64,000 nt of DNA from NCBI GenBank assembly GCA_016839705.1, contig JAEOTR010000006.1, positions 1 through 64,000 on the forward strand, read 5' to 3'. How positions within the stretch are numbered: position 1 is the stretch's first letter; each line of letters opens with the position of its first letter. Of this stretch, positions 1 through 64,000 are shown in pieces. The stretch comes from Promethearchaeota archaeon (lineage in GTDB: Archaea > Asgardarchaeota > Lokiarchaeia > Sigyniarchaeales > SOKP01). The notes under the pieces are model-generated. The model saw only the letters and a program-made list of their open reading frames with translations. It was not told where the DNA came from and ran no database searches. Both the position numbers and the translations under genes were made by a program.

Positions 1-1
1 A

Positions 2-3000
2 GTTACAGAAACAAATTTTACAGTATCTGCTACAGAAGACTTTTACATTTATATTGAAGTTTCATTAGAAAATTATGAAACCGAACTTATATCTTTAAAT
101 CCATCAGAATATATATCTGTGCAATGGGGCTCCCAGTTGAAGTTAAGGATAATGTTTAATGTGAGTAAAGCAATAGGGGCTGAACATTTATTAGGACCTA
201 GCTATAGCGATATAATGTCATATAAAATATTAAAAGGAGCAGATCTTATTCAAACTGGGAATTTGGGCATTGAAAAAGATTACAAGGGAACTCATTATTC
301 ATTTATCAATACAGAAAATTTAGAAAGCGATGTAACTTATTTAATATTTATTTCAGCTCAAAAATCGGGATATTCAATTCCTCAAGAATTGCTACTTCAA
401 TTGAGTATTCTGCAAAATGAGTTACTCCTCAATCAATCACAAAATGATGACTCAGTACAATCAGTTTATTGGTCAGACAATATTGACTTTTCGGTAAAAG
501 CTTATGGGGAAATTTCTGAAAGTTTTAGTACTGAAACGAACATTTTTCAAGATATCGATCATAATTTTAGATTTTCGCTCCCAGGTATTAACTCAAACTG
601 GAATTTATCGCAAATAACATTCAATATTTACAATATCTCATGGAATGTTAATGCATCTGATATTAATTTATCCATCCTAGATCCTTATGGTATCAATAGC
701 ATATTTAATACCTCTAATCATGCAGGATGGGATTATAATCTGGGAGTCTGGATAGGAATAACCCTAAATCTTGATAAAGAAAGCCCGACACACGATAATA
801 ACTTTGAATTCATTATTAGTGGAACATTTGATAACACAATAGACGTAATCGCCGATGCGTCCTTCATTAGAAATGATCTTAATGTTCAATACATGAAATA
901 TAACATCTCGGATACCATTTCTCTATTATCTGAATCTGAGGGGTGGGTAATTAAGAATATTACATTTCTAATTCAAAATTGCTACAATACTGCTACTTGG
1001 GAGAAAGTAAACTTATCCACCCTCACGAATTTAAATATCTCTACTGCGGATGGGTTTAAATATTCTCTTCAGTCTGGGGATGAAAATGGTAATGGGATAT
1101 TAATAATAGATGATAAAATTATATATCCCCTAGATAATCGATATCTATTTACTGTTGAAAGCAATCCAAATATTGTATTCGATGTGATTATTAAGGTTGA
1201 ACATATTCAAGCTTTTTATCAAAATAAGCACAGAGAAACTATTAACATATCATACATCCAGGAAAATATTCCTAATGGTGGAACTTATCAATTAAGTTTA
1301 ACAAATGATTGGGATGAAAAATACGCAGTTTTATTAATAAGTGGTATAAATAACAAAACTAAAACCTTTTCTCCTTCAGAGGTTGACATGAGCATTACAA
1401 TTGGAGGTCAAATATATACTGTGCTAAACACTCTTCCTGGACAAGGAATATTTTCGTTAAATGGCTTTAATAAAGATAGCTTATATTTAGCCTCAATTGA
1501 AACAAATCAACCAGTTAATTTCACCCTTTCTTTTAAAATCAGTTACGTAAGAACAGTTAACTACGCAACATTAGGGACAGTAACGTATGTTATGCAAGAA
1601 TCACCCGATATATTTGGAGTTGTAGATTATTATCCCAGTTTGGGAGAATTTTTATTAAGTATAGATACTTCGCTAGTAGATGCAGACTATTACACAATAA
1701 TTTTTGAAGTATTTAAAGAGAATTATAAGATAACTACAAAAGATTTGGATTTCATTATAATGAATCGCTTAACCTTAATAAATGGAGATTCGAAACTATA
1801 TAGAGAACTTGAATTCATTTATATTAAAGACGCAAGAAAGTTTACCTTTTTATATACAGATGCTTTGACAGGAAGTAGAATTACAGATTTAACAACTCAA
1901 TCTTTTATGTGGGAAAAATACGATATTGATGGAAATGTCACCGCTAATGGTAAAGGAACCTTAATTCAAGAAGATGAGGGATCTCTTGTTTTGGATTTTA
2001 ACTCTGAAATCAGAGCTGTTGGAGATTATCTGTTAATTGTTAATTTGGAGAAAGATAATTATGAGTATAAAAATGCTATGATTCTTCTAACAATTAAGAC
2101 AAGGTTTTTATCATATTCTTTAGGGAGTAATTTCAAAAATTATCAGATAAGTGTTGTTAAAGGTCATACAATCCCAATTCAAATAAACTTGACTGATCCT
2201 ACACAAGGAGGAATTCCATTAATTAATGCAACTCTTACGTTGAAAATTGACGGTAATGTTTATGAATTTGAACCACAGACAGGAAACCTAACTGGAATTT
2301 ATATATTTGAACTTTCAACTAGAAATATAAATACATTCTTTAGATCAAAAACTCTCACAGGAATTATCAATATTACCAGAGAGGATTACTTTTCAGAAGA
2401 GTTCTTAATCACAATTACAGTTGAAATGGAAGAGATATTCCCAGGTATGCCGACTTTTTACTTTTTAATAATCTTATTTGCTATTCTCGCAACTGTTGGA
2501 AGCATAGTAGGCTATAGGGTATATAAGCATGCGACAATTCCAACTTTTGTTAAAAATGTAAGACAGATGCAAAAGGAAATTAAAGGTAACAAATCGATCT
2601 CAGAATCCTTGCTATATCAAACAAAAGAAGTTTTTGTTGGTGAGATAGTGAGAGATAAATGGGGGAGTATTGGACTTTCACTGGGAGATATATTAGGAAT
2701 TGAAATTAAAAAAAGCAAAAAGTTACCTAAACTAAAACAGGCCATCTCAGAAGAAGAAGATTATCTAAAACCATTGGGACTAATTTTGATGAAATGGGAT
2801 GAGAGAATTGGAACAGAGCTCATAGCAAAATACCCAGAAGATATTAATGTTTCAGAAAAAACTCTGATGCAAATATACGGAACACATGAATATAGTGGTG
2901 AAAAGGGTTTAGTTTCATTAATTAGGGCTAATCTAAACGTCTTATCGTATTATACTGGTCCGGAATCAGCTTATTATGTTATTTTAATTTTAAATATTGA

Positions 3001-3859
3001 TGATGATCCTGATATATATGAAGGAGCATTGCCAAATGTCGCACAAGTGATTCTTCAAAACCTTGATGATGATTCATATCTACAGATGGTTCCTTCACTT
3101 TTCCAGCGTTTATCGGTTTATCCTTCTCTTACTCATGAACAGAATTTGATCTACTATTATCAAGATGATATCAAACGAATGATGATTAATATCTTAAGAG
3201 ATTACGGAGTAATTACGAAATCAGAGTTGAAAATATGGGTAAGAGAAAGTGAATTAGAAGGTATTATCGATCTAGAAGCGATTTTAGCTGACCTTATTAA
3301 GATTGATTTAATAAAAGTAACTTCAGTAAAAGGAATTCCTTCCGAGCTTATCTTTCTTACAAAAGAGATTTTCATGCTAAGGCTACCTCCTGAAACATTA
3401 TTTAATGATCCCGTGAATCATGGCTTACCAGCACAACTTAAAAAGTTTTATCAAGAAGAAGTTCAGAAATTCTTCAATGAATATCAACCAACCGAAGAGG
3501 ATAATATTGAGCTTCTCTCCATTTTAATTGATCCTGAAGTATATGAAACAATCCGTTTATTGAGAATTGCCATAGTTACGATGAAAGATTTTGAAAAATT
3601 AAAAAATAAAGGAGTCAGTGATATTTATGGTGTACTAAAGAAGCTATGGGATACAAATATGATTAGAGTCTTCAAGGATGAGAATGGAATAGAATATTAT
3701 ACACTCCTTACAGACTTTTATATTGACATATTTTTTCCCAAATATCTTTTAAACGTTATTAAGAGAACACATGAACAAAAATCTAAAACAGATAAAGTAT
3801 TACTAAAATATCTTAGTTTACTTGAAGATATGTATACTATTTCAAAATCAAAAGACTAA
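2..3859 (+). CDS. Giant single-pass surface protein (5'-partial) with Ig-like ectodomain and cytoplasmic uDENN/longin-like + winged-helix tail
   Basis: Frame is open from base 2 (VTETNFTVS...), so the gene starts outside the window. Ectodomain is beta-rich with many N-x-S/T sequons. TM FYFLIILFAILATVGSIVGY (~2450-2520). Cytoplasmic LGLILMKWDERIGTELIAKYP longin-like start, then two wHTH-like segments. Confidence 0.8.
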   Translation, partial: VTETNFTVSATEDFYIYIEVSLENYETELISLNPSEYISVQWGSQLKLRIMFNVSKAIGAEHLLGPSYSDIMSYKILKGADLIQTGNLGIEKDYKGTHYSFINTENLESDVTYLIFISAQKSGYSIPQELLLQLSILQNELLLNQSQNDDSVQSVYWSDNIDFSVKAYGEISESFSTETNIFQDIDHNFRFSLPGINSNWNLSQITFNIYNISWNVNASDINLSILDPYGINSIFNTSNHAGWDYNLGVWIGITLNLDKESPTHDNNFEFIISGTFDNTIDVIADASFIRNDLNVQYMKYNISDTISLLSESEGWVIKNITFLIQNCYNTATWEKVNLSTLTNLNISTADGFKYSLQSGDENGNGILIIDDKIIYPLDNRYLFTVESNPNIVFDVIIKVEHIQAFYQNKHRETINISYIQENIPNGGTYQLSLTNDWDEKYAVLLISGINNKTKTFSPSEVDMSITIGGQIYTVLNTLPGQGIFSLNGFNKDSLYLASIETNQPVNFTLSFKISYVRTVNYATLGTVTYVMQESPDIFGVVDYYPSLGEFLLSIDTSLVDADYYTIIFEVFKENYKITTKDLDFIIMNRLTLINGDSKLYRELEFIYIKDARKFTFLYTDALTGSRITDLTTQSFMWEKYDIDGNVTANGKGTLIQEDEGSLVLDFNSEIRAVGDYLLIVNLEKDNYEYKNAMILLTIKTRFLSYSLGSNFKNYQISVVKGHTIPIQINLTDPTQGGIPLINATLTLKIDGNVYEFEPQTGNLTGIYIFELSTRNINTFFRSKTLTGIINITREDYFSEEFLITITVEMEEIFPGMPTFYFLIILFAILATVGSIVGYRVYKHATIPTFVKNVRQMQKEIKGNKSISESLLYQTKEVFVGEIVRDKWGSIGLSLGDILGIEIKKSKKLPKLKQAISEEEDYLKPLGLILMKWDERIGTELIAKYPEDINVSEKTLMQIYGTHEYSGEKGLVSLIRANLNVLSYYTGPESAYYVILILNIDDDPDIYEGALPNVAQVILQNLDDDSYLQMVPSLFQRLSVYPSLTHEQNLIYYYQDDIKRMMINILRDYGVITKSELKIWVRESELEGIIDLEAILADLIKIDLIKVTSVKGIPSELIFLTKEIFMLRLPPETLFNDPVNHGLPAQLKKFYQEEVQKFFNEYQPTEEDNIELLSILIDPEVYETIRLLRIAIVTMKDFEKLKNKGVSDIYGVLKKLWDTNMIRVFKDENGIEYYTLLTDFYIDIFFPKYLLNVIKRTHEQKSKTDKVLLKYLSLLEDMYTISKSKD

Positions 3860-3865
3860 ATAATA

Positions 3866-3929
3866 TTTAATTTTAGTTTTTATATTTTTTTATATATTTT
3901 TTTTATATTTTTTTATAAGTTTTATTTTT
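3866..3929 (+). terminator. Oligo-T/low-complexity tract, probable archaeal terminator
   Basis: Repeated T6-8ATA runs directly after the stop codon at 3859. Confidence 0.55.
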
Positions 3930-4127
3930 CGTCAATTTTCATATGGGTAAAGTCCATCCACTGAATTTAAAAGGACTTCAAAAATCTTGCAAAAGAATTT
4001 AAGATCTCTTCTTAAAGGAAAGATTCCTAAGACTTGAATATGTTATGAAAAAAGAAAGGATAACGATGATTTCACGAAAGTTAATAGAGTAAAATAGGAG
4101 TAGAAAACATTAGAAATTATCTTGTAC

Positions 4128-5219
4128 TTAAATCCATTTTTTCTTTCTAAAGAACCAGACCATTGATAGGGCAATAATTATCATTATAAATATAATTAAT
4201 GGATAAGCAAATGGGGTTGAAAATTCTGGGATATATACAAAATTCATCCCATAAAATCCCGCTAAAAATGATAATGGAATAAAAATTGTAGAGATCATTG
4301 TTAAAACTTTCATTATATCATTCATTTTGTTACTTACGCTGGAAAGATACATATCTAACATTCCAAAAATAATATCACGATAATTATCTAAGAGATCACT
4401 AATTCTAAAAATATGATCATATATATCTCTTAGATAAATTTGCATCTCATCTTCAATCAAATTTGATTGCTCACGCTGCAGTTTATTGATTACTTCTCTT
4501 ATTGGCCAAATTGATTTTCTTAACTCAATAGAAGATCTTTTCAATCCATAAATTTGTTGTAGAGTTTCGGGTTCAGGATTCTTAATCAAAACATCTTCAA
4601 TGTTTTCTATTTCCTCGCCTACCTTTTCTATTACAATGAAATAATTATCAACAATAATATCAATTAAAACATAAAATAGATAATCTGCCCCCATTAATCG
4701 AACTCTTCCTTTTGGAACTTGTATCCTTTCATAAATAGGATTGAAAAAGTTAGTATCACGCTCTTGGAATGATATTACGTAATTTTCTCCTAAAATCAAA
4801 CTTATTTGTTCAAATTCAAATTCCCCTTTATCTTGATTCCAACCTAACCTTTTAAATACTGCAAAAATATAGTTTCCATAATCTTCCAATTTAGGTCGTT
4901 GATTCGGGTTCAAGATGTCTTCTAAAACAAGTGGATGTAAACTAAAATGACGGCCAATCTCTTCAATAACGTCTACTTGATTAAGACCATATATATCAAT
5001 CCATCTAATTAACAGTTTTTCAATTTTAGTAAAATCTATCTGAATGTCTGTAAATTCTTGTAAATTAAAATAGTCTTCAGTGTAATCTGTTACTTTTATT
5101 TTAGTTTTTTCTTCTACTATATCCCCTGTATAAATTAGAGTTCCTGGAGGAAGACCAACTTTTTTCTTCTTTTTACTTGAAGGACTTGCTTTTCTAAGGG
5201 ATTTAGAAAATAACCTCAA
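4128..5219 (-). CDS. corA: Magnesium/cobalt transporter CorA
   Basis: GLPPGTLIY N-terminus, LHPLVLEDI, QRPKLEDY, GFYGMNF signature, two C-terminal TMs. Confidence 0.95.
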   Translation of the reverse strand: MRLFSKSLRKASPSSKKKKKVGLPPGTLIYTGDIVEEKTKIKVTDYTEDYFNLQEFTDIQIDFTKIEKLLIRWIDIYGLNQVDVIEEIGRHFSLHPLVLEDILNPNQRPKLEDYGNYIFAVFKRLGWNQDKGEFEFEQISLILGENYVISFQERDTNFFNPIYERIQVPKGRVRLMGADYLFYVLIDIIVDNYFIVIEKVGEEIENIEDVLIKNPEPETLQQIYGLKRSSIELRKSIWPIREVINKLQREQSNLIEDEMQIYLRDIYDHIFRISDLLDNYRDIIFGMLDMYLSSVSNKMNDIMKVLTMISTIFIPLSFLAGFYGMNFVYIPEFSTPFAYPLIIFIMIIIALSMVWFFRKKKWI

Positions 5220-5339
5220 ATTATTTCACTTAAACGCCAAAAAGTTAATTTTAACTAATAATTTAGTAAACTAACTTTTAAAATAAAAGTTTTCTTATAT
5301 TTTTTTTAATAAAATCTCCATTCTCTAAATAATAAAACC

Positions 5340-6275
5340 TTGGAGAAAAGTTATCGAATGAAAAGAATTTATAAAATAGTCATATGGACATCAATTATAG
5401 GAATTATTGTATTAGTTTATTTTTATTTTGGATTTAAACAATTATTAGTAAATATAATACTTTTAAATTTGGTTGCTTATGTCTTAAGGTCAATATTTAT
5501 TGATATATCTCATAGCTTGATTAAAAACTTATTATTTCGTTATTTAATCATGATAATTATAAATGCAATATGGTTATTATTCCCCTTTTGGTTGCTTTTT
5601 ATTATTTCAGATATTTTATTTGTAGCAATTATTTCTTTTCTGGTTGTAGCAATAGCTCTAACGTTTCAAAATATAATTAGTAATATTGCCTCAGGAGTAA
5701 TGCTTTTATCATCAGAAGGCTTTGAAGCCGGTGATTTAATTGAAACAAATGGAATTCAGGGTATTGTAAAAGAGATAACATTAAATAGTTTGAAGTTAGA
5801 GGATTTTGATGGATCTACCACATTTATTCCTAATAAAAATGCATTCAACTCATCAGTAGTCCGTTATACTCATAAACCTATTGAAAAGGAAAAAAAAATA
5901 GAAATTTCTAAAGTAGTAAAAAAAATCAGTAAAATGATAACTGGGGAAAAAAAAATAACTCGTTATATCAAAGTAGTTGAACTTTTAGATACTATAAATT
6001 CAGATAAACTTGATGAATTACTAACTCCAATCTTCGAGAAATATGAACCCATATTTGGGAAAAAACCTTTTTTTTATGCAAATAAGACTGTTAGTGGGAT
6101 TGTAAATCGTTTAAGTATCACTATTCAAATTATTACAGAGGACCCAAATTTAATTTTGACTTACACAGACCCTTTACTCAAGGAAATTCTTTTTAAAATA
6201 TATGATAAAGAAATTAATTTTGGATGGAACGATAAAGAAAAAGATTGTCTAGGAAATAGTCTTGAGGAGGATTGA
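5340..6275 (+). CDS. mscS: MscS-family small-conductance mechanosensitive channel
   Basis: N-terminal TMs, QNIISNIASGVMLL, FEAGDLIE..G.V.EI, IPN motif. Confidence 0.8.
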   Translation: MEKSYRMKRIYKIVIWTSIIGIIVLVYFYFGFKQLLVNIILLNLVAYVLRSIFIDISHSLIKNLLFRYLIMIIINAIWLLFPFWLLFIISDILFVAIISFLVVAIALTFQNIISNIASGVMLLSSEGFEAGDLIETNGIQGIVKEITLNSLKLEDFDGSTTFIPNKNAFNSSVVRYTHKPIEKEKKIEISKVVKKISKMITGEKKITRYIKVVELLDTINSDKLDELLTPIFEKYEPIFGKKPFFYANKTVSGIVNRLSITIQIITEDPNLILTYTDPLLKEILFKIYDKEINFGWNDKEKDCLGNSLEED

Positions 6276-7189
6276 AAACGGTATTATTTAATTCAGATTT
6301 GGAAGCATTAATATATCTTTTAATTATCGGGATAGGTTTTTACCTCTTAAATAAGATAATTAATGCAACATTTGGGAAAAGTGAAAAAGTACCTTTAAAA
6401 CAGAAAATCATCGTTAATTTTACTGTAAAAATTGTGACTGTTCTTGTAATAGTGTTCTTTATTATTGAGGGTTTTCCACTCGTTTCTTCGATTGATCCAA
6501 CTGGAACATATACAGCAGTACTTACTGGAGCAATTAGTACCGCAATCGCCTTCGCTTCTAGCAGTATATTTGCAAATTTTATTTCAGGTATTGTTTTAAT
6601 GCTAATAAGACCTTTTGAAGTTGAAGATTTAGTCAAAATTGAAGGAGATAAAGGTATTGTACGAGCGATAAATTTAACAAAAGTGAAGCTAGAGACATTT
6701 GATAATATAATAATCGAAAAATCAAATAGTCAAGTTCTTTATTCTAAAATTGCTAATTATACTGTAAAACTTGGGAAGAAAAAAACTTTTGAAGATTTTA
6801 AAAGTAAGATATTTGCACCTCAAGATACGGGATTTAAAGATATGTATGAAGATATTTTGAATTCCAAAAAAGAATTTGAAAATAACTTAAAAAGAGCCTA
6901 TGAGTCCTTTTCAACTAAATACTATCCAAAATTATACAATTATACTTTTAGAATGGCTTTTCCTTATAAAGGATTTCGAGTGATCATCGATAAAGTGGCA
7001 AAACTGTGTGATTTGTATAATCAGAAGAATATTTTTCGGATTAAACCCCAATTTGATGTAGTAAATTTTAATATAAGCATTATTGTTAAATTTCGATTAT
7101 TAACATTTAGTTCACAGAAAATATTTGATTTTCAACCTAAATTTGCCAATGATGTCTATAATATCATTTATAAATATAGATGTTCTTAA
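6272..7189 (+). CDS. mscS: MscS-family mechanosensitive channel (second, overlapping paralog)
   Basis: 3 TMs, FANFISGIVLMLIRPFEVEDLVKI..G.V. 4-bp overlap with the previous gene. Confidence 0.8.
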   Translation: MKTVLFNSDLEALIYLLIIGIGFYLLNKIINATFGKSEKVPLKQKIIVNFTVKIVTVLVIVFFIIEGFPLVSSIDPTGTYTAVLTGAISTAIAFASSSIFANFISGIVLMLIRPFEVEDLVKIEGDKGIVRAINLTKVKLETFDNIIIEKSNSQVLYSKIANYTVKLGKKKTFEDFKSKIFAPQDTGFKDMYEDILNSKKEFENNLKRAYESFSTKYYPKLYNYTFRMAFPYKGFRVIIDKVAKLCDLYNQKNIFRIKPQFDVVNFNISIIVKFRLLTFSSQKIFDFQPKFANDVYNIIYKYRCS

Positions 7190-7222
7190 AGATCGCTGAA
7201 TTCGCAAATTTTATTTCAGAGA

Positions 7223-9043
7223 TTATTGCAAATCATCCTTTTCTGCTTTTATATCTCCGTCTATTTCCAGTAGTTTTGAACCACAGCTCTCACAGTATAT
7301 AGTTAAACCCTTTACCAATTTTCTCACGAGTTCTAAGGGTAAATTATCCTCGCACTCAGGACAACATTGGGGATTTACAGCATTTTCAAATTCAGACATT
7401 ATAGAAGGGGTCATATCTTCATCTTCAGCAAAGATATTTACTTTTAAAACTGATTCCTGCTCATTTTGATTTCCTTTTAAAGTTAGTTTCAATCCAACAG
7501 AACGCTTGTTAAAAGATCCTTCAGCAAAACCTTTGATAGTTCCGAAAAATTTTCCCTCTATTTCTTGAGATTTCGCATCGATTATTGCGAAGTTCTTCGT
7601 TTTCAGTAAACTAGATAATTTATGATATAATTCTTCAGCGCCGCTAGGGATGGTAAATTCCTCATCATTTCTTTTAAATGTAAGAAGATCATTAGTAAGA
7701 TTCTCAAATTCCTCGTTAGAAACAATTTTTGGTTTTAATAATCCACATATCATTCTAATATCGTGCGGTTCTACATTAATGGTTTCAATTTGATCTTCTT
7801 CATTAATGAAGTTAATAAAGGAATGAATTGTTCCTCTAATGCAGTCTTTATTTGGTTTAAAGATGAAGGAAGGACTTACAAATCCACCCCCCTTTGAAAT
7901 CTTACTAAATTTAGCTCTATCAGGAGGGGATTCTGAATGTCCATCTATTCGAGATAAAATTAGGCTCTCTTCTGGATATGAATGGATATAAATATTAACA
8001 TCAGTTATATTATACTTTCCATTGTTAATCACCTTAATTTTAAAGACATATTCCCCTCCTTCTATTTGGCCCCCTCTAAGAACACGAACTGTTTGTGAAT
8101 CTACTTCTGCTTTAGAAGGTTCTAACATGCTTGGTTCGGGTCGAATCTCTTCAGTTGTAGTAACCTTAGGTTCTGGTTCTTGAGGTTCAGTATCTTCAAT
8201 AATTTCTTTTAACTTACCTTTTTCTAGCTTAAGCAGTATAATTTTATCTTTTGAAGCTGTTACCAATAATATAACTTTTTCATATCCTGCTTCTATTGTA
8301 TAAGTATCAAGACAGTTAATTTTTGATCCTAAGTTATATCCTCCCACATTTTCCTTATCTGAATTAATTATTTCTAGTAATCCAGTATTATGACCAATTA
8401 TCATTAGAGTTTGATCATAGAAATTGCACAATCCTAAGCTTGTAGGCTGGTTTTTAGATTGATATACCAACTCTGAATTCCCCTCATTATCAATATTAAG
8501 TACACTTCCGGATTTAAGTAGTAGATAAATCTTTCCTACAAACTCATCTGAAAAATTACCAATGGCACAATCTACAATTGGTTCGGGAGCTTTAAGTTCA
8601 ATAAACCTATTCCCTTCATTATCTAATCCTATTAATTGTTGATTTTCTAAACCAACTATAATTTCTTCTCTATTATCACCAAGTAAGTCCCCCGTTTCCA
8701 TACATATGATAGGAACTTTTAAGTTTGTGGACCAGATAGGATTTCCTTTTGAATCCATTACGTAGATGTTTCCATCTATTGCTCCTGAAATTAATTCTAT
8801 TCTATTTTCCTGGCTAATAGAAGCAATTTTAAACGTTGTTATATTTGATGAGAATTCAGTGAGAAATACTTCATTACCTTTTAAATCAAAAGCTTTCATT
8901 TCAGCACTAAATGAACACCCAATGATTTCGGGCTCTGAATCTCCTAATAGATTTGCAATTATACAAGAATATACCGTTCTCTTAAATTGACGACTCCAGA
9001 CGGACTTTACTTTAACTAATTGTATAGCCATTTCATATCTCAA
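7223..9043 (-). CDS. FG-GAP-like beta-propeller + adaptin-appendage-like (Ig sandwich + platform) + Zn-ribbon protein
   Basis: Six ~43-aa blades (GDLLGDNREEIIVG; ...DxxGN ends), Pro/Glu linker, Ig-like VRVLRGG...KIKVIN domain, LLKPKIVSNEEF platform entry, CPEC...CESCG. Confidence 0.7.
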   Translation of the reverse strand: MRYEMAIQLVKVKSVWSRQFKRTVYSCIIANLLGDSEPEIIGCSFSAEMKAFDLKGNEVFLTEFSSNITTFKIASISQENRIELISGAIDGNIYVMDSKGNPIWSTNLKVPIICMETGDLLGDNREEIIVGLENQQLIGLDNEGNRFIELKAPEPIVDCAIGNFSDEFVGKIYLLLKSGSVLNIDNEGNSELVYQSKNQPTSLGLCNFYDQTLMIIGHNTGLLEIINSDKENVGGYNLGSKINCLDTYTIEAGYEKVILLVTASKDKIILLKLEKGKLKEIIEDTEPQEPEPKVTTTEEIRPEPSMLEPSKAEVDSQTVRVLRGGQIEGGEYVFKIKVINNGKYNITDVNIYIHSYPEESLILSRIDGHSESPPDRAKFSKISKGGGFVSPSFIFKPNKDCIRGTIHSFINFINEEDQIETINVEPHDIRMICGLLKPKIVSNEEFENLTNDLLTFKRNDEEFTIPSGAEELYHKLSSLLKTKNFAIIDAKSQEIEGKFFGTIKGFAEGSFNKRSVGLKLTLKGNQNEQESVLKVNIFAEDEDMTPSIMSEFENAVNPQCCPECEDNLPLELVRKLVKGLTIYCESCGSKLLEIDGDIKAEKDDLQ

Positions 9044-9108
9044 ATGAAAATTCGATTCTATTATTTATATAATAATATCCGGATTTTAGTATTTTCACTT
9101 CTTCGTGG

Positions 9109-9555
9109 CTATTCTTTATCTACATCCTCTTTAACTCGATTAACCAATTTCTTAAATGCTTCTGTTAAATTCCCTAATTCTGTTTCCTGGGTTGCTATTT
9201 CTTTATCAAAATCTGTAGCTATCTCTTGGAAAGATACAGTTTTTAGATCGTGTGTACAGAGTTTTAATGCTATGTTTGTTAATTTTTGAATTGGTTTTAC
9301 CACAGAATCTGCGAGTTTTAAACCCACGAAAAGGCTTATTACGATGATTTCCCAAAGGGTTACAAGTATAATTGCAGACTGTATCTCAATATTGGCAAGA
9401 AATTCTTCTGAAGCTCCAGTGATACTGTTACCTATAATATTATTAAATACAATGGCAATAATAGCAATAGTTCCTAATGCTATCACGTTTAAAATAATAA
9501 AGCTTAATAGAATTTCCTTCCTTATTCCGGATTTTCGTTTCTTTTCTTGAGCCAT
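9109..9555 (-). CDS. Small 2-TM HAMP-domain protein without output domain
   Basis: Two hydrophobic helices, then VVKPIQKLT...[19 protein letters not shown] pattern, then stop. Confidence 0.75.
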
Positions 9556-9557
9556 TT

Positions 9558-11291
9558 TTATCCCTCCTCTGGTATAAAACCTTCTATTTCTGAAGATGCC
9601 ATTATTTCTTTAACCCTTGTAAAAGCATCTGCAATCCGTTTTTGAACATTTTTTGCAGAATAAATAGTGATATATTTGCCAAGTGGGGTAGCATTGACCA
9701 TTTGCGTCATTTTTCTATGCACATTTTTCAATTCTGGTCCAACTCCAATTAAAACAAAATTGAGAGGAGGCTGAATTGACTTTATGAGAGTTGCAATTTT
9801 TCTTGGGTTGAATTCCTTGCTTAAATTATCTTCACCATCAGTTAATGTTATTACCCATTTCTGACGTTCTTGGGATTCTTCTCCCTGAATCATTGGTGCT
9901 TTGCTCAATATGTCAATAGCATGTGCTATTGCATCATAAAGGGCAGTCTCATACCTTGTATTTTCTAAATATTTAAATAAATCAACAATTTCCGCAATAT
10001 TTCCTCTCTTCTCTGTAAGTTCGAGAACCATATTTATTATAGAGTGAAAACCGACAATTGCAACACGATCTCCGATATTAATGGTTTCGTTAAAGACACC
10101 TAAAGCACCCATTCGTGCAGCTTGCATTTTTCCCCATTCTTTCATACTGCCAGATTGATCAATTACAAACACTACATCCTTTTTACTAACAAGAAGATCA
10201 TTTATTTTTGAAAGTTCAAGCTCTGCTTTATGATGAAGGGTTGTATCCCCTTGATTTTCATATAATTTGATCATTGCTTCAAGATTATTTTTCATTAGAG
10301 GATAATTCTGTAGATTTCCTGCCAATTTCAAAGATTTGTTGAAATGCTCTTCTGCTTCTTCTGGTTTATTTTTTAACATTGAAAGTCTTCCTAATTGAAA
10401 TTCGTCTTCTGCTAATCCTACATTATAATCCCATTTGCTATCAAGTCTAAAAGCTTCATTTAGTTGTTCTTGAGCGAGCTCTAATTCATTTTTTAGAATG
10501 TGAAGAACCCCTATATTTCTTTTTCTAGCGGCAATTCCTTCATCATCATCCATTTCCTTATCCAATTCAAGAGCTTTTTCAAAATCTTTCATAGCTTCGA
10601 CCCACTTTTCTTCGGAAAGGAAGAGAATACCACGATTATTATATCGAGAGCTTAATCCTCCTATATCATCCATTTGCTCACCGATTTCAATTGATTTAGC
10701 ATAACAATCTTTAGCCCTGTTATTATCTCCCCACATTCGATATATATTTCCAAGATTATTCAGGCACATTCCCTGTCCATTAAGATTTTTAGATGTCCGG
10801 AATAGTTCTAAAGCGGCGTTATAATTAGTAAAAGCAAGATTCATGTCACCACGATAATAACTTTTATTTCCCAAACGCATGGTAACCAATAAATTTTGAA
10901 AAGATTGAGCTAGAATACCAATTTCGTTTCCCCTAATCCTACCATCCATCGAAATCTCTTGTGATAAATCACCTTCAGCTATCATTTCTATCGATTGAGT
11001 TAATTCATTAATAGGTACTGTAATTCTACTGGAGATACGAATTACACCCAATGAAATTACAATGATAATAATAATAGCTATAATAATGAACGTTATTATC
11101 AAAGGAACTTTAAATGCTTCAACTGAGCCAAAACCTAAATTAACATATTCATCAATAATCGAAAATAACTGTAATATTAAAGCTATTGTCAAAATTACGA
11201 ATGGAATTAAAATGCAAGCAATCATGGTTAATATAATCCTTCGTCGTAATGACTTTTTCTTCCCAATTTGTTGTACATCCAGATCTTCCAT
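9558..11291 (-). CDS. Membrane-anchored HAMP-TPR-vWA protein
   Basis: 2 TMs, HAMP ([22 protein letters not shown]), TPRs ([24 protein letters not shown]), vWA with intact MIDAS (DQSGS, T, LTDG). Confidence 0.85.
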
Positions 11292-11356
11292 CTTTTTTCT
11301 CTCCTTTTTCTTTTTTTAATATTGTGATATCTCTTTTATTTAAACAATTAAAAAAA

Positions 11357-12109
11357 TTAAATTCCCTTATCTATCCCTTCATAAATTAAAAATATTGATG
11401 TGAAAATAAAGGCTTTAACAATAGCCAACCCTATTAATCCGAAATCTTCAGCCCCAAATGCTGCATCAATGATACCAAACAAGGAAGCCATAGAAAGTCC
11501 AACACCCATCGAATATCTTTTCCATTTTGCACTTTTGTTATCCATTTTTCGACCACTATACATAATAATAGGACCAAGAAATATCATCATTATAATCAAC
11601 ATTAATGACAACAATGTTAATGCTAAACCTCTGATTCCTGTCTCAGGTAAACCGCCAGGAGATGCTTCCCATTTAGTATAAATTGAAGGATTCGTATAAA
11701 TCAAAATCGCAAAAATTACGCTAATAATCGCCATGATACCAGTTACTGGAATTTTGTAACGACCGTCTTTAAATGTTTCCATCGCAACGTAGGACCAAAT
11801 TGGTATTCCCAGTGCGGGTCCCCATGCATATCCAAGAACTCCCACGTTTGGATCACCATCTGGATACCCTAAAGGGTTAAGTCCTAATATCATCAGTAAA
11901 AAACTTGCAGAGACACCAAACCATGCTTGATAAACTGAAAATAAACCAACTCCTCTTAATATGATCTTCTTTTTAACTTTAGGATTTGGTGCTCTTCGAG
12001 CATGTTTAAAAAAGAGGACAAATGCCAAAATATAACCACTGAGAATAATCTCTAAACCAGTTACCCCATTTATAATATCAATATTAGGAAGGACCATTTT
12101 ATTAGTCAC
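11357..12109 (-). CDS. Seven-transmembrane protein (paralog of 24805-25545)
   Basis: Seven hydrophobic segments in 250 aa. Shares NG, W..S.SFL, NP, K.K, TM6 Asp and TM7 K/R..I.TS...Y.G with the 246-aa protein. Confidence 0.7.
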   Translation of the reverse strand: MTNKMVLPNIDIINGVTGLEIILSGYILAFVLFFKHARRAPNPKVKKKIILRGVGLFSVYQAWFGVSASFLLMILGLNPLGYPDGDPNVGVLGYAWGPALGIPIWSYVAMETFKDGRYKIPVTGIMAIISVIFAILIYTNPSIYTKWEASPGGLPETGIRGLALTLLSLMLIIMMIFLGPIIMYSGRKMDNKSAKWKRYSMGVGLSMASLFGIIDAAFGAEDFGLIGLAIVKAFIFTSIFLIYEGIDKGI

Positions 12110-12284
12110 CCATTTAGTAATATTAGTTTTGTACTAATACTATATAAAGTTATTTGTCATCAAAAGTTGTTAAATTTATCAATTTACCAATAAAAAGATA
12201 TCTTCTACCACTAAATTTTTTATTTAATACTAGAATCATATTTTTATAAAACAGGAAATGAATAGGTAAAAGGGTTTAATTGAA

Positions 12285-12971
12285 ATGAAGAGAATAGGAA
12301 TCTTGGGCGGTATGTCTTATGAGTCAACAATTAAATATTATGAATTAATTCTCCAAAGATATTATAAGAAATACTGCGATTATAATTATCCTGAAGTTAT
12401 TATTTTTAGTTTAAACTTCCAAAAAGTTATAGAATATGAATTAAGTGATGATAGGGCTATATATATAGAGTATTTAATGAGTGGTATCAGATCACTGGAA
12501 AGTGCAGGTGTTGATTTTGTAATTATGGCAGCTAATTCACCTCACGCGGTGTTTGAAGATTTAGAAGAATTAGCTACGGTTCCCATTTTAAGTATAGTAA
12601 AAGCTACAATAGAACAAGCTAAAAAGGAAAAAATGAAAAAGTTGCTTTTATTAGGGATAAAATTTACGATGCAATCAACATTTTATCAAGAATTTTCCAA
12701 GAAGTTGGGTATTAATGTAATAACACCTTCTATTCAAGAACAGGATGAGATAGATCAAATAATATTTAGCGAACTAGTTATTGGTCTTAATCGAAACAAA
12801 TCCAAGGAGAGATTACTTGAAATTATCAATTCTTATGAGATAGATGGAGTGATTTTAGGATGTACTGAATTACCTTTAATTTTAAGTCAAAAAGACACAA
12901 ATATCAAGCTGCTTGATACCTTAGAGCTTCATGTAGAAGCAACCTTTAATTATTACCTATCTAAAAAATAG
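12285..12971 (+). CDS. Aspartate/glutamate racemase family (YgeA/RacX-like)
   Basis: MKRIGILGGMSYESTIKYY, AANSPH, ILGCTELP. Confidence 0.9.
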   Translation: MKRIGILGGMSYESTIKYYELILQRYYKKYCDYNYPEVIIFSLNFQKVIEYELSDDRAIYIEYLMSGIRSLESAGVDFVIMAANSPHAVFEDLEELATVPILSIVKATIEQAKKEKMKKLLLLGIKFTMQSTFYQEFSKKLGINVITPSIQEQDEIDQIIFSELVIGLNRNKSKERLLEIINSYEIDGVILGCTELPLILSQKDTNIKLLDTLELHVEATFNYYLSKK

Positions 12972-13031
12972 TTGTTTATAAGTTTTTTTAACTTTCAAAC
13001 TTTATCTAATATTATTAACCCTAAGTGGTAA

Positions 13032-15314
13032 TTGATTATCGGACGTTTCAAACTTACAACTGTAAAATTCAAAGATCTCGCACCAATCATACTAGTTATG
13101 TTATTGCTGTTTGTCTCAACAGCATGTGCAAATATGCTTATTCCAAGTTATAATGCTATTAGACTTGAGTTTAACATTCCTGAAGCGTTAATCGCAATCC
13201 CTGATGCATTTTTTGTATTAATAAGTGCTGTTTTTGCGTTACTTTGGGGATATTGGGCGGATAAAATTGATAGGGGGAAAGTCCTGATGGCAGGGGCTTT
13301 TTCATGGACAATAGGAATGGTGCTAACCGCATTTTCCCCTAATTATTTATTGTTAGTAATTTCTAGGATGTCAAGTGGGGTAGGATTGGGATGTGTGTTA
13401 CCAGTTGGGTATTCAATTATTTCTGATGCCATTCCCGCAGAAGAAAGATCAGGCTGGTTTGGTACTCTTGCGATATTGAGTTCTATCTCCAATGGAGCTG
13501 GTCAAGGATTATCCGCATTTTTAGGTCCTATTTTTTCTTGGAGATTTCCATTCCTTTTCCTTGCGGTTATAAGTATAATACTTATTTTCGTTCTTTATTT
13601 CGTGAAAATCCCTCAAAGAGGGGCAGGTGAGGATGAACTATTAGATTTAGTAGAGTTAAATTTAGAATATAGCTATAGAATATCAAAAGAAGACTTAGGA
13701 GCTATCATAAAAAAGAAAACTAATCTCTATTTAATAATTCAAGGTTTTTTTTCTGTAATACCCGGAACTGTACTTGTCTATTTTACAACTTCCATGTTAA
13801 TAACTGATTTTTTTAGCAGGATTCCGCCAGAAATTCAACTTCAAACAGCTACCATCTTTGCGGGGATGATAGGGATAGGTTATCTTCTTGGTAATGCTGT
13901 ATTTGCTCGTTTAGGAGATATTCTATTCCGTCACAACAAAAAAAATAGAGCAAGATTAGCTACAATATGTCTTATTTTTTCTATTCCTTTCGCAGTGGTA
14001 CTCCTTATTTCATTGCGCCCAATCGATACCGATATTCTTGGTATTAATTTTCCTATTCCCCCCGATACCATCCCTACAGACCAATTATGGTCTTACATTC
14101 TTAGGACTATTGGGGCAATATTTATAGCATATCCTTCATACATAATATTTTTTATATTTGCTATAATGGCTTCGATGTTAGGGGCGGGACCAGTTGCTAA
14201 CAGAAATGCTGTTATGATAGATGTAAATATGCCTGAACATAAAGGCTCCGCAGCTTCTTTTTTTAAACTTTCAGAACAAATAAGTAAGGGAGTAACACTT
14301 TTAATATCTTTTACTCTCATTTCAATACTCGGTAGTGTTTTCAATATGATTTTTCTAACAATCTTTTTTTGGCTTCCCGCAGCAATCTTGTGGTTTTTAG
14401 CAAGTAAGAATGTAGAAAAAGATATGACTTATAAATCAAGGATTTTATCAGAGAGAAAACAGGTAAGTTTAATTGATTATATTTTTGAATTAGAAATTCA
14501 GATAGATAGAGCCATTCAAAAAGTACAAGATTCAAAGTACTATATTCGAACAAATCTAAATAAGTTTAACAAATTACTTGATGACGCATTGACGATCTTT
14601 AAATTTTGCGAACATGAAGGTGTATCGAGAAGTATCACAAATATCGAGAAAAAAGCACATATCATGTACTTACGTGTTCTACTAATTAAACATGAGACAA
14701 ATAATATACGTAAAAAACTTGAAAATCCAGATCTACCAACCTCTGAATTAAATAATTTAAAAAATGAATTAGGTCAAAAATATAAAACAATAAGTGAATG
14801 GGAAAAAAGTACATTTGGAGAAATCCAAACTTACTATGAGGACGCAAATTTGAAAATCATTGAAGCAAGATTGAATCGTAAAAAACATTTAATAATCGGT
14901 CTAAGGAAAATATCTGAAGCCATTAAAATCTATGAACGAGTAAAATTTTTATTAAGTGAAAGGTTGGAAATTGTAGAAGAAAAGCCCGATTTATCGGAAG
15001 ATGAATCAGTTATACGTGATAAAGAACAGGAGTTATTTAATAAATGTAGTAAATCTTTAAATGCAACAGTAAAACTAAAAGAAGAAATAGACTCTACATT
15101 TAATCAATTAAGACAAAAAGGAATTCAAATTGAAGATTTAAGAATAATTTCTGATCTTACACAAGAATATGATATAAATCTTTATGATGTAATTTTGGAT
15201 ACATTCAAACAAGATCCTCTTACAAAATATGCTCTTATTGATACGTTAGATACTATAGATGATATATTTAAACAATATGATAACTGGAAAGAAGTAGATC
15301 AAAAGGTATTTTAA
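13032..15314 (+). CDS. MFS transporter (Spinster-like) with ~290-aa C-terminal helical extension
   Basis: Motif A WGYWADKIDRGK, SIISDAIPAEERS, 12-TM pattern up to ~aa 460, then a soluble all-helical tail. Confidence 0.85.
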   Translation: MIIGRFKLTTVKFKDLAPIILVMLLLFVSTACANMLIPSYNAIRLEFNIPEALIAIPDAFFVLISAVFALLWGYWADKIDRGKVLMAGAFSWTIGMVLTAFSPNYLLLVISRMSSGVGLGCVLPVGYSIISDAIPAEERSGWFGTLAILSSISNGAGQGLSAFLGPIFSWRFPFLFLAVISIILIFVLYFVKIPQRGAGEDELLDLVELNLEYSYRISKEDLGAIIKKKTNLYLIIQGFFSVIPGTVLVYFTTSMLITDFFSRIPPEIQLQTATIFAGMIGIGYLLGNAVFARLGDILFRHNKKNRARLATICLIFSIPFAVVLLISLRPIDTDILGINFPIPPDTIPTDQLWSYILRTIGAIFIAYPSYIIFFIFAIMASMLGAGPVANRNAVMIDVNMPEHKGSAASFFKLSEQISKGVTLLISFTLISILGSVFNMIFLTIFFWLPAAILWFLASKNVEKDMTYKSRILSERKQVSLIDYIFELEIQIDRAIQKVQDSKYYIRTNLNKFNKLLDDALTIFKFCEHEGVSRSITNIEKKAHIMYLRVLLIKHETNNIRKKLENPDLPTSELNNLKNELGQKYKTISEWEKSTFGEIQTYYEDANLKIIEARLNRKKHLIIGLRKISEAIKIYERVKFLLSERLEIVEEKPDLSEDESVIRDKEQELFNKCSKSLNATVKLKEEIDSTFNQLRQKGIQIEDLRIISDLTQEYDINLYDVILDTFKQDPLTKYALIDTLDTIDDIFKQYDNWKEVDQKVF

Positions 15315-15320
15315 CAAATT

Positions 15321-15587
15321 TTAGTTAATACATTCCCACCTTAATAATTCAAGCATTTCAAATCTATCTTCTTCATTGAGTTCTTCAGATCGTTTCCCTA
15401 CTCTATCTAAATAATCTCCATATTCATCATTTGAACTTAGATTTAATAAAAAAAGTAAACAATTTCTGACTCTCAAAGCGTTGGATATTCCATCTTCGAG
15501 ATCTTTCATTAACTTAATGATAACCTTATATTTCGTTACCTCGCTCTTGCTATTTGCTTCTAAGATTTTATCGAAACAATCTTCCAT
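15321..15587 (-). CDS. Hypothetical protein
   Basis: 88-aa ATG ORF filling the gap, protein-like composition. Confidence 0.6.
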   Translation of the reverse strand: MEDCFDKILEANSKSEVTKYKVIIKLMKDLEDGISNALRVRNCLLFLLNLSSNDEYGDYLDRVGKRSEELNEEDRFEMLELLRWECIN

Positions 15588-15771
15588 TTTTATGATATAA
15601 TTTATAAATTATATTCCCAAATCTAACTTATCTTAAGATCCTAAGCAATCACATAAGGATTTGCATTTTTAAAAGTATCTTTTGTCGTTTTTTTCCCATG
15701 ATAAAAAGTAACTTGTTCTGTTAAACAGATATACTATTAGGGTTTAAATAGAAGGGAGATTAAATGTCCTA

Positions 15772-16269
15772 TTATAAAGGAAAAATTGCTATAATATCCC
15801 AATCTTTTATTACATAATTCATATTATGAATCGGTTTACCATTTACAATAATTTCTAGTCTATCATGTAATTGAGAAATTCTATATTTATTTAGAACAGA
15901 TTTAATGGTACTACCTTCGGGTAAATCTACTACTGCTTCAGCAGGGCGGAATTTCTTTAATCCTTCATGAAGCACAATCTTTACATAAATGGATTTAATT
16001 TGAGTGATCTCCTTAAACATTAAGCCCATTCTTTCGGGGAAAATACCAACACGGTCCCCCTTCCTCACGATTTTTCCTGCTCCACTATATATCCCGTTAA
16101 TAAAAATATGACTTACTTCATCATTATCGATATTTAGTTTTTCAAAAATATCTAATACAGTTATTAAATTATCAACTTCGATTTTAAGAGTGTGTGGAAT
16201 TCCGGCACCACGTTTTTTATTAGGGAATTTTTCTCTTAAATCTCCATATAATTTTACAACTATAGACAT
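15772..16269 (-). CDS. Tandem MoaD/ThiS-like (double beta-grasp) protein lacking C-terminal GG
   Basis: Two repeats: VKLYGDL...IFING...KGDRVGIFP and VKIVLHEGL...IIVNG...KDWDIIAIFP. Confidence 0.8.
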   Translation of the reverse strand: MSIVVKLYGDLREKFPNKKRGAGIPHTLKIEVDNLITVLDIFEKLNIDNDEVSHIFINGIYSGAGKIVRKGDRVGIFPERMGLMFKEITQIKSIYVKIVLHEGLKKFRPAEAVVDLPEGSTIKSVLNKYRISQLHDRLEIIVNGKPIHNMNYVIKDWDIIAIFPL

Positions 16270-16455
16270 AAATTCCTCTCTTAAATTTTTAATTTTATCA
16301 TAAAATTCCCTTTCTATACAGGTAAGTTTCTAAAAATACCTCAAATCCTATAAAATCTAACATTGAGTTTTCATATAAATTTTCGTCTTTTATTATATCA
16401 AAATTTGAATTTAAATAAAAATGAGATAAGTATTTCTAGAACTAACTACATCTAC

Positions 16456-17007
16456 TCAAGAGATTTCAATACTATCTACGAAACTCTCAATTGTTTGCTC
16501 GAGATCAATTATATCATCAACATCTCGTATATCGGAGCTAGCAAGTTTCTCCAGAAACTCTTTCAATAATTTTTCTTTAGATTTATCAGTTGGAAATAAC
16601 AAACTGCTCTTATAATGTTCCCAATCAAGAATATTAGTAAAGATTAAAAATAAAACTTCTATATGTGAGTAATCCACTACACTCTGGAGTTTATCTTTCG
16701 TAATCATAAGCTTTGTATGATCAGTATAAAAATCTGATAAATCATCATAATAATTTGTTAATCTAGCGATGTTATCAAGCTGTAAATGTAGTGCTGCTTG
16801 ATTGATAGGACTTTCTTCATCCCTATAAAGAATGTCAAAGTAATGCATAATGAAATCTTTTAATTTTTGGAGTTTTGTCTGGAACACACGGGTCTTTACA
16901 ATGCGCTCAAACATTGGCGACTCCCGATCTGAGTAAAATTTAAGTTCAAATTTGACTATATCTAGTATGTCGAAGAAGAGTTCGCGTATATCAGTCTTTT
17001 CGGTCAT
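16456..17007 (-). CDS. Hypothetical helical protein
   Basis: 183-aa ATG ORF, SD-like GGTGAG upstream, no recognisable motif. Confidence 0.7.
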   Translation of the reverse strand: MTEKTDIRELFFDILDIVKFELKFYSDRESPMFERIVKTRVFQTKLQKLKDFIMHYFDILYRDEESPINQAALHLQLDNIARLTNYYDDLSDFYTDHTKLMITKDKLQSVVDYSHIEVLFLIFTNILDWEHYKSSLLFPTDKSKEKLLKEFLEKLASSDIRDVDDIIDLEQTIESFVDSIEIS

Positions 17008-17226
17008 TTTCTCACCGTTTTAGTTAATTTCCTCGATCTTTATAAAGTTGCCGACTGTTTCCTCGGCTTTTGAAAAATCTTATTATAATTACAATTCTAA
17101 ATAAATTTTAAAATATTTATATTTTATGAATAAAACATAGGATTATCCCTTTAAAAACATATAGGTGTTAAAACATAGGGGATGGAGCATTGTTTATCAA
17201 ATTTTAGTATCCCAAGTGCTCAAAGC

Positions 17227-17538
17227 TCAATATAATTCTTCAGGTGTCCCGCGCTTCTCATTTCCTTTCTTCAAGACTTCATACCATTCCGTATGATACC
17301 ATATCCTACGTACGGGATTGTAATTCATATTCTTATCAGATTGAAAACACGCAGAGCAGAGCAAGATAGATGTTCGTAAAGGACGCTCGATTTCCCAAAA
17401 CATACTCTCATCGTTATTTTCTGCTTTTAAAGACTCAGACTTCTTTACTGAAGCAGCACTAATAATAATACTTCGTAAATTATTCCTTACAATCCTTAAC
17501 TGTGGATCTTTAATACTAATCGTCCGTTTTGACTTCAT
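17227..17538 (-). CDS. Hypothetical protein with CxxC
   Basis: 103-aa ORF, CSAC motif followed by a degenerate second half-site (WYHTEWY). Confidence 0.6.
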   Translation of the reverse strand: MKSKRTISIKDPQLRIVRNNLRSIIISAASVKKSESLKAENNDESMFWEIERPLRTSILLCSACFQSDKNMNYNPVRRIWYHTEWYEVLKKGNEKRGTPEELY

Positions 17539-17619
17539 ATTATAAAGATTAATTTAGTTATTTGAACCTGCTCCGTTAATAGTATTAAATCAAAAACAAC
17601 AATATCATTAATTCTTTCA

Positions 17620-18582
17620 CTAAACTCTTAAAGAGAAAGTACGATCAGGAACAATTGGTTCTATTGGTATAGTGGGAATTTGTGAGTTTAATTTTGTATT
17701 TATTAACTTTTGATAAGTTATTGCTTTTAAGTGAATTTTAATAATTCGTATAGGGCATCGCAACATAAAATTCATATCCCCAACAGGTTTTTTTCTTAAA
17801 TTCATGAATCTAGTGAAGAACTTTTTTGCCCTCCTTTGAGCTCTTGGTTTTTCAAAGGATATAAAACGTTTTGAGATTGTTTTCAGATCCTTAACATCTC
17901 TAAAACAATAAAAATTTGAAGCTTTTAACGCCCATTTAATTGCTTCCAACTGATATTTCGTAGGATCAAGCTTTCTAAATAAAGAAATGATTATTGAAAA
18001 AAACGAAATCATAAGATTCATAATTGTACTCTTAATCATTTCAAGAAAAGTAATCTGGATTTTAGGTCTAAGCCTATTTCTTAGGTCATCTCCGTATAAA
18101 TTTGTGCTATTGGAAAGAACATTTCCTAAGACAATATTTCGAGGGGCAAAAGCCGCTGAAAATACTCTGTTAACCCTAAAAATTTTATAGAAATTAGCAT
18201 CCTCCCAATATTTCTTTTTAGTTAAGAAATGACTTACAAATATCCCTGTTGTCTGTGAAATAACTCCCAATATCTTCTTGGATAGCTTTTTACTAAATTG
18301 TCGAAAATTATGCTTAAACTCTAATGCAATAAAATATTTTTCAATCTCTTTAATATGATGATTAGATACTCTATCCTTAAAAATAATTAGTAAATCACAA
18401 TCGGAAACCGAAGTGGAGTCACTACATTGTGCTCTCTGGCTTCCAAATAGAAGAATAGACAAAACTTTATTGATTCCGACTTCTTTATTAATAAGTGTTA
18501 TAATATCTCTGATATAATTGCGTGATTGCTGATTTATGCCATATAAATTCTCTTCTAATCTCTCTGAGCTGGCATCATGCAT
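17620..18582 (-). CDS. Pol-beta-superfamily nucleotidyltransferase domain protein
   Basis: ILLFGS...SDCDLLII (hGS...DxD) followed by a basic helical C-terminal domain. Confidence 0.8.
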   Translation of the reverse strand: MHDASSERLEENLYGINQQSRNYIRDIITLINKEVGINKVLSILLFGSQRAQCSDSTSVSDCDLLIIFKDRVSNHHIKEIEKYFIALEFKHNFRQFSKKLSKKILGVISQTTGIFVSHFLTKKKYWEDANFYKIFRVNRVFSAAFAPRNIVLGNVLSNSTNLYGDDLRNRLRPKIQITFLEMIKSTIMNLMISFFSIIISLFRKLDPTKYQLEAIKWALKASNFYCFRDVKDLKTISKRFISFEKPRAQRRAKKFFTRFMNLRKKPVGDMNFMLRCPIRIIKIHLKAITYQKLINTKLNSQIPTIPIEPIVPDRTFSLRV

Positions 18583-18658
18583 TTTAAATCATTCTTTTAA
18601 AATAATAAAAAAAATGTTAAATTGTAAATTTCAAAAAAAATTGATCTGATTCCCATAT

Positions 18659-20692
18659 TTATTTATCAAGGTTATAGGCAGTTTCAAACCCTTCATGTAT
18701 TGCTTCCATCATCGTTCTCGGCTCTTTACTGTCACCAATATTAAACATTTTGTATGATGGATTCGTGGCTTTTACTTTTTCATAAAGATCGGTATTACTC
18801 TTCACACCAGTTGCCAGGATAAATGTATCGACATTATCCATGGTATGGGTTTCTTCTTCCTGATCAGAGACCTTAATCTTATACTGCATTGAATTCCCCT
18901 CGAATTTTGTGATTTCTGCACTCATAATTGAGTTTATCTGCAATTTCATTGAAATACCAATCAGATATCCCCTTGTAGTTCGTCCCACATTTGTAGCTAG
19001 TCTCGGTAATACATCTATTATGGTTACATTTCGATTTCCTTTCAGCCATCGTTTGATAATTTCTTCTTGGGGTATTAATTCATAAAAACTAAGGAAGTGT
19101 GCAATATCAGAATTAATGGCTCCTAACTCGGCAGCCCAAATCGCCGTTTCTAAACCGGTTGCTCCCCCACCAACAACAACGACATTTTTCCCAACAACAT
19201 GATCTCCGGCTAAAGCTTCATCTGCAAAACAGATATCGCTTCCATTTGAACCATCAATTCCTGGAATATCTGGGGTGGAGAGCTTTACTCCCGTTGCAAA
19301 TATAACCGTATCTGGATTAAAATCATTGATAAATTCTGGAGTGGCTTCGGTTGCCAGTCTTAATTTTATATGGCGATGACGAATTTGTGCTTCATAGTAA
19401 CTTAACATCTCCGAGATGTTTCTTCTGCTATGTGGAACAGCAGCAGTTTTCATCTGTCCACCTATTGATTCACTTTTTTCTACTATTGTTACGTCATGAC
19501 CCAGTACTGCAGCAATTCGAGCTGCTTCAAGTCCACCGGGGCCGCTCCCAACGACTAAAACTTTTTGAGGATTATCGGTTTTCTTGCTTAGGTCAATATC
19601 CCCTTCTTTTGCAGTAATATAATTTCTCATGCATACAACAGACCTGCCACTGAAGATCGTGTCAAAGCAACCTTGATTACAAGCCACACATTTCATAATA
19701 TCCCAAAGTCGGTTCTCTTTCGCTTTATTGGGTAATTCTGGGTCAGCTATTAGCCCTCTTCCCATACAAATTGCATCTACTCTTTCATCTCTTAATATTT
19801 GCTCTGCTATTAATGGATCATTTATCCGATTCGCCATAAAAACAGGGACATTTACTTGCTTTTTAATGTTCTCACCGAGATATACATATGCAGCTTGCGG
19901 TACCATCATAGGAATCTGTGGAATTCTAGTCTCGTGCCATCCTCCCGTTACATTTAAAAATTCTATTCCTGCTTCTTCATAATGTTTCGAAAATATTGGG
20001 CTTTGCGTCCAATCGTTGGAACCTGGAACGAAATCATCGCCAGCAACGCGCATTCCCACTATTATTTTGCCCCCAACTCTCTTTTTCATCAGTTTTATTA
20101 ACTCGATTGGATATCTTAGACGATTTTCTAAAGATCCGCCATATTCATCGGTTCTTTTATTGATTATTGGGCTTAAAAATTGAGTAATAAGATAACCTGC
20201 GCTTCCGAGTAATTCCACTCCATCGAAACCAGCTTCTAATAAGCGTTCCGCCGCTAATGCATGATCCTCCTGTATTTGTTTTATTTCATCAATGGTTAAT
20301 TCTTTAGGCACCATTCGTGTAAGGTTTGATCTCACTGCAGAAGCGGACACCGCATTTTGACTGGGAAAATATGCGCCTTGATGCATTATTTGGCCCATAA
20401 CTTTAACACCATGTTTATGCATTTTTTCAGCAAATGCTGAATAACCAGGAATGAATTTATCGTCTCCGATATATGGTGTACCTCCACTATTTGGGCTAAT
20501 TCCTAATCCGCCAATTATAATTAATCCTGCTCCACCCTTCGCTCGTTTTTCGTAAAAATTACTGAAAACATCACTAATTTCTCCTTTAGGTGTGTAACCC
20601 AAACCCAGAGCCGGCATAACAATTCGATTTTTTATTTCCAAATCCTGAATTTTTAAAGGTTCAAATAATTTTATGAGTTTCATTTTTTTCAC
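18659..20692 (-). CDS. fadH: 2,4-dienoyl-CoA reductase-like NADH:flavin oxidoreductase (OYE barrel + 4Fe-4S + FAD)
   Basis: KNRIVMP, GVELLGSAGYLITQFLSP, RTDEYGGSLENR, GWHETRIP, CVACNQGC..C, GSGPGG and GGGATG dinucleotide motifs. Confidence 0.85.
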   Translation of the reverse strand: MKKMKLIKLFEPLKIQDLEIKNRIVMPALGLGYTPKGEISDVFSNFYEKRAKGGAGLIIIGGLGISPNSGGTPYIGDDKFIPGYSAFAEKMHKHGVKVMGQIMHQGAYFPSQNAVSASAVRSNLTRMVPKELTIDEIKQIQEDHALAAERLLEAGFDGVELLGSAGYLITQFLSPIINKRTDEYGGSLENRLRYPIELIKLMKKRVGGKIIVGMRVAGDDFVPGSNDWTQSPIFSKHYEEAGIEFLNVTGGWHETRIPQIPMMVPQAAYVYLGENIKKQVNVPVFMANRINDPLIAEQILRDERVDAICMGRGLIADPELPNKAKENRLWDIMKCVACNQGCFDTIFSGRSVVCMRNYITAKEGDIDLSKKTDNPQKVLVVGSGPGGLEAARIAAVLGHDVTIVEKSESIGGQMKTAAVPHSRRNISEMLSYYEAQIRHRHIKLRLATEATPEFINDFNPDTVIFATGVKLSTPDIPGIDGSNGSDICFADEALAGDHVVGKNVVVVGGGATGLETAIWAAELGAINSDIAHFLSFYELIPQEEIIKRWLKGNRNVTIIDVLPRLATNVGRTTRGYLIGISMKLQINSIMSAEITKFEGNSMQYKIKVSDQEEETHTMDNVDTFILATGVKSNTDLYEKVKATNPSYKMFNIGDSKEPRTMMEAIHEGFETAYNLDK

Positions 20693-20852
20693 ATTCTCTT
20701 TTATTATTATTTTGAATTTTTAATGAGTTTTAAATCTTTTAATAAAATTGAAATTGTTTATATTAAGCTCATAGCTATTCAAAGTGTAATATGTTTCTAA
20801 TTATGATCAAAAAAGAAGAAGAATATGAGGATTCAGATTAAAATGAGAATCA

Positions 20853-21653
20853 TCAGCGAAAATAAGAATCAGCTCCTTTGTCATCTTGAGGAGGAGCCAT
20901 AAATTGGTCTGCTTGTTTTTTAAATGATTCAAAGACATTCTCCATTTCTTTAATCTTTTCATTTAATTTACTAAAATCCATATCTATTGAAAAATAATCC
21001 TTCAATAGAGAAACTAAAGCTTTTGAGGAACGAGGATCAAATGTCATCATTGGTAAAGGGATTGTCTCAGCTAATAGGCAAACACCTGGGGCAAAATGAT
21101 TTGCACCCGCATATGCGGGGATTATACCATTTGCACCTGAGATGTATCCACTATCATACAGTTTTGTATTCTCAAAGGTTAGGAATGATTGAACGAGATC
21201 TGGGTCAGTACCACATACATACACTAGCGGATTATCATGAACTCTGTCAGAAATCATTGCCCCCGTACTTACATACATTTCTATTTTTCCCCCTGCTATT
21301 TTTTCCATTTCTTCACAAAAAATTTTTGAAAACAAAAAAACCCCTACAGGTGTTTGAGGTTGATAAGAAGCGGTTAAGATAAAAAGGTCATTTCCTTCTT
21401 CTTGTTCGGTCGCCTTATAATACAATTTTGCCGTAGGGATTTCTAATACACCTTTCTCTACAATCGCTTTTGGTGATAAGTCAAAATATTGAATACTTAA
21501 AAATTCTTTAGCATCTATAGATTCAATTATAGATGTGATTGCTAGCTTTGCTACAAGCGCGATTCCAGGCCATCCAATTAATACAATAGGATTTTTTATG
21601 CTTTCCATTTCTAAATTAAATTTTTTCTCTATGTCTACATGCATTTTCATCAA
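20853..21653 (-). CDS. PAC2-family proteasome assembly chaperone
   Basis: IGWPGIALVAKLA, YQP, ISGANG, CLLAET, DPRSS. Confidence 0.85.
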   Translation of the reverse strand: MMKMHVDIEKKFNLEMESIKNPIVLIGWPGIALVAKLAITSIIESIDAKEFLSIQYFDLSPKAIVEKGVLEIPTAKLYYKATEQEEGNDLFILTASYQPQTPVGVFLFSKIFCEEMEKIAGGKIEMYVSTGAMISDRVHDNPLVYVCGTDPDLVQSFLTFENTKLYDSGYISGANGIIPAYAGANHFAPGVCLLAETIPLPMMTFDPRSSKALVSLLKDYFSIDMDFSKLNEKIKEMENVFESFKKQADQFMAPPQDDKGADSYFR

Positions 21654-21663
21654 TTTTTTAGAT

Positions 21664-22692
21664 TTATTTATTTAAGGATGACAGATTTTCCCCACATCTC
21701 GGACAAAATCTCTTCATATTGTTTATTAAAACACCACAATAAGGACAATAAAATCTGCCTGCATTTTGAGAAAGTACTGTTGATTCCTCATTTACTGAAT
21801 ATAAAATTCTCTTGTATTGAAGCCCTGCATCTTTTTTAGCTTTTAAAGAAGCGAATAATACTGTCATTAAATTGATAAATAAGGGCGCTAATAAAATATT
21901 CACCAGGTTAATTAATACTTGGTAAAGTATAATCATTCCATAATTTCTTGAACTGGGGGCTAACCACAAATTATAGTTATATGTTAGAATATTAGGATTC
22001 AAAAAGAAATCGATAATTGTGTTAAATATTAAACTTAAAATGAAAATAATACAAAAATTGATGACAAAAACACCAATAATTTTAAGTTTGTTATTCACTC
22101 CTTTTGCAATTGCTCGAGCTTCAGTAATAGGGTTATTAATTTCTTCAATATTATAGGTAAATACTAATAAGATGAACATACTAAAAACAAATATTGCAGG
22201 GATATACAACAAAATGGCACTTAAAGGAACACAAAATCCGACGATAAAAATTACGATAAACATTTTCTTATTAAAAGCTAATTTGAAGGAATTGTAGAAA
22301 TTTGTATTCATACCTAGAAGTTTTTGCAAAAGGTAATTACTGACAGAACACATAGCAATCGTAATTATAATTGCCCCGATTAAGTTTTGTAAGAAAAGTA
22401 AGAGAATACTCATAAGTAAAAATAGAGAAACTAGATCCCATTCCTGTGCAGTAAGAGGTATATCCTCTAATATACGTGTCATTAAATCTGCTATATTAAT
22501 TCCAATAGTATCGATATACACTTTAAGATCGGTTAATAAAAGTGTATCTGAAATAATTAAAATTATTTGAAAAAGAGCAAGCGGTAAAATTAAAGTTCCA
22601 TAATTTTGAAAAAACAATCTAAATCCCTCAGATAGAATTTCACTGAATCCTTTATTTGCGAAGTTTGCTAATCTTTGGGAATTTTTTTCCAT
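21664..22692 (-). CDS. Multi-pass membrane protein with C-terminal zinc ribbon
   Basis: About 6 TMs, C-terminal CPYCG...FCPRCG. Confidence 0.75.
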   Translation of the reverse strand: MEKNSQRLANFANKGFSEILSEGFRLFFQNYGTLILPLALFQIILIISDTLLLTDLKVYIDTIGINIADLMTRILEDIPLTAQEWDLVSLFLLMSILLLFLQNLIGAIIITIAMCSVSNYLLQKLLGMNTNFYNSFKLAFNKKMFIVIFIVGFCVPLSAILLYIPAIFVFSMFILLVFTYNIEEINNPITEARAIAKGVNNKLKIIGVFVINFCIIFILSLIFNTIIDFFLNPNILTYNYNLWLAPSSRNYGMIILYQVLINLVNILLAPLFINLMTVLFASLKAKKDAGLQYKRILYSVNEESTVLSQNAGRFYCPYCGVLINNMKRFCPRCGENLSSLNK

Positions 22693-22826
22693 ACTGTCTA
22701 TAAAAAAGTATTTTATTATAATTTTATTATATTGTTTTAGATAAAGATATTTTAATATGGTTTATTCATTATTAAAGAAGGCAAATGCTCAAATAAGTAT
22801 TCCTACCAATAAAGTCTTTAATTTTA

Positions 22827-24719
22827 GTGCCCATGTATATAAAAAAAAAACCTTCACGCCAAATTCCAGGTTTAATTTCATATTTAGAATTGTTTTCTTC
22901 TAAAAAATTAGCCTATTCTATATTTTTTAGTACCCCATTTCTTTTTGGGCTCATATCACTACTGGTTTATTCCCTTTTATTAGGATATCTAGACGTTTAC
23001 CATTTTTTTAGGTTTATAGCTCTATTTTTACTAATCTCAGGATTATCATCTCTTTTTTCTATTATATTCTTTTCTAAAAAATCTCCTATTTTACGTCCAC
23101 CACCTAAAGGATGGTCCGTTCAGATGAATGTATATTTTAGTGCAGTGATTGAGCTGACATTTATTTTTGGGCAAATTGTATCGATCCTTTTGAACAACAT
23201 TGTATATCAAGAGGTTTTTTTAATATTAGGGACAATAATCGCTTACACTGTTGCGTTTATAATATACTTTTCATTTACTACCGTAGGCAGACGAGGATAT
23301 TTTTTTCTACCATTAGCCCAGCCTGTATTGACCATAATTCTTTATGCTTTATACAGTGGCCAATTCAATTCGGACTTTTTTATTAGGGCCTCGATATTTT
23401 TTACCGGATGTGCTTTATTATTTGCAATTCCATATAGAAGAGGTTTATTTCAAGTCAGCAATGTTTATAGAGAAGCAACAGGGATGAGTGGTTACTCCTT
23501 CATTAGGGCTTTTATTCTTTCTATGATGACAGAAGGAAATGATGAGCTAATCGAAACATATTTTGATAGAGTGGGGATAAAATCTCAAGTGAAGATTCAA
23601 TATCTAGCTGTCAGGAGTATAAAATCTAAAGAAATAAAGGGTTTATTTTTAATACCCCATATACATTTTGGACCATTCAAGACTTGTGGCTCATCTGATT
23701 TGCCTGAACACCTGTATAAAGCATTTAAAGACATACCCGGAACAACTGTATATCATACAACTAATGATCATTCTCAAAATTTAACTACCCAAGGCTATGT
23801 TGAAGTAGTGGTAGATAGAGTAAAACAAGATATTACTGAGATAAGAAATAATAATGAAATAAAGTGGATAAAAGAAGTTAAGGATTTTACAAGAAAAATA
23901 TCTAACTCTGCTAAACTCATTGGTATGCAGGTCGAAAATATCCCATTAGTATTTATAACTAGACATCCCCTGCCATCAGACGATATTGAAGCAGAAGTAG
24001 GGGATGAAATTAGAGATTATGCTATATCGAAAGGATATCAAGATATTATTATTATTGATTCTCATAATGCAATTATTGGTGATGAAATATTAATTACCAA
24101 AAATACAATCGAATCTAAAGATCTAATTAATGTTTCAAAGAACTACATTGATAGTAAAACGATCCAAGATACTCCAGAAGTTCAAATGTTATATGGTGTT
24201 GCGAAAAGCACATTTGAGGGGTATTCTGAGAAAGATGGAATTGGATTCGGTGGAATTGTTGTTCATTTATTTAAAAATTCAGATACAGGTCAAACAACAG
24301 TACTAATTCATTTTGATGGTAATAATGCATATGTAGACATCAGGTCATATATTCTAAATATGTTACAAAATAGAGGAATTGAGAGAGGAGAAATTACTAC
24401 ATCCGATTCACATACAGTAGCAAGACAATTTTCAGCTAGAGGGTATTCCCCTATTGGAGATAAAATTAAAATCGATGATATTTTAGAAAAATTAAACAAT
24501 TTAATCCAAAAAGCAGAAAAAAACTTGGAGCCCGTTGAATTTTATTATAAAGCTTCACATGAAGATAATGTGAAGATTTGGGGAGATCCTCGTTATTTTA
24601 ACACGATTATCGACACTCTCAAAGAATGTATCAAAGTATCTCAGAAATTATTGACACTTAGTTTAATCATTCCAACCTTCTTTTCACTTATTTTGTTATT
24701 GTTTCTCTATAATATTTAG
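22827..24719 (+). CDS. DUF2070-family archaeal membrane protein
   Basis: N-terminal TMs, HFGPF...GSSDLP, DSHN, DGNN, TSDSH motifs, C-terminal TM. Confidence 0.85.
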   Translation: MPMYIKKKPSRQIPGLISYLELFSSKKLAYSIFFSTPFLFGLISLLVYSLLLGYLDVYHFFRFIALFLLISGLSSLFSIIFFSKKSPILRPPPKGWSVQMNVYFSAVIELTFIFGQIVSILLNNIVYQEVFLILGTIIAYTVAFIIYFSFTTVGRRGYFFLPLAQPVLTIILYALYSGQFNSDFFIRASIFFTGCALLFAIPYRRGLFQVSNVYREATGMSGYSFIRAFILSMMTEGNDELIETYFDRVGIKSQVKIQYLAVRSIKSKEIKGLFLIPHIHFGPFKTCGSSDLPEHLYKAFKDIPGTTVYHTTNDHSQNLTTQGYVEVVVDRVKQDITEIRNNNEIKWIKEVKDFTRKISNSAKLIGMQVENIPLVFITRHPLPSDDIEAEVGDEIRDYAISKGYQDIIIIDSHNAIIGDEILITKNTIESKDLINVSKNYIDSKTIQDTPEVQMLYGVAKSTFEGYSEKDGIGFGGIVVHLFKNSDTGQTTVLIHFDGNNAYVDIRSYILNMLQNRGIERGEITTSDSHTVARQFSARGYSPIGDKIKIDDILEKLNNLIQKAEKNLEPVEFYYKASHEDNVKIWGDPRYFNTIIDTLKECIKVSQKLLTLSLIIPTFFSLILLLFLYNI

Positions 24720-24804
24720 TAAAGTTTGGGGACCAATAATTCAATATTTAAATAATTCCTTCTCTTAATTTTTAATAATAAACTAGAAGGAAAAAAGTGA
24801 TAAT

Positions 24805-25545
24805 ATGACATTGAACCCCTTGGATGTTTTAAACGGAATATTTAGTTTCATTTTTGTGATGATTTCTTTAGTCGTTGGCTTTTTAATACTGATAAGATAT
24901 TTCAGATATAAAGAGAAAATTTATTTTTTAGTTGGAGCTACCTGGATATTAATATCTGAACCATGGTGGCCTTCTAGTTTATCTTTTCTAGTATCATTAA
25001 GTAATGGAGTAGGAATAACGCCAATGATATACTTTTTAATAGGGAATGTGTTGGTCCCACTGGCGATTGCCTTATGGTTACTAGCATTTTCAGATTTTTT
25101 ATACACTGAAAAACGTAAATTGATACTCCTCCTATTTGCAATTATAGGAATAATCTTCGAAGTGTTATTCTTCACTCTATTATTTATAAATCCAGATCTA
25201 ATTGGAATTTTAAACCCACCGGTTGATGTAAGTTATAATTTCTTCATAATGATTTTCCTATTAATCTTTATCTTAATTGTTGTCATTAGTGGTTTATTGT
25301 TCGCTCGTTTATCTTTGAAGTCTGATGATCCAGAAGTTAAACTAAAAGGAAAATTATTAGTAATTGCGTATATTGCCTTTTTCGTAGGAGCATTATTAGA
25401 TTCATCTATACCATTAAATGCGCTTGGAGTAATATTTGTGAGGTTAATATTAATAACGAGTGCCATCTTTTGGTATGGTGGGTTCTTACTTCCTCATTGG
25501 ATGAAAAAGCTCTTTCTAAAACAGAAAAAGGTAATACAAGGATAA
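24805..25545 (+). CDS. Seven-transmembrane protein (paralog of 11357-12109)
   Basis: Seven hydrophobic helices, basic loops after TM1, TM3 and TM5, basic C-terminal tail. Confidence 0.75.
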   Translation: MTLNPLDVLNGIFSFIFVMISLVVGFLILIRYFRYKEKIYFLVGATWILISEPWWPSSLSFLVSLSNGVGITPMIYFLIGNVLVPLAIALWLLAFSDFLYTEKRKLILLLFAIIGIIFEVLFFTLLFINPDLIGILNPPVDVSYNFFIMIFLLIFILIVVISGLLFARLSLKSDDPEVKLKGKLLVIAYIAFFVGALLDSSIPLNALGVIFVRLILITSAIFWYGGFLLPHWMKKLFLKQKKVIQG

Positions 25546-25598
25546 TATCCAGATTCATATTTTTTTCACACTAGATCTTCTTAATAAATCATTTAAGA

Positions 25599-26138
25599 TT
25601 GTGGTCAATTATATTAAGCTCTGAAATTAGCAAAATAGTAAAAGTAACTTTTATTGGGGCTCCCGCTGTGGGAAAAACCACCATGTTAAAACTTCTAATA
25701 AAAGACCACATTGATCGGTTTTATATACCAACACATGGACTTGACCTTAGAACAGTAAAATTCGATGATTATTATCTCCGTATATGGGATCTCGCAGGTC
25801 AGAGTGGATATCTTCGAACATATTCAAAGGATTACTTGCTAGGCTCAGATGTTATTTTTATTGTATCAGACTCAACACCTCGTAATGTATTAAATACTAG
25901 AGAGTTGATAAATTATGCGTGTCATTTTGTCGGTAAAGAATGTCCAATTATTTGTATAGCGAATAAACAAGATCTAGTAAAATCTGATGGTCGAATGGAT
26001 GCAAAAAGGGTTGAGGATCTTTTACGTGTTAAGACATATGGATTAACTGCCATTAATAAAGCAGAGAGAAAAACATTATTAAATATAATTAAAAAAGAAT
26101 TAGAAAAAATATCAGTTAGGAGGGGGTTAAAAGAATAA
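25599..26138 (+). CDS. Ras-superfamily (Arf/Rab-like) small GTPase
   Basis: G1 GAPAVGKT, G2 PTHG, G3 WDLAGQ, G4 NKQD, G5 TAI. Confidence 0.9.
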   Translation: MWSIILSSEISKIVKVTFIGAPAVGKTTMLKLLIKDHIDRFYIPTHGLDLRTVKFDDYYLRIWDLAGQSGYLRTYSKDYLLGSDVIFIVSDSTPRNVLNTRELINYACHFVGKECPIICIANKQDLVKSDGRMDAKRVEDLLRVKTYGLTAINKAERKTLLNIIKKELEKISVRRGLKE

Positions 26139-26692
26139 TGAAATTTAGCGAAAATGAACTATTTGGCGCGGCATTAATTGGATTCGACATGATAGATGGA
26201 CCTTTCCTCAAATGGAAGAAGGAATTTAAAGATCCCACGAATCTAGTTAATTTAGACGATTTTGCTATGAATTTTTATCTCGCATTTAGAGGTGGAAATG
26301 CTGGCAAAAAACCAAGAGCAATTCTCTATGATAAATTTTATATTGTCGCATTTCCGAAAGATCTGGAGCTATGTTGCCTTTTTATGAAACCTCAGGGAAT
26401 TGAAAACAATATTAAACAACTTAATAAAATAGCTAATAAAATTACTACCGAAATGGAAATAGGAGAAGAAGCATTTCTACCATCAGAAGATTCTGATGAG
26501 GAAACTGTTGAAGAAATCAAAAGAATCATACCAAATTTGTTGAGTGGGACAAAAATGTCAACTCCAGAATTGAGGCGATACTTTAAATTAAGTAACTCTC
26601 AAATATGGAAGGTAATGTCTGAATTGGAGAATTCGAAAAAAGTGAAACGTGCCGAAAAAAAAGGAAGATCACAACTGTGGACAGCACTATAA
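26138..26692 (+). CDS. uDENN/longin-like domain fused to C-terminal winged HTH
   Basis: AALIGFDMIDGP (hhhxFDxxxGP), acidic linker, MSTPELRRYFKLSNSQIWKVMSELE..KV...KKGRSQLW wHTH. TAATG overlap with the GTPase. Confidence 0.7.
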   Translation: MKFSENELFGAALIGFDMIDGPFLKWKKEFKDPTNLVNLDDFAMNFYLAFRGGNAGKKPRAILYDKFYIVAFPKDLELCCLFMKPQGIENNIKQLNKIANKITTEMEIGEEAFLPSEDSDEETVEEIKRIIPNLLSGTKMSTPELRRYFKLSNSQIWKVMSELENSKKVKRAEKKGRSQLWTAL

Positions 26693-26708
26693 ATTTTTTC
26701 CTATTATT

Positions 26709-27521
26709 TTATCTTGTCCTATGATCCCATTTTCCAATATTTTTAGTATAGTATCGAGAGAACATAATATAACAGATGTCAGGTAAGTCTTTATCTAAGT
26801 TATTAATAGTAATAAATCGAAGAATGTGATTTATGAAAAAGATTCCAATGAATTCTGCATGATAACTACCTAAATTTGCTCCTAATTTTTCCCCATAAAA
26901 TTTGATATCTAATCCATTCTGTTTATCCCACATCACCTCAGTAAAGATTTTTGGGAAGATCTCTTTTTTAATTCTCCATTTATTATCCGTTTTCCCTACT
27001 TCAGCTCCAAGGAAATTCGCAAGTGATTCTATGTCTTCTTCTCGTAAATATATAAAAGGTTCATTTCTTTGAAGAAGGACTTTTTCCATTAATTCTGATT
27101 TAGAAGTATAGTTCTTTTCAAATGGTTCTTCTCCCTTCAATTTTCTTTCGATAAATTCCAGAACAATATCGATGTATGTGGCACTATCTTCACCGGGTAC
27201 CCAAGTAACATGTTTACCTGAAAAATAAAATTTAAACTCTCCCTCAATGTCATCTCCAAATTCATTTCCAAAATAAGAATAAGCCATGTGTATATTCACA
27301 TCAGGGAACATTTCGATTGAGATGGTCCAGTCTTCACTAAATCCGATATTTTCAATTTTTCCCCCGAGATCTTCAATAACAATCCTTTCTAACTTATCTT
27401 TTTCAATTTTAATAAACAGTGGATATTTAGCAAGACTTATATCTTCTAGTTCTTTCTCATGTGGACCTCTTACACCTGTGGCATCAATTTGACCTACAGT
27501 CCAATATTTCTGTTTTGGCAT
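26709..27521 (-). CDS. Protein with two DUF3786-like repeats
   Basis: LGG...W.I.IEMFP.V and LGA...W.I.KEIFP.I internal duplication. Confidence 0.55.
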   Translation of the reverse strand: MPKQKYWTVGQIDATGVRGPHEKELEDISLAKYPLFIKIEKDKLERIVIEDLGGKIENIGFSEDWTISIEMFPDVNIHMAYSYFGNEFGDDIEGEFKFYFSGKHVTWVPGEDSATYIDIVLEFIERKLKGEEPFEKNYTSKSELMEKVLLQRNEPFIYLREEDIESLANFLGAEVGKTDNKWRIKKEIFPKIFTEVMWDKQNGLDIKFYGEKLGANLGSYHAEFIGIFFINHILRFITINNLDKDLPDICYIMFSRYYTKNIGKWDHRTR

Positions 27522-27532
27522 ATTGAATAAAA

Positions 27533-28870
27533 TTAATATTTTTTTTTGAATTTTGCGATAAAAAAACCTTCTGTATGGTGCTGAGCTGGAAATAGCCTAG
27601 CGGTTCCATGGATATAACTCCCTTCAAGTTGATAACTTCTTCCTAGCCAATCAGGTAGCTTCATAGCTTCTAATTTATCTAAAAAATTTTTAACTTGATA
27701 TTCTCCTTCTTCACTATAAAGACTACATGTGGAATAAACAAGAATTCCTGATGGTTTTAATAATTCAATAGCAGATTTTAATAACTTTTCTTGAAGGATC
27801 ATATTTTGATGTAGAAATTTTTCAGTTTGACGCCATTTTAATGCAGGGTTAGATAATAAGGCCCCACTCCCAGTACATGGAGCATCCAATAGTATCTTAT
27901 CGAATTTTAATGATGATCGTAAGGGTACGGAAATGCTATCTGAGTTAAGAATCTGAATTTTATTATTAGTAATTCGTCCCGTAAATTCTTTTAATGTGTT
28001 TGTTCTTTCTGAAGAGAAATCAATGGCAATAATCTTTGATTTATTTTTTGTATAATGTGAAATAAGAGACGTTTTTACTCCCGGGGCTGCGCACATATCT
28101 AAAATTAAGTCTTCTGGTTCAGGAAATAAGAGATCAACTATGCTAGCTGAAGCTTTATCTAAAATGATAATATCTCCTGAGTGAACTAACTCTGAATCTA
28201 CAAATTTGTTCTTAAGATTTATCGGAATATGATAAAGATGAGAGACATTAGAATCTTTTTGGAATATTTGATCAGTCTGTGATGTGACCGGTTTAAAATT
28301 CTTGAAAGAAGAAGTACTTAATATAAAATCAACATCCTTGGCTAAATAAGTGGAGAAATAATCTTTTTCTTTGAAACTATTCATGAATCTAAGGTTTTCC
28401 TTTATATAACTAGAGTCCATAACTTCCTGTAACTTCTCAATAAAAAAGGAGGGTATAGATTCTGTGATACTTAACCTTTCAATATTGGACTTGCCTTTTA
28501 AAGCAATTTCCCATGAAAAAGTTTTAGCTTTCATACTAAAAGATTTAAAATGTTCAAAATTTCTGTCAATAATCCTATAATACTTTAGTTCATTTAGTAA
28601 AGAATCAAGAGCTACATTTTCAAGTCGAATTCGATATGTAATATAAAATAATAAGGCTTGTTCGAATTCGTTGAATTCATCATTTAAATTAAGTGATCTT
28701 AAAGTTTTTTTAATAATATAGTTTAGTTTATTCCAGTTTCTAATTACCTCAGAAAAATAATAAATAATTTGAGGATCTAAAGTGCTATCTCTCGGAAGAG
28801 AAAACCTTTTACTTTTTTTAAACTTCTCTATGAATTCAATTAAGTTTTGAATTGATTCTGAGACATTCAA
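27533..28870 (-). CDS. RsmB/NOP2-family RNA m5C methyltransferase
   Basis: DMCAAPGVKT, LLDAPCTGSG, VYSTCS, EGFFIAK. Confidence 0.92.
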   Translation of the reverse strand: MNVSESIQNLIEFIEKFKKSKRFSLPRDSTLDPQIIYYFSEVIRNWNKLNYIIKKTLRSLNLNDEFNEFEQALLFYITYRIRLENVALDSLLNELKYYRIIDRNFEHFKSFSMKAKTFSWEIALKGKSNIERLSITESIPSFFIEKLQEVMDSSYIKENLRFMNSFKEKDYFSTYLAKDVDFILSTSSFKNFKPVTSQTDQIFQKDSNVSHLYHIPINLKNKFVDSELVHSGDIIILDKASASIVDLLFPEPEDLILDMCAAPGVKTSLISHYTKNKSKIIAIDFSSERTNTLKEFTGRITNNKIQILNSDSISVPLRSSLKFDKILLDAPCTGSGALLSNPALKWRQTEKFLHQNMILQEKLLKSAIELLKPSGILVYSTCSLYSEEGEYQVKNFLDKLEAMKLPDWLGRSYQLEGSYIHGTARLFPAQHHTEGFFIAKFKKKY

Positions 28871-28970
28871 TTTTAAAATGACTCTGTTTTAATAAATAAA
28901 CAAGCATAAAAAAAAAGTTTTATTCCGTTTTAAATTGTTGAAAATAGAAGAATAGAAAAAAAAATGTTAT

Positions 28971-31900
28971 TTAGTCTAATTCTACTGGTATAATAATCCC
29001 TTTTCTTTTTAGGGAGATAATGGTGCTTATTATTTCATCTCTCGATGCTTTTCTTCCCGCTAAACCAAAGTTTAAAAGACTAGATATAAAGAAGAATTTT
29101 CTCTCTTTCTGAATTTGTTCAGCGACTTCTGCAAGAGCTTTTTCTAAACCCTTTAGTTTTATTACTCCATAATGCTTTCCTAATTGAAGTGGATAGACAA
29201 AGGTAACATTGAAATATTTTTCAATTAAATCATCAGTAATTCTAAAGGGGGTAATATCACCTTTGAAATTCGTAAGTTCAGTTTCAAATCTTCTCTCAAA
29301 ATGTTCTGTAAATGCTCCTTGGCTTTCTTTTAATTTTTGTGAGGGACTGCCATCTAGTATCAAAGCTACTCGAACATAATCACCATCTGTTATAATAATT
29401 TTAAAGTCATAATAATCCATTTCAAAACCCTTCCCCTTTGTTAAAGCAGTACTATCCTTTTTTATTTCTGTCCTGAATTGCGAAATCGCTTGTAGAAACC
29501 CTGATATTAAATCAGAATCTAAGCCTTCTAAAGAGATTTGTTTATCATAGAGTGAGACTCCGCCTTCTTTATCCAATATCATAATATATGCTATCTTTAA
29601 CAAATCATCTAAGATCATCGCTTCTCCTGCCCAAGTTCTCCTTTGTTTCGAATGTTTAAAGTGCCTTAATGAAACAAATGTAATAGCCGCGAGTAATCCC
29701 CCTAATATATAAGGTAAATACCTCATAAATTGTTCCATAAAAAGTGTAAACTCACTTACAATTTTGATATATCCTGAAATAACTTCTGCACTTGTGTACA
29801 ATCCTTCTTCTGCAAACCTTGCTCGAATAGAATACCTAGTACCCGTACTCGCAAAATTTAGGGAGGTAGTTGCTATCCCTTGATCATTTGATATAGCCGT
29901 AGCTTCATATATTGTAATATTATTTGCATTTAAAATCTCAAAGATTACCTCAATATTTTCTAATGGTTTGCCTCCTGGTTCAAGTACTCTTATTGAAAAA
30001 AACTGAGTTCCTGTCATATATTGTGATGCCGGATTTTCAATGAACTCTATTAAAGGTATTATTTTAAAACGTTCATAGGTTCCGTTTACATCAAATCTAA
30101 TTGCATGCCATAAAGAAGTTACTTCGAATTCAAAAAATCCTTGGTTGATTTCTGCATTATCAATATCCGCTTCCCAAATCCCTTTGCCAATTCCATTGTC
30201 AGTCACATCTACCCCAAAGTTTTTTAAGCCAATATCAGAAGGAGTTAAAGTGTTGCTATTTATTCCTAAACCCAGAGACGAGGAAATATCTGAAGTAATA
30301 GCATTTTGGATGTAGAAATTAACACTAAATTCATTGATAGAAACATTAAATCCCACATCATCCGAGTTGTTTGTAGTATAGACTAATATAAAAAATGCTT
30401 CATTATCTTGTGTTTCATTTAAAATATTTAAAAAGATCCATGTAAAACCCGCATCAAATTGAAGAACATCAGTAGTTTCATTCATATGAGCGAATTTTCT
30501 AACATCACTCATTAAAATCCACTCACCCTCATTAGTTTCATCATCGAGGATGTCAAACGATGCATTTCCTTTGTAAAGTGCTAAAGCTGCCAAGTCAAGA
30601 TTATCTGGTTTACTAACATTAGAAGTTATTCTTATATCCATTAAAGGGACTATTGGATTTGGATATGAAGCAATCCAATCATAATAATCAATATCCCAGA
30701 AGGAACTATCAAGTTCGTTTAAAACGTTGTAAGTAAGGAAGAATGATATCGTATCATTATTGGCCTGTGCTTCGTAATAATCATTATCAATAAAATTCAA
30801 CGATTCAATGTCTTGATCCCCAAATGGAGCGCTTGTTCCATTGAAAACATTTACACTATTTGTAAAATACAAGTCTTGAACTAATGGATCATGAGGTTGT
30901 ATCGAATCAAGGTTTTCTAATTCTCCCACTTCAACCCTAAATTGATTAACAGAAACATTGAAAGGAGTACCTTTTCCAATATATTCAAGTTTAAATCTAA
31001 GAGTGTTATTAGCACTGGGTTTAAGGGGATTATTATTCATAGCATAAAGAAGCAGAAGCTTTTCTGACGGATTTCTTATTGAGAAATAAAGTGTTGATTC
31101 AGTTGCCTGAACTATATCATAATCAAGAGGAACCCATTTATTCGCTGTCATTCCTGCTTTGTAATTATATATCGAAATGTTGGCAGATTGAATATGTTGA
31201 ATATCAGAAACATTAACTGTTAAGTAGAAATCAAAACTAAAAATAAATTTATAGTGCTCATATATCCACTCAAGACTCTTTGACCGGAAAATTAACTCCC
31301 AAAAGGTATAAGGTGAATTTTTTAATTCTTGGAGTTCAAAAGTAACATCAATAGTAACATTGTTAGCATCACCAGCTATATATCTATCATCATCATCTTG
31401 AGTAAATGAATTAATATCTCCACTATAATAAGTCCCATTTGCGACCTGTGATGTCATTACATGGTTAGTTGTATAATCATCAAAAGAAAAATCAGGGGAT
31501 ATAGCAAAAGTTGTACCTTCTCCTAAACCATCATTTTCCTCATCATCGGGATTAAAATAAAGGAATTTAGGACCTCCTCCTGTTGGTGAATCATCCTGAG
31601 GTATTTTTATTCTGAATGCAAACCAATATTTTTCAGTTCCTTGTTCTAATGTCATATTTGTTTTTGTAATATCTAAAAATACCGGACCTGAATCTGAATC
31701 TTCAAAATCAAAAACTTCCCAGTGGGCAGCAAAAACTAATGGGTGAGCTTTTTCTAGAATTCCCAAAGTAATTACCGTATTTGGGGTTCCCATTATATCG
31801 TTGGAACAATTTACAATCGCAACTTCCCATGAATTCTCATCTGTAAATGAGCTAGGATTATTAATGTCCTGAATTAGAACACTAACATTGTTTACATATT

Positions 31901-32297
31901 GACTCATTTCTATCGAGAATTTTTGATAGATATAAGTTGAACCTGAACGAGAACTAGAAATAAATTCTGAGAAACCATCTTCGATGTATCTTGTATAGTT
32001 TATTGCAGTAATATTCTCAAAATCCATTTTAGCATGCGAAATATTATAATTTGGGATATAGATACTAGGTTGGATGTTTAAATTGGATTGTTCTCGATTG
32101 ACGTAGCAATAATTGTTAATCCATGTAAAATTATCGAAAATTTTTCCTGTACGATTAATTGCTTGAGGATATAGGTTATTTAGATTTTGACTGGAGTCTG
32201 ATGTGTTATTGCTTGACGAGTTTGAATTATAGATTGGTATTAAAACAAATGTAATTAAGAAAAGGGGTAAAAAAATTTTGTTTTTAATTGTTTTCAT
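28971..32297 (-). CDS. Large single-pass surface protein with cytoplasmic longin + wHTH-like tail
   Basis: Signal peptide, ~830-aa sequon-rich ectodomain, TM YLPYILGGLLAAITFVSL, then IMILDKEGGVSLY...LISGFLQAISQF...F.GD..PF longin pattern. Confidence 0.8.
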   Translation of the reverse strand: MKTIKNKIFLPLFLITFVLIPIYNSNSSSNNTSDSSQNLNNLYPQAINRTGKIFDNFTWINNYCYVNREQSNLNIQPSIYIPNYNISHAKMDFENITAINYTRYIEDGFSEFISSSRSGSTYIYQKFSIEMSQYVNNVSVLIQDINNPSSFTDENSWEVAIVNCSNDIMGTPNTVITLGILEKAHPLVFAAHWEVFDFEDSDSGPVFLDITKTNMTLEQGTEKYWFAFRIKIPQDDSPTGGGPKFLYFNPDDEENDGLGEGTTFAISPDFSFDDYTTNHVMTSQVANGTYYSGDINSFTQDDDDRYIAGDANNVTIDVTFELQELKNSPYTFWELIFRSKSLEWIYEHYKFIFSFDFYLTVNVSDIQHIQSANISIYNYKAGMTANKWVPLDYDIVQATESTLYFSIRNPSEKLLLLYAMNNNPLKPSANNTLRFKLEYIGKGTPFNVSVNQFRVEVGELENLDSIQPHDPLVQDLYFTNSVNVFNGTSAPFGDQDIESLNFIDNDYYEAQANNDTISFFLTYNVLNELDSSFWDIDYYDWIASYPNPIVPLMDIRITSNVSKPDNLDLAALALYKGNASFDILDDETNEGEWILMSDVRKFAHMNETTDVLQFDAGFTWIFLNILNETQDNEAFFILVYTTNNSDDVGFNVSINEFSVNFYIQNAITSDISSSLGLGINSNTLTPSDIGLKNFGVDVTDNGIGKGIWEADIDNAEINQGFFEFEVTSLWHAIRFDVNGTYERFKIIPLIEFIENPASQYMTGTQFFSIRVLEPGGKPLENIEVIFEILNANNITIYEATAISNDQGIATTSLNFASTGTRYSIRARFAEEGLYTSAEVISGYIKIVSEFTLFMEQFMRYLPYILGGLLAAITFVSLRHFKHSKQRRTWAGEAMILDDLLKIAYIMILDKEGGVSLYDKQISLEGLDSDLISGFLQAISQFRTEIKKDSTALTKGKGFEMDYYDFKIIITDGDYVRVALILDGSPSQKLKESQGAFTEHFERRFETELTNFKGDITPFRITDDLIEKYFNVTFVYPLQLGKHYGVIKLKGLEKALAEVAEQIQKERKFFFISSLLNFGLAGRKASRDEIISTIISLKRKGIIIPVELD

Positions 32298-32451
32298 TAC
32301 TCAAATCCTCATTATACTTTTAAATCAAAAAATTACTCTAGTTATAAATGATGGATCATACATTTAAAACTAGTTTTTCTAATGTAATAGAGAAAGCTTA
32401 AAATTTGCATCTCTAATACATAAAATTAACCTAATTATGAAGTTTTATATA

Positions 32452-32976
32452 TTAGTAATAATCTAGATTAAATCTACCTTTAATAATATCAAAAAGGAAT
32501 ATTCCAAGGGTTGCTAAAATCACTTCAGAAATAAATACATATAATAAATTCAACCATATAGGAAGTCCAAAACTAACATACAGAATTGTAGCAACATATA
32601 TTGAAATAATGATTGAATAAAGCACGCCTCCTAAATATTTTAGAAATTTTCTATTCCTGAATATAATGATGCAATACAATGCCGGTATATTTACAATGCA
32701 GCTAATCAAATCTATCGCACCCAAGGGTGAAGTGAGATTAACAAAAAAAACACCTAAAACATTCCCAAATAATCCCTCATAAGGGAAAATAATACACATT
32801 CCAACTATTAATTCAGCTACACGAAATTGTAGCTCTAAAAAACTTATCGGTTGAAATATATAGCCTAAGGCAGTATATAAAGCAGCGGTTATTGCTATCA
32901 AAGCCACTTTTAGACTAACACTCACTTTTTTAATGCTTTCAAATTCTTTTTCATCTCTAAAAGATTCATTTGTCAT
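32452..32976 (-). CDS. queT: QueT-family transporter (ECF S-component)
   Basis: AALYTAL, PISF..LQFRVAE, NL.SPLG.ID. Confidence 0.85.
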   Translation of the reverse strand: MTNESFRDEKEFESIKKVSVSLKVALIAITAALYTALGYIFQPISFLELQFRVAELIVGMCIIFPYEGLFGNVLGVFFVNLTSPLGAIDLISCIVNIPALYCIIIFRNRKFLKYLGGVLYSIIISIYVATILYVSFGLPIWLNLLYVFISEVILATLGIFLFDIIKGRFNLDYY

Positions 32977-33010
32977 ATCTTAAAACCGTAAAAGTATTGA
33001 TAGTCTGTTC

Positions 33011-33044
33011 TTAAATGTTAATTAAATAAATACTTAACATTTAA
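33011..33044. promoter_or_regulatory. 11-bp perfect inverted repeat flanking a TATA-like element upstream of queT
   Basis: TTAAATGTTAA-N12-TTAACATTTAA. Confidence 0.35.
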
Positions 33045-33129
33045 TATTTACTTCCTATATTTGATCTTGTCTAAGTTGAAAAAGATTCTATTAAAAATAA
33101 TAATACTACTAATTAAAAAAGAAAAAAAA

Positions 33130-34971
33130 TTAATATAGATCAGTTATTACAAATCCTAAATTGAGATCTTTCAAGGTTTCTTCTAATGGATACGCACTTT
33201 CAGGATTCCATCCCATCTTTTCGCAATAACTTTTATAATCTGCAAGATAATCTATGCCAACCGCTCTTGAGGGTAATTTATTGTTAATAATGTCAATACC
33301 CTCTCTCAATGTAAATGCTTGTCTAAGGGTTTGAATTCTTAATCCAGTCTTGACTAATTCATCAATTGTAATATCCCAGCCCACTACTCCAGTAATTAAT
33401 TCCAGAAGAGGATATTTTTGAAATGAAGTAGCAAACTCGCATAAACCAAGGCTGTTTAAACTCTGCCAAATTCCAACAACCAACTTTTCTGCCTCACTCC
33501 TATTTTCACCAGAATTTGTATATCCTTCTGGTAAAGCAAATCCCTCAAATAATCCATTAGGTTTCCCTATTGGACCATATGAGCCAAAATCCAGTGTTGG
33601 TGTAGTATGTCTGCCTGGTGTAGGATCAAACGCGAAAGTTGCTCCCATACTCTTATAAAACTTTGAAGAATGCATTCCAAGTTCTTGACCCCCTGAATGA
33701 ATCGCGTACTCATGGCTCCCGTTTCCTATTTTTTCTGAAGCAATTTTTACACCATCTGCTAAAATATCTCCAATACCTTCACGATCTATCATTTTTTTCA
33801 CAAGTTCTACTATTGCTGATGAATTTCCCCAATTTAATTCAAGACCATCAGTCTCATCTTTGTTGATGATACCATTTTCAAAACACTCAATAGCAAAAGC
33901 AACTGCAGTCCCCGCTGAAATTGTGTCTATCCCTGCACGGTTGCATAAATCATTTATAGTAAATATCGACATTAAGTCATCATTTAACAACATAGGTCCA
34001 AAAACTGCACACGTTTCATATTCCGGGCGATGAGTTTCTTCAAGTCCTACTTCGGAAACTTTCATTATCGCACCACAATGCACTGGACATGAAAAACAAC
34101 CATAAGCTTTCTGTTTATATTTGGCTATTTCCATACCTGAGATTTTATTTTGACGTTCAGTAGGATAATCTTCTTTCGCGGTTCCACCCCAATTTTTTAC
34201 CGGCGTATCTCCCATTTGAACCATCATAGTATTACCTGCGGTAGTTCCTAATGTTTTGAATATTTGGGTTATTCCACCCTTGCTTTCTTGTATTTGTTGA
34301 TTATATTCTTTTGTGTGTTTTGAAAGTAAATCTTTATCTGCAAGAGAAATTTTATTATTTCCTTTAAGTACTATTGCTTTCAAGTTCTTAGAACCCATAA
34401 CAGCACCTAATCCAGATCTTCCTGCAATTCTCGCTTTATCATTAACAATACCAGAAATGAGAGATAAATTTTCACCTGCTTGACCAATACTCGCAACTTG
34501 AATTTTTCCATGTTTTTCAGTCAACTTTTCTTCTGTTTGAACAACATCTAAGCCCCATAGATCAGTTGCATCAATTATTTGTTTATCACCATCAATAATT
34601 GTGATATATTTAGGAGTATTTGCTTTTCCTTTGATTAATATCGCATCAAAACCGCATTTTTTAATTTCTGGTCCAAAATACCCACCACAGTTTGAGTCAC
34701 CCCACGTTCCTGTTAAAGGAGATTTTCCAGCAACCATAAATCGTCCTGTCAAAGGAGCGATAGTGCCAGTTAATAACCCTGGGAAGAATCCGAAAATAGA
34801 ATCTGAGCCCAAAGGATCTGTCTTCGCTGGCATGTGTTCATATATTAACTTAGCTGCTAAACCATAACCTCCTAAATATGAACGATAATATTCTTCAGGT
34901 AAGCTCTCTTCTTTAAAAGCTCCCTCCGAAAGATCGATCCATAAAATTTTTCCAAAATAACCATTTGTCAT
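33130..34971 (-). CDS. aor: Tungsten-dependent aldehyde:ferredoxin oxidoreductase family protein
   Basis: YLGGYGLA, KSPLTG, GRSGLGAVMGSKNLKA, CFSCPVHC, PEYET, GIDTISAG, LGLC. Confidence 0.93.
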   Translation of the reverse strand: MTNGYFGKILWIDLSEGAFKEESLPEEYYRSYLGGYGLAAKLIYEHMPAKTDPLGSDSIFGFFPGLLTGTIAPLTGRFMVAGKSPLTGTWGDSNCGGYFGPEIKKCGFDAILIKGKANTPKYITIIDGDKQIIDATDLWGLDVVQTEEKLTEKHGKIQVASIGQAGENLSLISGIVNDKARIAGRSGLGAVMGSKNLKAIVLKGNNKISLADKDLLSKHTKEYNQQIQESKGGITQIFKTLGTTAGNTMMVQMGDTPVKNWGGTAKEDYPTERQNKISGMEIAKYKQKAYGCFSCPVHCGAIMKVSEVGLEETHRPEYETCAVFGPMLLNDDLMSIFTINDLCNRAGIDTISAGTAVAFAIECFENGIINKDETDGLELNWGNSSAIVELVKKMIDREGIGDILADGVKIASEKIGNGSHEYAIHSGGQELGMHSSKFYKSMGATFAFDPTPGRHTTPTLDFGSYGPIGKPNGLFEGFALPEGYTNSGENRSEAEKLVVGIWQSLNSLGLCEFATSFQKYPLLELITGVVGWDITIDELVKTGLRIQTLRQAFTLREGIDIINNKLPSRAVGIDYLADYKSYCEKMGWNPESAYPLEETLKDLNLGFVITDLY

Positions 34972-35017
34972 TTAAAGTTAAACCTTTTCTTGTTAATAGT
35001 TCGTAGTTCCCCTAATT

Positions 35018-35033
35018 TTTACAATATTGTAAA
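35018..35033. promoter_or_regulatory. 16-bp perfect palindrome, putative operator of aor
   Basis: TTTACAATATTGTAAA, ~16 nt downstream (minus strand) of a TATA-like ATATATAT at 35049-35056. Confidence 0.45.
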
Positions 35034-35185
35034 GAAAGAGAATACATGATATATATGATTAATTGTAGATTATTTTAATCACTTAAAAAGAAATTTATTT
35101 TAACAGATAAGTTAAATTCTTTTCTTAGAAAAACCTATAATACCTTTTCAATCAACTACGTTAGATATTTGAATAATTTTGAAAT

Positions 35186-36076
35186 TCAGTCAGGGATTGT
35201 ATTAAATTCACCATTAGGGATGCCTAAGGATTCCAAAATCCTCTCAGCATTACCCATGATGTTGTCGATAAGATCTTTTAAAGGAATTATCTTGTTGTTA
35301 TACCCTACTGCAGGGGAAGGAACGCTAGTACCCCCTAATTTTAAATGATAAAGCCTTTTATGATAATCTTCTGAAAAAATGTCTGTTTTTAACCAACTTT
35401 CCTTTTTATCATTTGATAGGGGACTTTCTTTAGTAACTAATATTGCTGTTCCTAAACAAATCGCTTCTGCACCCATAGCTAATGCGCCTAAGATACCACG
35501 AGCGTCTCCTATTCCACCAGCTGCTATTAAGGGAACTTTTAAAACTTTCCTACCCACTGTTAGATTAACAAGAGTTGAATGTTGATATGGATTCTTATAT
35601 CCTGATGATTCCATACCCATAAGGGTTATAGCATCTGCCCCTGCTTTTTCCACAGAAATTGCATGCCTTAGTAATGGGACTTTGGGAAACCAATAACAAC
35701 CAGCTTCATGAACCCTTTTTCCAATATAAAGTGCTTGATAAGAAGAGGTTGTAAATATTTCTACTCCAGCATCTATCGCAATTTCGATATATTTTAAATA
35801 TTCTTCTTTTTTTACATCAGCATCCGTTCTGCCACGAGGACGATCAATTGTCAAATTTACTCCAAAAGGCTTATCAGTTAACTCTTTCATTTTTTGGAGT
35901 TCATTTTTAAAATTTTTGGTATCATAATTAAGTGCCGCGATGGTTCCAAAACCCCCTGCATTTGAAAACGCCGCAGCAAATTCAGTTATACCATGCCTCC
36001 AAAATGCTGCCATTATCAAAGGATATTTTGTCTTAGTTAATTTAGTAATCCGTGTTTTCCATATCATTAAAACCAC
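35186..36076 (-). CDS. Nitronate monooxygenase/FabK-like FMN enzyme
   Basis: YPLIMA, SNAGGFG, TDKPFGVN, PLIAAGGIGDARG..ALAMGA...GT. Confidence 0.85.
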   Translation of the reverse strand: MVLMIWKTRITKLTKTKYPLIMAAFWRHGITEFAAAFSNAGGFGTIAALNYDTKNFKNELQKMKELTDKPFGVNLTIDRPRGRTDADVKKEEYLKYIEIAIDAGVEIFTTSSYQALYIGKRVHEAGCYWFPKVPLLRHAISVEKAGADAITLMGMESSGYKNPYQHSTLVNLTVGRKVLKVPLIAAGGIGDARGILGALAMGAEAICLGTAILVTKESPLSNDKKESWLKTDIFSEDYHKRLYHLKLGGTSVPSPAVGYNNKIIPLKDLIDNIMGNAERILESLGIPNGEFNTIPD

Positions 36077-36167
36077 CTTAAACTACTTTGATATTTCAAA
36101 AAGTAGTAATTGTAAAAAATTTTATTATTGAATTTTATAAACTCATAAAGTCAAAGAAATAAATTCG

Positions 36168-37148
36168 TTAGATGGGGTTTGATATTTCATTAATTTTTCG
36201 CTTTAATTCCTTATAATGACTCGGGTAGAATATTTTAAAAATTCTAAGCCAATCAATGCCAATTAATCCTCCTGCGAAAAAACTTAGAAGGTAACCTAAA
36301 TTCACTACAAACTCATGAGTTAAAAATTCTTTAGGTATGAAATCATTCCCATAAATTACCATCAGGAAAGAGATGCTGGTCAGCAGCAATCCAAATGGAA
36401 AGATATTTAATTTAGGATGCTTAAAAAAGTGAAGATCATCTTTAGTAATAGAATTGAAAGCAGATCTAGTAGATCCCTTCTTTTCTATAGGCTTGTTTAC
36501 TTTCTCAAGAAAATTTAGTTGAGTTAGATCACGAAAATCTCGAAATGCAAAGAAACTCCCAAAATAGATAAAAAAGTACAAGAAAATCATAATTATTGCT
36601 AAATACAATTTATACTCCCTCCAAAAAATTTCAAATTGTATCATATTAAATCGTATAATATAAAACGGAATACTTAGTCCTAATAAAATAATACCTAAGA
36701 AGCTCTCATGTAGGTGATACTTTCCTATAAAGTTTCCTTCAAATTTTACAGAAATTTTTCTAATATAATGAATAATAAAAAGAACTATTCCCGGTGCTAC
36801 CATTGCTACTGACAAATAAAATATTATTTCTAGGAAATTGATTAGACTACCAGGAAATAGTTTAAGTCCCAGAGTATTCTGCAAATGCAGTAAATTCCAT
36901 GCTAAAACACCAAAAATAACAAAGAAAAGAAACATTATTCGATAAATTTTGATTTTGATTGCAAAAATTAGAATAAGAAAAAAGAAACTTGAGGAAATTA
37001 GGATGTTAGCTTTACTCAATATTAATTCCAAAGAATTAGGAAAATAAATCTGTTTTGAAAGAAAATAATCTAAAAAAGAGAAAAAAATTAGAGTTAAGAA
37101 ACTCAAAAGAACCACTAACTTTACAGCTATTTTTATGCTTCTTCTCAT
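36168..37148 (-). CDS. Hypothetical multi-pass membrane protein
   Basis: About 8 hydrophobic helices, YHLHES motif. Confidence 0.7.
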   Translation of the reverse strand: MRRSIKIAVKLVVLLSFLTLIFFSFLDYFLSKQIYFPNSLELILSKANILISSSFFFLILIFAIKIKIYRIMFLFFVIFGVLAWNLLHLQNTLGLKLFPGSLINFLEIIFYLSVAMVAPGIVLFIIHYIRKISVKFEGNFIGKYHLHESFLGIILLGLSIPFYIIRFNMIQFEIFWREYKLYLAIIMIFLYFFIYFGSFFAFRDFRDLTQLNFLEKVNKPIEKKGSTRSAFNSITKDDLHFFKHPKLNIFPFGLLLTSISFLMVIYGNDFIPKEFLTHEFVVNLGYLLSFFAGGLIGIDWLRIFKIFYPSHYKELKRKINEISNPI

Positions 37149-37328
37149 TAAAATGTATAAAATTAAATACTATTTATAGTGAATTAATTTCAATTAAATC
37201 TCAAAGAAGCAAGTCAAATTATTGAAGTCTAGGATATACCTATTCTTGGAGCCTTTATAAAAGAAAACACAATTATTTAACATAATAAGAAATTAGGAAA
37301 TAAAAAAAATAAATTGGTAATCCATTAA

Positions 37329-38144
37329 TTAACTTTTCCTTTTTTTAATTATATAAATCAAGGTTATAATGATTCCCATAGAAGCATTCAACAAAATTGG
37401 AAGTTCAAAGCCAGGAATCGCTGCAGTTGTAGGCAATTCTATAGAAAATTCATAAATTATATTTGTCTCATTGTCTTTAATTTGATACCCTATCCAGGCA
37501 CCATAAGTTTCATCATAAGTCCATGTTTCTGTACAATTTTCTAAATATTGATCCATAACTAGAGGATTAAAAATAGCGTCTCCCTCTTCAGCATTATGAA
37601 CAACTGTATTACCTAAATTTTGCCATTTCGGAGCCCAAGTAATTTCTTCTAAATATTGATCCACAGGAGTGGGTAATTGAGCAAAATAAAGTGCTCCATT
37701 ATAGATAGTAGTATTCTGAATCCAAATTAAATTTGTCCTCCATGTAATATTCGTTGGACCATAAAAACTATGAACATCATAACCAGTAATATCTGGAGTT
37801 TCTCCAAATTCTCCTAAAGTCCAGTCCCAGTTATCTGTTGTGTAGTTTACCGCATCTTCCCCAAGCCAAGATATACTAAAATTAACAGCCGTTACAAGAG
37901 ATTTTTTTCTGGCACCTTCCTGTAGAGCTCCGGAGCCAAATAATCCTTCAAAAAGCCCAACATAACCTGTTCCAAATAAATCTTCCATACTTTGGTTGTT
38001 TGCAGTTTTTACTATCAATATCTTCTGATCTCCGGGTGCCCCATGAAATGTATAAGTTCCAACTTGGGAATTAGCTGGTGGGGTAATTAATATCGTCATA
38101 CTTACCATTAAAAGGAATGATATCATTAATTTTGGTTTATTCAT
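37329..38144 (-). CDS. Secreted/surface glycoprotein with IPGF-TM-basic C-terminal sorting signal
   Basis: N-terminal signal peptide, C-terminal IPGFELPILL...IIKKRKS. Confidence 0.8.
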   Translation of the reverse strand: MNKPKLMISFLLMVSMTILITPPANSQVGTYTFHGAPGDQKILIVKTANNQSMEDLFGTGYVGLFEGLFGSGALQEGARKKSLVTAVNFSISWLGEDAVNYTTDNWDWTLGEFGETPDITGYDVHSFYGPTNITWRTNLIWIQNTTIYNGALYFAQLPTPVDQYLEEITWAPKWQNLGNTVVHNAEEGDAIFNPLVMDQYLENCTETWTYDETYGAWIGYQIKDNETNIIYEFSIELPTTAAIPGFELPILLNASMGIIITLIYIIKKRKS

Positions 38145-38308
38145 TTTAAATCATTTTTTATTTTTATGTAGAAAGGCTTGTAATTAATCTATATTTTAAC
38201 TGGTTTCTATATAAATATTCCTATAGATCTAATATTGATGTATCTAATTGGATTTAGTGCATAAAATGAATATTTATATTAAATTACTGTGTTTGAGAGC
38301 CTTATCAA

Positions 38309-39124
38309 TTGAAAAAATTAATTAATAAACAACGGGTAACTAAAATTATGAAATATATTTCACCAGAGAATAATCTTGAAATTTATTATAAAATTAGTGG
38401 AAATGAAAATAACCCCAAAATGGTATTAATTCACGGTCTTTTTTTAAATAGCGATTGCTGGAGGGAACAGCTGAAAACTTTTGAAGACAAATTTTTTATT
38501 CTCCGTTTTGATCTTCGTGGTCATGGAAGGACAACAAAACCAAAAAAACGCTTTACTATTCGAAATTATGTAGATGATATGTACAGTTTATTAACACACC
38601 TAAATTGGACAGAAAACCTTTACCTTGTTGGGCATTCTCTTGGGGGAATGGTTGCCCTTGTATACGGGCTTGAAAATCCTTCTAATATTAAAAAAATGGT
38701 TGTAGCAGATAGTTTTTGTTTTATTAGCCAAGAAGCAATTACCGACGTTTTAGGTCGAGTAAATAACTCCAAGCTTGAAAACTTCGCATTAGGTATAAGC
38801 ATAAGAGGTTTATCTCCTTATGATAAAGACACCGCAAAATTTGTAGCAAAAATAGTGACCGATCATATGACAAAAAAGGACTGTCTTAGTGCTACCGCGG
38901 CTTCTGCGGGATTTAATGTTTGCGAAAACTTAAAATCATTAAATATTCCGGTATTGGTTTTAGTCGGCAAAAAAGATATTACCACTCCTGTGTGGGCAAG
39001 TGAAATGATTCATGAATGGCTACCCCATTCAGAATTAGTAATTCTTCCGGATGCAGGGCATCTGACAATTTTAGATCACCCGGTAGAGTTTAATAACCAA
39101 GTAATTTCATTTTGGGAAAAGTAA
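38309..39124 (+). CDS. Alpha/beta hydrolase (PcaD-like)
   Basis: LIHG, FDLRGHG, GHSLGG nucleophile, G.KD..TP, AGH. Confidence 0.9.
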   Translation: MKKLINKQRVTKIMKYISPENNLEIYYKISGNENNPKMVLIHGLFLNSDCWREQLKTFEDKFFILRFDLRGHGRTTKPKKRFTIRNYVDDMYSLLTHLNWTENLYLVGHSLGGMVALVYGLENPSNIKKMVVADSFCFISQEAITDVLGRVNNSKLENFALGISIRGLSPYDKDTAKFVAKIVTDHMTKKDCLSATAASAGFNVCENLKSLNIPVLVLVGKKDITTPVWASEMIHEWLPHSELVILPDAGHLTILDHPVEFNNQVISFWEK

Positions 39125-39149
39125 GAAGTTGTTTGTTAGAAATAATTAA

Positions 39150-40175
39150 TTATGGTGTACCCCACTTAATTACACCAGCATTCCATGCCCATCCTATTCC
39201 AGCTGAAACAATAACAACTACATCTCCTTCTTTAATTTTTCCATCTCTAATTCCATATTCTATTGATATTATCCCGTCATTCTGGCCGTTATGTCCAATA
39301 TCTTCGAAATATGTAGATTGAGTGTATGGATCAACGCCAATTGTCTTTGCAACATATTCAAATGCACTTCTTTTCATATGGAGAAGAGCTAAATAACCAA
39401 TATCTTTACGTGAGTAACCCGATTGTTTTAAGGCATTATCAATTACCTTCACAAATGAGCTCATCGAGTACTTGTCTAATCGTTCTTTTAAACCCTCAGG
39501 ATCAGGTACATCCAAAAAATTTCTTCCTTCTTCTAAAGATCTTGGAGTAATAGGTTGAATTGTACCACCCGCGGGTATATAAACATCATCAACAAAACGG
39601 CCATCAGTAATGGCGGTAATACTTAAAATTTCATTTATTTGATAATCCCCCCGGATTATTGCAGCAACCCCACTAGCCGCTAAACTAATCATAAATCTTG
39701 ATCTCTGATTTTTATAATTGATTAAATCAGAATTCCTATAACCGCTTGCTACTAGTATCCTGTTAATATCTGGATTTATTTGAATTAAACTTTTTGCTAT
39801 CAGCATGCCTATTAAAAAACTTCCACATCGTTGATTTACATCAAATGCCCAAGGCTTCAATGGATTTCCCAATAATTGTTGCAGTTTTATGCCATTCACA
39901 ACTAATGGTCGTTCAGCGTGAACCTCCCCAGCCCAAATAATCACATCTAGATTGTCAGGGGTTAAATTTGCTCTTTTTAAAGCTTTGAAACTTGCATTAG
40001 CACCCATTTGGACCGTATGATCTTCTGTTCCTGGTACGGATTTGCTAAACAATCCAAATTTTTCTTCTATTACTTTTTTTGGGATCCCTGTTTCTTTAGA
40101 AATATGTTCACTAGTATGTCTTTCTTTTGGAAGATAAACACCCCATGCTTCTAATCCAACTGGACGATAATTCAA
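39150..40175 (-). CDS. FabH/3-oxoacyl-ACP synthase III-like condensing enzyme
   Basis: GVYLP, AFDVNQRC (catalytic Cys), LLHMK, GHNGQND, SAGIGWAW. Confidence 0.85.
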   Translation of the reverse strand: MNYRPVGLEAWGVYLPKERHTSEHISKETGIPKKVIEEKFGLFSKSVPGTEDHTVQMGANASFKALKRANLTPDNLDVIIWAGEVHAERPLVVNGIKLQQLLGNPLKPWAFDVNQRCGSFLIGMLIAKSLIQINPDINRILVASGYRNSDLINYKNQRSRFMISLAASGVAAIIRGDYQINEILSITAITDGRFVDDVYIPAGGTIQPITPRSLEEGRNFLDVPDPEGLKERLDKYSMSSFVKVIDNALKQSGYSRKDIGYLALLHMKRSAFEYVAKTIGVDPYTQSTYFEDIGHNGQNDGIISIEYGIRDGKIKEGDVVVIVSAGIGWAWNAGVIKWGTP

Positions 40176-40185
40176 TTTTTTTTAC

Positions 40186-41730
40186 CTACTTAAGTTCACG
40201 TTTTAAAATTTTCCCAGCAGCGCTGGTTGGCAAATCTTCTTTTATTTCAAAATACTTTGGGACTTTATATCTTGCTAATTTTTGTAGAAGGTAATCTCGA
40301 ATGTCATCTGTAGAAATTTCTTTTCCAGGTTTTAACGTAATGAATGCTTTGCCAACTTCACCCCATTTTTCATCAGATACACCAATAACTGCAGCTAAAT
40401 CGATTGATGGATGTTTAAATAATATTTCTTCAATTTCAACAGGATATACATTCTCCCCCCCACTGATATACATTTCTTTCTTACGTCCTACAATATAATA
40501 ATAAAAATCCTCATCTTGCTTGGCTAAATCACCTGTATGTACCCATCCATCTGGTTCAATTGTTTTTTTAGTTTCATCAGGTTCGTCCCAATAGCCTGAG
40601 AAAATGTGAGGTCCCTTTAAAAGAAGTTCTCCCACATCTCCTTGTTTCACAATCAAATTAGTCTTCGTGTCAATAATTTTCATATCACAATGAAAAACTG
40701 GTATCCCTACAGATGTAGGTTTTTGTTTGATTTTACTTTCTGGTAAATAGAAATTATTAGGACCAACTTCAGTTAAACCATATCCCATTTTAAAAAGTTT
40801 ATCTCTAGCCCAATATTTCTCCATAATTGCCACTGGGCACGGAGCTCCACCAGATATGAAAATTTTCACCGATGCAAGATTGGTAGAATTAAAATTTGGA
40901 CTATTTGCCATCAGATGATACATCGTAGGAACACCAACTACAATAGTACAATTCTGATCAGTAATTATTCTTAAAGATTCTTCGGGGTTAAAATCTCCCA
41001 TTAGTATTGTTTTAGCTCCCAAATGATAAAAAGGCACTAGTAAAACATTCCAACCTCCTGTATGAAATAGTGGAAAGAAAAGTGGCTGTACATCATCTGA
41101 GTTTAAACTCCATGAAAGTATTGTATTAACAGAATTCCAAAAAATAAGCCTATGAGAAAGAATAGCACCCTTTGGTAAACCTGTTGTTCCACCTGTGAAT
41201 AAAATAAGATGGGGATCCTCAAAATTAATGGATAGTTTTTCAATTTCAGATTTTAAGGCTTTATTCATTAAACGTTGAGACGTCGGATCTCCATGTATTG
41301 ATTTTTTACCCATTACTACGTTCTTTTCAACAAGATTTTTTTTTTTAATCTCTAATGCTTGAGATTCTAATTTTGGTTCGTAAAAAAATATTGAGGGGGT
41401 TGTCTTTTTAATAAGATACTCTAATTCTTGAATAGATAATCTCACATTAAAAGGAACAAGAATAGCTCCGATTTTTCCTGAAGCTAAAAACAAATCTATA
41501 CACTCAATCCTATTAGTTGAAAACATAGCAACACGATCTCCCTTAGATATGCCGTGATCTAATAGAACATGAGCTAATTGTTTTGCTCGAATATTAAGAT
41601 CGTTGTATGTGTAAATTTTTTTTTCAATATTATCAAAAATTGCATGACGATTCGGTGTTAGGCTTGCACGACGTTCCCCCCAATCCCCAATCCATGAAAA
41701 CTCTCCAGTTTTAACCATTATGAAAATCAC
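40186..41730 (-). CDS. Acyl-CoA synthetase (AMP-forming, FadD/MenE-like)
   Basis: LFTGGTTGLPKG, GYGLTE, HTGDL, GRKKEMYISGGENVYP, GKILK. Confidence 0.93.
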   Translation of the reverse strand: MIFIMVKTGEFSWIGDWGERRASLTPNRHAIFDNIEKKIYTYNDLNIRAKQLAHVLLDHGISKGDRVAMFSTNRIECIDLFLASGKIGAILVPFNVRLSIQELEYLIKKTTPSIFFYEPKLESQALEIKKKNLVEKNVVMGKKSIHGDPTSQRLMNKALKSEIEKLSINFEDPHLILFTGGTTGLPKGAILSHRLIFWNSVNTILSWSLNSDDVQPLFFPLFHTGGWNVLLVPFYHLGAKTILMGDFNPEESLRIITDQNCTIVVGVPTMYHLMANSPNFNSTNLASVKIFISGGAPCPVAIMEKYWARDKLFKMGYGLTEVGPNNFYLPESKIKQKPTSVGIPVFHCDMKIIDTKTNLIVKQGDVGELLLKGPHIFSGYWDEPDETKKTIEPDGWVHTGDLAKQDEDFYYYIVGRKKEMYISGGENVYPVEIEEILFKHPSIDLAAVIGVSDEKWGEVGKAFITLKPGKEISTDDIRDYLLQKLARYKVPKYFEIKEDLPTSAAGKILKRELK

Positions 41731-42954
41731 CTAAACAGCTCTGTAGATAGGCCATTTTCTCCACACATATGCAAACAAGATTTCAATCCAGAGAAACCAT
41801 AAAATAAATGGTGTAGGATTCATCCTCCAGTAATTTATATTATCTCCAAAAATAAATGGGGATAAAAGATAATAGCCAATAAAACTAAATGTTCCAATAA
41901 ACATAACTAGCAAAAATCTAAAAAGAAAATTCTTCCATTGAGGAAATTTTTTTGGCCAATTGTCAAAGAATAAAGATACTAACACAACAGCACAAATGAG
42001 AAATATCGCATAAGTAATACTCATCATGTACCAACCTTTAAATCTAGTTACAGCATCAGGAGGTGTTCCCCCAATCGCAATAAAGAAAGGATCGAATAAA
42101 TTTTTAGCAATAATATCAGGAAAAAAATAAGAAATTAGTAAACCTAACAATGTACAAGATGCAAATGCGATAAGTCCTATATATGGTTGTTTCTTCCCCA
42201 ATTTACTCCACGGCCAATACTCAAAAGCCATAAGCGTGAGAAGTGAAAAAAAGATCAACCATTGAGTCCATCCAAGTGAAAAGGCGTAACTGGGAAAAAA
42301 AGTAATGGGTCTAACTGCCGAAGCCTCAGAGGACGCCATAGGGTTTCCTGCGGGGATAAACAATAAAAACCAAACAATTAGTGTTATTGTGTTACCAATG
42401 ATCCAAACAATTACCCCTCGTTTAGGTTGTTTTATTTTAAAAAATGGCCAATACATTGTTCCAGCAACCCAAAGAACCGCAAAAGAAAAACAAGAACCAC
42501 TTAAAGCACCGAAAATTGATGCACCAACGAACCATGCTATATAAGAGTTAGGATTTTGACCACTGTATACTGAATTAAATAAAGGTAAAAACACAAGAAC
42601 GAAAAGACATATAATTACACCATTAATAGCGGTTCCTACAAGCCCTACCTTCCAAGGCGTTTTAAACCAGTTGTAATAAGGCCAATTCTCAAACCAAATA
42701 GCCCACATTACACCAATTAACCCAAACCCACCAATCACAGTTGCCCATGCTGTAATTTCCATTTCATACAAAGGGAGAGGATTGTGCCAACGAGGATCAA
42801 AAAAAATCCACCAGGTGACTAAACTTATTATAAACACTATTAAAATTGAAAGAATACCCGCGATAGGTTGCTTATATCGAGCCATCACTATCATTGGTGC
42901 GTCCTCAGCAGAGGGAATGCCGACTTTTTCGCCTGCGAGAGCCATATTGATCAC
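41731..42954 (-). CDS. Ten-TM membrane protein made of five WP-ending hairpin repeats (putative transporter)
   Basis: ENWP, MYWP, EYWP, DNWP, RKWP at regular spacing, several followed by (Q/T)PxxG. Abuts the ligase gene. Confidence 0.7.
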   Translation of the reverse strand: MINMALAGEKVGIPSAEDAPMIVMARYKQPIAGILSILIVFIISLVTWWIFFDPRWHNPLPLYEMEITAWATVIGGFGLIGVMWAIWFENWPYYNWFKTPWKVGLVGTAINGVIICLFVLVFLPLFNSVYSGQNPNSYIAWFVGASIFGALSGSCFSFAVLWVAGTMYWPFFKIKQPKRGVIVWIIGNTITLIVWFLLFIPAGNPMASSEASAVRPITFFPSYAFSLGWTQWLIFFSLLTLMAFEYWPWSKLGKKQPYIGLIAFASCTLLGLLISYFFPDIIAKNLFDPFFIAIGGTPPDAVTRFKGWYMMSITYAIFLICAVVLVSLFFDNWPKKFPQWKNFLFRFLLVMFIGTFSFIGYYLLSPFIFGDNINYWRMNPTPFILWFLWIEILFAYVWRKWPIYRAV

Positions 42955-43072
42955 TCATTTATTATTAATTATATATCTAATTTAAAAGTAAATAATTAAG
43001 ATATTATCTTGTATTAACCTTAAATCCATTTTAACTTCTTTAAATTTAGCTAATTAAAAAAAAGAAAGAGAA

Positions 43073-43153
43073 TTAATAAAGATCTTTTATATCAAATTCA
43101 AAGTTGAAATCCTTCAATATTTCTTCTATTGGGTACGCGTTTTCTGGATTCCA
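43073..43153 (-). pseudogene. 3' relic of a deleted AOR paralog
   Basis: Translates WNPENAYPIEEILKDFNFEFDIKDLY*, 18/26 identical to the C-terminus of the AOR at 33130 (WNPESAYPLEETLKDLNLGFVITDLY*). Confidence 0.8.
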
Positions 43154-43174
43154 ATCCACTAAATATGCAGACCC

Positions 43175-43299
43175 TAACAAAGAATTCACCAGAAACTACT
43201 CTAAATAGAATCCCTATAAAAAAATATCTACAGCTTTTTGAATTGGCTATTTCTTAATGAGGTAATAATGGTCCTAAATAAACTGTGGATTCTTTGTTA
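43175..43299. repeat. 125-bp segment bounded by 15-bp inverted repeats (MITE-like?)
   Basis: TAACAAAGAATTCAC (43175-43189) vs GTGGATTCTTTGTTA (43285-43299): 14/15 complementary. No target-site duplication seen. Confidence 0.35.
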
Positions 43300-43358
43300 A
43301 ATTTAAATACAAATTTAAATTACTAAATACTGGTAAATAAAACTAAAATCTACAAAAA

Positions 43359-44846
43359 GTGAAAAAAAAAATGAAAAAAACTAAAATAATTACAATTTCA
43401 ATCTTAGGATTGCTATTATTAGTTCCATTTATGACACCTACAGTAGCTGCACCTGCCTCCTATGTTCCTGTGGCAGAAGAAGAAACTTATCTATGGGAGT
43501 TAAGTCAATATAACACTAATTTTGCTCAATTCTTCGCAGACAATATGAGCGATGTGATAGCTACAATCTTTAGCCAACCGATAATTTGGCAAATAATTAC
43601 AGTTTATACTGGTTGGAGCTGGGACAGTATTACACCCCAATCATCTTGGCCTCTTACTGTTAAAGCCATTTTACCTGAAAATACTAGTACATTTCTTCTT
43701 CCTGACTATTTTATCCCAGATAATATAACTCATACACCAGTCTATTTGGGTAGTGGATATAATGTTCTCCATTACCCAGCAGCTAGTACCTTCTACGACG
43801 ATACCTGGTATATAGTAAATGATACAGCTAGTTTTGCGAAACAAAGTTTATTTGGGGGGACGGCAACTTCTCCCTATATGATAATGGGCGTTCCATTTGG
43901 ACCTAAGAATATAAACTGGACCGAATTTGTTGCGGTGGCTAATGGGGGAATGGGTGGTGGCTACTGGACAGGGGATGCTGTAAATACTACAGTAACTGCT
44001 TTATCTGATGGATATTCATTGTCTGTACCTATCTCTGGTTATGGAAGTAATACCCTACCTATAACTATAAATGTTTCCTATAATGCAAATAGCATTCTTG
44101 ATAACTACACATTTCAATATGGAGCCCTTACGCTTTTCTACTATGAACTAGTTTCATATGAAGCTGATGGTGTAAATCCAGTAACAACTTCTCCAAGTGA
44201 TTTTGCCGTTGCTCATGACTACACTGGGGAAAGTATTTCATGGACCGCAACAGATGCAAATCCTGGTAATTACACAATAAAGCGCGATGCTATCACCGTT
44301 GTAACACCAACTCCATGGGCAAGTGGTACGCCAGTTACTTACAATATTACGGATGGGTTAGCAGAAGGTGCTTCTTATACATTTGAAATCACTTTTTCAG
44401 ATGCATATGGGAATTCTGTATCTGATTCAGTAGTGATGACTGTAACCGTTCCTGATACAACGGACCCTGTTATAACAAGCGCTCCGAGCGATTTAGTTGT
44501 TGCACACGGTTATACAGGACAAAGTCTTTCGTGGACGGCAACAGATGCGAATCCTGGTACTTATGTTATAAAATGTAATGGAACACTTGTCGTTGTACCA
44601 GCAACTGCGTGGATAAGTGGTACACCAGTTACTTACAATATTCCGGATGGATATGAACCAAGTGTTACTACATATGAAATTACTTTTTCAGATGTTATTG
44701 GGAATAATGTATCTGATTCAGCTACACTAACTGTAAATCCCGCAACAACACCCCCTGGCATTCCAGGATATGAGCCTTTAATAGTCATAGGTATCACCGG
44801 TATTGCGTCTATTTGTTTAATAATCTTTAAAAAGAAAAAGAGATAA
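43359..44846 (+). CDS. Surface glycoprotein with two Ig-like repeats and IPGY-TM-basic sorting signal
   Basis: Signal peptide, two 96-aa repeats (SWTATDANPG, SGTPVTYNI, EITFSD..GN.VSDS), C-terminal IPGYEPLIVIG...KKKKR. Confidence 0.85.
   Translation: MKKKMKKTKIITISILGLLLLVPFMTPTVAAPASYVPVAEEETYLWELSQYNTNFAQFFADNMSDVIATIFSQPIIWQIITVYTGWSWDSITPQSSWPLTVKAILPENTSTFLLPDYFIPDNITHTPVYLGSGYNVLHYPAASTFYDDTWYIVNDTASFAKQSLFGGTATSPYMIMGVPFGPKNINWTEFVAVANGGMGGGYWTGDAVNTTVTALSDGYSLSVPISGYGSNTLPITINVSYNANSILDNYTFQYGALTLFYYELVSYEADGVNPVTTSPSDFAVAHDYTGESISWTATDANPGNYTIKRDAITVVTPTPWASGTPVTYNITDGLAEGASYTFEITFSDAYGNSVSDSVVMTVTVPDTTDPVITSAPSDLVVAHGYTGQSLSWTATDANPGTYVIKCNGTLVVVPATAWISGTPVTYNIPDGYEPSVTTYEITFSDVIGNNVSDSATLTVNPATTPPGIPGYEPLIVIGITGIASICLIIFKKKKR
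44175..44750 (+). repeat. Intragenic tandem duplication, 288-bp period
   Basis: Near-identical DNA blocks, e.g. gcaacagatgc[a/g]aatcctggta and ccagttacttacaatatt, in both copies. Confidence 0.8.
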
Positions 44847-45025
44847 GTAGTAAACTTAAAATCTAAATTTATTATTTTTTTTGATTTTTTTTATCTTAAC
44901 TTGAAAATTGGTTTAGTTTAAATTTTTAATATTTTAGTATTTTATTATTGAATTCTTATTTCTTTTCATCTATTTAAGAGATTTTTTTTAGCTGATTTCA
45001 ATTGAACATATATAATATAGTAAAA

Positions 45026-46357
45026 TTATAAAAAACGATCTAGGGTTCTTTGAGTTTTAATATAGTTAATTAACTTGCTACCCTTTTTCCAATGTTTAAA
45101 CTCTACAATAAACCCTTCAGTCATTTTGCTGATTGCATCCTTGAAATTGTCTAATTTGGTAGGTTCGCTTGTCCACATCGCATTATTTACAGTCTCTCTT
45201 ATAACCCAAACGCCTAATGGAACAACATACCCTCCAGAAACTTCTCTAAATATGAGAATTCTTGCTTGCTTTTTTATTTTATACAGATACTCACACACTG
45301 ACTTTCTTGCAGCATAATAGGCTCCAGTTATATTACTTGCATAATTTTTTCTCCCTCCGTAAAATTCAAAGTCAGTCATTATCTGTGGTTTTAAACTACG
45401 AGTATTTCCATCAAGAGAAACATTCCATAAAGTATTAGGTGCCCACACTTCATTCATTTCATACATAAACTTCCCAGGGAATAAAAGTATCTTGAAATGG
45501 TTGTCAAGATAAGTAGCTTCAAAAATCTGATAATCATCAATTTCAGGAAACTTCTTAATTTCTTTAATCAAGCCTTTTGATATGATATCATCAACAGCGG
45601 TTATTGTCCAACGAGTAGGTACAATTCTACGCCTTTTTTCTTCACCAAGCAATCCTGCTGAGAAGATTCTTTTTATCGTAGATTCAGGCACATTCCCTTT
45701 GAAATAAAGGTGTTCTGAGACAGCTTCAGTTGCTTTTAGATCTATATCTGATACGCAGTAGTCGACTTGGGGATGCACCTTAGTATTTTCTGTTATGGTT
45801 ATTTTCTCTGTCATGCCAGAAGGTCCCATTGGTAAAGAATGATTATCCATCATCAGGTGTAAATTCATTTTTGATAATTTTGTTTCCGTATCTACGGGTT
45901 GTGCTGCCATTGATAACTCTTGAGATGTTTCTAGAAGTTTTTGAATTTTTAATGAAGGTGTAGTTTTTGGATTCTTGCGACCAATGAACACATTTGTTTT
46001 AAAGTTGCTTCTAACTAGACTGCTTCTATAGCGTATTATATCAACCATCTTTTTCCCAAACCATAGTTCTGGAGCATCAAGGATGTGATAATCTGAGATA
46101 TCAAGCCCCGTTTCAAATTCCTGGTAAGGTACTAATGGTCCTAAATATACATTTGGATAACTAAAGTGTCCTACAAAGAATCCCGGAGGACTTGCCCCAA
46201 AAATCTCGACATTTCTCTGAGTTTTGTCAATCTCGAAAGGAACCATCGATTTTAATACTGATTTCTTTAATAAAATAGGGCACGTTTTTTTCCCGCATAA
46301 CAATCTCCCTCCTTTACAACGAAGGCAAATGTTCTTTTCTGTTTGAGGTCTGACCAA
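45026..46357 (-). CDS. nreA: Archaeal Nre DNA-repair protein with C-terminal PIP box
   Basis: CLRCKGGRLLCG...CP, GASPP, VPTRWTITAVD, GAYYAAR, PLGVWVIRE, QRTLDRFL. Confidence 0.92.
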   Translation of the reverse strand: MVRPQTEKNICLRCKGGRLLCGKKTCPILLKKSVLKSMVPFEIDKTQRNVEIFGASPPGFFVGHFSYPNVYLGPLVPYQEFETGLDISDYHILDAPELWFGKKMVDIIRYRSSLVRSNFKTNVFIGRKNPKTTPSLKIQKLLETSQELSMAAQPVDTETKLSKMNLHLMMDNHSLPMGPSGMTEKITITENTKVHPQVDYCVSDIDLKATEAVSEHLYFKGNVPESTIKRIFSAGLLGEEKRRRIVPTRWTITAVDDIISKGLIKEIKKFPEIDDYQIFEATYLDNHFKILLFPGKFMYEMNEVWAPNTLWNVSLDGNTRSLKPQIMTDFEFYGGRKNYASNITGAYYAARKSVCEYLYKIKKQARILIFREVSGGYVVPLGVWVIRETVNNAMWTSEPTKLDNFKDAISKMTEGFIVEFKHWKKGSKLINYIKTQRTLDRFL

Positions 46358-46538
46358 CTGATTTTCTCTTGAATCTTTTTATACTACTCAAAAATAATTA
46401 ATATCTCTTATTATAAAAAGAAAAGAAGAGTATAAATTTTTAATATTTATAATAAAGAACCAATAAAGCAAGAGAAAAATGTGCTATATTTTAAATTCTA
46501 AAATTAATAACGAAATTATTGAGTAGAGAAAATATTGT

Positions 46539-47114
46539 TTAAGGTATACTGTCATAATCTAAACTATGATAATCCATTATTTTTTTTGCTATTTGTTTAA
46601 AACTATAGAGGATATTGCTATTCTCTTTTGAAGAGGTTTTTATATAATCTTTTTCATTGTGATTTTGAAGGAATTGTTGAATAATATATGAAGCAACTTT
46701 ATAATTTTTGTCAACACCCCGCGCTAAGTCATACTTAGTTCCAACAAGCACCTTGGGACGATCTTGAAGGTTATATTGCACTAAATTATCATACCACCAA
46801 TCTAATTTAAAAAGAGTTTCTATTTTGAGTAGGTCAAAAACCAAAAAGATTCCACTTGCACCTGAAATATAATATCCAAATAATGATTTAAATTGCTCTT
46901 GACCTCCAAAATCCCATATTGAAAGACGAGCAAAAGAATCATCACCTTTAACTACAATAGGAATATCATATGTATAAAAATCTATACCAACAGTAAGTTT
47001 GGTGTCAGCATTAAATGTGTTGAAGCACAACCTCCTAGCCATGCAAGTTTTTCCTACACCACCACTACCAACTAAGCAGATTTTAAATACATATTTTAAT
47101 TGTTTGTCTTCCAT
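46539..47114 (-). CDS. Rab-like small GTPase
   Basis: FKICLVGSGGVGKT, TVGIDF, IWDFGGQEQF, GTKYD, TSSK. Confidence 0.92.
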   Translation of the reverse strand: MEDKQLKYVFKICLVGSGGVGKTCMARRLCFNTFNADTKLTVGIDFYTYDIPIVVKGDDSFARLSIWDFGGQEQFKSLFGYYISGASGIFLVFDLLKIETLFKLDWWYDNLVQYNLQDRPKVLVGTKYDLARGVDKNYKVASYIIQQFLQNHNEKDYIKTSSKENSNILYSFKQIAKKIMDYHSLDYDSIP

Positions 47115-47291
47115 AATTGTCCCCTACGCTAACCGTTTTAATATAAATTTTCAAATGAAAATAGAATTTTTAATATAATTCAATAGAAAAAACGCTTTTA
47201 TTTATATCTTTGATATTTAAAATTGACTGTATTATTCTGTTTTTGAATGAAAATATTTGGTGTTTATTAAATTTTGTAATAATAGGAAGCA

Positions 47292-47882
47292 TTATAATTT
47301 TCTACATAATAATTCTCCTTTCCCTATAGGAACTATAAGTGCATCTACTCGATCATCACTTAAAGCTTTTTCCAACATAGGCTTTAAAGTTTCGTAATGA
47401 TTAATTGCATTATCGGCTATAAGAATTCCTCCTTTAACCAAGTTAGGAATTACCATGTCATAACACTCACCATAGACCTCTTTTTCAGCGTCTAAAAAAC
47501 AGAAAGAAATATCAGTATAATTTTTTAAATAATTCCTAGCGTCACCTGAGATTAATTCAATGTAATCCTCCATATCAGTTTCCTTAAATGTCTCTTTTGC
47601 TAATTTCACTTTATCTTCCAATAATTCAAAAGTAGTAATTGTAGTTCCTTTTAATTTGCACGCAAAAGCTATCCATAACGTCGAGTAACCTGCACTCGTT
47701 CCAATTTCAATAAACTTCCCCTCAGGCGCGGATGCTGCTAAGATTGAAATGAATTTTCCTGTTTCAGGTGGAATTTGGCGTAACCTCTTTAAACGTGGAG
47801 TTCCATCATTCCTATCCTTTGAATCAAGATCCTCAAGAAATTTCATTCTTTTTGTGATACTTTCTGGTACATTATGAAACAT
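47292..47882 (-). CDS. Class I O-methyltransferase (caffeoyl-CoA/COMT-like)
   Basis: [25 protein letters not shown]. Confidence 0.9.
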
Positions 47883-47911
47883 TAATAATCCTCTTTTAAT
47901 TATTATACATC

Positions 47912-48802
47912 CTATCTTAAATCAGGTATTACATTCTCAGCTATTTTTGTTAGATTTTGGACGTTTTTGGATTCAAAGAAGGGAAAATAAATAATAAATT
48001 CATCAATTCCAATTTCAATATATTTATTTATTTCACATCTAAAATTCTCTTCTGAATCTAGAATTGTACGACCATGGCGGGTATAAAACATTAAAGAACG
48101 ACGTAGTGTATCTGGATTTCTATTAAGTTCTTTGCAATATTTATCTATCAACTCAACCCGTTTTTTAGTGTTTTCAAAAATCTTTTCTGCAGGAGCTCGC
48201 CAGTCTTCTGATCCAAACGAATTCCATGTATCCGCATACTTAGCTGCAACTTTCAGCATGGTGTTTCCCATCGCAGCAATGACCATTGGTGGTCGAGGTT
48301 TTTGAATTGTTGGCGGATTCATTGCAGCATTATCTAATTTATAATATTTTCCCTCATAACTGGAAACACTCTGACGCAGGAGCCTATCTATTATTTCTAC
48401 TTGATCTTTAAATCGATCAACTCGTTCTGAACCTTGCCAATCTTCAATCTTGAGCATGTTATGAACAGGATCTCTTCTACCACCTGTACCTAAGCCTATT
48501 TCTAATCTTCCATTAGATATATGGTCAACAGTAAGGGCTTGTCGTGCTAACACAGCCGGTCTGCGTAATGGCATTGAAGTCACCAATGTTCCAAGTCTTA
48601 CTCGTTCAGTAACAACAGCGAGAGAAGCTAAAAGTGTCCAAGATTCAAACCAGTTCCCGGTATGATTTACGGGATCTGTAAAGTGATCTCCTAACCATAT
48701 ACTATCAAACCCCAAACTCTCAATTAATCTCCATCGTTTGACTTCCTTTTCCCAAGGAAGGATCTGACTCGTAAATACTCCAAATCGAATTTTATTCCCC
48801 AT
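47912..48802 (-). CDS. LLM-class (likely F420-dependent) oxidoreductase
   Basis: [43 protein letters not shown]. Confidence 0.9.
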
Positions 48803-48973
48803 TTTAAATTCCTTTAATGTTTTAATTTGATTTATATAACATCATTTCAATGAAAAGTTTTTACTTTTAGTGACCCCTCCCTTCCTTTTTAAAAGACGTA
48901 AAACAATAATTACTACTTCGATTTAAATAATAAGATAAAATTTTAGTAAAAAATGCAAGATAGGTGTTAATTA

Positions 48974-49228
48974 GTGGGGTATATCAAAGAAACTGCTGAT
49001 GTAGTAAAGGACTCGTTAAAAGGGTTTACTAGCAAGAAAAAATTTAAAAAGTTAATAGATAATATGATCTTCGCGATAGAAACTAATACCGTGAGTAAAT
49101 ACTTTTTTTATAAATATAGGATTTTAGAAGAATTAGCATCATTTATTACTTTAAAAAAAGATAGAGATAAAGATTATTTAAGAAAATATGAAAGAGTGAA
49201 ACATTACTATAAAGAACACTTTTATTAA
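48974..49228 (+). CDS. Hypothetical protein
   Basis: 84-aa ORF, SD-like AGGTG upstream, fills the intergenic gap. Confidence 0.55.
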   Translation: MGYIKETADVVKDSLKGFTSKKKFKKLIDNMIFAIETNTVSKYFFYKYRILEELASFITLKKDRDKDYLRKYERVKHYYKEHFY

Positions 49229-49259
49229 CTTGCCAATTAGACGTAAAACTTATTATCTC

Positions 49260-50162
49260 TTAACTATGAGTTAATATCTCCATTAAAGCTCTAGGAATTT
49301 CTTTATAATCGGTTACAGCATAAAATTTTCCTCTCCCTGCATCTGCTATCTCTCGACATGTTTTAATCCCTTGAGCAGCATCATTTTCAGCCGGCATACC
49401 AATGACATGCAACTTTGGAAAGAGCTTTGCGATTTCAATTGGATTCTTTCCTCTATTAAATACACCATCCGAGATTAAAATGCCGAACCGACTTTTCCTC
49501 TCTTCTCTTGTTTTATTCAATTCGCTTAATCCTTTTTCAAGACCTAATTGAATATTAGTAAAACCAACTGCTTCTGAATCTAAGATATCATCTATGATTT
49601 TAAGAGTTGTTTTTTTTTGGTTGATTTTTTTTAATGTCATCGCTGTTGAATTGAATAAAACGATAGCATAATCTTCTTTTTCCATATTATATGCTAAAAC
49701 CGAGGTCGTAAGGGCTGCATTCAATAAAAGACGACCATACATACTCCCACTTGTATCCAATATTAGCACTATTTTTCTTTTCTGTCGTTTCCTTACAATC
49801 CCAAAGATATCTTTATAGCTTAAATTTTTATCATGAATCTTTAGGGGATTATGTTGGATTGTCTCATCCAAACTAAATTCAGGCATTCCAATTTGATAAT
49901 AGGGTACTGATCTTTTAAATTGGCCTCTTATCCCTTTACTAGTTATCTTTAGTGATAACTTTAATATGCTCTGACGAGCGAGACGTCTAAAAATTGCCTT
50001 ATACTTTGGAGATATTGGACGCCTGATAAAAAAATAAACTTCTGGCATAAAATCTCCTTGATTTTTAACCTTTTCAGAGAGAAATCTTACTCCGTCTTCA
50101 GTATCCAAAATGTCAGTTGCTGCGTAAACATTTGCTTTTAGAAGTCCCATTACTGCATCCAA
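49260..50162 (-). CDS. vWA-domain protein, MoxR partner (reading frame stays open upstream to 50384)
   Basis: LDTSGSM MIDAS, GFTNI, ISDG, LDETI. 74 further stop-free codons upstream of the TTG with no ATG/GTG/TTG. Confidence 0.85.
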   Translation of the reverse strand: MDAVMGLLKANVYAATDILDTEDGVRFLSEKVKNQGDFMPEVYFFIRRPISPKYKAIFRRLARQSILKLSLKITSKGIRGQFKRSVPYYQIGMPEFSLDETIQHNPLKIHDKNLSYKDIFGIVRKRQKRKIVLILDTSGSMYGRLLLNAALTTSVLAYNMEKEDYAIVLFNSTAMTLKKINQKKTTLKIIDDILDSEAVGFTNIQLGLEKGLSELNKTREERKSRFGILISDGVFNRGKNPIEIAKLFPKLHVIGMPAENDAAQGIKTCREIADAGRGKFYAVTDYKEIPRALMEILTHS

Positions 50163-50340
50163 GTTGTCGGAGGCTATCGCTAACTGAGTTAACCTTTTAA
50201 TTGTTTTATAATCAAGAGTATCGGCAAGGTGTTTGTAATATTCAGGTTTTTTCCTTTTTTTTCTCGCTATCTCATATTCTAATACATCTTCATTTTGCCT
50301 ACTTTCCGTAAGTCTAACATGCAGTTTTTTCTCAATCTCC

Positions 50341-50381
50341 TCGGATCCCTCCGCAGAGAAATCATCGATTATTGAAAATCT
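50341..50381 (-). other. Candidate -1 programmed ribosomal frameshift signal
   Basis: A_GAU_UUU, 6-nt spacer CAAUAA, then hairpin UCG(AU)GAUUUCUC-UGCG-GAGGGAUC-CGA. The vWA frame is -1 relative to MoxR and overlaps its last codons. Confidence 0.55.
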
Positions 50382-51241
50382 GATTTATTCAACACAGCTA
50401 AAACAATACTAGTAATAACTTCTTTTTTTGATTGAGTTAATCCATCTTCCAATTCGATTTTATTATGTAGTGACATCACTGCAGCTTCGATCCAATTGCT
50501 TGAGCTATCAGAATTATTATATTGGTTTATTAATGTGGCTAAATCAATAGCACCTCTAATTGAACTCCCTCTTCGGATTGAAATTGTCTCTCTAGTGGCT
50601 TGTATAATATTCTGAGATATTTTCGTTATTTTTTCCGAATTTACATTCGCTTCCTGTTTGATTATTTGAATTTCTTCTTCTGGACTTTGATAATCTAAAT
50701 TAATCCAGATGAAGCGATCAATTAAAGCCTCACCTAAAACAGTAACTCCAACATGAGCAGCAGGATTTTGAGTGGCAACTACAAAAAAATCTTTATGAGC
50801 TTTAATTGTATCTAATTTAGGGATTTCGAGTATACCCTCGTCTAGAGCAGTTAACAAGGAATTTTGTGTATTTTCTGGCATTCTATTAATTTCATTTATA
50901 AATAAGCATCCACCATTAAGCATTGCTAAAGCTAAAGGGCCATATTTGTAAGAATCTTCGTTATATCCTTTCGCAATTACGAGAGGAGGTTCATAATAAC
51001 CAACAAGATTATGCGGGAGTAACTCTTCACTACAATCGACTCTATAAAAACTAGAATCATCAGAACCATAAAATTTGGTTATAGCCCTAGCCAGCGTAGT
51101 TTTTCCGACACCTACATTCCCTTCTAATAAGATATTCTTACCTACTGAATGAGCTAACACAATTTGTTTTAGTTCTTCTGTTCGACCTATGATTTTAAAT
51201 TTCTTTTGTATTTCTGACACTAAGCTGGTCGTATCAACCAT
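50369..51241 (-). CDS. MoxR-family AAA+ ATPase
   Basis: LLEGNVGVGKT Walker A, FINEINR Walker B, VATQNP, ALIDRF, SIRGAI. Confidence 0.92.
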   Translation of the reverse strand: MVDTTSLVSEIQKKFKIIGRTEELKQIVLAHSVGKNILLEGNVGVGKTTLARAITKFYGSDDSSFYRVDCSEELLPHNLVGYYEPPLVIAKGYNEDSYKYGPLALAMLNGGCLFINEINRMPENTQNSLLTALDEGILEIPKLDTIKAHKDFFVVATQNPAAHVGVTVLGEALIDRFIWINLDYQSPEEEIQIIKQEANVNSEKITKISQNIIQATRETISIRRGSSIRGAIDLATLINQYNNSDSSSNWIEAAVMSLHNKIELEDGLTQSKKEVITSIVLAVLNKSDFQ

Positions 51242-51359
51242 ATTTTTTAGAATTAATCCTTTCTAAAATAATTTTAGTTTATGAGATAATAGACTAAGAC
51301 ATAAATTCAGAATTAACTTATACTTACATAGGGTAAAAATTAAGAAAGATAAAAAAAAT

Positions 51360-52286
51360 TTAATCTAAAGAAAGTTTAGTTTGATTTTCTCCTTCTAGCT
51401 CCATTAGTAAAATAGAACTTGTACGTTTCCATAATTTCAATGAAATAACACCAATTGAAATTAGTATACTTGGATAAATTATTATTTCTAGCAAAGTAGG
51501 ATTTGCGTTATAACCAAATAATGCTTTTAACAGCGATCCAATAATTTCAAGCCATTCTGGGGTTAATGGATTACCATCAGGAAATTTTTCAGGTAAAATA
51601 TGTTTAATATTCCATACTTCTTGGATGATTGGATTTACTACTCCCGCCTCTATTAATTCATGGATTCCGTATGTGATTAAGCCAGCTACAAACAATATAA
51701 AAATAATATTTGTTACTTTGAAAAACTTGGCTAAATTAATATTTTTCACCCCATAATAAATTAATAATCCTAAACCAACCGAAAAACTAAGACCTGTTAA
51801 AGAACTTAATATGACATCTACCTGATTCAGAGAGCCAACAGAGGTTGCTCCTGTGAGCAGAAGGACTAATTCTATTCCTTCACGAATAATAATTATGTAG
51901 GTAAGTATTGCTATTGATATAACTCTTCCAGACTCAATTGAAAACTCAACTTTTTCTTCAAGATGTTTCTTCATTTTAGGTCCCTCCTTGCTCATCCATA
52001 ACACTAAAGTCACCACAAAAATTCCAGATATAATGAAAGCAATGCCTTCAAAGATTTGCTCTGCTGGACCAGAAAATCCTCCAAATACAGTTGTAAATAC
52101 AATCGCAAAGAAAATACTTGAAATGATAGCTAACGTACTTCCAATAAAGACATACTTATAATAAAATCGTTGATCAGTATTTTTTAAATATAAGAGTATT
52201 ATAACTATTACTAATACTGCTTCTATTCCTTCTCGAAACGCCAGAAAAATTGGAACCATTAGATCTACAATTGACATAAAAATCAT
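51360..52286 (-). CDS. FTR1-family iron permease
   Basis: Two REGIE motifs, GIHELIEAG, LKALFGY. Confidence 0.92.
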   Translation of the reverse strand: MIFMSIVDLMVPIFLAFREGIEAVLVIVIILLYLKNTDQRFYYKYVFIGSTLAIISSIFFAIVFTTVFGGFSGPAEQIFEGIAFIISGIFVVTLVLWMSKEGPKMKKHLEEKVEFSIESGRVISIAILTYIIIIREGIELVLLLTGATSVGSLNQVDVILSSLTGLSFSVGLGLLIYYGVKNINLAKFFKVTNIIFILFVAGLITYGIHELIEAGVVNPIIQEVWNIKHILPEKFPDGNPLTPEWLEIIGSLLKALFGYNANPTLLEIIIYPSILISIGVISLKLWKRTSSILLMELEGENQTKLSLD

Positions 52287-52346
52287 CTTTTAACTATATT
52301 TTTTATAATTTTTCATGTTGAACCTATTATTTTTCTTATTTAAACG

Positions 52347-52360
52347 TTAGGGTTATCTAA
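52347..52360. promoter_or_regulatory. DtxR/SirR-like metal-regulator box upstream of FTR1
   Basis: TTAGGGTTATCTAA, resembling TTAGG-N4-CCTAA, 2 nt upstream of a minus-strand TATA TTTAAATA (52337-52344). Confidence 0.5.
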
Positions 52361-52590
52361 TATTAACAAGATTTTCTCCTAAAATGTGATGGATCTAAAT
52401 TAATTCTCAGAATATTAAGATTATAAGATCAAATTTAAATAATTTTCTATAAGATTTACCTGAAAAAGCCTAGTAAATAAACATAAAGAGAGGAATGATT
52501 AAAAATTCCTCTTTCTAGCTCCTTTTTTGAATTTATTTTGCTGTTCGACCAGATTAAAGGTTTTTAAACCTTGAAACAGAAATATTAATT

Positions 52591-54087
52591 ATGGAAAAAT
52601 CAAATATTATTGAAACTAAAACCGGAAAAATCCAAGGATATAAAGAAGAAGGATTAGAAATCTTCAAGGGAATTCCATTTGCAGAACCCCCTATTGGGAA
52701 ATTACGCTTTTCTCCACCCGTTAAAAAGCAATCATGGGATGGAGTACTTAAAGCCACAGAATATGGTCCTTGTTCATTTCAAGGACATTCTGAACTTGAA
52801 CAGTATCTCGGTAAGCTTGAACCAGAAAGTGAGGATTGCTTGACTCTCAACATCTGGACTCCCGCAACAGACAGCGGAAAACGTCCAGTAATGTTTTGGA
52901 TTCATGGAGGGGCTTTTATGATAGGAGGTGGGACTGATCCAATGTATGATGGCTCAGCTTTGGCTCTAAGAGGTGATATAATAGTCGTTACCATTAATTA
53001 TAGACTTGGATCTTTTGGGTTCTTATATAGTAAGAGCATACCACCGAATCTAGGTTCTCAAGATCAATTGATGGCTCTAAAATGGGTACATGAGAATATT
53101 ATGTCATTTGGTGGTGATCCTTCGAATATTACTATTTTTGGTGAATCTGCAGGGGGATATTCCGTCCTAACTTTGTGTACAATGCCTAAAGCAAAGGATC
53201 TTTTTCACAGAGTTATTGCCCAGAGTGCCCCTTTTATTGATACTAAAGTTAGTGATGAGACTTCCAATAAGATTTTGAGTAAACTTCACATTATTGAAGG
53301 TGATATTGATTCATTACGAGAAGTTCCACCAGAAAAAATCATTGAAGCACAAAATCAAGTTACTGCCTCTCTACCTACAGATGTCATGGCTTTAAGGCCT
53401 TTAATCATTGGAGATACGTTCCCAAAACATCCATTAAAAGCCTTTCTAAACGGAGAGTGTGCAGATATCGATTTCATGATTGGTACCAACCTTGATGAAT
53501 TTAAATTATATACAGCTATGGAACCTTTTAAATCGATGGTCGAAGGTAATTCTGAGAATTTATTAGTTGGATTTTTAGGATCGTTGGGGATCAAAACAAA
53601 AGAAGGGACGGAAATAATAAAAACATATATAGAAGCAAGAGAAGGAAAATATTCCACAAAACCACTAGATGTCTTCACAGCTATTATCACAGACTTTGCA
53701 TTCCGTATCCGTACGATACGTTTACTTGAAGCTCAGAAGAAATTTCAACCTAACACCTACAACTATATGTTTACTTGGCCTTCGCCAGGATTGAATGGTA
53801 TTTTAGGAGCATGTCATTCACTCGAGATACCTTTTGTTTTTGGGACATTGGATTCCCCGACCCTAAAAGAATTCGTTAAAGGTGCACCGAAAGAATTATC
53901 CGATAAGATGATGGATGCTTGGATTAGTTTTGCGAAAACAGGAAATCCAAATCATGGAAATATCCCTATTTGGCCTGCTTATGATACTAAGATGCGTGCA
54001 ACCATGATTTTTGGAGAAGAATGTAAAGTAGAGGAAGCCCTTTTTGACAAAGAAAGAACAGCTTGGGAGGGTTTGCTAGAAATTTAA
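52591..54087 (+). CDS. Type-B carboxylesterase/lipase (pNB-esterase-like)
   Basis: FKGIPFAEPP, SEDCLTLNIW, WIHGG, FGESAG, GACHSLEIPFVFG. Confidence 0.95.
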   Translation: MEKSNIIETKTGKIQGYKEEGLEIFKGIPFAEPPIGKLRFSPPVKKQSWDGVLKATEYGPCSFQGHSELEQYLGKLEPESEDCLTLNIWTPATDSGKRPVMFWIHGGAFMIGGGTDPMYDGSALALRGDIIVVTINYRLGSFGFLYSKSIPPNLGSQDQLMALKWVHENIMSFGGDPSNITIFGESAGGYSVLTLCTMPKAKDLFHRVIAQSAPFIDTKVSDETSNKILSKLHIIEGDIDSLREVPPEKIIEAQNQVTASLPTDVMALRPLIIGDTFPKHPLKAFLNGECADIDFMIGTNLDEFKLYTAMEPFKSMVEGNSENLLVGFLGSLGIKTKEGTEIIKTYIEAREGKYSTKPLDVFTAIITDFAFRIRTIRLLEAQKKFQPNTYNYMFTWPSPGLNGILGACHSLEIPFVFGTLDSPTLKEFVKGAPKELSDKMMDAWISFAKTGNPNHGNIPIWPAYDTKMRATMIFGEECKVEEALFDKERTAWEGLLEI

Positions 54088-54095
54088 ATTTCTTT

Positions 54096-55352
54096 TTACC
54101 TAGGGAAAAGTTTCACGATTACCTTTTCCCCTTTTTTTAATCCTTCTTGATGTGGGGGGATTTCAACAATACCATCAGACTTTGTTAGCGAACTAATAAC
54201 CCCCGATCCTTTAAGTTTTACAGGGATAGCAACTAATTTATCTTCAGATTTTTTAATATCTACCCTTAAATGATGAAGATAACCAAGACCGGAAACAGGA
54301 ACATCTCTACTGATCTCTACTATTATTTCAGATCTTGGATCAAGGAGAGAACAACCCATTATACCTCTTATTGCTACACCTGCCATTTTTAAAAAGGAAA
54401 CATAGGCTGCAACCGGAGTTCCTGGTAAACAAAATACCAAACTCTCATTTAATAAACCAGTTAACACGGGTGCTCCCGGTCTTTGGGCAATTCCGTGAGT
54501 TAAAATTACACCTGATTCTTTAATAACTTCAGGAAGATAATCTTTAGTCCCTACAGAAGTACCTCCTGTGAAAATTATAATCTGAGAGTCTTCTGCGGCT
54601 TCAATTAGTTTCTTTTTAATATAGTTTAAATCATCTTTAACAGTTTCACCTCGAATAACTTCGCCACCGTATAGATGCACTAACGCGGAAATCATTGGAG
54701 TGTTTGAATTGTAAATTTTCCCAGGAATTAAAATATCACCGGGCTCAAGTAATTCATCTCCAGATGAAAAAACACTAACTTTGGGTTTAGTAACCACTTT
54801 AATACTCTTAAATCCTAATGAAGTTAAAAGTGCAATATGTTCAGCTTTTAATTCTGTACCCTTATTTAAAACTTGAGTCCCTTTATTGATATCCTCTCCT
54901 TTCTTGGAAACATTTTTTCCCGGAGGAAGAGAAATATATAGACTTATTAGGTTATTTTCAATTTCTGTATCTTCAATTTTAACAACAGAATCAGCACCTA
55001 CTGGAATAGGAGCCCCAGTGGAAATTCTGATGCCCTCACCCTTTTTAAGTTTTAGAAAGGAAGACTCACCAATTTCTATTGTCCCAACAAGTTTAATTTC
55101 TTTTGGGTTTTTAGTAGAAGCCCCGAATGAATCTTCCGCTTGAATCGCATAACCATCCATTGCGGATCGATCAAAAGGAGGAATATCCATTCCGCTCATA
55201 ATATCAACAGCTAGTACACGGTTTAGTGAGGAATTTATTTCAACTTCTTCGATTGGATTTATTTTGATGTGAGAAAAAAGTATTTCGAGGGCTTCTGAGA
55301 CCGATGTTAATTTTGAAAATCCTATTTTTCTGAGTTTTTCCATTTCCATCAC
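54096..55352 (-). CDS. moeA: Molybdopterin molybdo/tungstotransferase MoeA
   Basis: PPFDRSAMDGYA, STGAPIP, SSGDEL, TGGTSVG..D, LPG.P. Confidence 0.95.
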   Translation of the reverse strand: MMEMEKLRKIGFSKLTSVSEALEILFSHIKINPIEEVEINSSLNRVLAVDIMSGMDIPPFDRSAMDGYAIQAEDSFGASTKNPKEIKLVGTIEIGESSFLKLKKGEGIRISTGAPIPVGADSVVKIEDTEIENNLISLYISLPPGKNVSKKGEDINKGTQVLNKGTELKAEHIALLTSLGFKSIKVVTKPKVSVFSSGDELLEPGDILIPGKIYNSNTPMISALVHLYGGEVIRGETVKDDLNYIKKKLIEAAEDSQIIIFTGGTSVGTKDYLPEVIKESGVILTHGIAQRPGAPVLTGLLNESLVFCLPGTPVAAYVSFLKMAGVAIRGIMGCSLLDPRSEIIVEISRDVPVSGLGYLHHLRVDIKKSEDKLVAIPVKLKGSGVISSLTKSDGIVEIPPHQEGLKKGEKVIVKLFPR

Positions 55353-55909
55353 TCCTCTTTATTAATAATATAAAGTATATGTCCAATTTCGGGTATAATT
55401 AATGCTTCTAATGCTAATTTTACAGCTCTCGGTGATCCTGGAAGCAAAAAGATAGCCTTATTTTTCTTCTTGCTTTCTAATATTCCGGCGACAGCTCTTG
55501 ATAACATAGCAGAAGATCCAATTTCATTATATGAAATATTCCGAAAGAGCTCTCCAAATCCATTAATTTTTTTTTTAAGTCGAGGTTCTATAGTTTCATA
55601 TGTAATATCTTTTGGAGATAAACCCGTACCTCCACTGAAAATTATAGCATCAATGGCATCTTCTTTCATTATTCTAACCAAAATATCATTTAACTGCTCC
55701 TCTGAATCTGGTATTATCTCTGCAAAGTCTAATGAAATCGATGATTCCTTATCGAATATCTTTTTCACAATAGGTATTGTTTTATCTGAAGTTACCCGGT
55801 TAAGCTTGAGCTCTTCATATCGACTTGTACTCACCACCACTAAAGCAAAAATAACCTTCTCTGGAGCTTTTTTTTTATGTTCCTCGTGCACTTTTAGTTT
55901 TTTCTTCAT
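55349..55909 (-). CDS. moaB: Molybdopterin adenylyltransferase MoaB/MogA
   Basis: SGGTGLSPKDIT, GFGELFR, AMLSRA, LPGSP. Confidence 0.92.
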   Translation of the reverse strand: MKKKLKVHEEHKKKAPEKVIFALVVVSTSRYEELKLNRVTSDKTIPIVKKIFDKESSISLDFAEIIPDSEEQLNDILVRIMKEDAIDAIIFSGGTGLSPKDITYETIEPRLKKKINGFGELFRNISYNEIGSSAMLSRAVAGILESKKKNKAIFLLPGSPRAVKLALEALIIPEIGHILYIINKEE

Positions 55910-55944
55910 ACAACTCAGCCGACCACTTAATTTTAATTTAAATA

Positions 55945-57171
55945 TTAGAAGAAATACACCCTCCTTGTATCTCCTCTTTCTAAAACGGATTCTAGCTCTT
56001 CTATTTCAATATAGCCATCAGCAAGGAAAATTGTACTCATAGCTTCCGATCCAGTTTTTATCGGAAAAATTTTCTTATTCCCATTTTCTTCTTTAATCTT
56101 GACCGCTTTGAATTCATGTCGTCCAACAGTGCTATATATTCTTTCTCCTAGTTCAAATTTTTTCGAAAATCTGTCTTTCAATGGATAACCTGAAAGCCTT
56201 CTCAGAAAATTATCAATAAAGACATAAAAACAGCTTAAAGCGGAAGTTGGATAACCTGGTAAAATAAATATTATTTTTTTCTTTAATTTTGTGAAGATAA
56301 TTGGCTTTCCTGGTTTTATTTTTACACCGTGAACCATTATTTCTATGTCATCATATTTTCCTAAGACTTGGGGGCCTAAATCTCCTTCACCTTTAGATGT
56401 TCCCCCGGATAAAATTACTATATCACTTATTTCTAAGGCTTTATCTAAAGCACTTTTTAATTCTTCATAATCATCATTAATGATCCCTAAATAGTTGACT
56501 AAAACTCCTGTATTTTCAATAGCCCTTTTTAATACCACAGAATTTACATCGTATATCTTGCCAATTTCTAAATTTTTAACATCTTGACTTACAATTTCAT
56601 TACCTGTGCTTAGAAGGGAAACTTTGGGTTGTTTAAATACCCACACTTCTTTACTTCCTGCTGAAGCTAGTATTCCCATTGTTGCTAAATCAACTAAAGA
56701 CTCTTTTTTGACTATTATGCTTTTCTCCTTTATATCATGACCGATTTCTATAATGTAAGTTCCGGGAGTCACCGCCTTAGAAATCAAAATGCTGTTTCCC
56801 TCTTTTTCTGTAAATTCAACCATCACAACACTGTTAGCATTTTCGGGTATAGCAGCCCCAGTTGCGACATATGAACACTGACCTTTAATCAAGCTTTTTT
56901 GAGGTATATCCCCTGCTTGAATTACTTCTATTAGTTCCAACTCAATAAAATTATCTTCTTCTGCCCCGAAAGTATTTTCTGCGATGCAAGCATACCCATC
57001 CATGCGAGATTTTCGAAAGTGAGGGACATTAATTTCACTAATTACATCTCTTGAAATTATTCGATTAAAGCTTTCTTCAATATCGACTTTTTCTTCTTCA
57101 TTTCTTAAAATCGGGACCGATTCGAGGATTTCTTTAAATTCTTTTACTTTAATAGTTTTTAGAAATTTCAT
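55945..57171 (-). CDS. moeA: Second MoeA paralog
   Basis: VPHFRKSRMDGYA, ATGAAIP, STGNEI, SGGTSKG.GD, KPGKP, LPGYPTS. Confidence 0.95.
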   Translation of the reverse strand: MKFLKTIKVKEFKEILESVPILRNEEEKVDIEESFNRIISRDVISEINVPHFRKSRMDGYACIAENTFGAEEDNFIELELIEVIQAGDIPQKSLIKGQCSYVATGAAIPENANSVVMVEFTEKEGNSILISKAVTPGTYIIEIGHDIKEKSIIVKKESLVDLATMGILASAGSKEVWVFKQPKVSLLSTGNEIVSQDVKNLEIGKIYDVNSVVLKRAIENTGVLVNYLGIINDDYEELKSALDKALEISDIVILSGGTSKGEGDLGPQVLGKYDDIEIMVHGVKIKPGKPIIFTKLKKKIIFILPGYPTSALSCFYVFIDNFLRRLSGYPLKDRFSKKFELGERIYSTVGRHEFKAVKIKEENGNKKIFPIKTGSEAMSTIFLADGYIEIEELESVLERGDTRRVYFF

Positions 57172-57197
57172 TTAATTACCTTTGTATTGATACAATT

Positions 57198-57647
57198 TTA
57201 ATGAATCCAATCAGAAGAACCATCTTTATAATTTTCTTTTTTCCACACAGCGATCTCTTTTTTATACATGTCAACAGCCCTACTAATTACTTCAAATCCT
57301 TCCTTCCTATGTGCTGAAGTCACAACGACATAAACTAAATCCTCAGAAAGCTCAAATTCTCCTTTTAAATGAATGATTTTAATATCAATAATTCCCTTTA
57401 CTTGTTTCAATTTAGAACAAATTTTACTGATGCTTTCATTTGCTAGATCATCATAAGCATCGATTTTCATACTAATAACAGGTTTTCCCGTTTGAGAACT
57501 ACGCCTTACAATCCCCGTAAAAGTATGAATTGATCCTGCTTCCTCGATTTTGGGATCTTTTTTTATTGATTGAATAATACTCGTAAGATCAATCTCTCCC
57601 TTACTATAGATACCTGATTTAATTTCGGTTTTATTTTGAGTATTCAC
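57198..57647 (-). CDS. moaE: Molybdopterin synthase catalytic subunit MoaE
   Basis: F.GIVR, SAHRKEGF, K...VWKKE...W. Confidence 0.92.
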   Translation of the reverse strand: MNTQNKTEIKSGIYSKGEIDLTSIIQSIKKDPKIEEAGSIHTFTGIVRRSSQTGKPVISMKIDAYDDLANESISKICSKLKQVKGIIDIKIIHLKGEFELSEDLVYVVVTSAHRKEGFEVISRAVDMYKKEIAVWKKENYKDGSSDWIH

Positions 57648-57653
57648 TTTGCC

Positions 57654-57938
57654 CTACCCTCCTGATACAGGTGTTAAAAAAGCAATTACGTCTCTATCAT
57701 GTATTTGAGCTAGTAATGGATCTTCATGAAGGAGTGCTTGATTATTTATTATTATTGAGATTAAACTGCTTACGTTTTGAGTATTTTCATCCCATAGTAA
57801 ATTTCGAAGGGGCATCTTATATTTAGTTAATAATAATTCGATCAAATTCTTTAATTGATTATTTGATAATTCAAATTCTTCTTTCTCTTTTCCGGTTATA
57901 TCTTTAAACTCAGCAAAATAGAGAACTTCTACAATCAT
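57654..57938 (-). CDS. moaD: Sulfur carrier MoaD
   Basis: VLYFAEFKDITG...D.IAFLTPVSGG (C-terminal GG). Confidence 0.93.
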   Translation of the reverse strand: MIVEVLYFAEFKDITGKEKEEFELSNNQLKNLIELLLTKYKMPLRNLLWDENTQNVSSLISIIINNQALLHEDPLLAQIHDRDVIAFLTPVSGG

Positions 57939-57963
57939 TTATTCAACCCAAATTCAATAATCT

Positions 57964-58881
57964 TTAATAATAGGGTTCTCGTGAATCTACAACTTGTTTA
58001 ACAATTTGTTCGTATTTAGATAGTGAATGATGATTTCGAAGAGCTTCTTTAATATTCTTTCCAAGATCAGATCTATATAAACATCCAAAAAGATTCCCGT
58101 CACATCCAACACGTAATTTAGTACACCCCATACAAAATTCATGACTAGGTGTGATTGTTTCGACTACCGCTGAATTAGGCAACCTGATAACTTTACGATT
58201 TTGCATTGATCCTCTTACTTTCACTTCTTCTGCTCTTGCTTCAAGCATTTCTATAATAGGTTTCACATCTAAGTGATACTTCTCATAAAAATTCCCATTT
58301 CCTCCAATTGCATCAGAAACTTTGTGTAGTTCGATTAATTGCATAATAAAGTCATTTTTTGCACAATATTCAATCATATCTTCCAATTCATTATCATTTA
58401 AACCTTTCATCAATACAAAGTTTAATTTTATGGGATTAAATCCAACTTCTTTTGCCTTCTGTAGACCTCTCAATACTTCTTCTAGGGTGTCTGAACCATA
58501 TATTTTCTTATACACATTTGGTTTAAGACTAGCTAAAGAAACATTAATTCGATTTAAACCAGCATTAAACAATTCTTCTGCCTTTTTAAATAGAAGAAGT
58601 CCATTTGTAGTAATGGAGATATCTTTGTAGAGTTGTAGATCAGAGACATTTTTAATTATTTGAATTATTTCTTCCCGACATAATGGTTCGCCACCAGTAA
58701 ATTTGATTCTTGTGACATCTAAAATTTCCGCTAGAATTTTACATAATCTTGTTATTTCCTCTACAGAAAGCTCATTCGTCCGACTATATCCCTCCCTATC
58801 GCAATATAGGCATGAATATTGACACTTTGAAGTAATTGAAAACCTAATATGCTTAATTTTTCTGTTGTAATTATCTATCAT
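57964..58881 (-). CDS. moaA: GTP 3',8-cyclase MoaA
   Basis: CQYSCLYC, TGGEP, TTNG, FCMGCTKLR...GCL. Confidence 0.95.
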   Translation of the reverse strand: MIDNYNRKIKHIRFSITSKCQYSCLYCDREGYSRTNELSVEEITRLCKILAEILDVTRIKFTGGEPLCREEIIQIIKNVSDLQLYKDISITTNGLLLFKKAEELFNAGLNRINVSLASLKPNVYKKIYGSDTLEEVLRGLQKAKEVGFNPIKLNFVLMKGLNDNELEDMIEYCAKNDFIMQLIELHKVSDAIGGNGNFYEKYHLDVKPIIEMLEARAEEVKVRGSMQNRKVIRLPNSAVVETITPSHEFCMGCTKLRVGCDGNLFGCLYRSDLGKNIKEALRNHHSLSKYEQIVKQVVDSREPYY

Positions 58882-58892
58882 TTAACTTTGCA

Positions 58893-59321
58893 TTATTTCT
58901 TTATTTTTTCTTCAACTTTAATATCGTAGATTATTGTAGAAGGATATTGACCGTTTTCATCTTTCTCATACATCTTTAAAACGTCCCAAATATTTAAGAG
59001 TGCAATGCTAACACCTGTAAGAGCCTCCATCTCGACTCCTGTTTGCGCAACACTTTTAACCGTGCATGATACGTTTATAATAGTGTTTTTTTCAATATTA
59101 AAATCTACATTAATACTGCTTATAGGGATTGAGTGGCAAAAAGGAATCAAATCAGGTACTTTTTTAACTGCATTAATAGCCGCTATTTTAGCGATAGTTA
59201 AAACATCCCCTTTCTCTAGGGTTTTATTTTTAATTTTCTCGATTGTAGCCTTCGTTAGCTTTATTTTTCCAGATGCCTTTGCAATCCTTGTAACTGAATC
59301 TTTATTTGAAATATCAATCAT
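58893..59321 (-). CDS. moaC: cPMP synthase MoaC
   Basis: MIDISNK, KGDVL, LIPFCH, TGVEMEAL. Confidence 0.95.
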   Translation of the reverse strand: MIDISNKDSVTRIAKASGKIKLTKATIEKIKNKTLEKGDVLTIAKIAAINAVKKVPDLIPFCHSIPISSINVDFNIEKNTIINVSCTVKSVAQTGVEMEALTGVSIALLNIWDVLKMYEKDENGQYPSTIIYDIKVEEKIKK

Positions 59322-59378
59322 TTATCGAAATATCCATTTATACATAACGAAAAACTTTGTGTTTTAAAAGGTTTTTTT

Positions 59379-60470
59379 TTATAAAATCTTGACATCTGTT
59401 GCTTTAAAATTGATAAAGACTTCAGATCCTATTTCTAAACCCAATTTTTCTTTTGAGAGTTCTGTAATTGTAATTAAAAACTTCTCGGAGCCACTAATAA
59501 TAATTAAATGACAAATATTCCCAAGATCACGAATATTTTCGATTTTACCTTTAAAGGTGTTCCGATAACTTGTATTTTTTGGAGGTTCTTTAACGATTCC
59601 AATACTTTCTGGTCGTATACATACTTTTACTTCCCCTTCTTGTTGATCAGAGGCTGTTATGATTATATCACCCACCTGAATCTGAGATAAACCAGTGTTA
59701 TTATCTAATTCTGCAATACCATATAAAATATTTTCATATCCAACAAAAAGAGCTGTAAATTCATCCTTTGGAGCAATAAATATTTCATTCGGGCTTCCGA
59801 TTTGGGTTATTTGTCCATTGTTGAGTACTGCGATGCGATCTGCATATTTTATTGCTTCAAGTGGATCGTGAGTACTCATGATAATAGTTTTTTCTTTATC
59901 TTGCTTTATCTTCATTATAAAATCGTCTAATAATTTAACATTCATCGAATCAAGATTAGCTGATACTTCATCTAATAAATAAATTTCAGGATTAATAATA
60001 AAATTCATTGCTATCGCAACGCGTTGCATTTCACCCCCAGATAAAGATCGTGCATTTTTATTCTCCATACCGTTGAATCCTATAAAAGTAATAAGTTCTT
60101 GTACCGATTTTTTATACTCATCAAGCTTAATACCACGCACCTTTAAACCATACGCGATATTATTAAATAAAGTTGTATTCCGTACTACAGGTTTTTGTCT
60201 GACAAATGAGAATTTTCTCCGATAATTGGTCAGTTCTTTTCCTGAAATTTTTGTTATATCTTTTCCATCATAAAATATTTGTCCTTGTGTAGCTGAATCT
60301 AGTAAACCTATTATTCTTAATAACGTAGTTTTACCGCTTCCATTTGGGCCAATAATAACAAAGCACTCCCCTTTTTCAACTGTAAAATTGATATTGGAGA
60401 GGATACTAATTACTGATTTATCTCCTTTATAAAAATTTTTACTAAGATCTTTTACATCAAGTAGTTTCAT
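59379..60470 (-). CDS. tupC: Tungstate ABC transporter ATPase with C-terminal TOBE
   Basis: GPNGSGKT, LSGGEMQR, LLDE, SYRN.F.G.I TOBE, operon context. Confidence 0.85.
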   Translation of the reverse strand: MKLLDVKDLSKNFYKGDKSVISILSNINFTVEKGECFVIIGPNGSGKTTLLRIIGLLDSATQGQIFYDGKDITKISGKELTNYRRKFSFVRQKPVVRNTTLFNNIAYGLKVRGIKLDEYKKSVQELITFIGFNGMENKNARSLSGGEMQRVAIAMNFIINPEIYLLDEVSANLDSMNVKLLDDFIMKIKQDKEKTIIMSTHDPLEAIKYADRIAVLNNGQITQIGSPNEIFIAPKDEFTALFVGYENILYGIAELDNNTGLSQIQVGDIIITASDQQEGEVKVCIRPESIGIVKEPPKNTSYRNTFKGKIENIRDLGNICHLIIISGSEKFLITITELSKEKLGLEIGSEVFINFKATDVKIL

Positions 60471-60471
60471 A

Positions 60472-61167
60472 CTAATCAGCTCGAGTTTGTAGACGAGTCA
60501 TTCCATAATTCACAATAAAAGCAGTTAAGATAAGGATTACACCCAAAGCGATTGCCATTCCAAATTCTCCCATACGCGTTTGAAGTACAATGGAAGTAGT
60601 AAAGGTCCTTGTTTCCCAACGTATATTACCTCCTACAATCATTACAGCACCCACCTCTGAAATTGCTTGACCAAAAGCGACAAGAAATCCAGCAATTATG
60701 GATTTTTTTGAATGTTTTATTAGTTCCCACCATAGTTGTCGTTCATTAGCGCCTAAGGAAAGAACAGTTTCCTTTAAAGAAGGATCGATACTTTCAATAG
60801 CTGCCTTTGCGGTCCCCATTATAATAGGAACAGCTAAAAGAAATTGAGCTACTATCATGGCTGTTGTTGAATAAAGTAGTCCTAAAACACCAAATGGACC
60901 ATTACGAGAAAGTAGTAGATAAACAATCAATCCCATTACCACAGGGGGAAATCCCATAAACGTATTAATCAAATTTGATAATTCTTTCTTTCCCTTGAAT
61001 TTTCTCAAGCCTATATATGATCCAATTGGCAATGCAACTAAAGCAGCCAGAAACGTTGATGTTAATGAGACTCGAAATGAGACTTCAATAATACCCCAAA
61101 CTTCTGGATCAAACATGAAGATTAAACGAATAGCTTCTAATATTCCCTCTATAATTTCATTTGCCAT
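60472..61167 (-). CDS. tupB: Tungstate ABC transporter permease
   Basis: MGFPPVVMGL, LSRNGPFG, SEVGAVMIVGGNI...TR.FTT. Confidence 0.92.
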   Translation of the reverse strand: MANEIIEGILEAIRLIFMFDPEVWGIIEVSFRVSLTSTFLAALVALPIGSYIGLRKFKGKKELSNLINTFMGFPPVVMGLIVYLLLSRNGPFGVLGLLYSTTAMIVAQFLLAVPIIMGTAKAAIESIDPSLKETVLSLGANERQLWWELIKHSKKSIIAGFLVAFGQAISEVGAVMIVGGNIRWETRTFTTSIVLQTRMGEFGMAIALGVILILTAFIVNYGMTRLQTRAD

Positions 61168-61211
61168 AATTCCGACTTATATTAAAAAAATTGATATTTG
61201 TTATATTTTTT

Positions 61212-62246
61212 TTAGATTGTTAAACTTACAAATTCGGCTTGAAATGGAGTCCATATCGCAGTCTCATTATTAGTTGTAGTACAACTTGTTGTACTATTGC
61301 ACAGTCCAAAACTTGAATGGAATAAAACAGCATTATTTTTTGTGTATGCATTAATTAAGGTCTGACCGTAAGGAGATGTAAGAAAGCCAACAAATCTACA
61401 TGCAGAAAGGAATTTCACATGTGGATGCAAAACAGGATTAACAGGAATAGCGCCATATGGATTTAGCAGGAAATCTTCACCAACTACAGACGCTGCAAGA
61501 ATATTCAAAGATGTATAAGTATCATTAAATGACAACCATGTACCTCGATCTACAATCGTATATCCCTCATGAGTTGCATCATCATCTTCCCAAGTCATTA
61601 ATAATGTTGAAGCCATACCTTGCCCCGTTTCCGTATATTTATCTGGTTGTCCCGCCCATTTTGTTGCAGCAATAACACCAATCTCTCCCCACAACTCTTT
61701 TTCTTTTGAATGAGTGCCCGAATTGTCACCTCTTGAATAAAAAGTCATATTCCCTGTGTCAATTGCATCTCGTAATTTCGTCATTACAGTTGTTATATTA
61801 TCATCTGGTAGCAAATTAGCTGGATTAGACGAATGTCCAACGATTATAAAGTCATTGTACATTACACAAGCGCGATGTATTCCATAGGAAATACCATCAA
61901 CACCAAGACTAGAATTAACAAAATCATCTTCTCTCGATCTTGAATGAACTAGAATTACGTCAGCATTTCCATCTTTCCCATACTGTATTGCAGTCCCAGT
62001 TCCAACTGATAACACTTTTATTTGAATTCCCGTCTGTTCAGTAAATTTTGGAAGTAAATAGTCTAATAATCCTGAATCATATGTGGAAGTAGTAGTGGCT
62101 AATGTTATTTTTTCTGGATTTTGGGCATTCAAATAATCTATTGCAAAATATGCTCCAATAGAACCACCTGCAATAATCACTATAGCTAATATTACAGCTG
62201 TTTTATGTTCAAGTATTCTTCCTTTTAAAGTTTTTCTTGAAGACAT
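61212..62246 (-). CDS. tupA: Tungstate-binding protein
   Basis: ATTTSTYDSGLL (TTTS signature), VGTG.A, MYNDF, SRGDNSGTH.KE, N-terminal anchor. Confidence 0.93.
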   Translation of the reverse strand: MSSRKTLKGRILEHKTAVILAIVIIAGGSIGAYFAIDYLNAQNPEKITLATTTSTYDSGLLDYLLPKFTEQTGIQIKVLSVGTGTAIQYGKDGNADVILVHSRSREDDFVNSSLGVDGISYGIHRACVMYNDFIIVGHSSNPANLLPDDNITTVMTKLRDAIDTGNMTFYSRGDNSGTHSKEKELWGEIGVIAATKWAGQPDKYTETGQGMASTLLMTWEDDDATHEGYTIVDRGTWLSFNDTYTSLNILAASVVGEDFLLNPYGAIPVNPVLHPHVKFLSACRFVGFLTSPYGQTLINAYTKNNAVLFHSSFGLCNSTTSCTTTNNETAIWTPFQAEFVSLTI

Positions 62247-62307
62247 CTTATTTTTTCAGATTTTTTTTGTTTGATAAAACGATAGGTATCACCGTCTTTG
62301 TAGCTAT

Positions 62308-62336
62308 GACCATTATGTACAATCATACATATCGTC
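62308..62336. promoter_or_regulatory. ModE-like operator palindrome / leader hairpin upstream of the tup-moa operon
   Basis: GAC-cat-TATGTA-caatca-TACATA-tc-GTC, downstream (minus strand) of TATA TTTATAAA at 62362-62369. Confidence 0.55.
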
Positions 62337-62449
62337 TGTTAAATGCTTAAATCACAAATTATTTATAAATTTACCTAGAAAAAATAATAAAAAAGAGGAG
62401 TTAGAAATGAATAATTCTTTACATATTCAAAATTCCATTTTACTTACAG

Positions 62450-63253
62450 CTAATCAGTTTTTTCTTTAAGTGGTGTGAGGTCAGACGCATCCTTTAAAAA
62501 AAGTATAGCATGAGACATCAATAGAATATTGAGTACATATGTAATATCAATCAAGAAATATATATCAATCTGAAATCGTCCATACCTTGCATTCCCAATT
62601 AACAAATCGGAGAACACAAAGATCGCTGAGGCCAAAACAATCATTACGCGAAATATTATTGATCTTTGGGTATAACCCAATCCAAACCAAGAGATACATG
62701 CCATAGATCCAATAGCAGCTACATACGGGATTACTATTAGAGACTCTGTGTCACTCCAAACAAATACAATAAAGGCCACTGGAATAAATATAGCCCAAAA
62801 TATTACAGATGTTATGAAAACACGACGAAGTTTTGGATGACTTAGTGGAACTCGTGGACCAATCGAAAAAATTCCTGAGAAAGCAATAATTAAGGAAAAC
62901 TGCATTAACAAATACACAATAACTCCGATGATAAAATCATAATGAATGGTAATAGTAGCGATAAGTCCAACGATCATTGAGATTACAATCCAATTTAGAA
63001 AGCGTTGTGGTTTTAGTTGATAAGTATCTACGGGATTAGTGCTGTTTATAATATCCTCAAACTTTTTAGTATCAATCGAGTAAAATCTAATAATTAAAGT
63101 AGATAATGTTATAATGATGCTAGCAAGCCATGCAATGAAAACAATCTTTGATCCTTGAATTTGATTAATAAGTTCTGATATTATTATTGTTATAAAACCT
63201 GCTATCCCCAGTATAGAAGGTAAAATAGTATATTTTGATAGTTTTAGATTCAT
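62450..63253 (-). CDS. YhhN/lysoplasmalogenase-like membrane protein
   Basis: Multi-TM, VIPYVAAIGSM, AIFVFSDLLIG, ITY motifs typical of the YhhN C-terminal half. Confidence 0.65.
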   Translation of the reverse strand: MNLKLSKYTILPSILGIAGFITIIISELINQIQGSKIVFIAWLASIIITLSTLIIRFYSIDTKKFEDIINSTNPVDTYQLKPQRFLNWIVISMIVGLIATITIHYDFIIGVIVYLLMQFSLIIAFSGIFSIGPRVPLSHPKLRRVFITSVIFWAIFIPVAFIVFVWSDTESLIVIPYVAAIGSMACISWFGLGYTQRSIIFRVMIVLASAIFVFSDLLIGNARYGRFQIDIYFLIDITYVLNILLMSHAILFLKDASDLTPLKEKTD

Positions 63254-63378
63254 TTTTCCATCATCTTTGACTTATAAATTTAACATATTCTAAATGCTAA
63301 TTAAATAAAAAGGTTATGAAAAGATTTTCATTCCCTTGATGGGATAAAGAATGCTAATAAAATAATATAATTATGGTT

Positions 63379-63999
63379 CTATTTTGTAGCTTTTAAAGTG
63401 AATAAAAGAGGAATTTCTGCTTTTTGGTTTTTTAAATGACAATAACCATCGGGTCCTTTTTCTGCAAACGGGAATTGCTTCCAGACAGTGAACGGATATT
63501 CATTTAGAAATTCAATTCTCAAACCCGCTTCAATAAGTGAATTAATGATATCTGACATGCTATGAGCCCATTCATATTCTTTTTTTGGTTCAATTTTAAC
63601 ATCTGAACCATATGATCCATCAGCAGTAAATTCCATCGGTTCTGGATGATAGAAGTAATTGTAATAAACCTGAAGGTCTTTGATATCTTCAGTTTCATTG
63701 TCAAAAACCATTGAAAATGGATGAATTTCAGCAATGTAAAAGAATCCACCTGGTTTTAGGAAATGAGTAATGATTTTTCCCCATTCTTTTAGATCGTATA
63801 GCCAACAGAGTACTCCGATTGAAGTATATACAATATCAAATTTTTCAGTTAGAACCTTAGGCAAATCATAGAGATTTGATTCAATGAAATTAGCTTTAAG
63901 TTTCGCTTGCTTAGCAAGTAGTTTTGCTAATCGAACTCCCTCACTGGATATGTCAGTTCCTGTAACTGTTGCTCCTTCTCTTGCCCAAGAAAGTGTATC
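63379..63999 (-). CDS. Class I SAM-dependent methyltransferase (5'-partial)
   Basis: Frame open to the window edge (DTLSWAREGATVTGTDIS), FDIVYTSIGVLCW, LKPGG.FY..E.HP. Confidence 0.9.
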   Translation of the reverse strand, partial: DTLSWAREGATVTGTDISSEGVRLAKLLAKQAKLKANFIESNLYDLPKVLTEKFDIVYTSIGVLCWLYDLKEWGKIITHFLKPGGFFYIAEIHPFSMVFDNETEDIKDLQVYYNYFYHPEPMEFTADGSYGSDVKIEPKKEYEWAHSMSDIINSLIEAGLRIEFLNEYPFTVWKQFPFAEKGPDGYCHLKNQKAEIPLLFTLKATK

Positions 64000-64000
64000 A

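Follow-up and report, generated by a model that had tools for sequence, protein, structure and literature searches.

A conserved four-gene unit encoding a predicted seven-helix membrane protein, paired HAMP subunits, and a propeller-ear protein is a proposed variant of a pan-Asgard Cache receptor

Four co-oriented genes in a 64,000-nucleotide stretch of DNA from a Promethearchaeota archaeon (GCA_016839705.1, JAEOTR010000006.1:1-64000; hereafter, the window) make up a unit that is a derived form of a broader, as yet undescribed family of Asgard receptors. It goes back to a pan-Asgard pair of membrane subunits, dCache-HAMP-TPR-vWA and dCache-HAMP, both of which lost their Cache ectodomains in one family. 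We posit that it is a lineage-specific derivative of this enzyme-free transmembrane receptor, in which a seven-transmembrane-helix (7-TM) protein would signal via a HAMP pair to a propeller-ear adaptor, and we give this reading an even chance of being right. Our literature search found no paper describing the four-gene module or the pan-Asgard Cache receptor pair.

The features of the locus are given below in the order of transcription, with the two TATA-like elements and the GGAG as read from the sequence.

12141..12148 (-): TATA-like TTTATATA, ~45 nt upstream of the likely gene 1 ATG; candidate promoter
11357..12109 (-): gene 1, predicted 7-TM membrane protein, N-out, C-in; likely start ATG 12097
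11301..11304 (-): Shine-Dalgarno-like GGAG, 9 nt before the gene 2 ATG
9558..11291 (-): gene 2, 2TM-HAMP-TPR-vWA protein with an outer loop of ~25 residues
10887..11036 (-): gene 2 HAMP, residues 86-135
10203..10883 (-): gene 2 TPR array, residues ~137-363
9699..10178 (-): gene 2 vWA with an intact MIDAS motif, residues 372-531
9109..9555 (-): gene 3, 2TM protein with a short loop and a HAMP-like helix pair, no output domain
9061..9072 (-): TATA-like TTATATAAATAA, ~36 nt upstream of ATG 9031; possible promoter
7223..9043 (-): gene 4, soluble protein with the four parts that follow
8204..9043 (-): gene 4 beta-propeller, residues 6-280, AF2 pLDDT ~90
8096..8200 (-): gene 4 disordered hinge, acidic and proline-rich, residues 282-316, pLDDT <50
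7379..8089 (-): gene 4 bipartite appendage ("ear"), AF2 pLDDT 86
7223..7369 (-): gene 4 CxxC...CxxC zinc ribbon, acidic tail, and stop codon

These open reading frames, separated by gaps of 65, 2, and 65 bp, bear out the arrangement described in the first-pass annotation, and the TATA-like elements that it placed at ~9062-9071 and ~11338-11345 are seen at 9061-9072 and 11333-11344. Orthologs begin at residue 5 of genes 1 and 4, which makes ATG 12097 and ATG 9031, respectively, the probable start codons. The element upstream of gene 1 is a candidate promoter for the entire unit, and the GGAG before gene 2 is what would be expected of an internal gene in a polycistronic message. The element upstream of gene 4 may be a separate promoter; the gap at this position is longer in orthologs (125-156 bp), and gene 4, which locus L062/G301 retains without the sensors, probably has a promoter of its own. 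Pfam and NCBIfam searches of the four proteins returned no kinase, MCP, or cyclase domain, in agreement with the earlier claim that the only outputs are protein-interaction domains (TPR, vWA, propeller, and appendage). Directly flanking the cluster in the window are genes for CorA, two MscS-like proteins, a racemase, and an MFS protein; no ESCRT gene was present among the flanking genes examined.

The same four-gene order was found in five genomes, together with partial copies cut at contig ends, and the flanking genes differ. The order recurs at 60-73% identity amid unrelated flanks in L031/G049, L034/G113, L040/G291, and L059, and is interrupted by contig ends in G246, L061, G192, and G252; orthologs are thus linked in other genomes, and the four genes form a conserved unit. 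Strong matches to both gene 2 and gene 4 occur in eight genomes, with two single-gene cases at contig ends, and the presence or absence of the cluster genes is concordant over 68 genomes of the host's family, save for contig-end cases. Homologs of genes 1, 2, and 4 also lie on metagenome contigs of the same lengths (38547, 15103, 42002, 57817, 93102, 41143, and 21157 nt). The transport genes that flank the cluster in the window are not conserved with it. Outside the intact unit, L062/G301 keeps an N-terminally shortened gene 4, the HAMP-TPR-vWA gene not being found there, and L065/G302 has only a gene 4 remnant left.

The two central genes encode the transducers. In gene 2, a HAMP domain (PF00672; 35.7 bits vs a Pfam cut-off of 25) directly follows TM2 (residues 65-83) and also matches Af1503 HAMP chains; several TPR families score above cut-off, as do VWA_2 (43.5 bits) and VWA (40.7 bits). 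The MIDAS motif consists of DQSGS at residue 378, then ETALYD and TDGEDN, a fit to the vWA-with-MIDAS pattern (DxSxS, Thr, Asp) that predicts a metal site, and the original description of a HAMP-TPR-MIDAS vWA protein holds. Gene 3, whose ATG lies 2 nt past the gene 2 stop, had been called a HAMP-only protein; it has two TM helices and no output domain, and its match to PF00672 is weak (14.6 bits, E 0.04) and falls below the Pfam cut-off. The protein can be aligned colinearly to residues 1-135 of gene 2 and to the TM2-HAMP region of histidine-kinase models, and its long-form relatives match HAMP at up to E 1.7e-5, one of them at 25.5 bits. Judged by these alignments, gene 3 is a paralog of that N-terminal part of gene 2. 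The two genes are 2 nt apart or overlapping in orthologous loci. Paralogy is also evident between the long-form subunits (E 1e-12 to 1e-31), which very probably form a HAMP heterodimer.

The long-form, Cache-bearing pair is found in Asgard well beyond the host: nearly all long forms of families f2, f7, f14, f16, f24, and f29 have both subunits, and the long form of the host's own family is ~50% identical to the HAMP-TPR-vWA core. The short form has a single origin; in the tree, short forms make up one clade (96/98), to which the host family's own long-form clade (98/99) is sister, and the outgroups are all long forms. Our unit shares with the pan-Asgard pair the HAMP-TPR-vWA core, an output-less paralogous partner, and a homologous propeller partner. 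It differs in that it has no Cache ectodomains, has a 7-TM gene upstream, and carries in its propeller partner, gene 4, an inserted ear that is seen in the host's family only. The association of the 7-TM protein with the short form is exclusive: close 7-TM orthologs occur only next to short forms, genomes holding only the long form have no match to the 7-TM protein, and f1 long-form loci with upstream sequence (L036 and L038) have no co-oriented gene upstream. If the 7-TM protein had taken over as the input, its gene should be confined to units in which both Cache ectodomains are missing, as is the case, and the earlier proposal that this protein acts as the input gains support of this indirect kind.

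The seven helices of gene 1 are predicted from hydropathy and the alternating positive-inside loop pattern. Intramembrane residues E20, D215, and K232 are conserved in the gene 1 family, as is a YAWGP motif; the TM7 Lys is Arg in homolog P0290. No Pfam or NCBIfam family matches gene 1 above cut-off, the gene 1 family was seen only in Asgard records, and its Atlas neighbors are unnamed clusters, the top two mostly from Promethearchaeota and the third mostly bacterial. A microbial rhodopsin was considered and rejected: without a Pfam match above cut-off there is no rhodopsin-family match, and the TM7 substitution in P0290 removes the Lys, which as the retinal-binding residue is invariant in microbial rhodopsins. 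The organization of the locus is nevertheless like that of sensory rhodopsin II-HtrII, in which a stand-alone 7-TM gene adjoins a 2-TM transducer gene, outer loops are minimal, and HAMP is membrane-proximal; in both, signaling may pass through intramembrane helix contacts. Unlike that system, our unit has two different transducer subunits, and whereas the output of HtrII is an MCP signaling domain feeding CheA, that of gene 2 is TPR-vWA.

Gene 4 has no signal peptide or TM segment, and its AF2 model has an overall pLDDT of 78. The propeller resembles WD40 and NHL propellers (VIA Z 23-25), of the 35 hinge residues 11 are Asp/Glu and 6 are Pro, and relatives of the protein have Zn-ribbon Pfam matches. 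The ear consists of an Ig-like beta-sandwich (319-432) and an alpha/beta platform (~443-555). Its best 14 Foldseek matches are all ears, with adaptin/COPI ears at E 7e-11 to 1e-7 (COPI appendage 7e-11, AP2 alpha ear 1e-8), and VIA aligns it to 1w80_A (Z 14.8, 212 residues, rmsd 4.8), 3h1z_A (Z 13.9), 1r4x_A (Z 12.9), and 6vbu chain 9 (Z 11.4), the VIA matches that cover both subdomains being all ears. The fold is supported because these two independent aligners concur, and the C-terminal half of gene 4, as modeled, best resembles the AP2 alpha, AP2 beta2, and COPI gamma ears (Z 12.9-14.8). The likeness to AP2 alpha/beta2 and COPI gamma/beta ears lies in an Ig-like sandwich plus platform on a flexible hinge and extends over 208-214 residues. 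Adaptin and COPI ears, however, sit on the alpha-solenoid trunk of a heterotetrameric adaptor, whereas the gene 4 ear is attached to a beta-propeller and followed by a Zn ribbon, has no sequence-level match to them by hmmscan, and has no known clathrin or coat partners. With E values of up to 10 allowed, an hmmscan of 29 module sequences returned no Pfam appendage family, the sole matches being to Zn ribbons or due to chance.

When the whole gene 4 model is searched, the best ten PDB matches by Foldseek are BBSome chains (E 1e-17 to 5e-12, 520-636 columns). Sequence similarity is confined to the propeller, both in a profile search of the PDB (ITFG2 3.4e-4, BBS1 0.076) and in sub-threshold Pfam matches to BBS2_Mid (23 bits vs a cut-off of 27), BBS7 (propeller, E 0.013), and Itfg2; neither the profile search nor hmmscan gave a match to BBS proteins outside it. 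The "appendage" and the "BBSome echo" of the first-pass annotation are borne out at the level of fold, by Foldseek and VIA; at that of sequence, the matches to BBS proteins are sub-threshold and restricted to the propeller. Makarova et al. 2024 (bioRxiv 10.1101/2024.02.06.579148) described archaeal and Asgard "adaptin appendage region" proteins that combine IG-like with TBP-like subdomains and in some cases also have a Zn ribbon or PQQ/WD40-type propeller. These lie in ESCRT neighborhoods or are fusions with Vps28-C, steadiness-box, or longin domains, and were proposed to be protein-interaction hubs; HAMP and vWA are not mentioned there. Gene 4 resembles these proteins in its IG plus TBP-like region with a Zn ribbon; unlike the ESCRT-linked ones, genes 1-4 (by Pfam) and their direct flanks have no Vps28-C, steadiness box, or Vps4/ESCRT-III.

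The third partner of the receptor pair varies by lineage, being a propeller-Zn ribbon protein, a propeller-ear-Zn ribbon protein, or a PLP decarboxylase. Families f2 and f24 have a homologous propeller in this place (profile E 1e-20 to 6e-42), of 381-382 and 436-442 aa, respectively, without an ear; in f16 and f29 the partner is PLP Orn/Arg-decarboxylase-like, with 4-nt overlaps in some loci. The f24 propeller gene is convergent to the receptor pair, so the propeller gene is not always co-transcribed; even so, three Asgard families have a homologous propeller gene next to the pair, although its strand and domain content differ. Since propeller orthologs elsewhere have no ear and other families use a decarboxylase, the propeller-plus-ear combination is a lineage-specific fusion, and given this variation among lineages the ear is a lineage-restricted addition, not an inheritance from the BBSome. 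The combination of ear and Zn ribbon is itself promiscuous: 680 protein clusters have it at the C-terminus, behind a wide variety of unrelated N-terminal domains, which again argues that the gene 4 architecture arose by local fusion. Such variation in the third gene is consistent with a sensor that stays constant while its client changes.

We posit that the ancestral unit comprised two adjacent paralogous subunits and a lineage-variable third product acting as client. In the host's family, the whole operon would have been duplicated, and in one copy both receptor subunits would have shed their Cache ectodomains, so that only ~20-25 residues remain in the outer loops. Immediately upstream of this short-form copy lies a dedicated 7-TM gene. 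We infer every protein contact, the direction of signaling, and the ligand. A stimulus would be detected by the 7-TM protein and passed laterally within the membrane to the 2-TM HAMP pair, as from sensory rhodopsin II to HtrII; HAMP rearrangement would alter the TPR-vWA(MIDAS) arm in its exposure or geometry, and the arm would then bind or release the soluble propeller-hinge-ear-Zn-ribbon protein, whose ear could recruit further factors.

A coat or trafficking role for the cluster is conjectural; gene 4 could be a true evolutionary relative of BBS2, BBS7, and BBS9, and the cluster a proto-coat sorting the 7-TM protein as cargo. The order propeller, linker, Ig-like (GAE), platform is common to both, BBSome chains are the best whole-model matches, 6vbu chain 9 aligns to the ear, the propeller repeatedly comes up sub-threshold against BBS2_Mid, BBS7, PHTB1_N, and Itfg2, and a preprint (10.64898/2026.10.28.762692) lists a BBS7/ITFG2 Asgard cluster among its catalogued ESPs. 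Yet the ear was inserted recently, the orthologous propeller partners in f2 and f24 having none, and belongs to a promiscuous module; adaptin and COPI ears match it better than BBS ears do, the propeller taken alone resembles WD40 or NHL propellers at least as much as those of BBS proteins, and a sequence match beyond the propeller is absent. In BBSome core subunits (6VBU-type structures), a coiled coil follows the propeller and the C-terminus forms an alpha-helical domain; the gene 4 model has neither of these and no long helices, but a disordered hinge and a C-terminal Zn ribbon. We consider such kinship very improbable; nothing in our analysis shows the unit to be a BBSome ancestor.

Gene 4 could also be a general ear-domain adaptor, for example one linked to ESCRT, that has no functional tie to the three membrane genes and is merely adjacent to them. 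Its own TATA-like element and longer upstream gap, the convergent propeller gene in f24, the retention of gene 4 without sensors in L062, and the ties of Asgard ear domains to ESCRT parts (Makarova et al. 2024) are in keeping with this idea. We nonetheless think it quite unlikely: the receptor pair has a homologous propeller gene beside it in three families, presence and absence are concordant over the host's family, the unlinked copies are N-terminally shortened or a mere remnant, and the direct flanks hold ion-channel, transporter, and racemase genes but none for ESCRT. Also unlikely, finally, is a 7-TM protein that is a regulated target (e.g., a channel or transporter) or a mere membrane anchor, with the HAMP pair sensing, for instance, some property of the membrane, or with the TPR/vWA/propeller parts sensing on the cytoplasmic side. 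The conserved intramembrane charges would equally suit an ion or substrate path, gene 1 belongs to no recognized sensor or ligand-binding family in Pfam, NCBIfam, or the Atlas, and most of the cluster's neighbors in the window are transport genes; these, however, do not travel with the cluster, and, as a 7-TM input to the HAMP pair would lead one to expect, the 7-TM gene is present only where both Cache ectodomains are gone.

Four co-oriented genes on the minus strand of the window constitute one conserved unit. The first-pass annotation had placed them at gaps of 65, 2 and 65 bp, the same spacing that an ORF scan finds between their successive ORFs:

Gene 1: 11357-12109, minus strand, ORF of the predicted 7-TM protein; probable start ATG 12097
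Gene 2: 9558-11291, minus strand, ORF of the HAMP-TPR-vWA protein
Gene 3: 9109-9555, minus strand, ORF of the two-TM protein with a weak HAMP match
Gene 4: 7223-9043, minus strand, ORF of the propeller-ear protein; probable start ATG 9031

Linkage was one of the points on which the annotation had asked to be judged, and it bears the unit out: the same four-gene order recurs at 60-73% identity in genomes G049, G113 and G291 and in that of locus L059, and again, interrupted by contig ends, in G246, L061, G192 and G252, while the genes that flank the cluster differ between genomes. Of the 68 same-family genomes, 8 match both genes 2 and 4 strongly, two more carry one of these genes alone, both at contig ends, and homologs of genes 1, 2 and 4 lie on equal-sized metagenome contigs in at least seven cases. 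Relatives of the window proteins come almost only from Promethearchaeota, Lokiarchaeota and similar records, which places the window in an Asgard genome; the G+C content of the window is about 30%. The cluster is flanked (window 4128-7189 and 12285-15314) by genes for a CorA Mg2+ transporter, two adjacent MscS-like channels, an Asp/Glu racemase and an MFS transporter that bears a long C-terminal extension; these genes do not accompany the cluster elsewhere. Two exceptions, sharing the same flanking genes, reveal decaying, unlinked copies of gene 4 that are described here for the first time: at L062 (7013-8707; genome G301, in which the HAMP-TPR-vWA gene was not found) gene 4 is on its own and shorter by about 45 N-terminal residues, and at L065 (7001-7374; G302) a 128-residue C-terminal remnant persists with no overlying ORF of at least 90 aa.

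Orthologs begin at residue 5 of the gene 1 and gene 4 ORFs, making ATG 12097 and ATG 9031 the likely starts. Between genes 2 and 3 there is either a 2-nt gap or an overlap, GGAG lies 9 nt upstream of the gene 2 ATG, and TTTATATA lies about 45 nt upstream of that of gene 1. Gene 4 has its own TATA-like element (9061-9072), and the gap upstream of it is longer in orthologs (125-156 bp); the caveat, entered earlier, that the cluster may comprise separate transcripts is therefore reasonable for gene 4.

Domain searches of the four proteins found no enzymatic domain; kinase, MCP and cyclase outputs are absent, as had been claimed. Gene 2 encodes hydrophobic segments at 19-37 and 65-83, followed by a HAMP domain (above the Pfam cut-off), a TPR array and a vWA domain with intact MIDAS residues (DQSGS at 378, then ETALYD, then TDGEDN); the nearest natural solved sequence to the TPR array (10203-10883) is the LGN/Pins (GPSM2) TPR, E ~2e-10. 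Gene 3 combines two TM segments with a helix pair that matches HAMP weakly (14.6 bits); it aligns colinearly to residues 1-135 of gene 2 and to the TM2-HAMP portion of histidine-kinase models. Gene 1 matches no family at cut-off in Pfam, NCBIfam or the Atlas, where its best matches are mostly from Promethearchaeota, with one mostly bacterial cluster and no common Pfam family. Hydropathy, together with strongly basic loops (36-48, 111-119 and 186-199) that alternate with acidic ones, points to seven helices with the N-terminus probably outside, in keeping with its original designation as a 7-TM protein. E20, D215 and a YAWGP motif are fully conserved in 20 homologs, K232 almost fully. We rejected a rhodopsin reading, given the lack of a family match and a TM7 Lys that is not invariant; HisKA_7TM, the nearest named Atlas lead (score 0.88; 10% of members), is not usable as evidence; paralogy with the other 7-TM gene of the window (24805-25545, plus strand) is weak (24% identity, E 0.017); and a defense-system reading was dropped after PADLOC returned generic TPR matches only. 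That second 7-TM gene has orthologs of its own at 40% identity (L069:6805-7578 and L070:2011-2733), located in other genomes and in other gene contexts.

The origin of this arrangement can be traced through its relatives. Seven of the sampled Asgard families contain HAMP-TPR-vWA proteins, almost all of them with a length of about 900 residues and a dCache_1 ectodomain. At 15 of 18 distant loci the next same-strand gene encodes a dCache-HAMP protein of 470-670 residues, paralogous to the HAMP-TPR-vWA subunit across the Cache-HAMP part; the remaining three loci have a contig end or no ORF at that place. The partner that accompanies this receptor pair varies by family:

Family f2: third gene encoding a propeller plus Zn ribbon, 381-382 aa
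Family f24: third gene, convergent, encoding a propeller that has a Zn finger, 436-442 aa
Families f16 and f29: third gene encoding a PLP Orn/Arg-decarboxylase-like protein, with a 4-nt overlap in some loci
Family f14: the partner subunit itself, with HEAT repeats fused to it

Profile comparison (E 1e-20 to 6e-42) identifies the f2 and f24 propellers as homologs of the one in gene 4. The output-less dCache-HAMP partner of f14 has a greater length, 651-665 aa (L052:293-2290 and L057:2700-4655), and at L052 its HAMP is followed by a Zn ribbon and HEAT repeats. The PLP Orn/Arg-decarboxylase proteins, about 600 aa, follow the dCache-HAMP pair in two families (L047:8774-10582, L049:4877-6712, L053:4914-6740, L054:7137-8903 and L058:4811-6601), a hint that amine metabolism may be what these receptors sense or control.

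The window's own family also possesses the long form, composed of an 872-aa subunit, a ~507-aa subunit and a ~622-aa propeller-ear protein, and G192 carries long and short forms in one genome; neither of the two long-form loci with upstream sequence in this family has a co-oriented upstream gene. In a maximum-likelihood tree of the HAMP-TPR-vWA part, the short forms, which lack Cache ectodomains, make up one clade (96/98) whose sister is the long forms of the same family (98/99); f2 is the next outgroup, and all other branches are long forms. By parsimony, the short form arose once, after an operon duplication, with loss of both ectodomains. Close 7-TM orthologs, sharing at least 68% identity, were found only directly upstream of short forms, and none was found in genomes with the long form only. 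The locus suggests an exchangeable sensor module, a separate 7-TM protein having apparently taken the place of the Cache ectodomains. This exchange, and the tree that gives the short form a single origin, are new here.

The whole-protein AF2 model of gene 4 (pLDDT 78) contains a confident propeller (6-280), a disordered, acidic, proline-rich hinge (282-316) and then a β-sandwich, an α/β domain and a four-Cys ribbon. Its C-terminal 290 residues, folded alone with a deeper alignment (pLDDT 86), retrieve from the PDB with Foldseek a COPI appendage (9qpq_H; E 7e-11, TM 0.57/0.66), followed by the AP2 α, AP2 β2 and γ-COP ears. An independent all-against-representatives alignment of the ear returned 1w80_A (Z 14.8 over 212 residues), 3h1z_A (Z 13.9), 1r4x_A (Z 12.9) and, over residues 410-631 of the BBSome chain 9 of 6vbu, Z 11.4; matches that span both subdomains are all ears, and the remainder cover the Ig-like half only. 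On these models, gene 4 joins a propeller through a hinge to an adaptin-type ear that matches no Pfam family at the sequence level.

The ear is not peculiar to this locus. A profile of ear plus ribbon detects 680 clusters (clustering at 50% identity; 398 of them with E ≤1e-10) in proteins of 173 to 2867 residues, mostly near the C-terminus, and family f9 has the module in 71 of 76 genomes in many, often tandem, copies. Partners in nine sampled proteins include NosD/β-helix, SBP_bac_5, TSP3, SBBP, LVIVD propellers, Big domains and WD40 repeats. It follows that the ear is a promiscuous module of protein tails, present in gene 4 as a local insertion between an already linked propeller and ribbon.

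We posit that the HAMP subunits encoded by genes 2 and 3 pair as a heterodimer and that the 7-TM protein stands in for the lost Cache sensors, passing its signal laterally within the membrane much as sensory rhodopsin II signals to HtrII. HAMP would govern the TPR-vWA arm, which would dock the third-gene product, here the propeller-ear adaptor, whose ear could in turn recruit further proteins. From HAMP heterodimer and 7-TM input to TPR-vWA docking and ear recruitment, the model as a whole strikes us as evenly balanced between right and wrong. Its main rivals touch both ends of the chain: the 7-TM protein, found exclusively with the short form, could be a regulated channel or transporter instead of the input, and gene 4, kept in order with the receptor genes and equipped with its own TATA-like element, could act independently or be a true BBSome relative. 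The last reading draws on whole-model searches, in which BBSome chains take the first 10 places among PDB matches (E 1e-17 to 5e-12, 520-636 columns), and on sub-threshold propeller sequence matches to BBS2_Mid, the BBS7 propeller and Itfg2 and to ITFG2 and BBS1 chains. The top rank, however, hinges on the combined domains: WD40/NHL propellers are as close as any to the propeller alone, with BBS no closer; a rigid whole-model alignment detects the propeller only; and a profile search of PDB sequences gives weak propeller matches only. Orthologs without the ear, and the promiscuity of the ear module, speak against a true BBSome relationship. The BBSome echo proposed at the outset stands at the level of folds. 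A full receptor-to-adaptor pathway, running from the 7-TM protein through the HAMP heterodimer, the TPR/vWA arm and the propeller-hinge-ear to membrane-remodeling or sorting machinery, as a pre-eukaryotic archaeal counterpart, with the same folds, of eukaryotic 7-TM receptor handling by coat and BBSome-type adaptors, we consider improbable.

If the docking model is true, the output of this Asgard transmembrane signaling would be regulated protein docking as opposed to phosphorylation, methylation or nucleotide synthesis, and the cytoplasmic face of a receptor would carry an ear of adaptin type, a fold that is a eukaryotic signature. The cluster amounts to a natural experiment in sensor exchange. 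The locus also counsels caution, as a recent fusion can yield a BBSome-like domain order. Its parts are of familiar types (HAMP transducers, a MIDAS site in vWA, ear domains of archaea), and a literature search found no paper describing the receptor pair or its 7-TM variant. A BBS7/ITFG2 Asgard cluster is among the ESPs catalogued in a 2026 preprint (10.64898/2026.10.28.762692), and BBS goes unmentioned in the main text of the ESP catalogue published in Nature Microbiology. Archaeal adaptin appendage regions, including Asgard ones, have been reported in ESCRT contexts (Makarova et al. 2024; 10.1101/2024.02.06.579148), in a paper in which, unlike in the window cluster, neither HAMP nor vWA appears.

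With ear plus Zn ribbon as the common tail of hundreds of Asgard proteins, the role that ears had before coats becomes a testable question. The N-terminal parts of such proteins (P0295-P0440; Pfam for nine) are mostly of extracellular type (NosD, SBP_bac_5, TSP3, SBBP, LVIVD and Big). Two tandem genes encoding ~700-aa proteins (L039:1527-3629 and L039:3692-5797; G252:C57) combine an LVIVD-repeat propeller with the same ear module, their Zn ribbon being replaced by a segment with a weak DnaD_N match that may be a winged helix, and a gene 4 relative of 783 aa (P0055) joins a precomputed TIR_2 match (PF13676) to the propeller family and an ear at 501-778.

Follow-up and report, generated by a model that had tools for sequence, protein, structure and literature searches.

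The window, that is, the whole stretch of 64,000 nucleotides of archaeal DNA that was analysed, carries on its minus strand a compact gene cassette. Gene A (9558..11291) is an open reading frame without internal stops; its product, P0001 (577 amino acids), contains both of the protein strings quoted in a preliminary description of this DNA and combines two TM helices with HAMP, TPR and vWA domains. Gene B (9109..9555) starts 2 nt after the stop codon of gene A, with a GGAGG Shine-Dalgarno-like site within the last codons of the latter, and encodes P0002, a protein of 148 amino acids with two TM helices and a HAMP domain but no output. The third gene of the cassette, gene C (7223..9043), encodes P0004, which has 606 amino acids and is formed by a beta-propeller and a C-terminal Zn ribbon. 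Directly upstream of gene A, and on the same strand, lies a gene (11357..12109) for a 7TM membrane protein of 250 amino acids, P0003.

The layout of P0001 can be followed from its sequence, from Pfam matches and from an AF2 model of the single chain with a mean pLDDT of 87.8. A basic stretch at the N-terminus, KKKSLRRR, precedes the first TM helix, so that the positive-inside rule predicts an N-in topology, which would place the HAMP, TPR and vWA domains in the cytoplasm. TM1 (approximately residues 19–43; 11163..11237, minus strand, as are all parts of the gene) lies in a model helix spanning residues 15–51 and is followed by an outer loop of about 19 residues (44–62; 11106..11162). TM2 (approximately residues 63–85; 11037..11105) runs on into the first HAMP helix, AS1, the two forming one helix (55–105) in the model. 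The HAMP domain (residues 86–139; 10875..11036) comprises AS1 with P93, a connector (106–122 in the model) and AS2 (123–139) with E123; it matches PF00672 over residues 86–135 (35.7 bits, gathering cut-off 25, E 1e-8) and shows the features that define such a domain, namely a position directly after the last TM helix, two helices joined by a connector, the AS1 Pro and the AS2 Glu. The TPR solenoid (residues 140–367; 10191..10874) matches TPR_1 and TPR_12 above their gathering cut-offs (E 1e-20 over residues 137 to about 340), and both Pfam and the model show several 34-residue helix-turn-helix repeats, arranged in six hairpins if AS2 is counted as the first helix. The vWA domain (residues 368–567; 9591..10190) scores 43.5 bits with VWA_2 and 40.7 bits with VWA over residues 372–531, above the gathering cut-offs, and adopts a classic, Rossmann-like vWA fold in the model (371–567). 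Foldseek matches this part to the vWA domains of ITIH1, CMG2, ArnB and Rpn10, and a search of PDB sequences with it alone returned nothing significant (best CLCA1, E 0.04). The protein ends in a tail (9561..9590) of low pLDDT, which carries a conserved h-h-E-x-h motif including E570.

Two structural claims of the preliminary description, that HAMP helix 2 runs straight into the first TPR and that the vWA domain has retained its DxSxS/T/D residues, are borne out. Only a 3-residue kink at LGN lies between AS2 and the hairpins that extend to residue 367, and in the model AS2 is thus at once the second helix of HAMP and helix A of the first TPR; the junction has the motif R-L/F-G-N..YY.GD...A..NY..AL.LF....N..G.G.C.NNLGN. 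All five MIDAS ligands (D378, S380, S382, T449 and D485) are present. The remark that TPR-vWA is not a classic output of HAMP domains also stands. Neither Pfam nor NCBIfam detects a kinase, MCP, cyclase or phosphatase domain in P0001: MCPsignal (PF00015) was not found and NCBIfam MCP models reach the TM-HAMP part only, far below their cut-offs, while HisKA and HATPase_c are absent by Pfam and kinase models match the HAMP or TPR part only. No Pfam or NCBIfam family model covers the architecture, and the full-text literature yielded no published description of it in Asgard archaea, ciliates, chytrids or jakobids.

The feature is far beyond chance, because P0001 has about 60 full-length orthologues at 67–93% identity. 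Conservation also indicates functional constraint. Among 96 Asgard and eukaryote sequences there is little or no variation at the MIDAS D/S/S/T/D positions and at P93 and E123 of HAMP (the last two at least 90% conserved), and E570 of the tail is likewise conserved to at least 90% in Asgard archaea and eukaryotes. Among short-form orthologues, defined below, the most conserved segments are AS2 (0.94) and the C-terminal tail (0.93).

The cassette is equally persistent. Genes A and B adjoin in all 21 loci compared and, wherever the sequence leaves space for both, in a further 80, and gene C is found in 14 of the 21 and in most of the further 80. The products of A and B are paralogous as far as the end of the HAMP domain (E 8e-49); judged from sequence, P0002 is a paralogue of the N-terminal module of P0001. 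The distribution of the 7TM protein is narrower: close orthologues of P0003 (68–73% identity) occur only in the six genomes that possess the short form, in each case directly upstream of a short-form gene A. P0003 has no Pfam match to the rhodopsin families (Bac_rhodopsin, heliorhodopsin), and its top Foldseek matches are GPCRs, not rhodopsins, at weak values (TM 0.4–0.55, rmsd 6–8 A). A candidate paralogue of P0003 at 24805-25545 was discarded, being only 18% identical and not recovered at E 1e-5.

The commonest form of the family is longer than P0001, with a dCache_1 ectodomain followed by TM, HAMP, TPR and vWA. The ectodomain, of about 300 amino acids, is present in the eukaryote and most Asgard members, long forms occurring for example in Lokiarchaeum ossiferum and in the Heimdall bin272 genome, and occupies the position at which P0001 has its loop of some 19 residues; P0001 is therefore a derived, short-form paralogue which has lost the ectodomain. 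The loss is paired, since the partner P0002 also lacks dCache_1, and two relatives of 806 amino acids, P0075 and P0076, are already without a recognizable dCache. P0001 otherwise shows the marks of the family: the AS2–TPR1 fusion with its junction motif, the MIDAS vWA domain and the h-h-E-x-h tail. Many long forms carry a YxxxxRxWY...Y...D amino-acid motif, in the version YDPRxRxWY...Y...D in Heimdall-type, Hod-type and eukaryote members, and it is lacking in Thor-type members.

Several known systems resemble parts of this arrangement. Sensory rhodopsin II and HtrII of haloarchaea form a pair of 7TM receptor and transducer. Like HtrII, P0001 is a 2TM-HAMP protein without a sensor of its own whose gene adjoins a 7TM gene, and a signal passed in the same way would travel through lateral TM contacts into HAMP. 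Unlike HtrII, whose MCP domain signals to CheA and CheW, P0001 has TPR and vWA as its output and no MCPsignal domain, and the locus differs further in that P0003 has no rhodopsin match and an extra HAMP subunit without output, P0002, is present. The long forms share the TM-dCache_1-TM-HAMP order with the amino-acid chemoreceptors PctA and Mlp24 (Gumerov 2022, PMC8915833), and the family profile matches the sensor domains of both (E 1e-22 to 1e-28); on the other hand, the output of the family is not MCP, and P0001 is devoid of any dCache. The best Foldseek matches of the TPR part are LGN/Pins/GPSM2 and kinesin light chain (E 1e-8, TM by target 0.54–0.62), and the family profile matches them at E 1e-33. 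The inner groove of their TPR solenoids accommodates extended peptides, but the solenoids belong to soluble eukaryotic scaffolds without membrane segment, HAMP or vWA, and the likeness is one of TPR class. Integrin alpha-I and beta-I domains employ a glutamate as an 'intrinsic ligand', and P0001 combines an intact MIDAS with a conserved Glu that follows the final helix of its vWA domain by a few residues; a contact between E570 and the MIDAS is speculative, the tail being of low pLDDT. The family also recalls the calcium-channel subunits alpha2delta and CACHD1, as dCache_1 with the amino-acid motif and a MIDAS vWA occur in both, and alpha2delta-1 (E 9e-31) and CACHD1 (E 1e-28) are among the matches of the family profile. 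Membership of that group was rejected for P0001, whose vWA is C-terminal and cytoplasmic, whose dCache is missing and whose vWA alone does not match alpha2delta; in alpha2delta and CACHD1 the vWA interrupts the dCache, everything lies outside the cell, and there is no HAMP or TPR (Gumerov 2022, PMC8915833).

Among 301 Asgard genomes sampled, 95 harbour the family, and these represent 8 families. An exhaustive HMMER search covered 1.84 billion representatives, and the best 150 listed include about 50 full-length matches; every one of these to which a name could be given comes from Asgard archaea or eukaryotes, and the remaining listed matches are TPR-only noise. A motif-based scan across 185,579 prokaryote species recovered 109 relatives, and the best 80 of these 109 all bear archaeal titles, nearly all of them Asgard names and including the cultured Lokiarchaeum ossiferum. 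No bacterial member appears among the nameable HMMER matches or these 80, and among the matches listed the family thus appears confined, within prokaryotes, to Asgard archaea; the architecture is not widespread in bacteria as far as these relatives extend. The ESM Atlas returned a Thorarchaeota Cache-TPR-vWA cluster at low scores (0.75–0.77) and generic bacterial vWA folds only, with no eukaryote cluster.

The preliminary description had suggested similar proteins in ciliates and other protists, and this proved correct for jakobids (Andalucia godoyi and Stygiella incarcerata), heterotrich ciliates (Blepharisma stoltei, Stentor coeruleus with OMJ78293.1, and Fabrea salina) and one chytrid fungus, Zopfochytrium polystomum. 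The named eukaryote proteins share with P0001 the TM2-HAMP-junction-TPR-vWA layout, the G-x-G-x-C-x-NN-x-G-N motif, the MIDAS and the C-terminal Glu tail. Alignments cover the junction itself: BLASTP of P0001 against the Andalucia protein extends over residues 65–541 (E 2e-42), and against Blepharisma over TM2, HAMP, junction and TPR1 (E 1e-16). The suggested expansion in ciliates is not supported: the ciliate members found fall into a few sets of paralogues, each of them of heterotrich type. No member was found in Tetrahymena or Paramecium, nor in animals or plants, among the few eukaryote proteomes covered.

Trees were built by quick search with SH-aLRT support only, and several of their rows are long-branched or skewed in composition. 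Rooted on paralogue B, the tree separates a B clade (99) from a clade of A and eukaryote proteins (99). The eukaryotes form one clade (97), many rows of which are metagenome proteins called eukaryotic by their clustering with named ones, and the closest group to this clade (99) is a set of sequences from genomes labelled Heimdallarchaeota. An AU test rejects monophyly of the Asgard A proteins (delta lnL 51, p 0.0017), for a group defined after the tree had been seen, and an unrooted tree of the C-terminal half, in which P0001 sits inside the family (98–100), places the eukaryote branch beside the same subgroup. The eukaryote clade thus appears to derive from within Asgard diversity. The suggestion of a receptor class shared by Asgard archaea and eukaryotes accordingly stands as regards layout and junction; the closest relatives of the eukaryote proteins are the Heimdallarchaeota-labelled paralogues, and not the lineage of the window.

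How the architecture came to be in eukaryotes admits two answers. Tentatively, and at somewhat less than even odds, the family may be a genuine eukaryotic signature protein: a ligand-sensing dCache_1-TM-HAMP receptor with an adaptor-docking output that would have been born in Asgard archaea, duplicated there into output-bearing and output-less subunits, and passed via a Heimdall-type host to the first eukaryotes, the short form of the window with its 7TM neighbour being an archaeal 7TM sensor coupled to an adaptor-recruiting transducer. It is less likely that the link is real but arose when one eukaryote lineage acquired the family horizontally from a Heimdall-type archaeon, with later spread between eukaryotes, rather than by inheritance from the archaeal host of eukaryogenesis. 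The patchy distribution, limited to three eukaryote groups, speaks for such a transfer, since many losses would have to be assumed under vertical descent; the Cache domains of archaea and eukaryotes have, moreover, been ascribed to transfer (Upadhyay 2016, PMC4822843; Gumerov 2022, PMC8915833). However, the single eukaryote clade has long internal branches and lineage-coherent subclades and spans Discoba, Alveolata and Fungi, its Heimdallarchaeota-labelled sister is in the position expected under vertical descent, and with few eukaryote proteomes covered the patchiness is in part an effect of sampling.

As to function, the preferred reading, to which a probability of roughly 0.6 is given, is that P0001 provides the output in a TM signalling module that contains no enzyme, as one of its subunits, and belongs to an Asgard dCache_1-TM-HAMP-TPR-vWA family within which the eukaryote clade lies. 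In the mechanism proposed, a change of HAMP state would re-orient or expose, on the cytoplasmic side, the TPR groove and the Mg-loaded face of the MIDAS, so that the membrane docking of soluble partners would be gated, rather than catalysis switched. Gene order, paralogy and conservation suggest that A and the output-less B probably form a HAMP heterodimer, and gene order and conservation likewise point to the propeller/Zn-ribbon protein of gene C as the likeliest docked partner. At short-form loci the input might come from the adjoining 7TM protein, by analogy with sensory rhodopsin/Htr pairs. More speculatively, the conserved C-terminal Glu could act as an intrinsic ligand of the MIDAS or the TPR, latching the off state.

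P0001 could, alternatively though improbably, have a purely static role as an anchor in the membrane or a scaffold for assembly, in the manner of Bat or MoxR-vWA anchored proteins, with HAMP as no more than a dimerizing stalk that carries no signal. P0001 lacks a sensor domain of its own, and domains of the vWA and TPR types are characteristic of assembly factors and chaperone adaptors; but no AAA+ MoxR gene was found in the cassette, the HAMP signature residues and AS2 are among the most conserved parts, and a dCache_1 sensor, in part with an intact amino-acid motif, precedes HAMP in the form that is both ancestral and commonest. That both ectodomains were lost together and a 7TM neighbour was gained suggests a changed input and not lost signalling. 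Of similarly low probability is a metabolite sensor, for an amino acid or amine, that controls an adjacent decarboxylase and of which the copy in the window is a degenerate remnant. A PF02784 PLP-dependent decarboxylase of the Orn/Arg/DAP type (610–640 amino acids) does flank the A-B pair in 13 of the 21 loci and lies beside it in most Thor and Heimdall loci, and the amino-acid motif of Heimdall-type, Hod-type and eukaryote members fits such a role. The decarboxylase is, however, absent from the cassette of the window and from every f1 locus, whether of the long or the short form, where A, B and C nevertheless stay conserved, and Thor-type members lack the motif despite their decarboxylase neighbour. 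An anti-phage or conflict system using TPR and vWA is very improbable and was rejected. The only PADLOC hits are generic ones to TPR (E 1.5e-9), and none of the models specific to defence recognizes A, B, C or the 7TM protein. The cassette contains no effector such as a nuclease, a protease or an NTPase, and instead of lying in a variable island it is conserved, with its synteny maintained, from one Asgard class to another.

HAMP receptors are the standard prokaryotic means of carrying a signal across the membrane, and to our knowledge they have so far ended in enzymes or chemotaxis domains; the P0001 family, unlike these, ends in two protein-docking domains. Its architecture, shared by Asgard archaea and by jakobids, heterotrich ciliates and a chytrid, makes it a candidate for a receptor class that eukaryotes acquired from Asgard archaea. 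If this is true, a signalling receptor would be added to the eukaryotic signature proteins, a list dominated by parts of the cytoskeleton, of trafficking and of the ubiquitin system. There would also be an archaeal route into eukaryotes for HAMP and for an uninterrupted dCache_1, when every eukaryotic dCache_1 protein has been described with an inserted vWA, and fungi as having none (Gumerov 2022, PMC8915833). Signalling through receptors and adaptors, as it is known from eukaryotes, would in that case be older than the eukaryotes themselves, and the proposal would be testable in organisms that are culturable or tractable, namely Lokiarchaeum ossiferum, Stentor and Blepharisma.

P0001, the protein of 577 residues encoded by gene A (open reading frame at 9558-11291, reverse strand), combines three domains that each exceed the curated cut-off of the corresponding Pfam model: a HAMP domain (residues 86-135; 35.7 bits, cut-off 25), TPR repeats from residue 137 to about 340 (E 1e-20), and a vWA domain at residues 372-531 (40-43 bits). 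Kinase, MCP, cyclase and phosphatase domains were looked for with Pfam and none was found in P0001, which agrees with the preliminary description of TPR-vWA as a non-classic HAMP output; NCBIfam kinase and chemoreceptor models match the TM-HAMP or TPR part alone, far under their thresholds. Membership tests place P0001 outside the MCPs, the histidine kinases and the alpha2delta-type proteins. In an AlphaFold2 model built from 96 homologues (mean pLDDT 87.8), a turn just a few residues long separates TM1 (residues 15-51) from TM2, which forms one unbroken helix with the first HAMP helix, AS1 (residues 55-105), and a connector leads to the second HAMP helix, AS2 (residues 123-139); after a three-residue kink at L-G-N come helical hairpins up to residue 367 and a canonical vWA fold (residues 371-567). 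Because AS2 is separated from the hairpins by this short kink alone, it is predicted also to open the TPR array as its first helix, so that the direct passage from HAMP helix 2 into the first TPR, read initially from the sequence, recurs in the model as continuity of AS2 with TPR1. The MIDAS, or metal site of the vWA domain, is intact as first described, with all ligands in place (D378, S380, S382, T449 and D485). Among orthologues of the short form described below, AS2 (0.94) and the C-terminal tail (0.93) are the most strongly conserved. The basic N-terminus and a basic stretch past TM2 suggest, by the positive-inside rule, an N-in topology, in which case HAMP, TPR and vWA would be cytoplasmic.

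About 60 full-length orthologues of P0001 (67-93% identity) occur in Asgard metagenome bins, all annotated as 'tetratricopeptide repeat protein' and nothing more. Remoter relatives (25-59% identity) are longer, at 850-990 residues, and carry a dCache_1 sensor domain between both TM helices. A family member is present in 95 of 301 sampled genomes of the phylum, with eight families represented; in the same sample the short form, i.e. gene A without this ectodomain, occurs solely in the window's own family, and there in a scattered pattern. When 1.84 billion cluster representatives were searched exhaustively with HMMER, about 50 full-length family matches emerged, and those ranking below them are multi-repeat TPR proteins matched at residues 140-330 alone. 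A motif scan of 185,579 prokaryote species, with one genome per species, picked up 109 relatives. Among the best 80 of these 109 all titles are archaeal and none is bacterial; almost every title names an Asgard group or species, such as Thor, Heimdall, Hodarchaeum mangrovi, Sigynarchaeum, Promethearchaeum or Lokiarchaeum ossiferum, the last of these in culture, and one reads 'Methanobacteriota'.

In the window, gene A belongs to a cassette of four co-oriented genes (12109 down to 7223, reverse strand), which begins with P0003, a 7TM protein (11357-12109). In the AT-rich gap of 65 nt between P0003 and A (11292-11356) there are a TTTAAATA box and a GGAG, in keeping with a possible internal promoter for A. 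Gene B (P0002, 148 residues, 2TM-HAMP alone) starts 2 nt past the A stop, and the GGAGG within the last codons of A (9556-9575), with its 2-nt spacer before the B ATG, fits translational coupling of B. Gene C (P0004, 606 residues, a beta-propeller and a Zn ribbon) lies 65 nt past B. Just downstream of the cassette (4128-7189) are a CorA Mg2+ channel gene and two tandem MscS-type channel genes, and elsewhere in the window (15772-16269) a protein of 165 residues has two ubiquitin-like domains (Ub-Mut7C and ThiS). In every Asgard locus, B lies directly downstream of A, an adjacency seen wherever the locus has room in a survey of 21 fetched and 80 named loci, most of which also contain C. B is a paralogue of the A N-terminal module that ends just past HAMP; in a complete Heimdall genome the two are 26% identical over 492 residues (E 8e-49). 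Thor and Heimdall loci add a PLP decarboxylase of the Orn/Arg/DAP type (PF02784, 610-640 residues) flanking A-B, e.g. L031:11130-13061, L037:11397-13241 and most of the Thor and Heimdall loci L064-L123; this gene, which is not found in the window's family, hints at an amino acid or amine as the ancestral ligand.

The dCache domains are gone from A and B alike in the window's clade, and relatives of 806 residues, in which a dCache can already no longer be recognised, branch immediately outside the short forms. Wherever a short-form locus has room for it, a 7TM gene lies upstream of A; long-form loci have none at this position, and close orthologues of P0003 occur in exactly the genomes and loci with the short form. 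One genome of the window's genus (G192) carries both the long dCache form (876 residues, contig 16) and, on contigs 43 and 100, the short form next to its 7TM gene, and the short form is therefore a paralogue and not a simple replacement of the long one. In P0003, D215 in TM6 is invariant and TM7 has a K/R. The protein is rejected as a recognisable rhodopsin, since it has no rhodopsin family match and its AlphaFold2 model (pLDDT 85.8) gives only weak, GPCR-like Foldseek matches (TM 0.4-0.55). A 7TM orthologue in the same genus (L126, G291:C112:7307-8044) has an in-frame TAA, which could be a sequencing error or mark a pseudogene.

The preliminary suggestion that TM-HAMP-TPR-vWA proteins occur in protists holds for six named eukaryote species, although the few paralogue groups seen in ciliates, all heterotrich-like, do not show the supposed expansion. 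The members are from the jakobids Andalucia godoyi (P0217, ANDGO_00932) and Stygiella incarcerata (P0259), both in EukProt; the heterotrich ciliates Blepharisma stoltei (P0279, on a 1.1-Mb contig), Stentor coeruleus (P0338, OMJ78293.1, NCBI/UniRef) and Fabrea salina (P0346, EukProt); and the chytrid fungus Zopfochytrium polystomum (P0224, KAI9348280.1, on a 341-kb contig). A marine eukaryote transcript falls in one more cluster. By BLASTP, residues 65-541 of P0001 align to 404-902 of the Andalucia protein (E 2e-42), taking in TM2, HAMP, the junction, the TPRs and vWA; the alignment with the Blepharisma protein (E 1e-16) covers TM2, HAMP, the junction and TPR1, and Pfam places a vWA beyond the aligned part. 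A junction motif of about F..L...LRFGN..YY.GD...A..NY..AL.LF....N..G.G.C.NNLGN and the MIDAS residues are common to Asgard and eukaryote sequences, and a short h-h-E-x-h tail forms the C-terminal end of the protein in every lineage of both; with the corrections noted here, these features support the receptor class shared by Asgard archaea and eukaryotes that was first suggested. Contamination is an unlikely source of the eukaryote genes, because they were obtained from six species by independent projects, fall into lineage-coherent clades, and share only 22-30% identity with the archaeal proteins.

The long forms have their sensor in common with amino-acid chemoreceptors. The amino-acid-binding AA_motif, defined by residues Y121, R126, W128, Y144 and D173 (Gumerov 2022, PMC8915833), is found intact as YDPRxRxWY...Y...D in nearly all eukaryote members (P0217, P0259, P0279, P0311 and P0224), including the chytrid protein, and in Heimdall- and Hod-type Asgard long forms (P0125-P0151); it was also looked for in Thor-type members, the long forms of the window's family and all B proteins, and found in none of them. 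Against the PDB, the family profile matches alpha2delta-1 (E 9e-31, in two stretches) and CACHD1 (E 1e-28) at about the level reached with the dCache sensors of bacterial amino-acid chemoreceptors. According to Gumerov 2022 (PMC8915833), eukaryotic dCache_1 proteins all have an inserted vWA and none is found in fungi. The eukaryote members conflict with this statement, since their dCache-like region is unbroken, their vWA is C-terminal and cytoplasmic, and a chytrid is included.

The direction of descent was addressed with two trees from quick searches, which contain several long-branched rows of skewed composition and, on the eukaryote side, many unnamed metagenome proteins. In the tree of the sensor-plus-HAMP half rooted on B (77 rows, 467 columns, LG+C20 PMSF), B forms a clade (SH-aLRT 99), as do A and the eukaryotes together (99), and all 18 eukaryote-side rows fall in one clade (97) whose sister is an Asgard A subgroup of eight proteins (99). 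The genomes holding this subgroup are labelled Heimdallarchaeota, and one member is a second copy in a closed genome (CP070760.1). Constraining Asgard A to monophyly lowers the log-likelihood by 51 units, and the AU test rejects this constraint (p 0.0017), for a group chosen post hoc from the tree. For the independent C-terminal half, from HAMP through vWA, an unrooted tree of 90 rows sets 24 eukaryote-side rows apart from the 66 Asgard ones (SH-aLRT 98) and attaches the former beside the same Heimdallarchaeota-labelled subgroup. The nesting, the AU rejection and the C-terminal placement make an origin of the eukaryote genes within Asgard diversity, later than the A/B duplication, a well-supported reading of the sequences; for the route into eukaryotes, the trees fit either archaeal-host descent or early transfer.

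Domain order, AS2-TPR1 continuity, the intact MIDAS, the conservation of AS2 and tail, and conserved partners are the observed basis of a reasoned proposal for the mechanism. In other receptors HAMP dimerises into a four-helix bundle, the state of which depends on the TM helices, and the P0001 HAMP would behave likewise. Since AS2 belongs to the first TPR, a change of HAMP state may alter the orientation or the exposure of the TPR solenoid and of the MIDAS face of vWA; the closest structural relatives of this solenoid, LGN/Pins and kinesin light chain, have a groove that binds peptides. Output would then consist in recruiting or releasing soluble partners, C being the foremost candidate. That both ectodomains were lost in parallel suggests that A and B work as a unit, in the simplest case a heterodimer that has one output arm, and the gain of the 7TM neighbour suggests that input to the short form may arrive laterally within the membrane, as in sensory rhodopsin/Htr pairs. 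More speculatively, and by analogy with integrin I domains alone, the conserved tail Glu might bind the MIDAS or the TPR groove as an intrinsic ligand. The family is an enzyme-free HAMP receptor class of Asgard archaea and some eukaryotes, an architecture (HAMP-TPR-vWA) on which full-text literature searches found no papers, and the evolutionary link that it draws between Asgard archaea and eukaryotes is well supported.

Follow-up and report, generated by a model that had tools for sequence, protein, structure and literature searches.

Longin domains whose b1-b2 loop carries a GP motif act on Arf or Rag GTPases in NPRL2/NPRL3 (GATOR1), FLCN-FNIP and C9orf72-SMCR8, and the MglA/MglB and small GTPase-roadblock/LC7 operons place a Ras-superfamily GTPase beside a roadblock/longin-superfold partner that lacks an arginine finger. 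This motif is characteristic of GAP longins of the FLCN/NPRL2/SMCR8/C9orf72 class and is reported to be absent from DENND proteins; Asgard "FLCN/SMCR8-type" longins are reported to carry it too (PMC12290439). Eukaryote-like small GTPases and longin/roadblock proteins are encoded by the dozen in Asgard genomes and have yet to be matched to one another. The GTPase genes of MK-D1 generally do not lie in operons with roadblock/longin genes, so that matching is difficult (PMC10933270), and no native regulator of the Asgard Arf GTPases has so far been identified (PMC11914678). The portions of Liu et al. (10.1101/2020.10.19.343400) drawn on here describe an Asgard operon of LAMTOR1-like, Rab-like GTPase and DENN genes, joining a GTPase to roadblock/longin-type proteins, as well as NPRL2-like longin asCOGs fused to prokaryotic signalling domains.

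Here we analyse a locus within a 64,000-nucleotide stretch of a contig from a Loki-type Asgard archaeon (the window). We judge it somewhat better than an even bet that this locus holds a two-gene operon with its own promoter, encoding an Arf-like GTPase and a cognate partner in which a longin domain with the GP motif, an acidic linker and a basic winged helix-turn-helix (wHTH) make up a candidate regulator under GTPase control. The partner, in which a longin fold is joined to a DNA-binding-type winged helix, is an undescribed protein, and our literature search found no paper describing an Arf-like GTPase/longin-wHTH pair.

An Arf-like GTPase and its conserved neighbour

The locus consists of a gene for a membrane protein with seven predicted transmembrane segments (7TM), the GTPase gene and the partner gene, all on the plus strand (Table 1); the order, the intergenic gap and the TAATG junction are as the first-pass annotation had described them. 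At this junction, the TAA stop codon of the GTPase (26136-26138) shares a base with the ATG of the partner (26138-26140).

Table 1 Features of the locus, in window coordinates
Feature	Position	Strand	Remarks
7TM membrane protein gene	24805-25545	+	ORF, 246 aa
Conserved 21-bp box GATAATATCCAGATTCATATT	25541-25561	+	Imperfect palindrome; candidate regulator-binding site; overlaps the 7TM stop codon
Intergenic gap, 7TM/GTPase	25546-25598		53 bp
T7 run past the 7TM stop	25560-25566	+	Resembles an archaeal oligo-T terminator; putative terminator
TATA-like element CTTAATAAATC	25580-25590	+	Kept in orthologous upstream regions
Arf-like small GTPase gene	25599-26138	+	ORF, 179 aa, TTG start
Shine-Dalgarno-like GGAGGGGG	26119-26126	+	Within the GTPase 3′ end, 11 nt ahead of the partner ATG
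Longin-wHTH partner gene	26138-26692	+	ORF, 184 aa
Longin-type domain of the partner	26138-26473	+	Residues 1-112; AF2 model
Acidic, variable, disordered linker	26474-26494	+	Residues 113-119; pLDDT <50, alignment
Basic winged helix-turn-helix	26495-26692	+	Residues 120-184 plus stop codon; VIA, HTH matches of family members

The sequence supports the assignment of the GTPase as an intact Arf-like switch. Its G1-G5 motifs and the catalytic Gln after DxxG are intact (GAPAVGKTT, T45, WDLAGQ with Q68, NKQD and TA(I)), and GxPAxGK[TS]T, PTxGF (T45), WDxxGQ (Q68), NKQD and A151 are invariant in 12 orthologues, where WDFGGQ stands in place of the WDLAGQ of the window protein. Arf was the best of 16 Pfam families, at 61.7 bits against a cut-off of 22.3, with Roc at 56.1, Ras at 50.7 and SRPRB at merely 17.8 bits; TIGR00231 scored 48.7 bits against a cut-off of 42.5. 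These results uphold the earlier description of an intact Arf/Rab-like GTPase with a retained catalytic Gln. The closest solved structures are Arl3 (5e-13), Arl2 and Arf1, and T45 and D64 are spaced by 19 residues, as in Arf1. A conserved N-terminal amphipathic helix, an Arf hallmark, was not found among the orthologues, the N-termini of which are 0-30 residues long (14 here) and unconserved. The start codon of the window gene also departs from its family: all sampled relatives start at an ATG where the window has ATA (25611-25613), and the ORF begins at the TTG at 25599. Within the superfamily, SR-beta has been grouped with the Arf family, and the Arf subgroups ArfR and ArfL have been distinguished (10.1101/2024.02.28.582541).

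The GTPase gene is followed by the longin gene, on the same strand and with gaps of 0-20 bp, at all 11 loci from three other families of the order. The adjacency recurs throughout the sampled genera of family f1, in two other orders (f5 and f6) and in at least three other Asgard classes, with a full-length partner in f14 and f20 and a longin-only one in f13. Kept across classes, the GTPase-then-longin order is far from chance. The partner is single-copy and occurs in 38 of 41 relatives and in 90 of 301 genomes of the phylum. Judged from sequence, the GTPase and its partner form a conserved, translationally coupled unit inherited together across several Asgard classes, and the GTPase-longin coupling claimed in the first-pass annotation, which had proposed a synteny check across Asgards, is borne out by the adjacency across families, orders and classes together with the TAATG overlap and the strong Shine-Dalgarno sequence. 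Since the longin-only forms still adjoin an orthologous GTPase, the longin domain is the constant element of the partner. These longin-only homologues also show that the core function does not require the wHTH, a point against the regulator reading.

A longin-type domain joined to a winged helix

We modelled the partner with AF2 from a 52-sequence alignment (mean pLDDT 81.9), a 13-sequence alignment having given a poor N-domain (pLDDT 30-60). In the model used, the N-terminal part follows a beta-beta-alpha-beta-beta-beta-alpha topology (E8-17, E21-29, H39-51, E61-63, E68-74, E77-83 and H89-112; pLDDT of the blocks 66-90). The FDMIDGP sequence occupies residues 16-22 and places the GP loop (residues 21-22) at b1-b2; G21-P22 is invariant in 13 order-level orthologues and is present in at least 90% of the 52-sequence family alignment. 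Foldseek returned weak matches (E 2e-3 to 9e-3), which comprise AP-3 sigma/mu (9c58_M, 2.3e-3), the DENND1A longin (6ekk_B, 4e-3), Ragulator, delta-COP, TRAPP and MK-D1 roadblock2. Two VIA runs against the PDB gave lists filled by wHTH matches and so barely tested the N-domain. Longin, NPR2 and Folliculin HMMs did not match the partner, the longin part had no Pfam match, and genome-wide runs of PF06218 (NPR2) and PF11704 (Folliculin) did not pick up the partner gene. The N-domain is assigned as longin-type from its predicted topology and these weak Foldseek matches. Of the earlier "uDENN/longin-like" label, the longin part therefore stands on the AF2 topology, but uDENN is imprecise, given that DENND proteins are reported to lack the GP motif present here (PMC12290439). 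The longin part ends in a linker with pLDDT below 50 at residues 112-119, the length and sequence of which vary in the alignment.

The C-terminal region (residues 120-184) adopts the a-b-a-a-b-b fold of a wHTH with pLDDT 80-92 in the AF2 model, and VIA aligned 61 of its 65 residues at Z 10.2-10.3 and rmsd 1.5-1.6 Å, with ZBP1 Zalpha, PH1932 (ArsR-type), NolR, HlyU and MarR as top matches. Its net charge is close to +8, and R146, R171, K174 and R177 are conserved. The window partner itself scores above cut-off in no curated HTH family of the Pfam search; members of its family match HTH_11 (7e-8), HTH_5 (1e-7), HTH_DeoR (1e-7; 29.9 bits, cut-off 21), GntR and MarR. On these sequence matches, the wHTH is of the transcription-factor type, with nucleic-acid binding predicted, and the earlier description of it as basic and transcription-factor-like agrees with its charge, the VIA Z score and the HTH matches of its homologues.

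Winged helices can also bind proteins, as do those of NPRL2/3, ESCRT-II and cullins, and the VIA list also contains protein-binding winged helices (cullin WHB, ESCRT-II and Rpa2). The longin-wHTH protein might then be a GAP, GEF or scaffold for the GTPase that acts on membranes, the cytoskeleton or the division machinery and not on DNA. Such a role would suit the invariant GP motif, which is reported to be specific to the FLCN, NPRL2, SMCR8 and C9orf72 GAP longins (PMC12290439), the retention of the GTPase neighbour by longin-only forms, and the nearest named Atlas cluster, which is weakly NPR2-like (19% NPR2 members, score 0.78). However, residues 1-112 contain no Arg that is invariant across the orthologues: the b4-b5 turn residue 74 is Lys here, R/K/H in orthologues and E/D/K in the distant homologues P0127-P0129 and P0139, R51 is replaced by K/Q/N/M in relatives, and R60 is variable. 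Because an arginine finger is not conserved, a GAP mechanism of the FLCN/NPRL2 type is unsupported. In addition, the C-domain is strongly basic, its homologues match DNA-binding HTH families at 1e-7, and nucleic-acid binders are its top structural matches. We therefore regard a purely protein-directed role as unlikely, if a serious contender, and retain the GTPase-controlled regulator as the preferred reading.

The 7TM gene and the promoter-like block

The first-pass annotation had read the locus as a receptor, GTPase and regulator pathway, a proto-GPCR/G-protein-to-DNA module in which the 7TM receptor activates the GTPase and the signal passes through the longin domain to the wHTH. Several properties of the 7TM protein would fit a receptor. 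Its hydropathy profile shows seven hydrophobic segments, with the positively charged loops and tail all on the same side, which indicates an N-out/C-in orientation; cytoplasmic loop 3, which is basic, and the tail are conserved. It adjoins the pair in two genera: in g1, in each of the 23 genomes carrying the pair, and in g15, where it is present in two tandem copies. Members of the Lokiarchaeial family to which the 7TM belongs number 2-7 per genome in its own genus; its own genome has four paralogues, and a further distant one lies in the window at 11357-12109 on the minus strand. The closest paralogue adjoins another GP-motif longin-like protein (358 aa) in the genus. Weak leads point to 7TMR-DISM (E 0.12, two of seven members) and HisKA_7TM (0.87).

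Searches of Pfam and NCBIfam, however, found no GPCR or other family above noise, and the 7TM is not adjacent to the pair in seven other genera of the same family (g12, g13, g14, g16, g17, g18 and g19), in families f2-f6 (three families of the order and two other orders) or in other classes. The GTPase, at 179 aa and without the helical insert, lacks the features of G-alpha. A "second trio" formed on contig C1 by the 7TM paralogue, a GTPase and the 358-aa protein was set aside as independent evidence, since conservation of the GTPase next to the paralogue (genome G000) already breaks down inside the genus, and orthologues of the 358-aa protein outside the genus have neither neighbour. When aligned by hhalign, the partner family and the 358-aa family matched weakly and only from wH to wH (probability 26%), with the N-domains unaligned, and we therefore claim no paralogy of the two.

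The intergenic sequence points the same way. In genera of f1, whether or not they have the 7TM there, the 21-bp box precedes the GTPase at a constant spacing; the T-rich stretch after it is conserved in orthologous loci, and the TATA-like element lies about 26 nt before the canonical ATG position (25611), a spacing that would be expected for a leaderless transcript. As these three elements separate the 7TM and GTPase genes and are found also where the 7TM is missing, the pair probably has its own promoter. By its distribution, the 7TM is a lineage-specific, recent genus-level neighbour outside the conserved unit. Of the proposed pathway, the GTPase and longin-wHTH pair stands and the receptor step is unsupported, given the confined adjacency, the promoter-like block, the missing GPCR match and a GTPase without G-alpha features. 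The absence of 7TM synteny elsewhere, which the first-pass annotation had named as counting against itself, is largely what we found. We consider a proto-GPCR module very improbable, and the result removes an attractive yet unsupported story.

The box was then compared with the rest of the genome. The pair's own site scored 30.3, with the runner-up at 19.4, and the full box was not enriched genome-wide beyond its own site (27 matches, 19-28 in simulations). In the three ftsZ promoters of this genome its left half scored 20.9 (top of 2412), 11.6 (top 0.5%) and 6.6 (3.9%), so that it is top-ranked in two of them, and ftsZ promoters across the genus mostly score 9-12.7; they carry tandem TATTAYY-type units, not the full 21-bp box. 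The box is absent from actin promoters, and a profile search with PF04472 did not find SepF. An exact 14-mer occurred 17 times in 41 family genomes, against three for a control, mostly outside promoters. A degenerate 13-mer written after the ftsZ promoters had been viewed was circular and was discarded (38 observed, 35 expected). The half-box common to ftsZ promoters with their tandem units could mean that the box belongs to an unlinked cell-cycle regulator, the operon and ftsZ forming one division regulon and the wHTH binding RNA, other DNA or protein. We give this a low probability; the full box is unique to the promoter of the pair, as is typical of autoregulated one-component regulators, which speaks against it.

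Proposed mechanism and comparison with known systems

In the GTPase-controlled regulator that we favour, the longin domain would bind the switch face of the GTPase according to its nucleotide state, as in longin/roadblock platforms, and the partner would act as an effector or as a regulator without an arginine finger. Docking may gate nucleic-acid binding by the wHTH, which would make the partner a one-component regulator controlled by a GTPase. The 21-bp box in the pair's own promoter would be its candidate operator, and the related half-box at ftsZ promoters suggests a possible link with cell division. The 7TM gene would be transcribed separately, having become the upstream neighbour of the pair in just two genera. 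A bolder version, in our view distinctly unlikely, has a GTP-gated transcription switch binding both its own 21-bp box and the ftsZ half-boxes, by which a small-GTPase cycle of eukaryotic type would govern archaeal cell division genes, with a stand-alone 7TM family in Lokiarchaeum-like genera feeding membrane inputs to GP-motif longin-wH proteins.

Among the unmatched Asgard proteins this pair is an exception, a ready-matched, strictly conserved and translationally coupled Arf-like GTPase and GP-motif longin for binding, GAP/GEF and structural work. The fused wHTH and the promoter box provide a hypothesis for the output, gene regulation and possibly that of ftsZ, which would differ from the membrane-traffic roles of eukaryotic relatives.

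The 7TM has seven predicted helices, the N-out/C-in orientation and a conserved loop 3 and tail in common with 7TMR-DISM, HisKA_7TM and GPCR/G-alpha systems, but its similarity to them is at noise level and it has neither a fused output domain nor a conserved GTPase linkage. In SR-beta and the SRX domain of SR-alpha, an Arf-related GTPase in the GTP state is bound by a longin-fold effector domain; the present pair differs in having no SRP-receptor context and a low SRPRB score, and SRX is missing from the fold lists. One-component regulators such as CRP/Vfr and CodY resemble the partner in their order of N-terminal alpha/beta sensor, long helix and C-terminal wHTH, with weak whole-chain Foldseek matches (E 7e-4 to 6e-3, TM about 0.25), but the sensor fold is different, and a GTPase would here take the place of the small-molecule ligand. 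MglA/MglB and the roadblock/LC7 operons share with this locus the neighbouring partner without an arginine finger; here, however, the strands of the partner follow the longin order, with no helix at the N-terminus, the partner also bears a GP motif and a fused wHTH, and the GTPase is Arf-like, not MglA-like, with its catalytic Gln retained. Compared with the operon of Liu et al. (10.1101/2020.10.19.343400), the locus has an Arf-like GTPase, two genes only and a longin-wHTH fusion, and those portions of that work do not describe the pair. In NPRL2/3, as in the partner, a longin at the N-terminus is followed by winged-helix-type domains at the C-terminus, and the NPRL2, FLCN and C9orf72 systems share its GP motif. 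The partner differs from the NPRL2/FLCN type in matching neither the NPR2 nor the Folliculin HMM and in lacking a conserved arginine finger (Lys74), and it is only 184 aa long, carries just one wHTH, which is of the bacterial/archaeal transcription-factor type, and shares an operon with its GTPase.

Organization and conservation of the gene pair

The evidence fits best with an autonomous two-gene switch, in which a longin platform would dock on an Arf-like GTPase; in this lineage, the platform carries a basic winged helix (wHTH) that probably binds nucleic acid. ORF calling placed the GTPase gene, its partner gene and an upstream seven-transmembrane (7TM) gene on the plus strand, where the first-pass annotation had put them, and the 53-bp gap between the 7TM and GTPase genes and the TAATG overlap of GTPase stop and partner start were both read from the sequence. 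GGAGGGGG (26119–26126) lies ahead of this overlap. The window has about 31% G+C, the host assembly (3.36 Mb, 97 contigs) is Lokiarchaeia-type, and the nearest named relative of the partner protein is that of Lokiarchaeum GC14_75 (79% identity).

Features of the 7TM–GTPase–partner region (nucleotides of the window, or residues of the partner protein)
Feature	Position	Strand	Description	Basis
7TM gene	24805–25545	+	246 aa	ORF
Box GATAWTATCCAGATTCATATT	25541–25561		overlaps 7TM stop	72-locus alignment
T-rich run	25560–25566			72-locus alignment
TATA-like CTTAATAAATC	25580–25590		relatives' ATG ~26 nt farther on	72-locus alignment
GTPase gene	25599–26138	+	179 aa, TTG start	ORF
Partner (longin–wHTH) gene	26138–26692	+	184 aa	ORF
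Longin-order segment	residues 8–112		b1-b2-a1-b3-b4-b5-a2	AF2 model
Acidic disordered linker	residues 112–119			AF2 model
Winged helix	residues 120–184			AF2 model

The partner is single-copy, occurring in 38 of 41 relatives and in 90 of the 301 genomes sampled across the phylum. Three other families of the order contributed 11 loci, and in each of these the orthologous GTPase is the co-directional gene directly upstream. HMM searches of further loci recovered this arrangement from each genus of the family that was sampled (g12–g19). Outside the family, it recurs in f5 and f6 (two other orders) and in f14 and f20 (two other classes, where the partner is full-length), and in group f13 the GTPase is beside a longin-only partner. 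The two genes are about 3 kb apart in f19, and in f12, f22 and f23 no GTPase was found within 3.5 kb of the longin-only homologue. Since the longin-only partner of f13 still has a GTPase beside it, the constant core is GTPase plus longin; the wHTH is an addition, present in Lokiarchaeia and in certain other classes. The proposed GTPase–longin coupling is thus borne out by the overlap and by this adjacency.

The pair has a conserved neighbor in families f2 and f3: a divergently transcribed protein of ~260 aa with a GPNCIDPxxCHGDCC motif and no Pfam match, beyond which lies a 120-aa Mrr_cat-like protein (L026 6577–7359, L027, L029, L030, L033 and L034). This divergently transcribed Cys-rich protein is the usual upstream neighbor in f2; in the source genome (G000), its gene is on another contig (C20:13351–14091).

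When the GTPase upstream regions of 72 loci were aligned, a conserved block emerged, consisting of a 21-bp box, a T-rich run, a TATA-like element and then the ATG of the relatives. Because the block lies at the same distance from the GTPase in genera without the 7TM gene, the pair is predicted to have its own promoter. The full box is unique in the source genome (30.3 bits vs 19.4 for the next site), and the total of full-box matches genome-wide was no higher than in Markov simulations. We also built a matrix from the left 14 positions of the box (half-box), using GTPase promoters only, and applied it to the −130 to −20 region of 2412 source-genome ORFs that are 150 aa or longer. Its three ftsZ promoters (C66:2980–3090, C87 and C76) scored 20.9 (above all 2412), 11.6 (top 0.5%) and 6.6 (top 3.9%), and those of 17 genus relatives (L118–L134) mostly 9–12.7, the 99th percentile of the source genome being 9.7; actin promoters gave no match. 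These scores support a link between the promoter of the pair and ftsZ only in part. The ftsZ promoters of the genus contain conserved tandem TATTAYY-type units ~11 nt apart (GTATTATCTTCATATTACTTTCATATATTATTCTGATATCGTTCTCGTATTATAAA), in an array ending in a TATA box.

The GTPase and its partner

The GTPase matched Pfam Arf best (61.7 bits, cut-off 22.3), followed by Roc (56.1) and Ras (50.7); the closest solved structures were Arl3 (5e-13), Arl2 and Arf1, with Rab1 not far behind. GxPAxGK[TS]T, Y-x-P-T-x-G (T45), WDxxGQ (Q68), ANKQD and A151 are invariant in 12 orthologues. With these G motifs invariant and Arf top in Pfam, the protein is a canonical, intact switch whose motifs are of the Arf type, including the catalytic Gln that the first-pass annotation had pointed out. 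Its N-terminus is short and variable in the orthologue alignment, so the Arf-defining amphipathic helix is not a conserved feature. ArfR and ArfL are Arf groupings defined elsewhere (10.1101/2024.02.28.582541).

The start ATG of all sampled relatives (ATG TTR AGT TCT GAA) is ATA here (25611–25613), and the sole in-frame start is the TTG at 25599, four codons 5′ of it. Together with a leaderless transcript, suggested by the TATA spacing, this may impair translation of the GTPase copy; alternatively, that base is an assembly error. The nearest paralogue (36% identity) is within a 345-aa ORF (C81:113834–114286) flanked on both sides by members of a 358-aa longin-like family, a further GTPase/longin-like neighborhood (C81 112422–120012, L039).

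The partner matched nothing in Pfam or NCBIfam, and its family is a narrow one, with 526 proteins (each annotated 'hypothetical') after clustering at 90% and just 31 representatives among 1.84 billion. An AF2 model from a 52-sequence alignment (mean pLDDT 81.9) resolved two domains. The C-terminal one superposed on ZBP1/PKZ Zalpha, ArsR-type PH1932, NolR, HlyU and MarR (VIA, Z 9–10.3; rmsd 1.5–2.3 Å over 60–62 residues), family members matched HTH_11, HTH_5 and HTH_DeoR at about 1e-7, and the domain has a net charge of about +8 with R146, R171, K174 and R177 conserved. A basic, transcription-factor-like wHTH, as first proposed, is upheld by these data. The longin assignment is weaker: Foldseek returned AP-3 sigma/mu, the DENND1A longin with Rab35, Ragulator, delta-COP, TRAPP and MK-D1 roadblock2 weakly (E 2e-3 to 9e-3), and the VIA match lists covered the winged helix only, never reaching the N-domain.

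Domains are exchanged among distant family members: in P0138 and P0142, the GP-longin domain is retained with another C-terminal domain, and in P0141, the wHTH part is fused to a TM segment and zinc-ribbon-like motifs.

The upstream 7TM gene

Hydropathy and charge distribution indicate seven helices, N-out/C-in. The family, which has no Pfam domain, is confined to Promethearchaeota, with 2–7 copies per genome in the source genus; elsewhere, matches were weak or absent, and 7TMR-DISM and HisKA_7TM came up at noise level only. By coordinates, a 7TM orthologue lies upstream of the pair in 23 of the 23 genus genomes having it, and two tandem copies do so in g15, another genus of the family. Seven further genera of the family lack the gene at this position, as does every other family, order and class checked. 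The first-pass annotation had envisaged a 7TM receptor signaling through the GTPase to the wHTH; with 7TM synteny restricted to the source genus and g15, and a promoter-like block between the genes, this receptor step is not supported. A genus-specific functional tie between the 7TM family and longin–wH proteins is conceivable.

Across the genus, the nearest 7TM paralogue (46% identity) is encoded immediately downstream of a 358-aa protein (C1 67070–69011; L003 1498–3442, L040), a pairing likewise limited to the genus; an Arf-like GTPase beside the paralogue in the source genome is not conserved. The 358-aa protein has an N-terminal W-x-x-x-x-G-P hairpin motif and probable winged helices. Members of its large family (3–8 copies per genome) also make up the C-terminal portion of giant ORFs (1200–2700 aa), one being 2–3859 of the window.

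Two other loci of the window are of related interest. The product of 11357–12109 (minus strand) is a distant 7TM-family member (24% identity; BLASTP 3e-5, covering the N-terminal half) and can be aligned along all seven helices; its gene heads a cluster with a HAMP-TPR-vWA protein (9558–11291). A 1108-aa surface-type protein (28971–32297, minus strand) has a signal peptide, a large ectodomain with Ig-like/MG4 matches, one TM segment and a roadblock/longin-like cytoplasmic tail ending in a wHTH-like segment; it follows the domain logic of the partner, yet is membrane-anchored.

Comparison with known longin systems

A full-text literature search combining Asgard, longin, winged helix and GTPase retrieved no description of the pair. 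Liu et al. (10.1101/2020.10.19.343400) report NPRL2-like longin families and a LAMTOR–Rab–DENN operon in Asgards. GTPase and longin genes do not as a rule share operons in MK-D1 (PMC10933270), and the native Arf regulators are described as unknown (PMC11914678).

The partner resembles the longins of FLCN, NPRL2, SMCR8 and C9orf72 in having a GP motif in the b1-b2 loop (G21-P22, invariant). This motif is described as specific to those GAP longins and some Asgard longins, and is reported absent from DENND, TRAPP and adaptin longins (PMC12290439). Thus, of the uDENN/longin-like N-terminus first suggested, the longin order stands in the AF2 model and the uDENN label is imprecise. In those GAP longins, an arginine finger accompanies the motif, but it is not conserved in the partner: the b4-b5 turn residue is Lys74 here, orthologues have R, H or K, distant homologues have an acidic residue, and R51 and R60 also vary. 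The NPR2 and Folliculin HMMs did not match the partner gene. Absence of the finger argues against an FLCN/NPRL2-type GAP, and the partner could instead act as an effector, a GEF or an MglB-like GAP.

Follow-up and report, generated by a model that had tools for sequence, protein, structure and literature searches.

Frameshifted chlD genes ('magnesium/cobalt chelatase') carry an AAA+ and then a vWA domain in one gene and shift −1 at the junction, where a slippery site is followed by a 3′ structure, yielding a short ATPase and a long fusion; they are predicted in archaea too, in Methanococcus and Methanocaldococcus (PMC3711429, PMC9227772, PMC5009743). In NorQ/NorD, CbbQ/CbbO, CoxD/CoxE and RavA/ViaA, a MoxR-type ATPase and a neighbouring MIDAS-bearing vWA partner are encoded by separate genes, with six NorQ to one NorD (PMC9976466). 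According to reviews, there are almost no validated cellular archaeal frameshifts, the cases being fucA1 of Sulfolobus, with a heptamer and stem-loop, and the predicted chlD (PMC8211752). In the umbravirus PEMV, G_GAU_UUU three bases before the stop is a proven site, and 36–40% of its activity is left when P-site re-pairing is blocked (PMC4737148). Here we describe a moxR/vWA locus of Asgard archaea, on which no paper was found in the literature searched. It is very likely (probability about 0.87) one recoded gene, in which a programmed −1 ribosomal frameshift joins moxR and the vWA ORF; the evidence is comparative, without data from RNA, ribosome profiling or peptides.

The locus lies in a window of 64,000 nucleotides (the whole stretch of DNA that was analysed) from a metagenome-assembled genome placed in Promethearchaeia (Loki). 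Its main features are the following.

50369..51241, (−) strand: moxR-type AAA+ ATPase ORF, 0 frame, 290 aa, the short product (Pfam AAA_5/AAA_3)
51098..51121, (−) strand: Walker A motif, from the sequence (found in 136/139 orthologues)
50891..50905, (−) strand: Walker B motif, atypical hhhhNE replacing DE (NE in 136/139 Asgard orthologues)
50375..50381, (−) strand: putative slippery heptamer A_GAU_UUU (family consensus G_GAU_UUU; U_UU site in 139/140 loci)
50369..50371, (−) strand: 0-frame stop TAA, one codon past the heptamer (layout as in PEMV)
50330..50368, (−) strand: conserved 3′ stimulator hairpin and kink-turn candidate (pattern in 74/74 family loci)
50163..50374, (−) strand: start-less −1-frame segment, predicted acidic disordered linker and three helices of a helical domain (pN/pS 0.13 over codons 17–72; pLDDT)
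49260..50384, (−) strand: −1-frame ORF with linker, helical domain and vWA domain, the C-terminal half of the predicted 660-aa fusion (Pfam VWA; in-frame fusion homologues)
49743..49757, (−) strand: MIDAS DxSxS motif, together with T272 and D302 (conservation in 89 orthologues)

The 3′ end of moxR reads TCA GAT TTT CAA TAA (50383-50369). The vWA frame is −1 relative to moxR and has no stop over 50384-49263 (374 codons), and its earliest ATG, GTG or TTG is the TTG at 50162, after 74 codons; a slip on UUU would give a product of 289+371 = 660 aa. A preliminary description had reported the coordinates, the moxR end, the −1 frame, the 74 start-less codons and a product of ~660 aa, and all of these held on the sequence. 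When overlapping or abutting long-ORF pairs of this genome were compared, the first start lay at least 120 nt past the upstream stop in 6/238, and among these six only the moxR/vWA pair showed a U_UU run in the last codons. Because such pairs are rare and only one has the run, a chance origin of the start-less overlap is disfavoured. Contig C30 of the same genome, near 14848 (+), also holds a −1 overlap (290 aa then 334 aa), with its first start 170 nt past the stop and no U-run in the last codons.

We examined both halves against two marks of MoxR AAA+/vWA pairs, a MoxR-type AAA+ module with Walker A/B and arginine finger, and an adjoining vWA partner with intact MIDAS. The first was met, with matches to GvpN, NorQ and CbbQ and with the NE Walker B: the closest single-domain PDB relatives of the ATPase were MoxR 2r44, NorQ and CbbQ, and its best NCBIfam match was GvpN. 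The NE form is also found in the seven closest in-frame fusions and in the paralogue on contig C49 of this genome; it is possible that it lowers or conditions ATPase activity. The second mark was met as well, D206, S208, S210 and D302 being invariant and T272 at least 90% conserved in 89 orthologues, so that the MIDAS is intact. A special link to midasin was dropped, as midasin leads the PDB search only via summed repeats and reaches at most 37 bits per domain vs 64 for MoxR 2r44.

The vWA half was detected in 57/61 relatives and 184/301 phylum genomes, and conservation was counted over the 144 unique loci in which both halves are present, with the caveat that relatedness makes these loci non-independent. 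The vWA frame was open across the moxR stop in −1 in 140/144 loci, representing 20/21 Asgard families. Two closed genomes are included: that of the cultured Ca. Lokiarchaeum ossiferum (L036; 6,035,313 bp), which carries the frameshift signal, and L043 (4,324,194 bp), which we take to be strain MK-D1. The remaining four loci, family f32, have the vWA ORF in the +1 frame with an ATG 10–13 nt past the stop and lack the kink-turn (strict pattern 0/4). A quick tree that included a distant outgroup placed f32 inside the frameshift families (SH-aLRT 99), and hence the split form looks derived. Since the frameshift is kept across 20 Asgard families, it likely predates their split. A sequencing indel, which the preliminary description had left as an alternative, or a pseudogene gains some support from the window being part of a metagenome-assembled genome, yet is all but excluded: the same junction is present in 140 loci, closed genomes included, and purifying selection acts on both halves. 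Agreement among more than 100 independent assemblies rules out assembly error. The comparison of orthologues proposed in that description found the −1 overlap and the U-run conserved phylum-wide, with no normal shared start codon.

A further alternative is that these are two genes with translational coupling, in which ribosomes re-initiate at a non-canonical codon (ATA, ATC, GTA, TTG) over or just past the stop and the hairpin controls access. In its favour, an ATA spans the stop in the window, resembling a −4 overlap, TTG or GTG lies over the stop in 10/140 loci, many families have an SD-like GAGG past the stop, and the hairpin of two loci outside the Asgard set (L176 and L185) holds an in-frame ATG, like the l7ae leader (PMC6298567). 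Against it, the codon over the stop was ATA, TTA, CTA, GTA, TTG, GTG or CTG and never ATG in the 140 loci, and the ATGA overlap was found in 0/140 loci vs 24/34 of this genome's start-over-stop −1 pairs. Furthermore, the ATG that the Asgard kink-turn contains is not in the vWA frame, neither a heptamer nor P-site covariation would be selected under re-initiation, and this genome's paralogous pair starts from an ordinary SD and TTG. The first possible vWA start varied from −1 to +605 nt, and no start codon was common to the −1 loci. We therefore consider re-initiation unlikely. In several families (f10, f19, f29 and f30) an ATG ~60 nt past the stop could conceivably also act as a start. Database N-termini of the vWA protein scatter, giving 282 to 367 aa, which we attribute to the gene being recoded and without its own start.

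The preferred reading, that a programmed −1 frameshift makes both MoxR and a MoxR–vWA fusion, had been put forward in the preliminary description; it is supported by conservation, with nothing shown at the RNA or protein level. We found a U_UU site within the last seven moxR codons in 139/140 loci, the chance frequency of the heptamer site being 0.85% per codon, and the stop followed 0–1 codons past the slip site in nearly all loci. P-site re-pairing was possible too in 124/140 loci: 47 had the canonical heptamers A_AAU_UUY, U_UUU_UUN, G_GGU_UUU or C_CCU_UUU, and in 77 the first two bases were equal (G_GAU_UUU type, 73 being G_GAU_UUU itself). Fifteen loci, the window's A_GAU_UUU among them, were without it. 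Across families, the base before the P codon followed the P codon's first base (G in 83/116, A in 14/14 and C in 7/8), and the rare Ser codon TCG made up 36/48 of the Ser codons at the site vs 57/601 elsewhere. This covariation and codon preference fit tandem tRNA slippage and are not predicted by re-initiation or polymerase slippage. The slip site is thus likely to be a tandem P/A-site heptamer just before the stop and not U_UUU alone, an inference made from sequence alone; the original proposal of slippage on U_UUU held in part, as the U-run is conserved but tandem slippage on the heptamer is indicated. We infer that the window's A_GAU_UUU is likely a weak variant, which should slip less than G_GAU_UUU and probably still works. 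Of three expected signs of a programmed −1 frameshift, a conserved −1 overlap whose downstream ORF lacks its own start codon, a heptamer or proven variant inside the overlap, and a conserved 3′ structure about 5–9 nt downstream, the first two are present. Two loci differ in detail: L046 (family f5) has the variant site A_AAC_CCU directly before the stop, and in L149 (family f19) the stop lies five codons past U_UUU_UUC.

Transcriptional slippage, in which one extra U on the T-run would yield an in-frame mRNA, was also considered. The T-run is conserved at the site and reaches 6–7 T in some families, but it is just T4 in the window and most loci, and codon-phased covariation together with a 3′ hairpin are ribosomal signatures. 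Transcriptional slippage usually needs a run of 8–9 nt. An RNA-library assembly at L043 yielded one 27-kb contig with neither indel nor joint, but as contigs lose rare variants and this one may derive from DNA, it counts neither for nor against. We regard this explanation as very unlikely. Bulge-helix-bulge splicing was rejected by inference, as its geometry excises sequence downstream of the stop and cannot remove the stop.

The third sign, the 3′ structure, is present as well. The window's stimulator begins 6 nt past UUU, and in most loci the first GA lies 8–11 nt downstream. Over codons 1–16 of the −1 frame synonymous divergence (pS) was 0.24, and none of 72 other windows fell below 0.47; the first three of those codons also overlap moxR. 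The hairpin first noted, at 50368-50341, has 11 bp and folds (−10 kcal/mol), but its stability is ordinary for a sequence of that composition (z −1.3), and it failed as a conserved stimulator, all 11 pairs being present in only 6/52 same-length family rows. By contrast, 52/52 of these rows retain six core pairs of a different and longer pairing (50368-50330).

In the standard kink-turn a 3-nt bulge and then tandem G.A pairs lie between two helices (PMC5061560). Loci outside the window's family were anchored on the GA, inner stem, 3-nt bulge and GA, leaving the outer stem unused, and 42/66 anchored on a kink-turn layout (3-nt bulge, tandem G.A / A.G pairs). The outer stem was paired in 70% of cells vs 43±3% with arms permuted between loci (0/2000), in 65% vs 46±5% (1/2000) with one row per family, and in 25–41% in slid registers; by sequence comparison, the C and NC helices in other families are backed by covariation. 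The strict kink-turn pattern was found in 26/66 loci vs 0.85% of other windows, and families f10, f27 and f14 had no match to the kink-turn pattern. A caveat is that acidic codons give GA for free. RNA-level constraint is nevertheless favoured, because a Korarchaeota homologue and one metagenomic homologue keep the heptamer and motif in another codon phase. In many families, then, the stimulator likely fits a standard kink-turn with covarying stems 8–11 nt past the slip site, the kinked fold itself being inferred. A loose kink-turn scan was rejected (15% background, with 60/74 kept after synonymous shuffles in the window's family) and replaced by anchored covariation and strict patterns. Outside the Asgard set, L176:2460-2510 (Korarchaeota GCA_027491415) and L185:2460-2510 have G_GGU_UUU and a kink-turn in the −1 frame; with the kink-turn ATG in the vWA frame, frameshifting and an occluded start are both possible there.

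In the window's family the candidate kink-turn has these parts.

50368-67 with 50331-30, (−) strand: 2-bp C helix
50366-64, (−) strand: bulge
50363-62 with 50333-32, (−) strand: G.A pairs
50361-55 with 50340-34, (−) strand: NC helix

This reversed-orientation motif was present in 74/74 loci vs 0.04% of other windows, a pattern derived from the same 74 loci in which it was counted. Pairs 7–8 are invariant, pairs 5–6 are paired in 64/64, and the C helix has only two pairs, both invariant. A register slid by 2 nt pairs at least as well overall, and nine variant rows favour the kink-turn register. A U.U lies beside the G.A pairs, a feature shared with box C/D kink-turns, whose folding requires L7Ae (PMC5689011). 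The window's hairpin is thus supported as a stimulator, with its kink-turn register ambiguous and a kink-turn there no more than possible. Rfam gave no match at the locus, a promoter/terminator scan stayed at chance level, and no natural kink-turn frameshift stimulator was found in the literature searched. This genome has two L7Ae-family genes. A bolder reading, a phylum-wide −1 frameshift with a kink-turn stimulator bound by L7Ae or a paralogue, is less likely than not in our judgement, without binding data; under it the motif is kept in Korarchaeota in another codon phase and appears rebuilt in reverse in the window's family.

The start-less segment was then considered as protein. Within the genus, codons 17–72 of the −1 frame had a pN/pS of 0.13, equal to the vWA body, and the other two frames reached a stop within 70 codons in 137/140 and 140/140 loci. 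In an AlphaFold2 model built from 89 orthologues (mean pLDDT 84.7), residues 1–23 of the −1 frame form a disordered linker (pLDDT <50) and helices at 27–37, 43–50 and 55–67 (pLDDT 85–94) all lie upstream of the TTG at residue 71. The segment is under purifying selection and is predicted by the model to fold within the vWA-side helical domain. These data bear on another view, in which translation of the vWA protein begins with its first canonical codon, TTG 50162 or ATG 50150, and the open frame ahead of it is merely incidental. Many members of the genus do have an ATG near +221, but several lack it, purifying selection is as strong on the upstream codons as on the body, and a product begun there would be without three confident helices; we find this view very unlikely. 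A full profile search revealed in-frame fusions of the same family (584–711 aa), the closest being 43–49% identical to the ATPase half, and because these exist the predicted 660-aa product has a natural architecture. A first word-index search for longer homologues had returned nothing, a sensitivity artefact given that the profile search found the fusions.

Several related loci show other arrangements. An in-frame 711-aa fusion (L183:4001-6136) and a start-less +1/−2 junction in Njordarchaeia (L178:2340-2520) share the gene order CDC48, MoxR-vWA, RpoL and ESCRT-II EAP30; the latter junction may represent a second type of shift within the family. In L184 the two ORFs meet in an ordinary ATGA overlap. 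In the window's own genome, contig C49:72526-76024 holds a genus-conserved paralogous MoxR with an 833-codon vWA ORF, arranged as an ordinary SD-led TTG-start operon. The neighbours of the moxR/vWA locus itself are as follows.

46539-47114: Ras-family GTPase
Also within 43359-57171: O-methyltransferase, luciferase-like oxidoreductase, Nre DNA-repair protein, FTR1 iron permease, carboxylesterase and MoeA

MoeA-like genes recur near the locus in 34/61 and Ras-like genes in 30/61 of the family; the neighbour analysis gave no informative conserved neighbours and indicated no client.

Collectively, sequence comparison establishes the −1 overlap, the heptamer before the moxR stop, the conserved hairpin and a coding start-less segment. 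In the mechanism we propose, the hairpin and the nearby stop would make ribosomes pause while Asp/Asn/Gly and Phe tRNAs occupy the heptamer. Most would terminate and release the 290-aa ATPase, and a fraction would slip −1 in tandem to make the 660-aa ATPase-linker-helical-vWA protein with the junction ...SDF/SIIDD.... The short product would occupy most places in a hexameric ring, to which the fusion would add a tethered MIDAS adaptor, the slip rate setting the ring-to-adaptor ratio by analogy with MoxR/vWA biology. Such a role in stoichiometry, suggested at the outset for an Asgard MoxR system, remains inference. With still less certainty, and no binding data, L7Ae may stabilise the hairpin where it is a kink-turn.

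Compared with frameshifted chlD, the locus has the same AAA+-linker-vWA architecture split by a −1 signal, with the slippery site, 3′ structure and pair of products described above. It differs in its MoxR/GvpN/NorQ-like AAA+ subfamily, in a U-rich heptamer with an adjacent stop where chlD has poly-A, in its kink-turn-like stimulator, and in having no chelatase large subunit nearby. TIGR02442 scored 19.6 and 18.4 bits against the two halves and 691 and 592 against this genome's chlD-like genes. These two genes are in frame, at C73:91397-96217, directly upstream of cobN, and at C85:94707-96761, in what is presumably an anaerobic Loki archaeon. Linkage to cobN/chlH was not met, since cobN lies on contig C73 beside the other, in-frame chlD-like gene; it is not required in all fs-chlD genomes. 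The locus thus works like frameshifted chlD, the analogy drawn in the preliminary description, but did not meet the test for a ChlI/ChlD orthologue. If the reading is right, frameshift-set AAA+/vWA stoichiometry would not be confined to chelatases.

The likeness to NorQ/NorD and the other MoxR-type pairs lies in the ATPase and its MIDAS-bearing vWA partner; those are separate genes, whereas here the adaptor is inferred to be tethered to a ring subunit via recoding, and the Walker B is NE. As in the l7ae leader, the candidate element has the 3-nt bulge and tandem G.A pairs of a standard kink-turn in an archaeal mRNA (PMC5061560, PMC6298567), but the Asgard one is inside the coding region, at frameshift-stimulator distance. 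A kink-turn/L7Ae stimulator, if true, would add a new class of frameshift control, a natural protein-stimulated archaeal frameshift tying the ATPase-to-adaptor ratio to free L7Ae. Like fucA1, this is a cellular archaeal −1 frameshift candidate with heptamer and stem-loop; fucA1 is strain-restricted and low-level (PMC8211752), whereas the Asgard site is kept across the phylum. With PEMV it shares the non-canonical heptamer G_GAU_UUU, the stop one codon later, a structure right after the stop and A_AAU_UUU as a natural alternative (PMC4737148), but it belongs to a cellular archaeal gene and has a 30–45 nt hairpin where the virus has a ~90-nt element that makes a long-range contact. A cellular Asgard gene would thus use the heptamer, stop and hairpin in the style of a eukaryotic virus and, as the signal sits in Ca. 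L. ossiferum, the recoding is directly testable in the closest prokaryotic relatives of eukaryotes.
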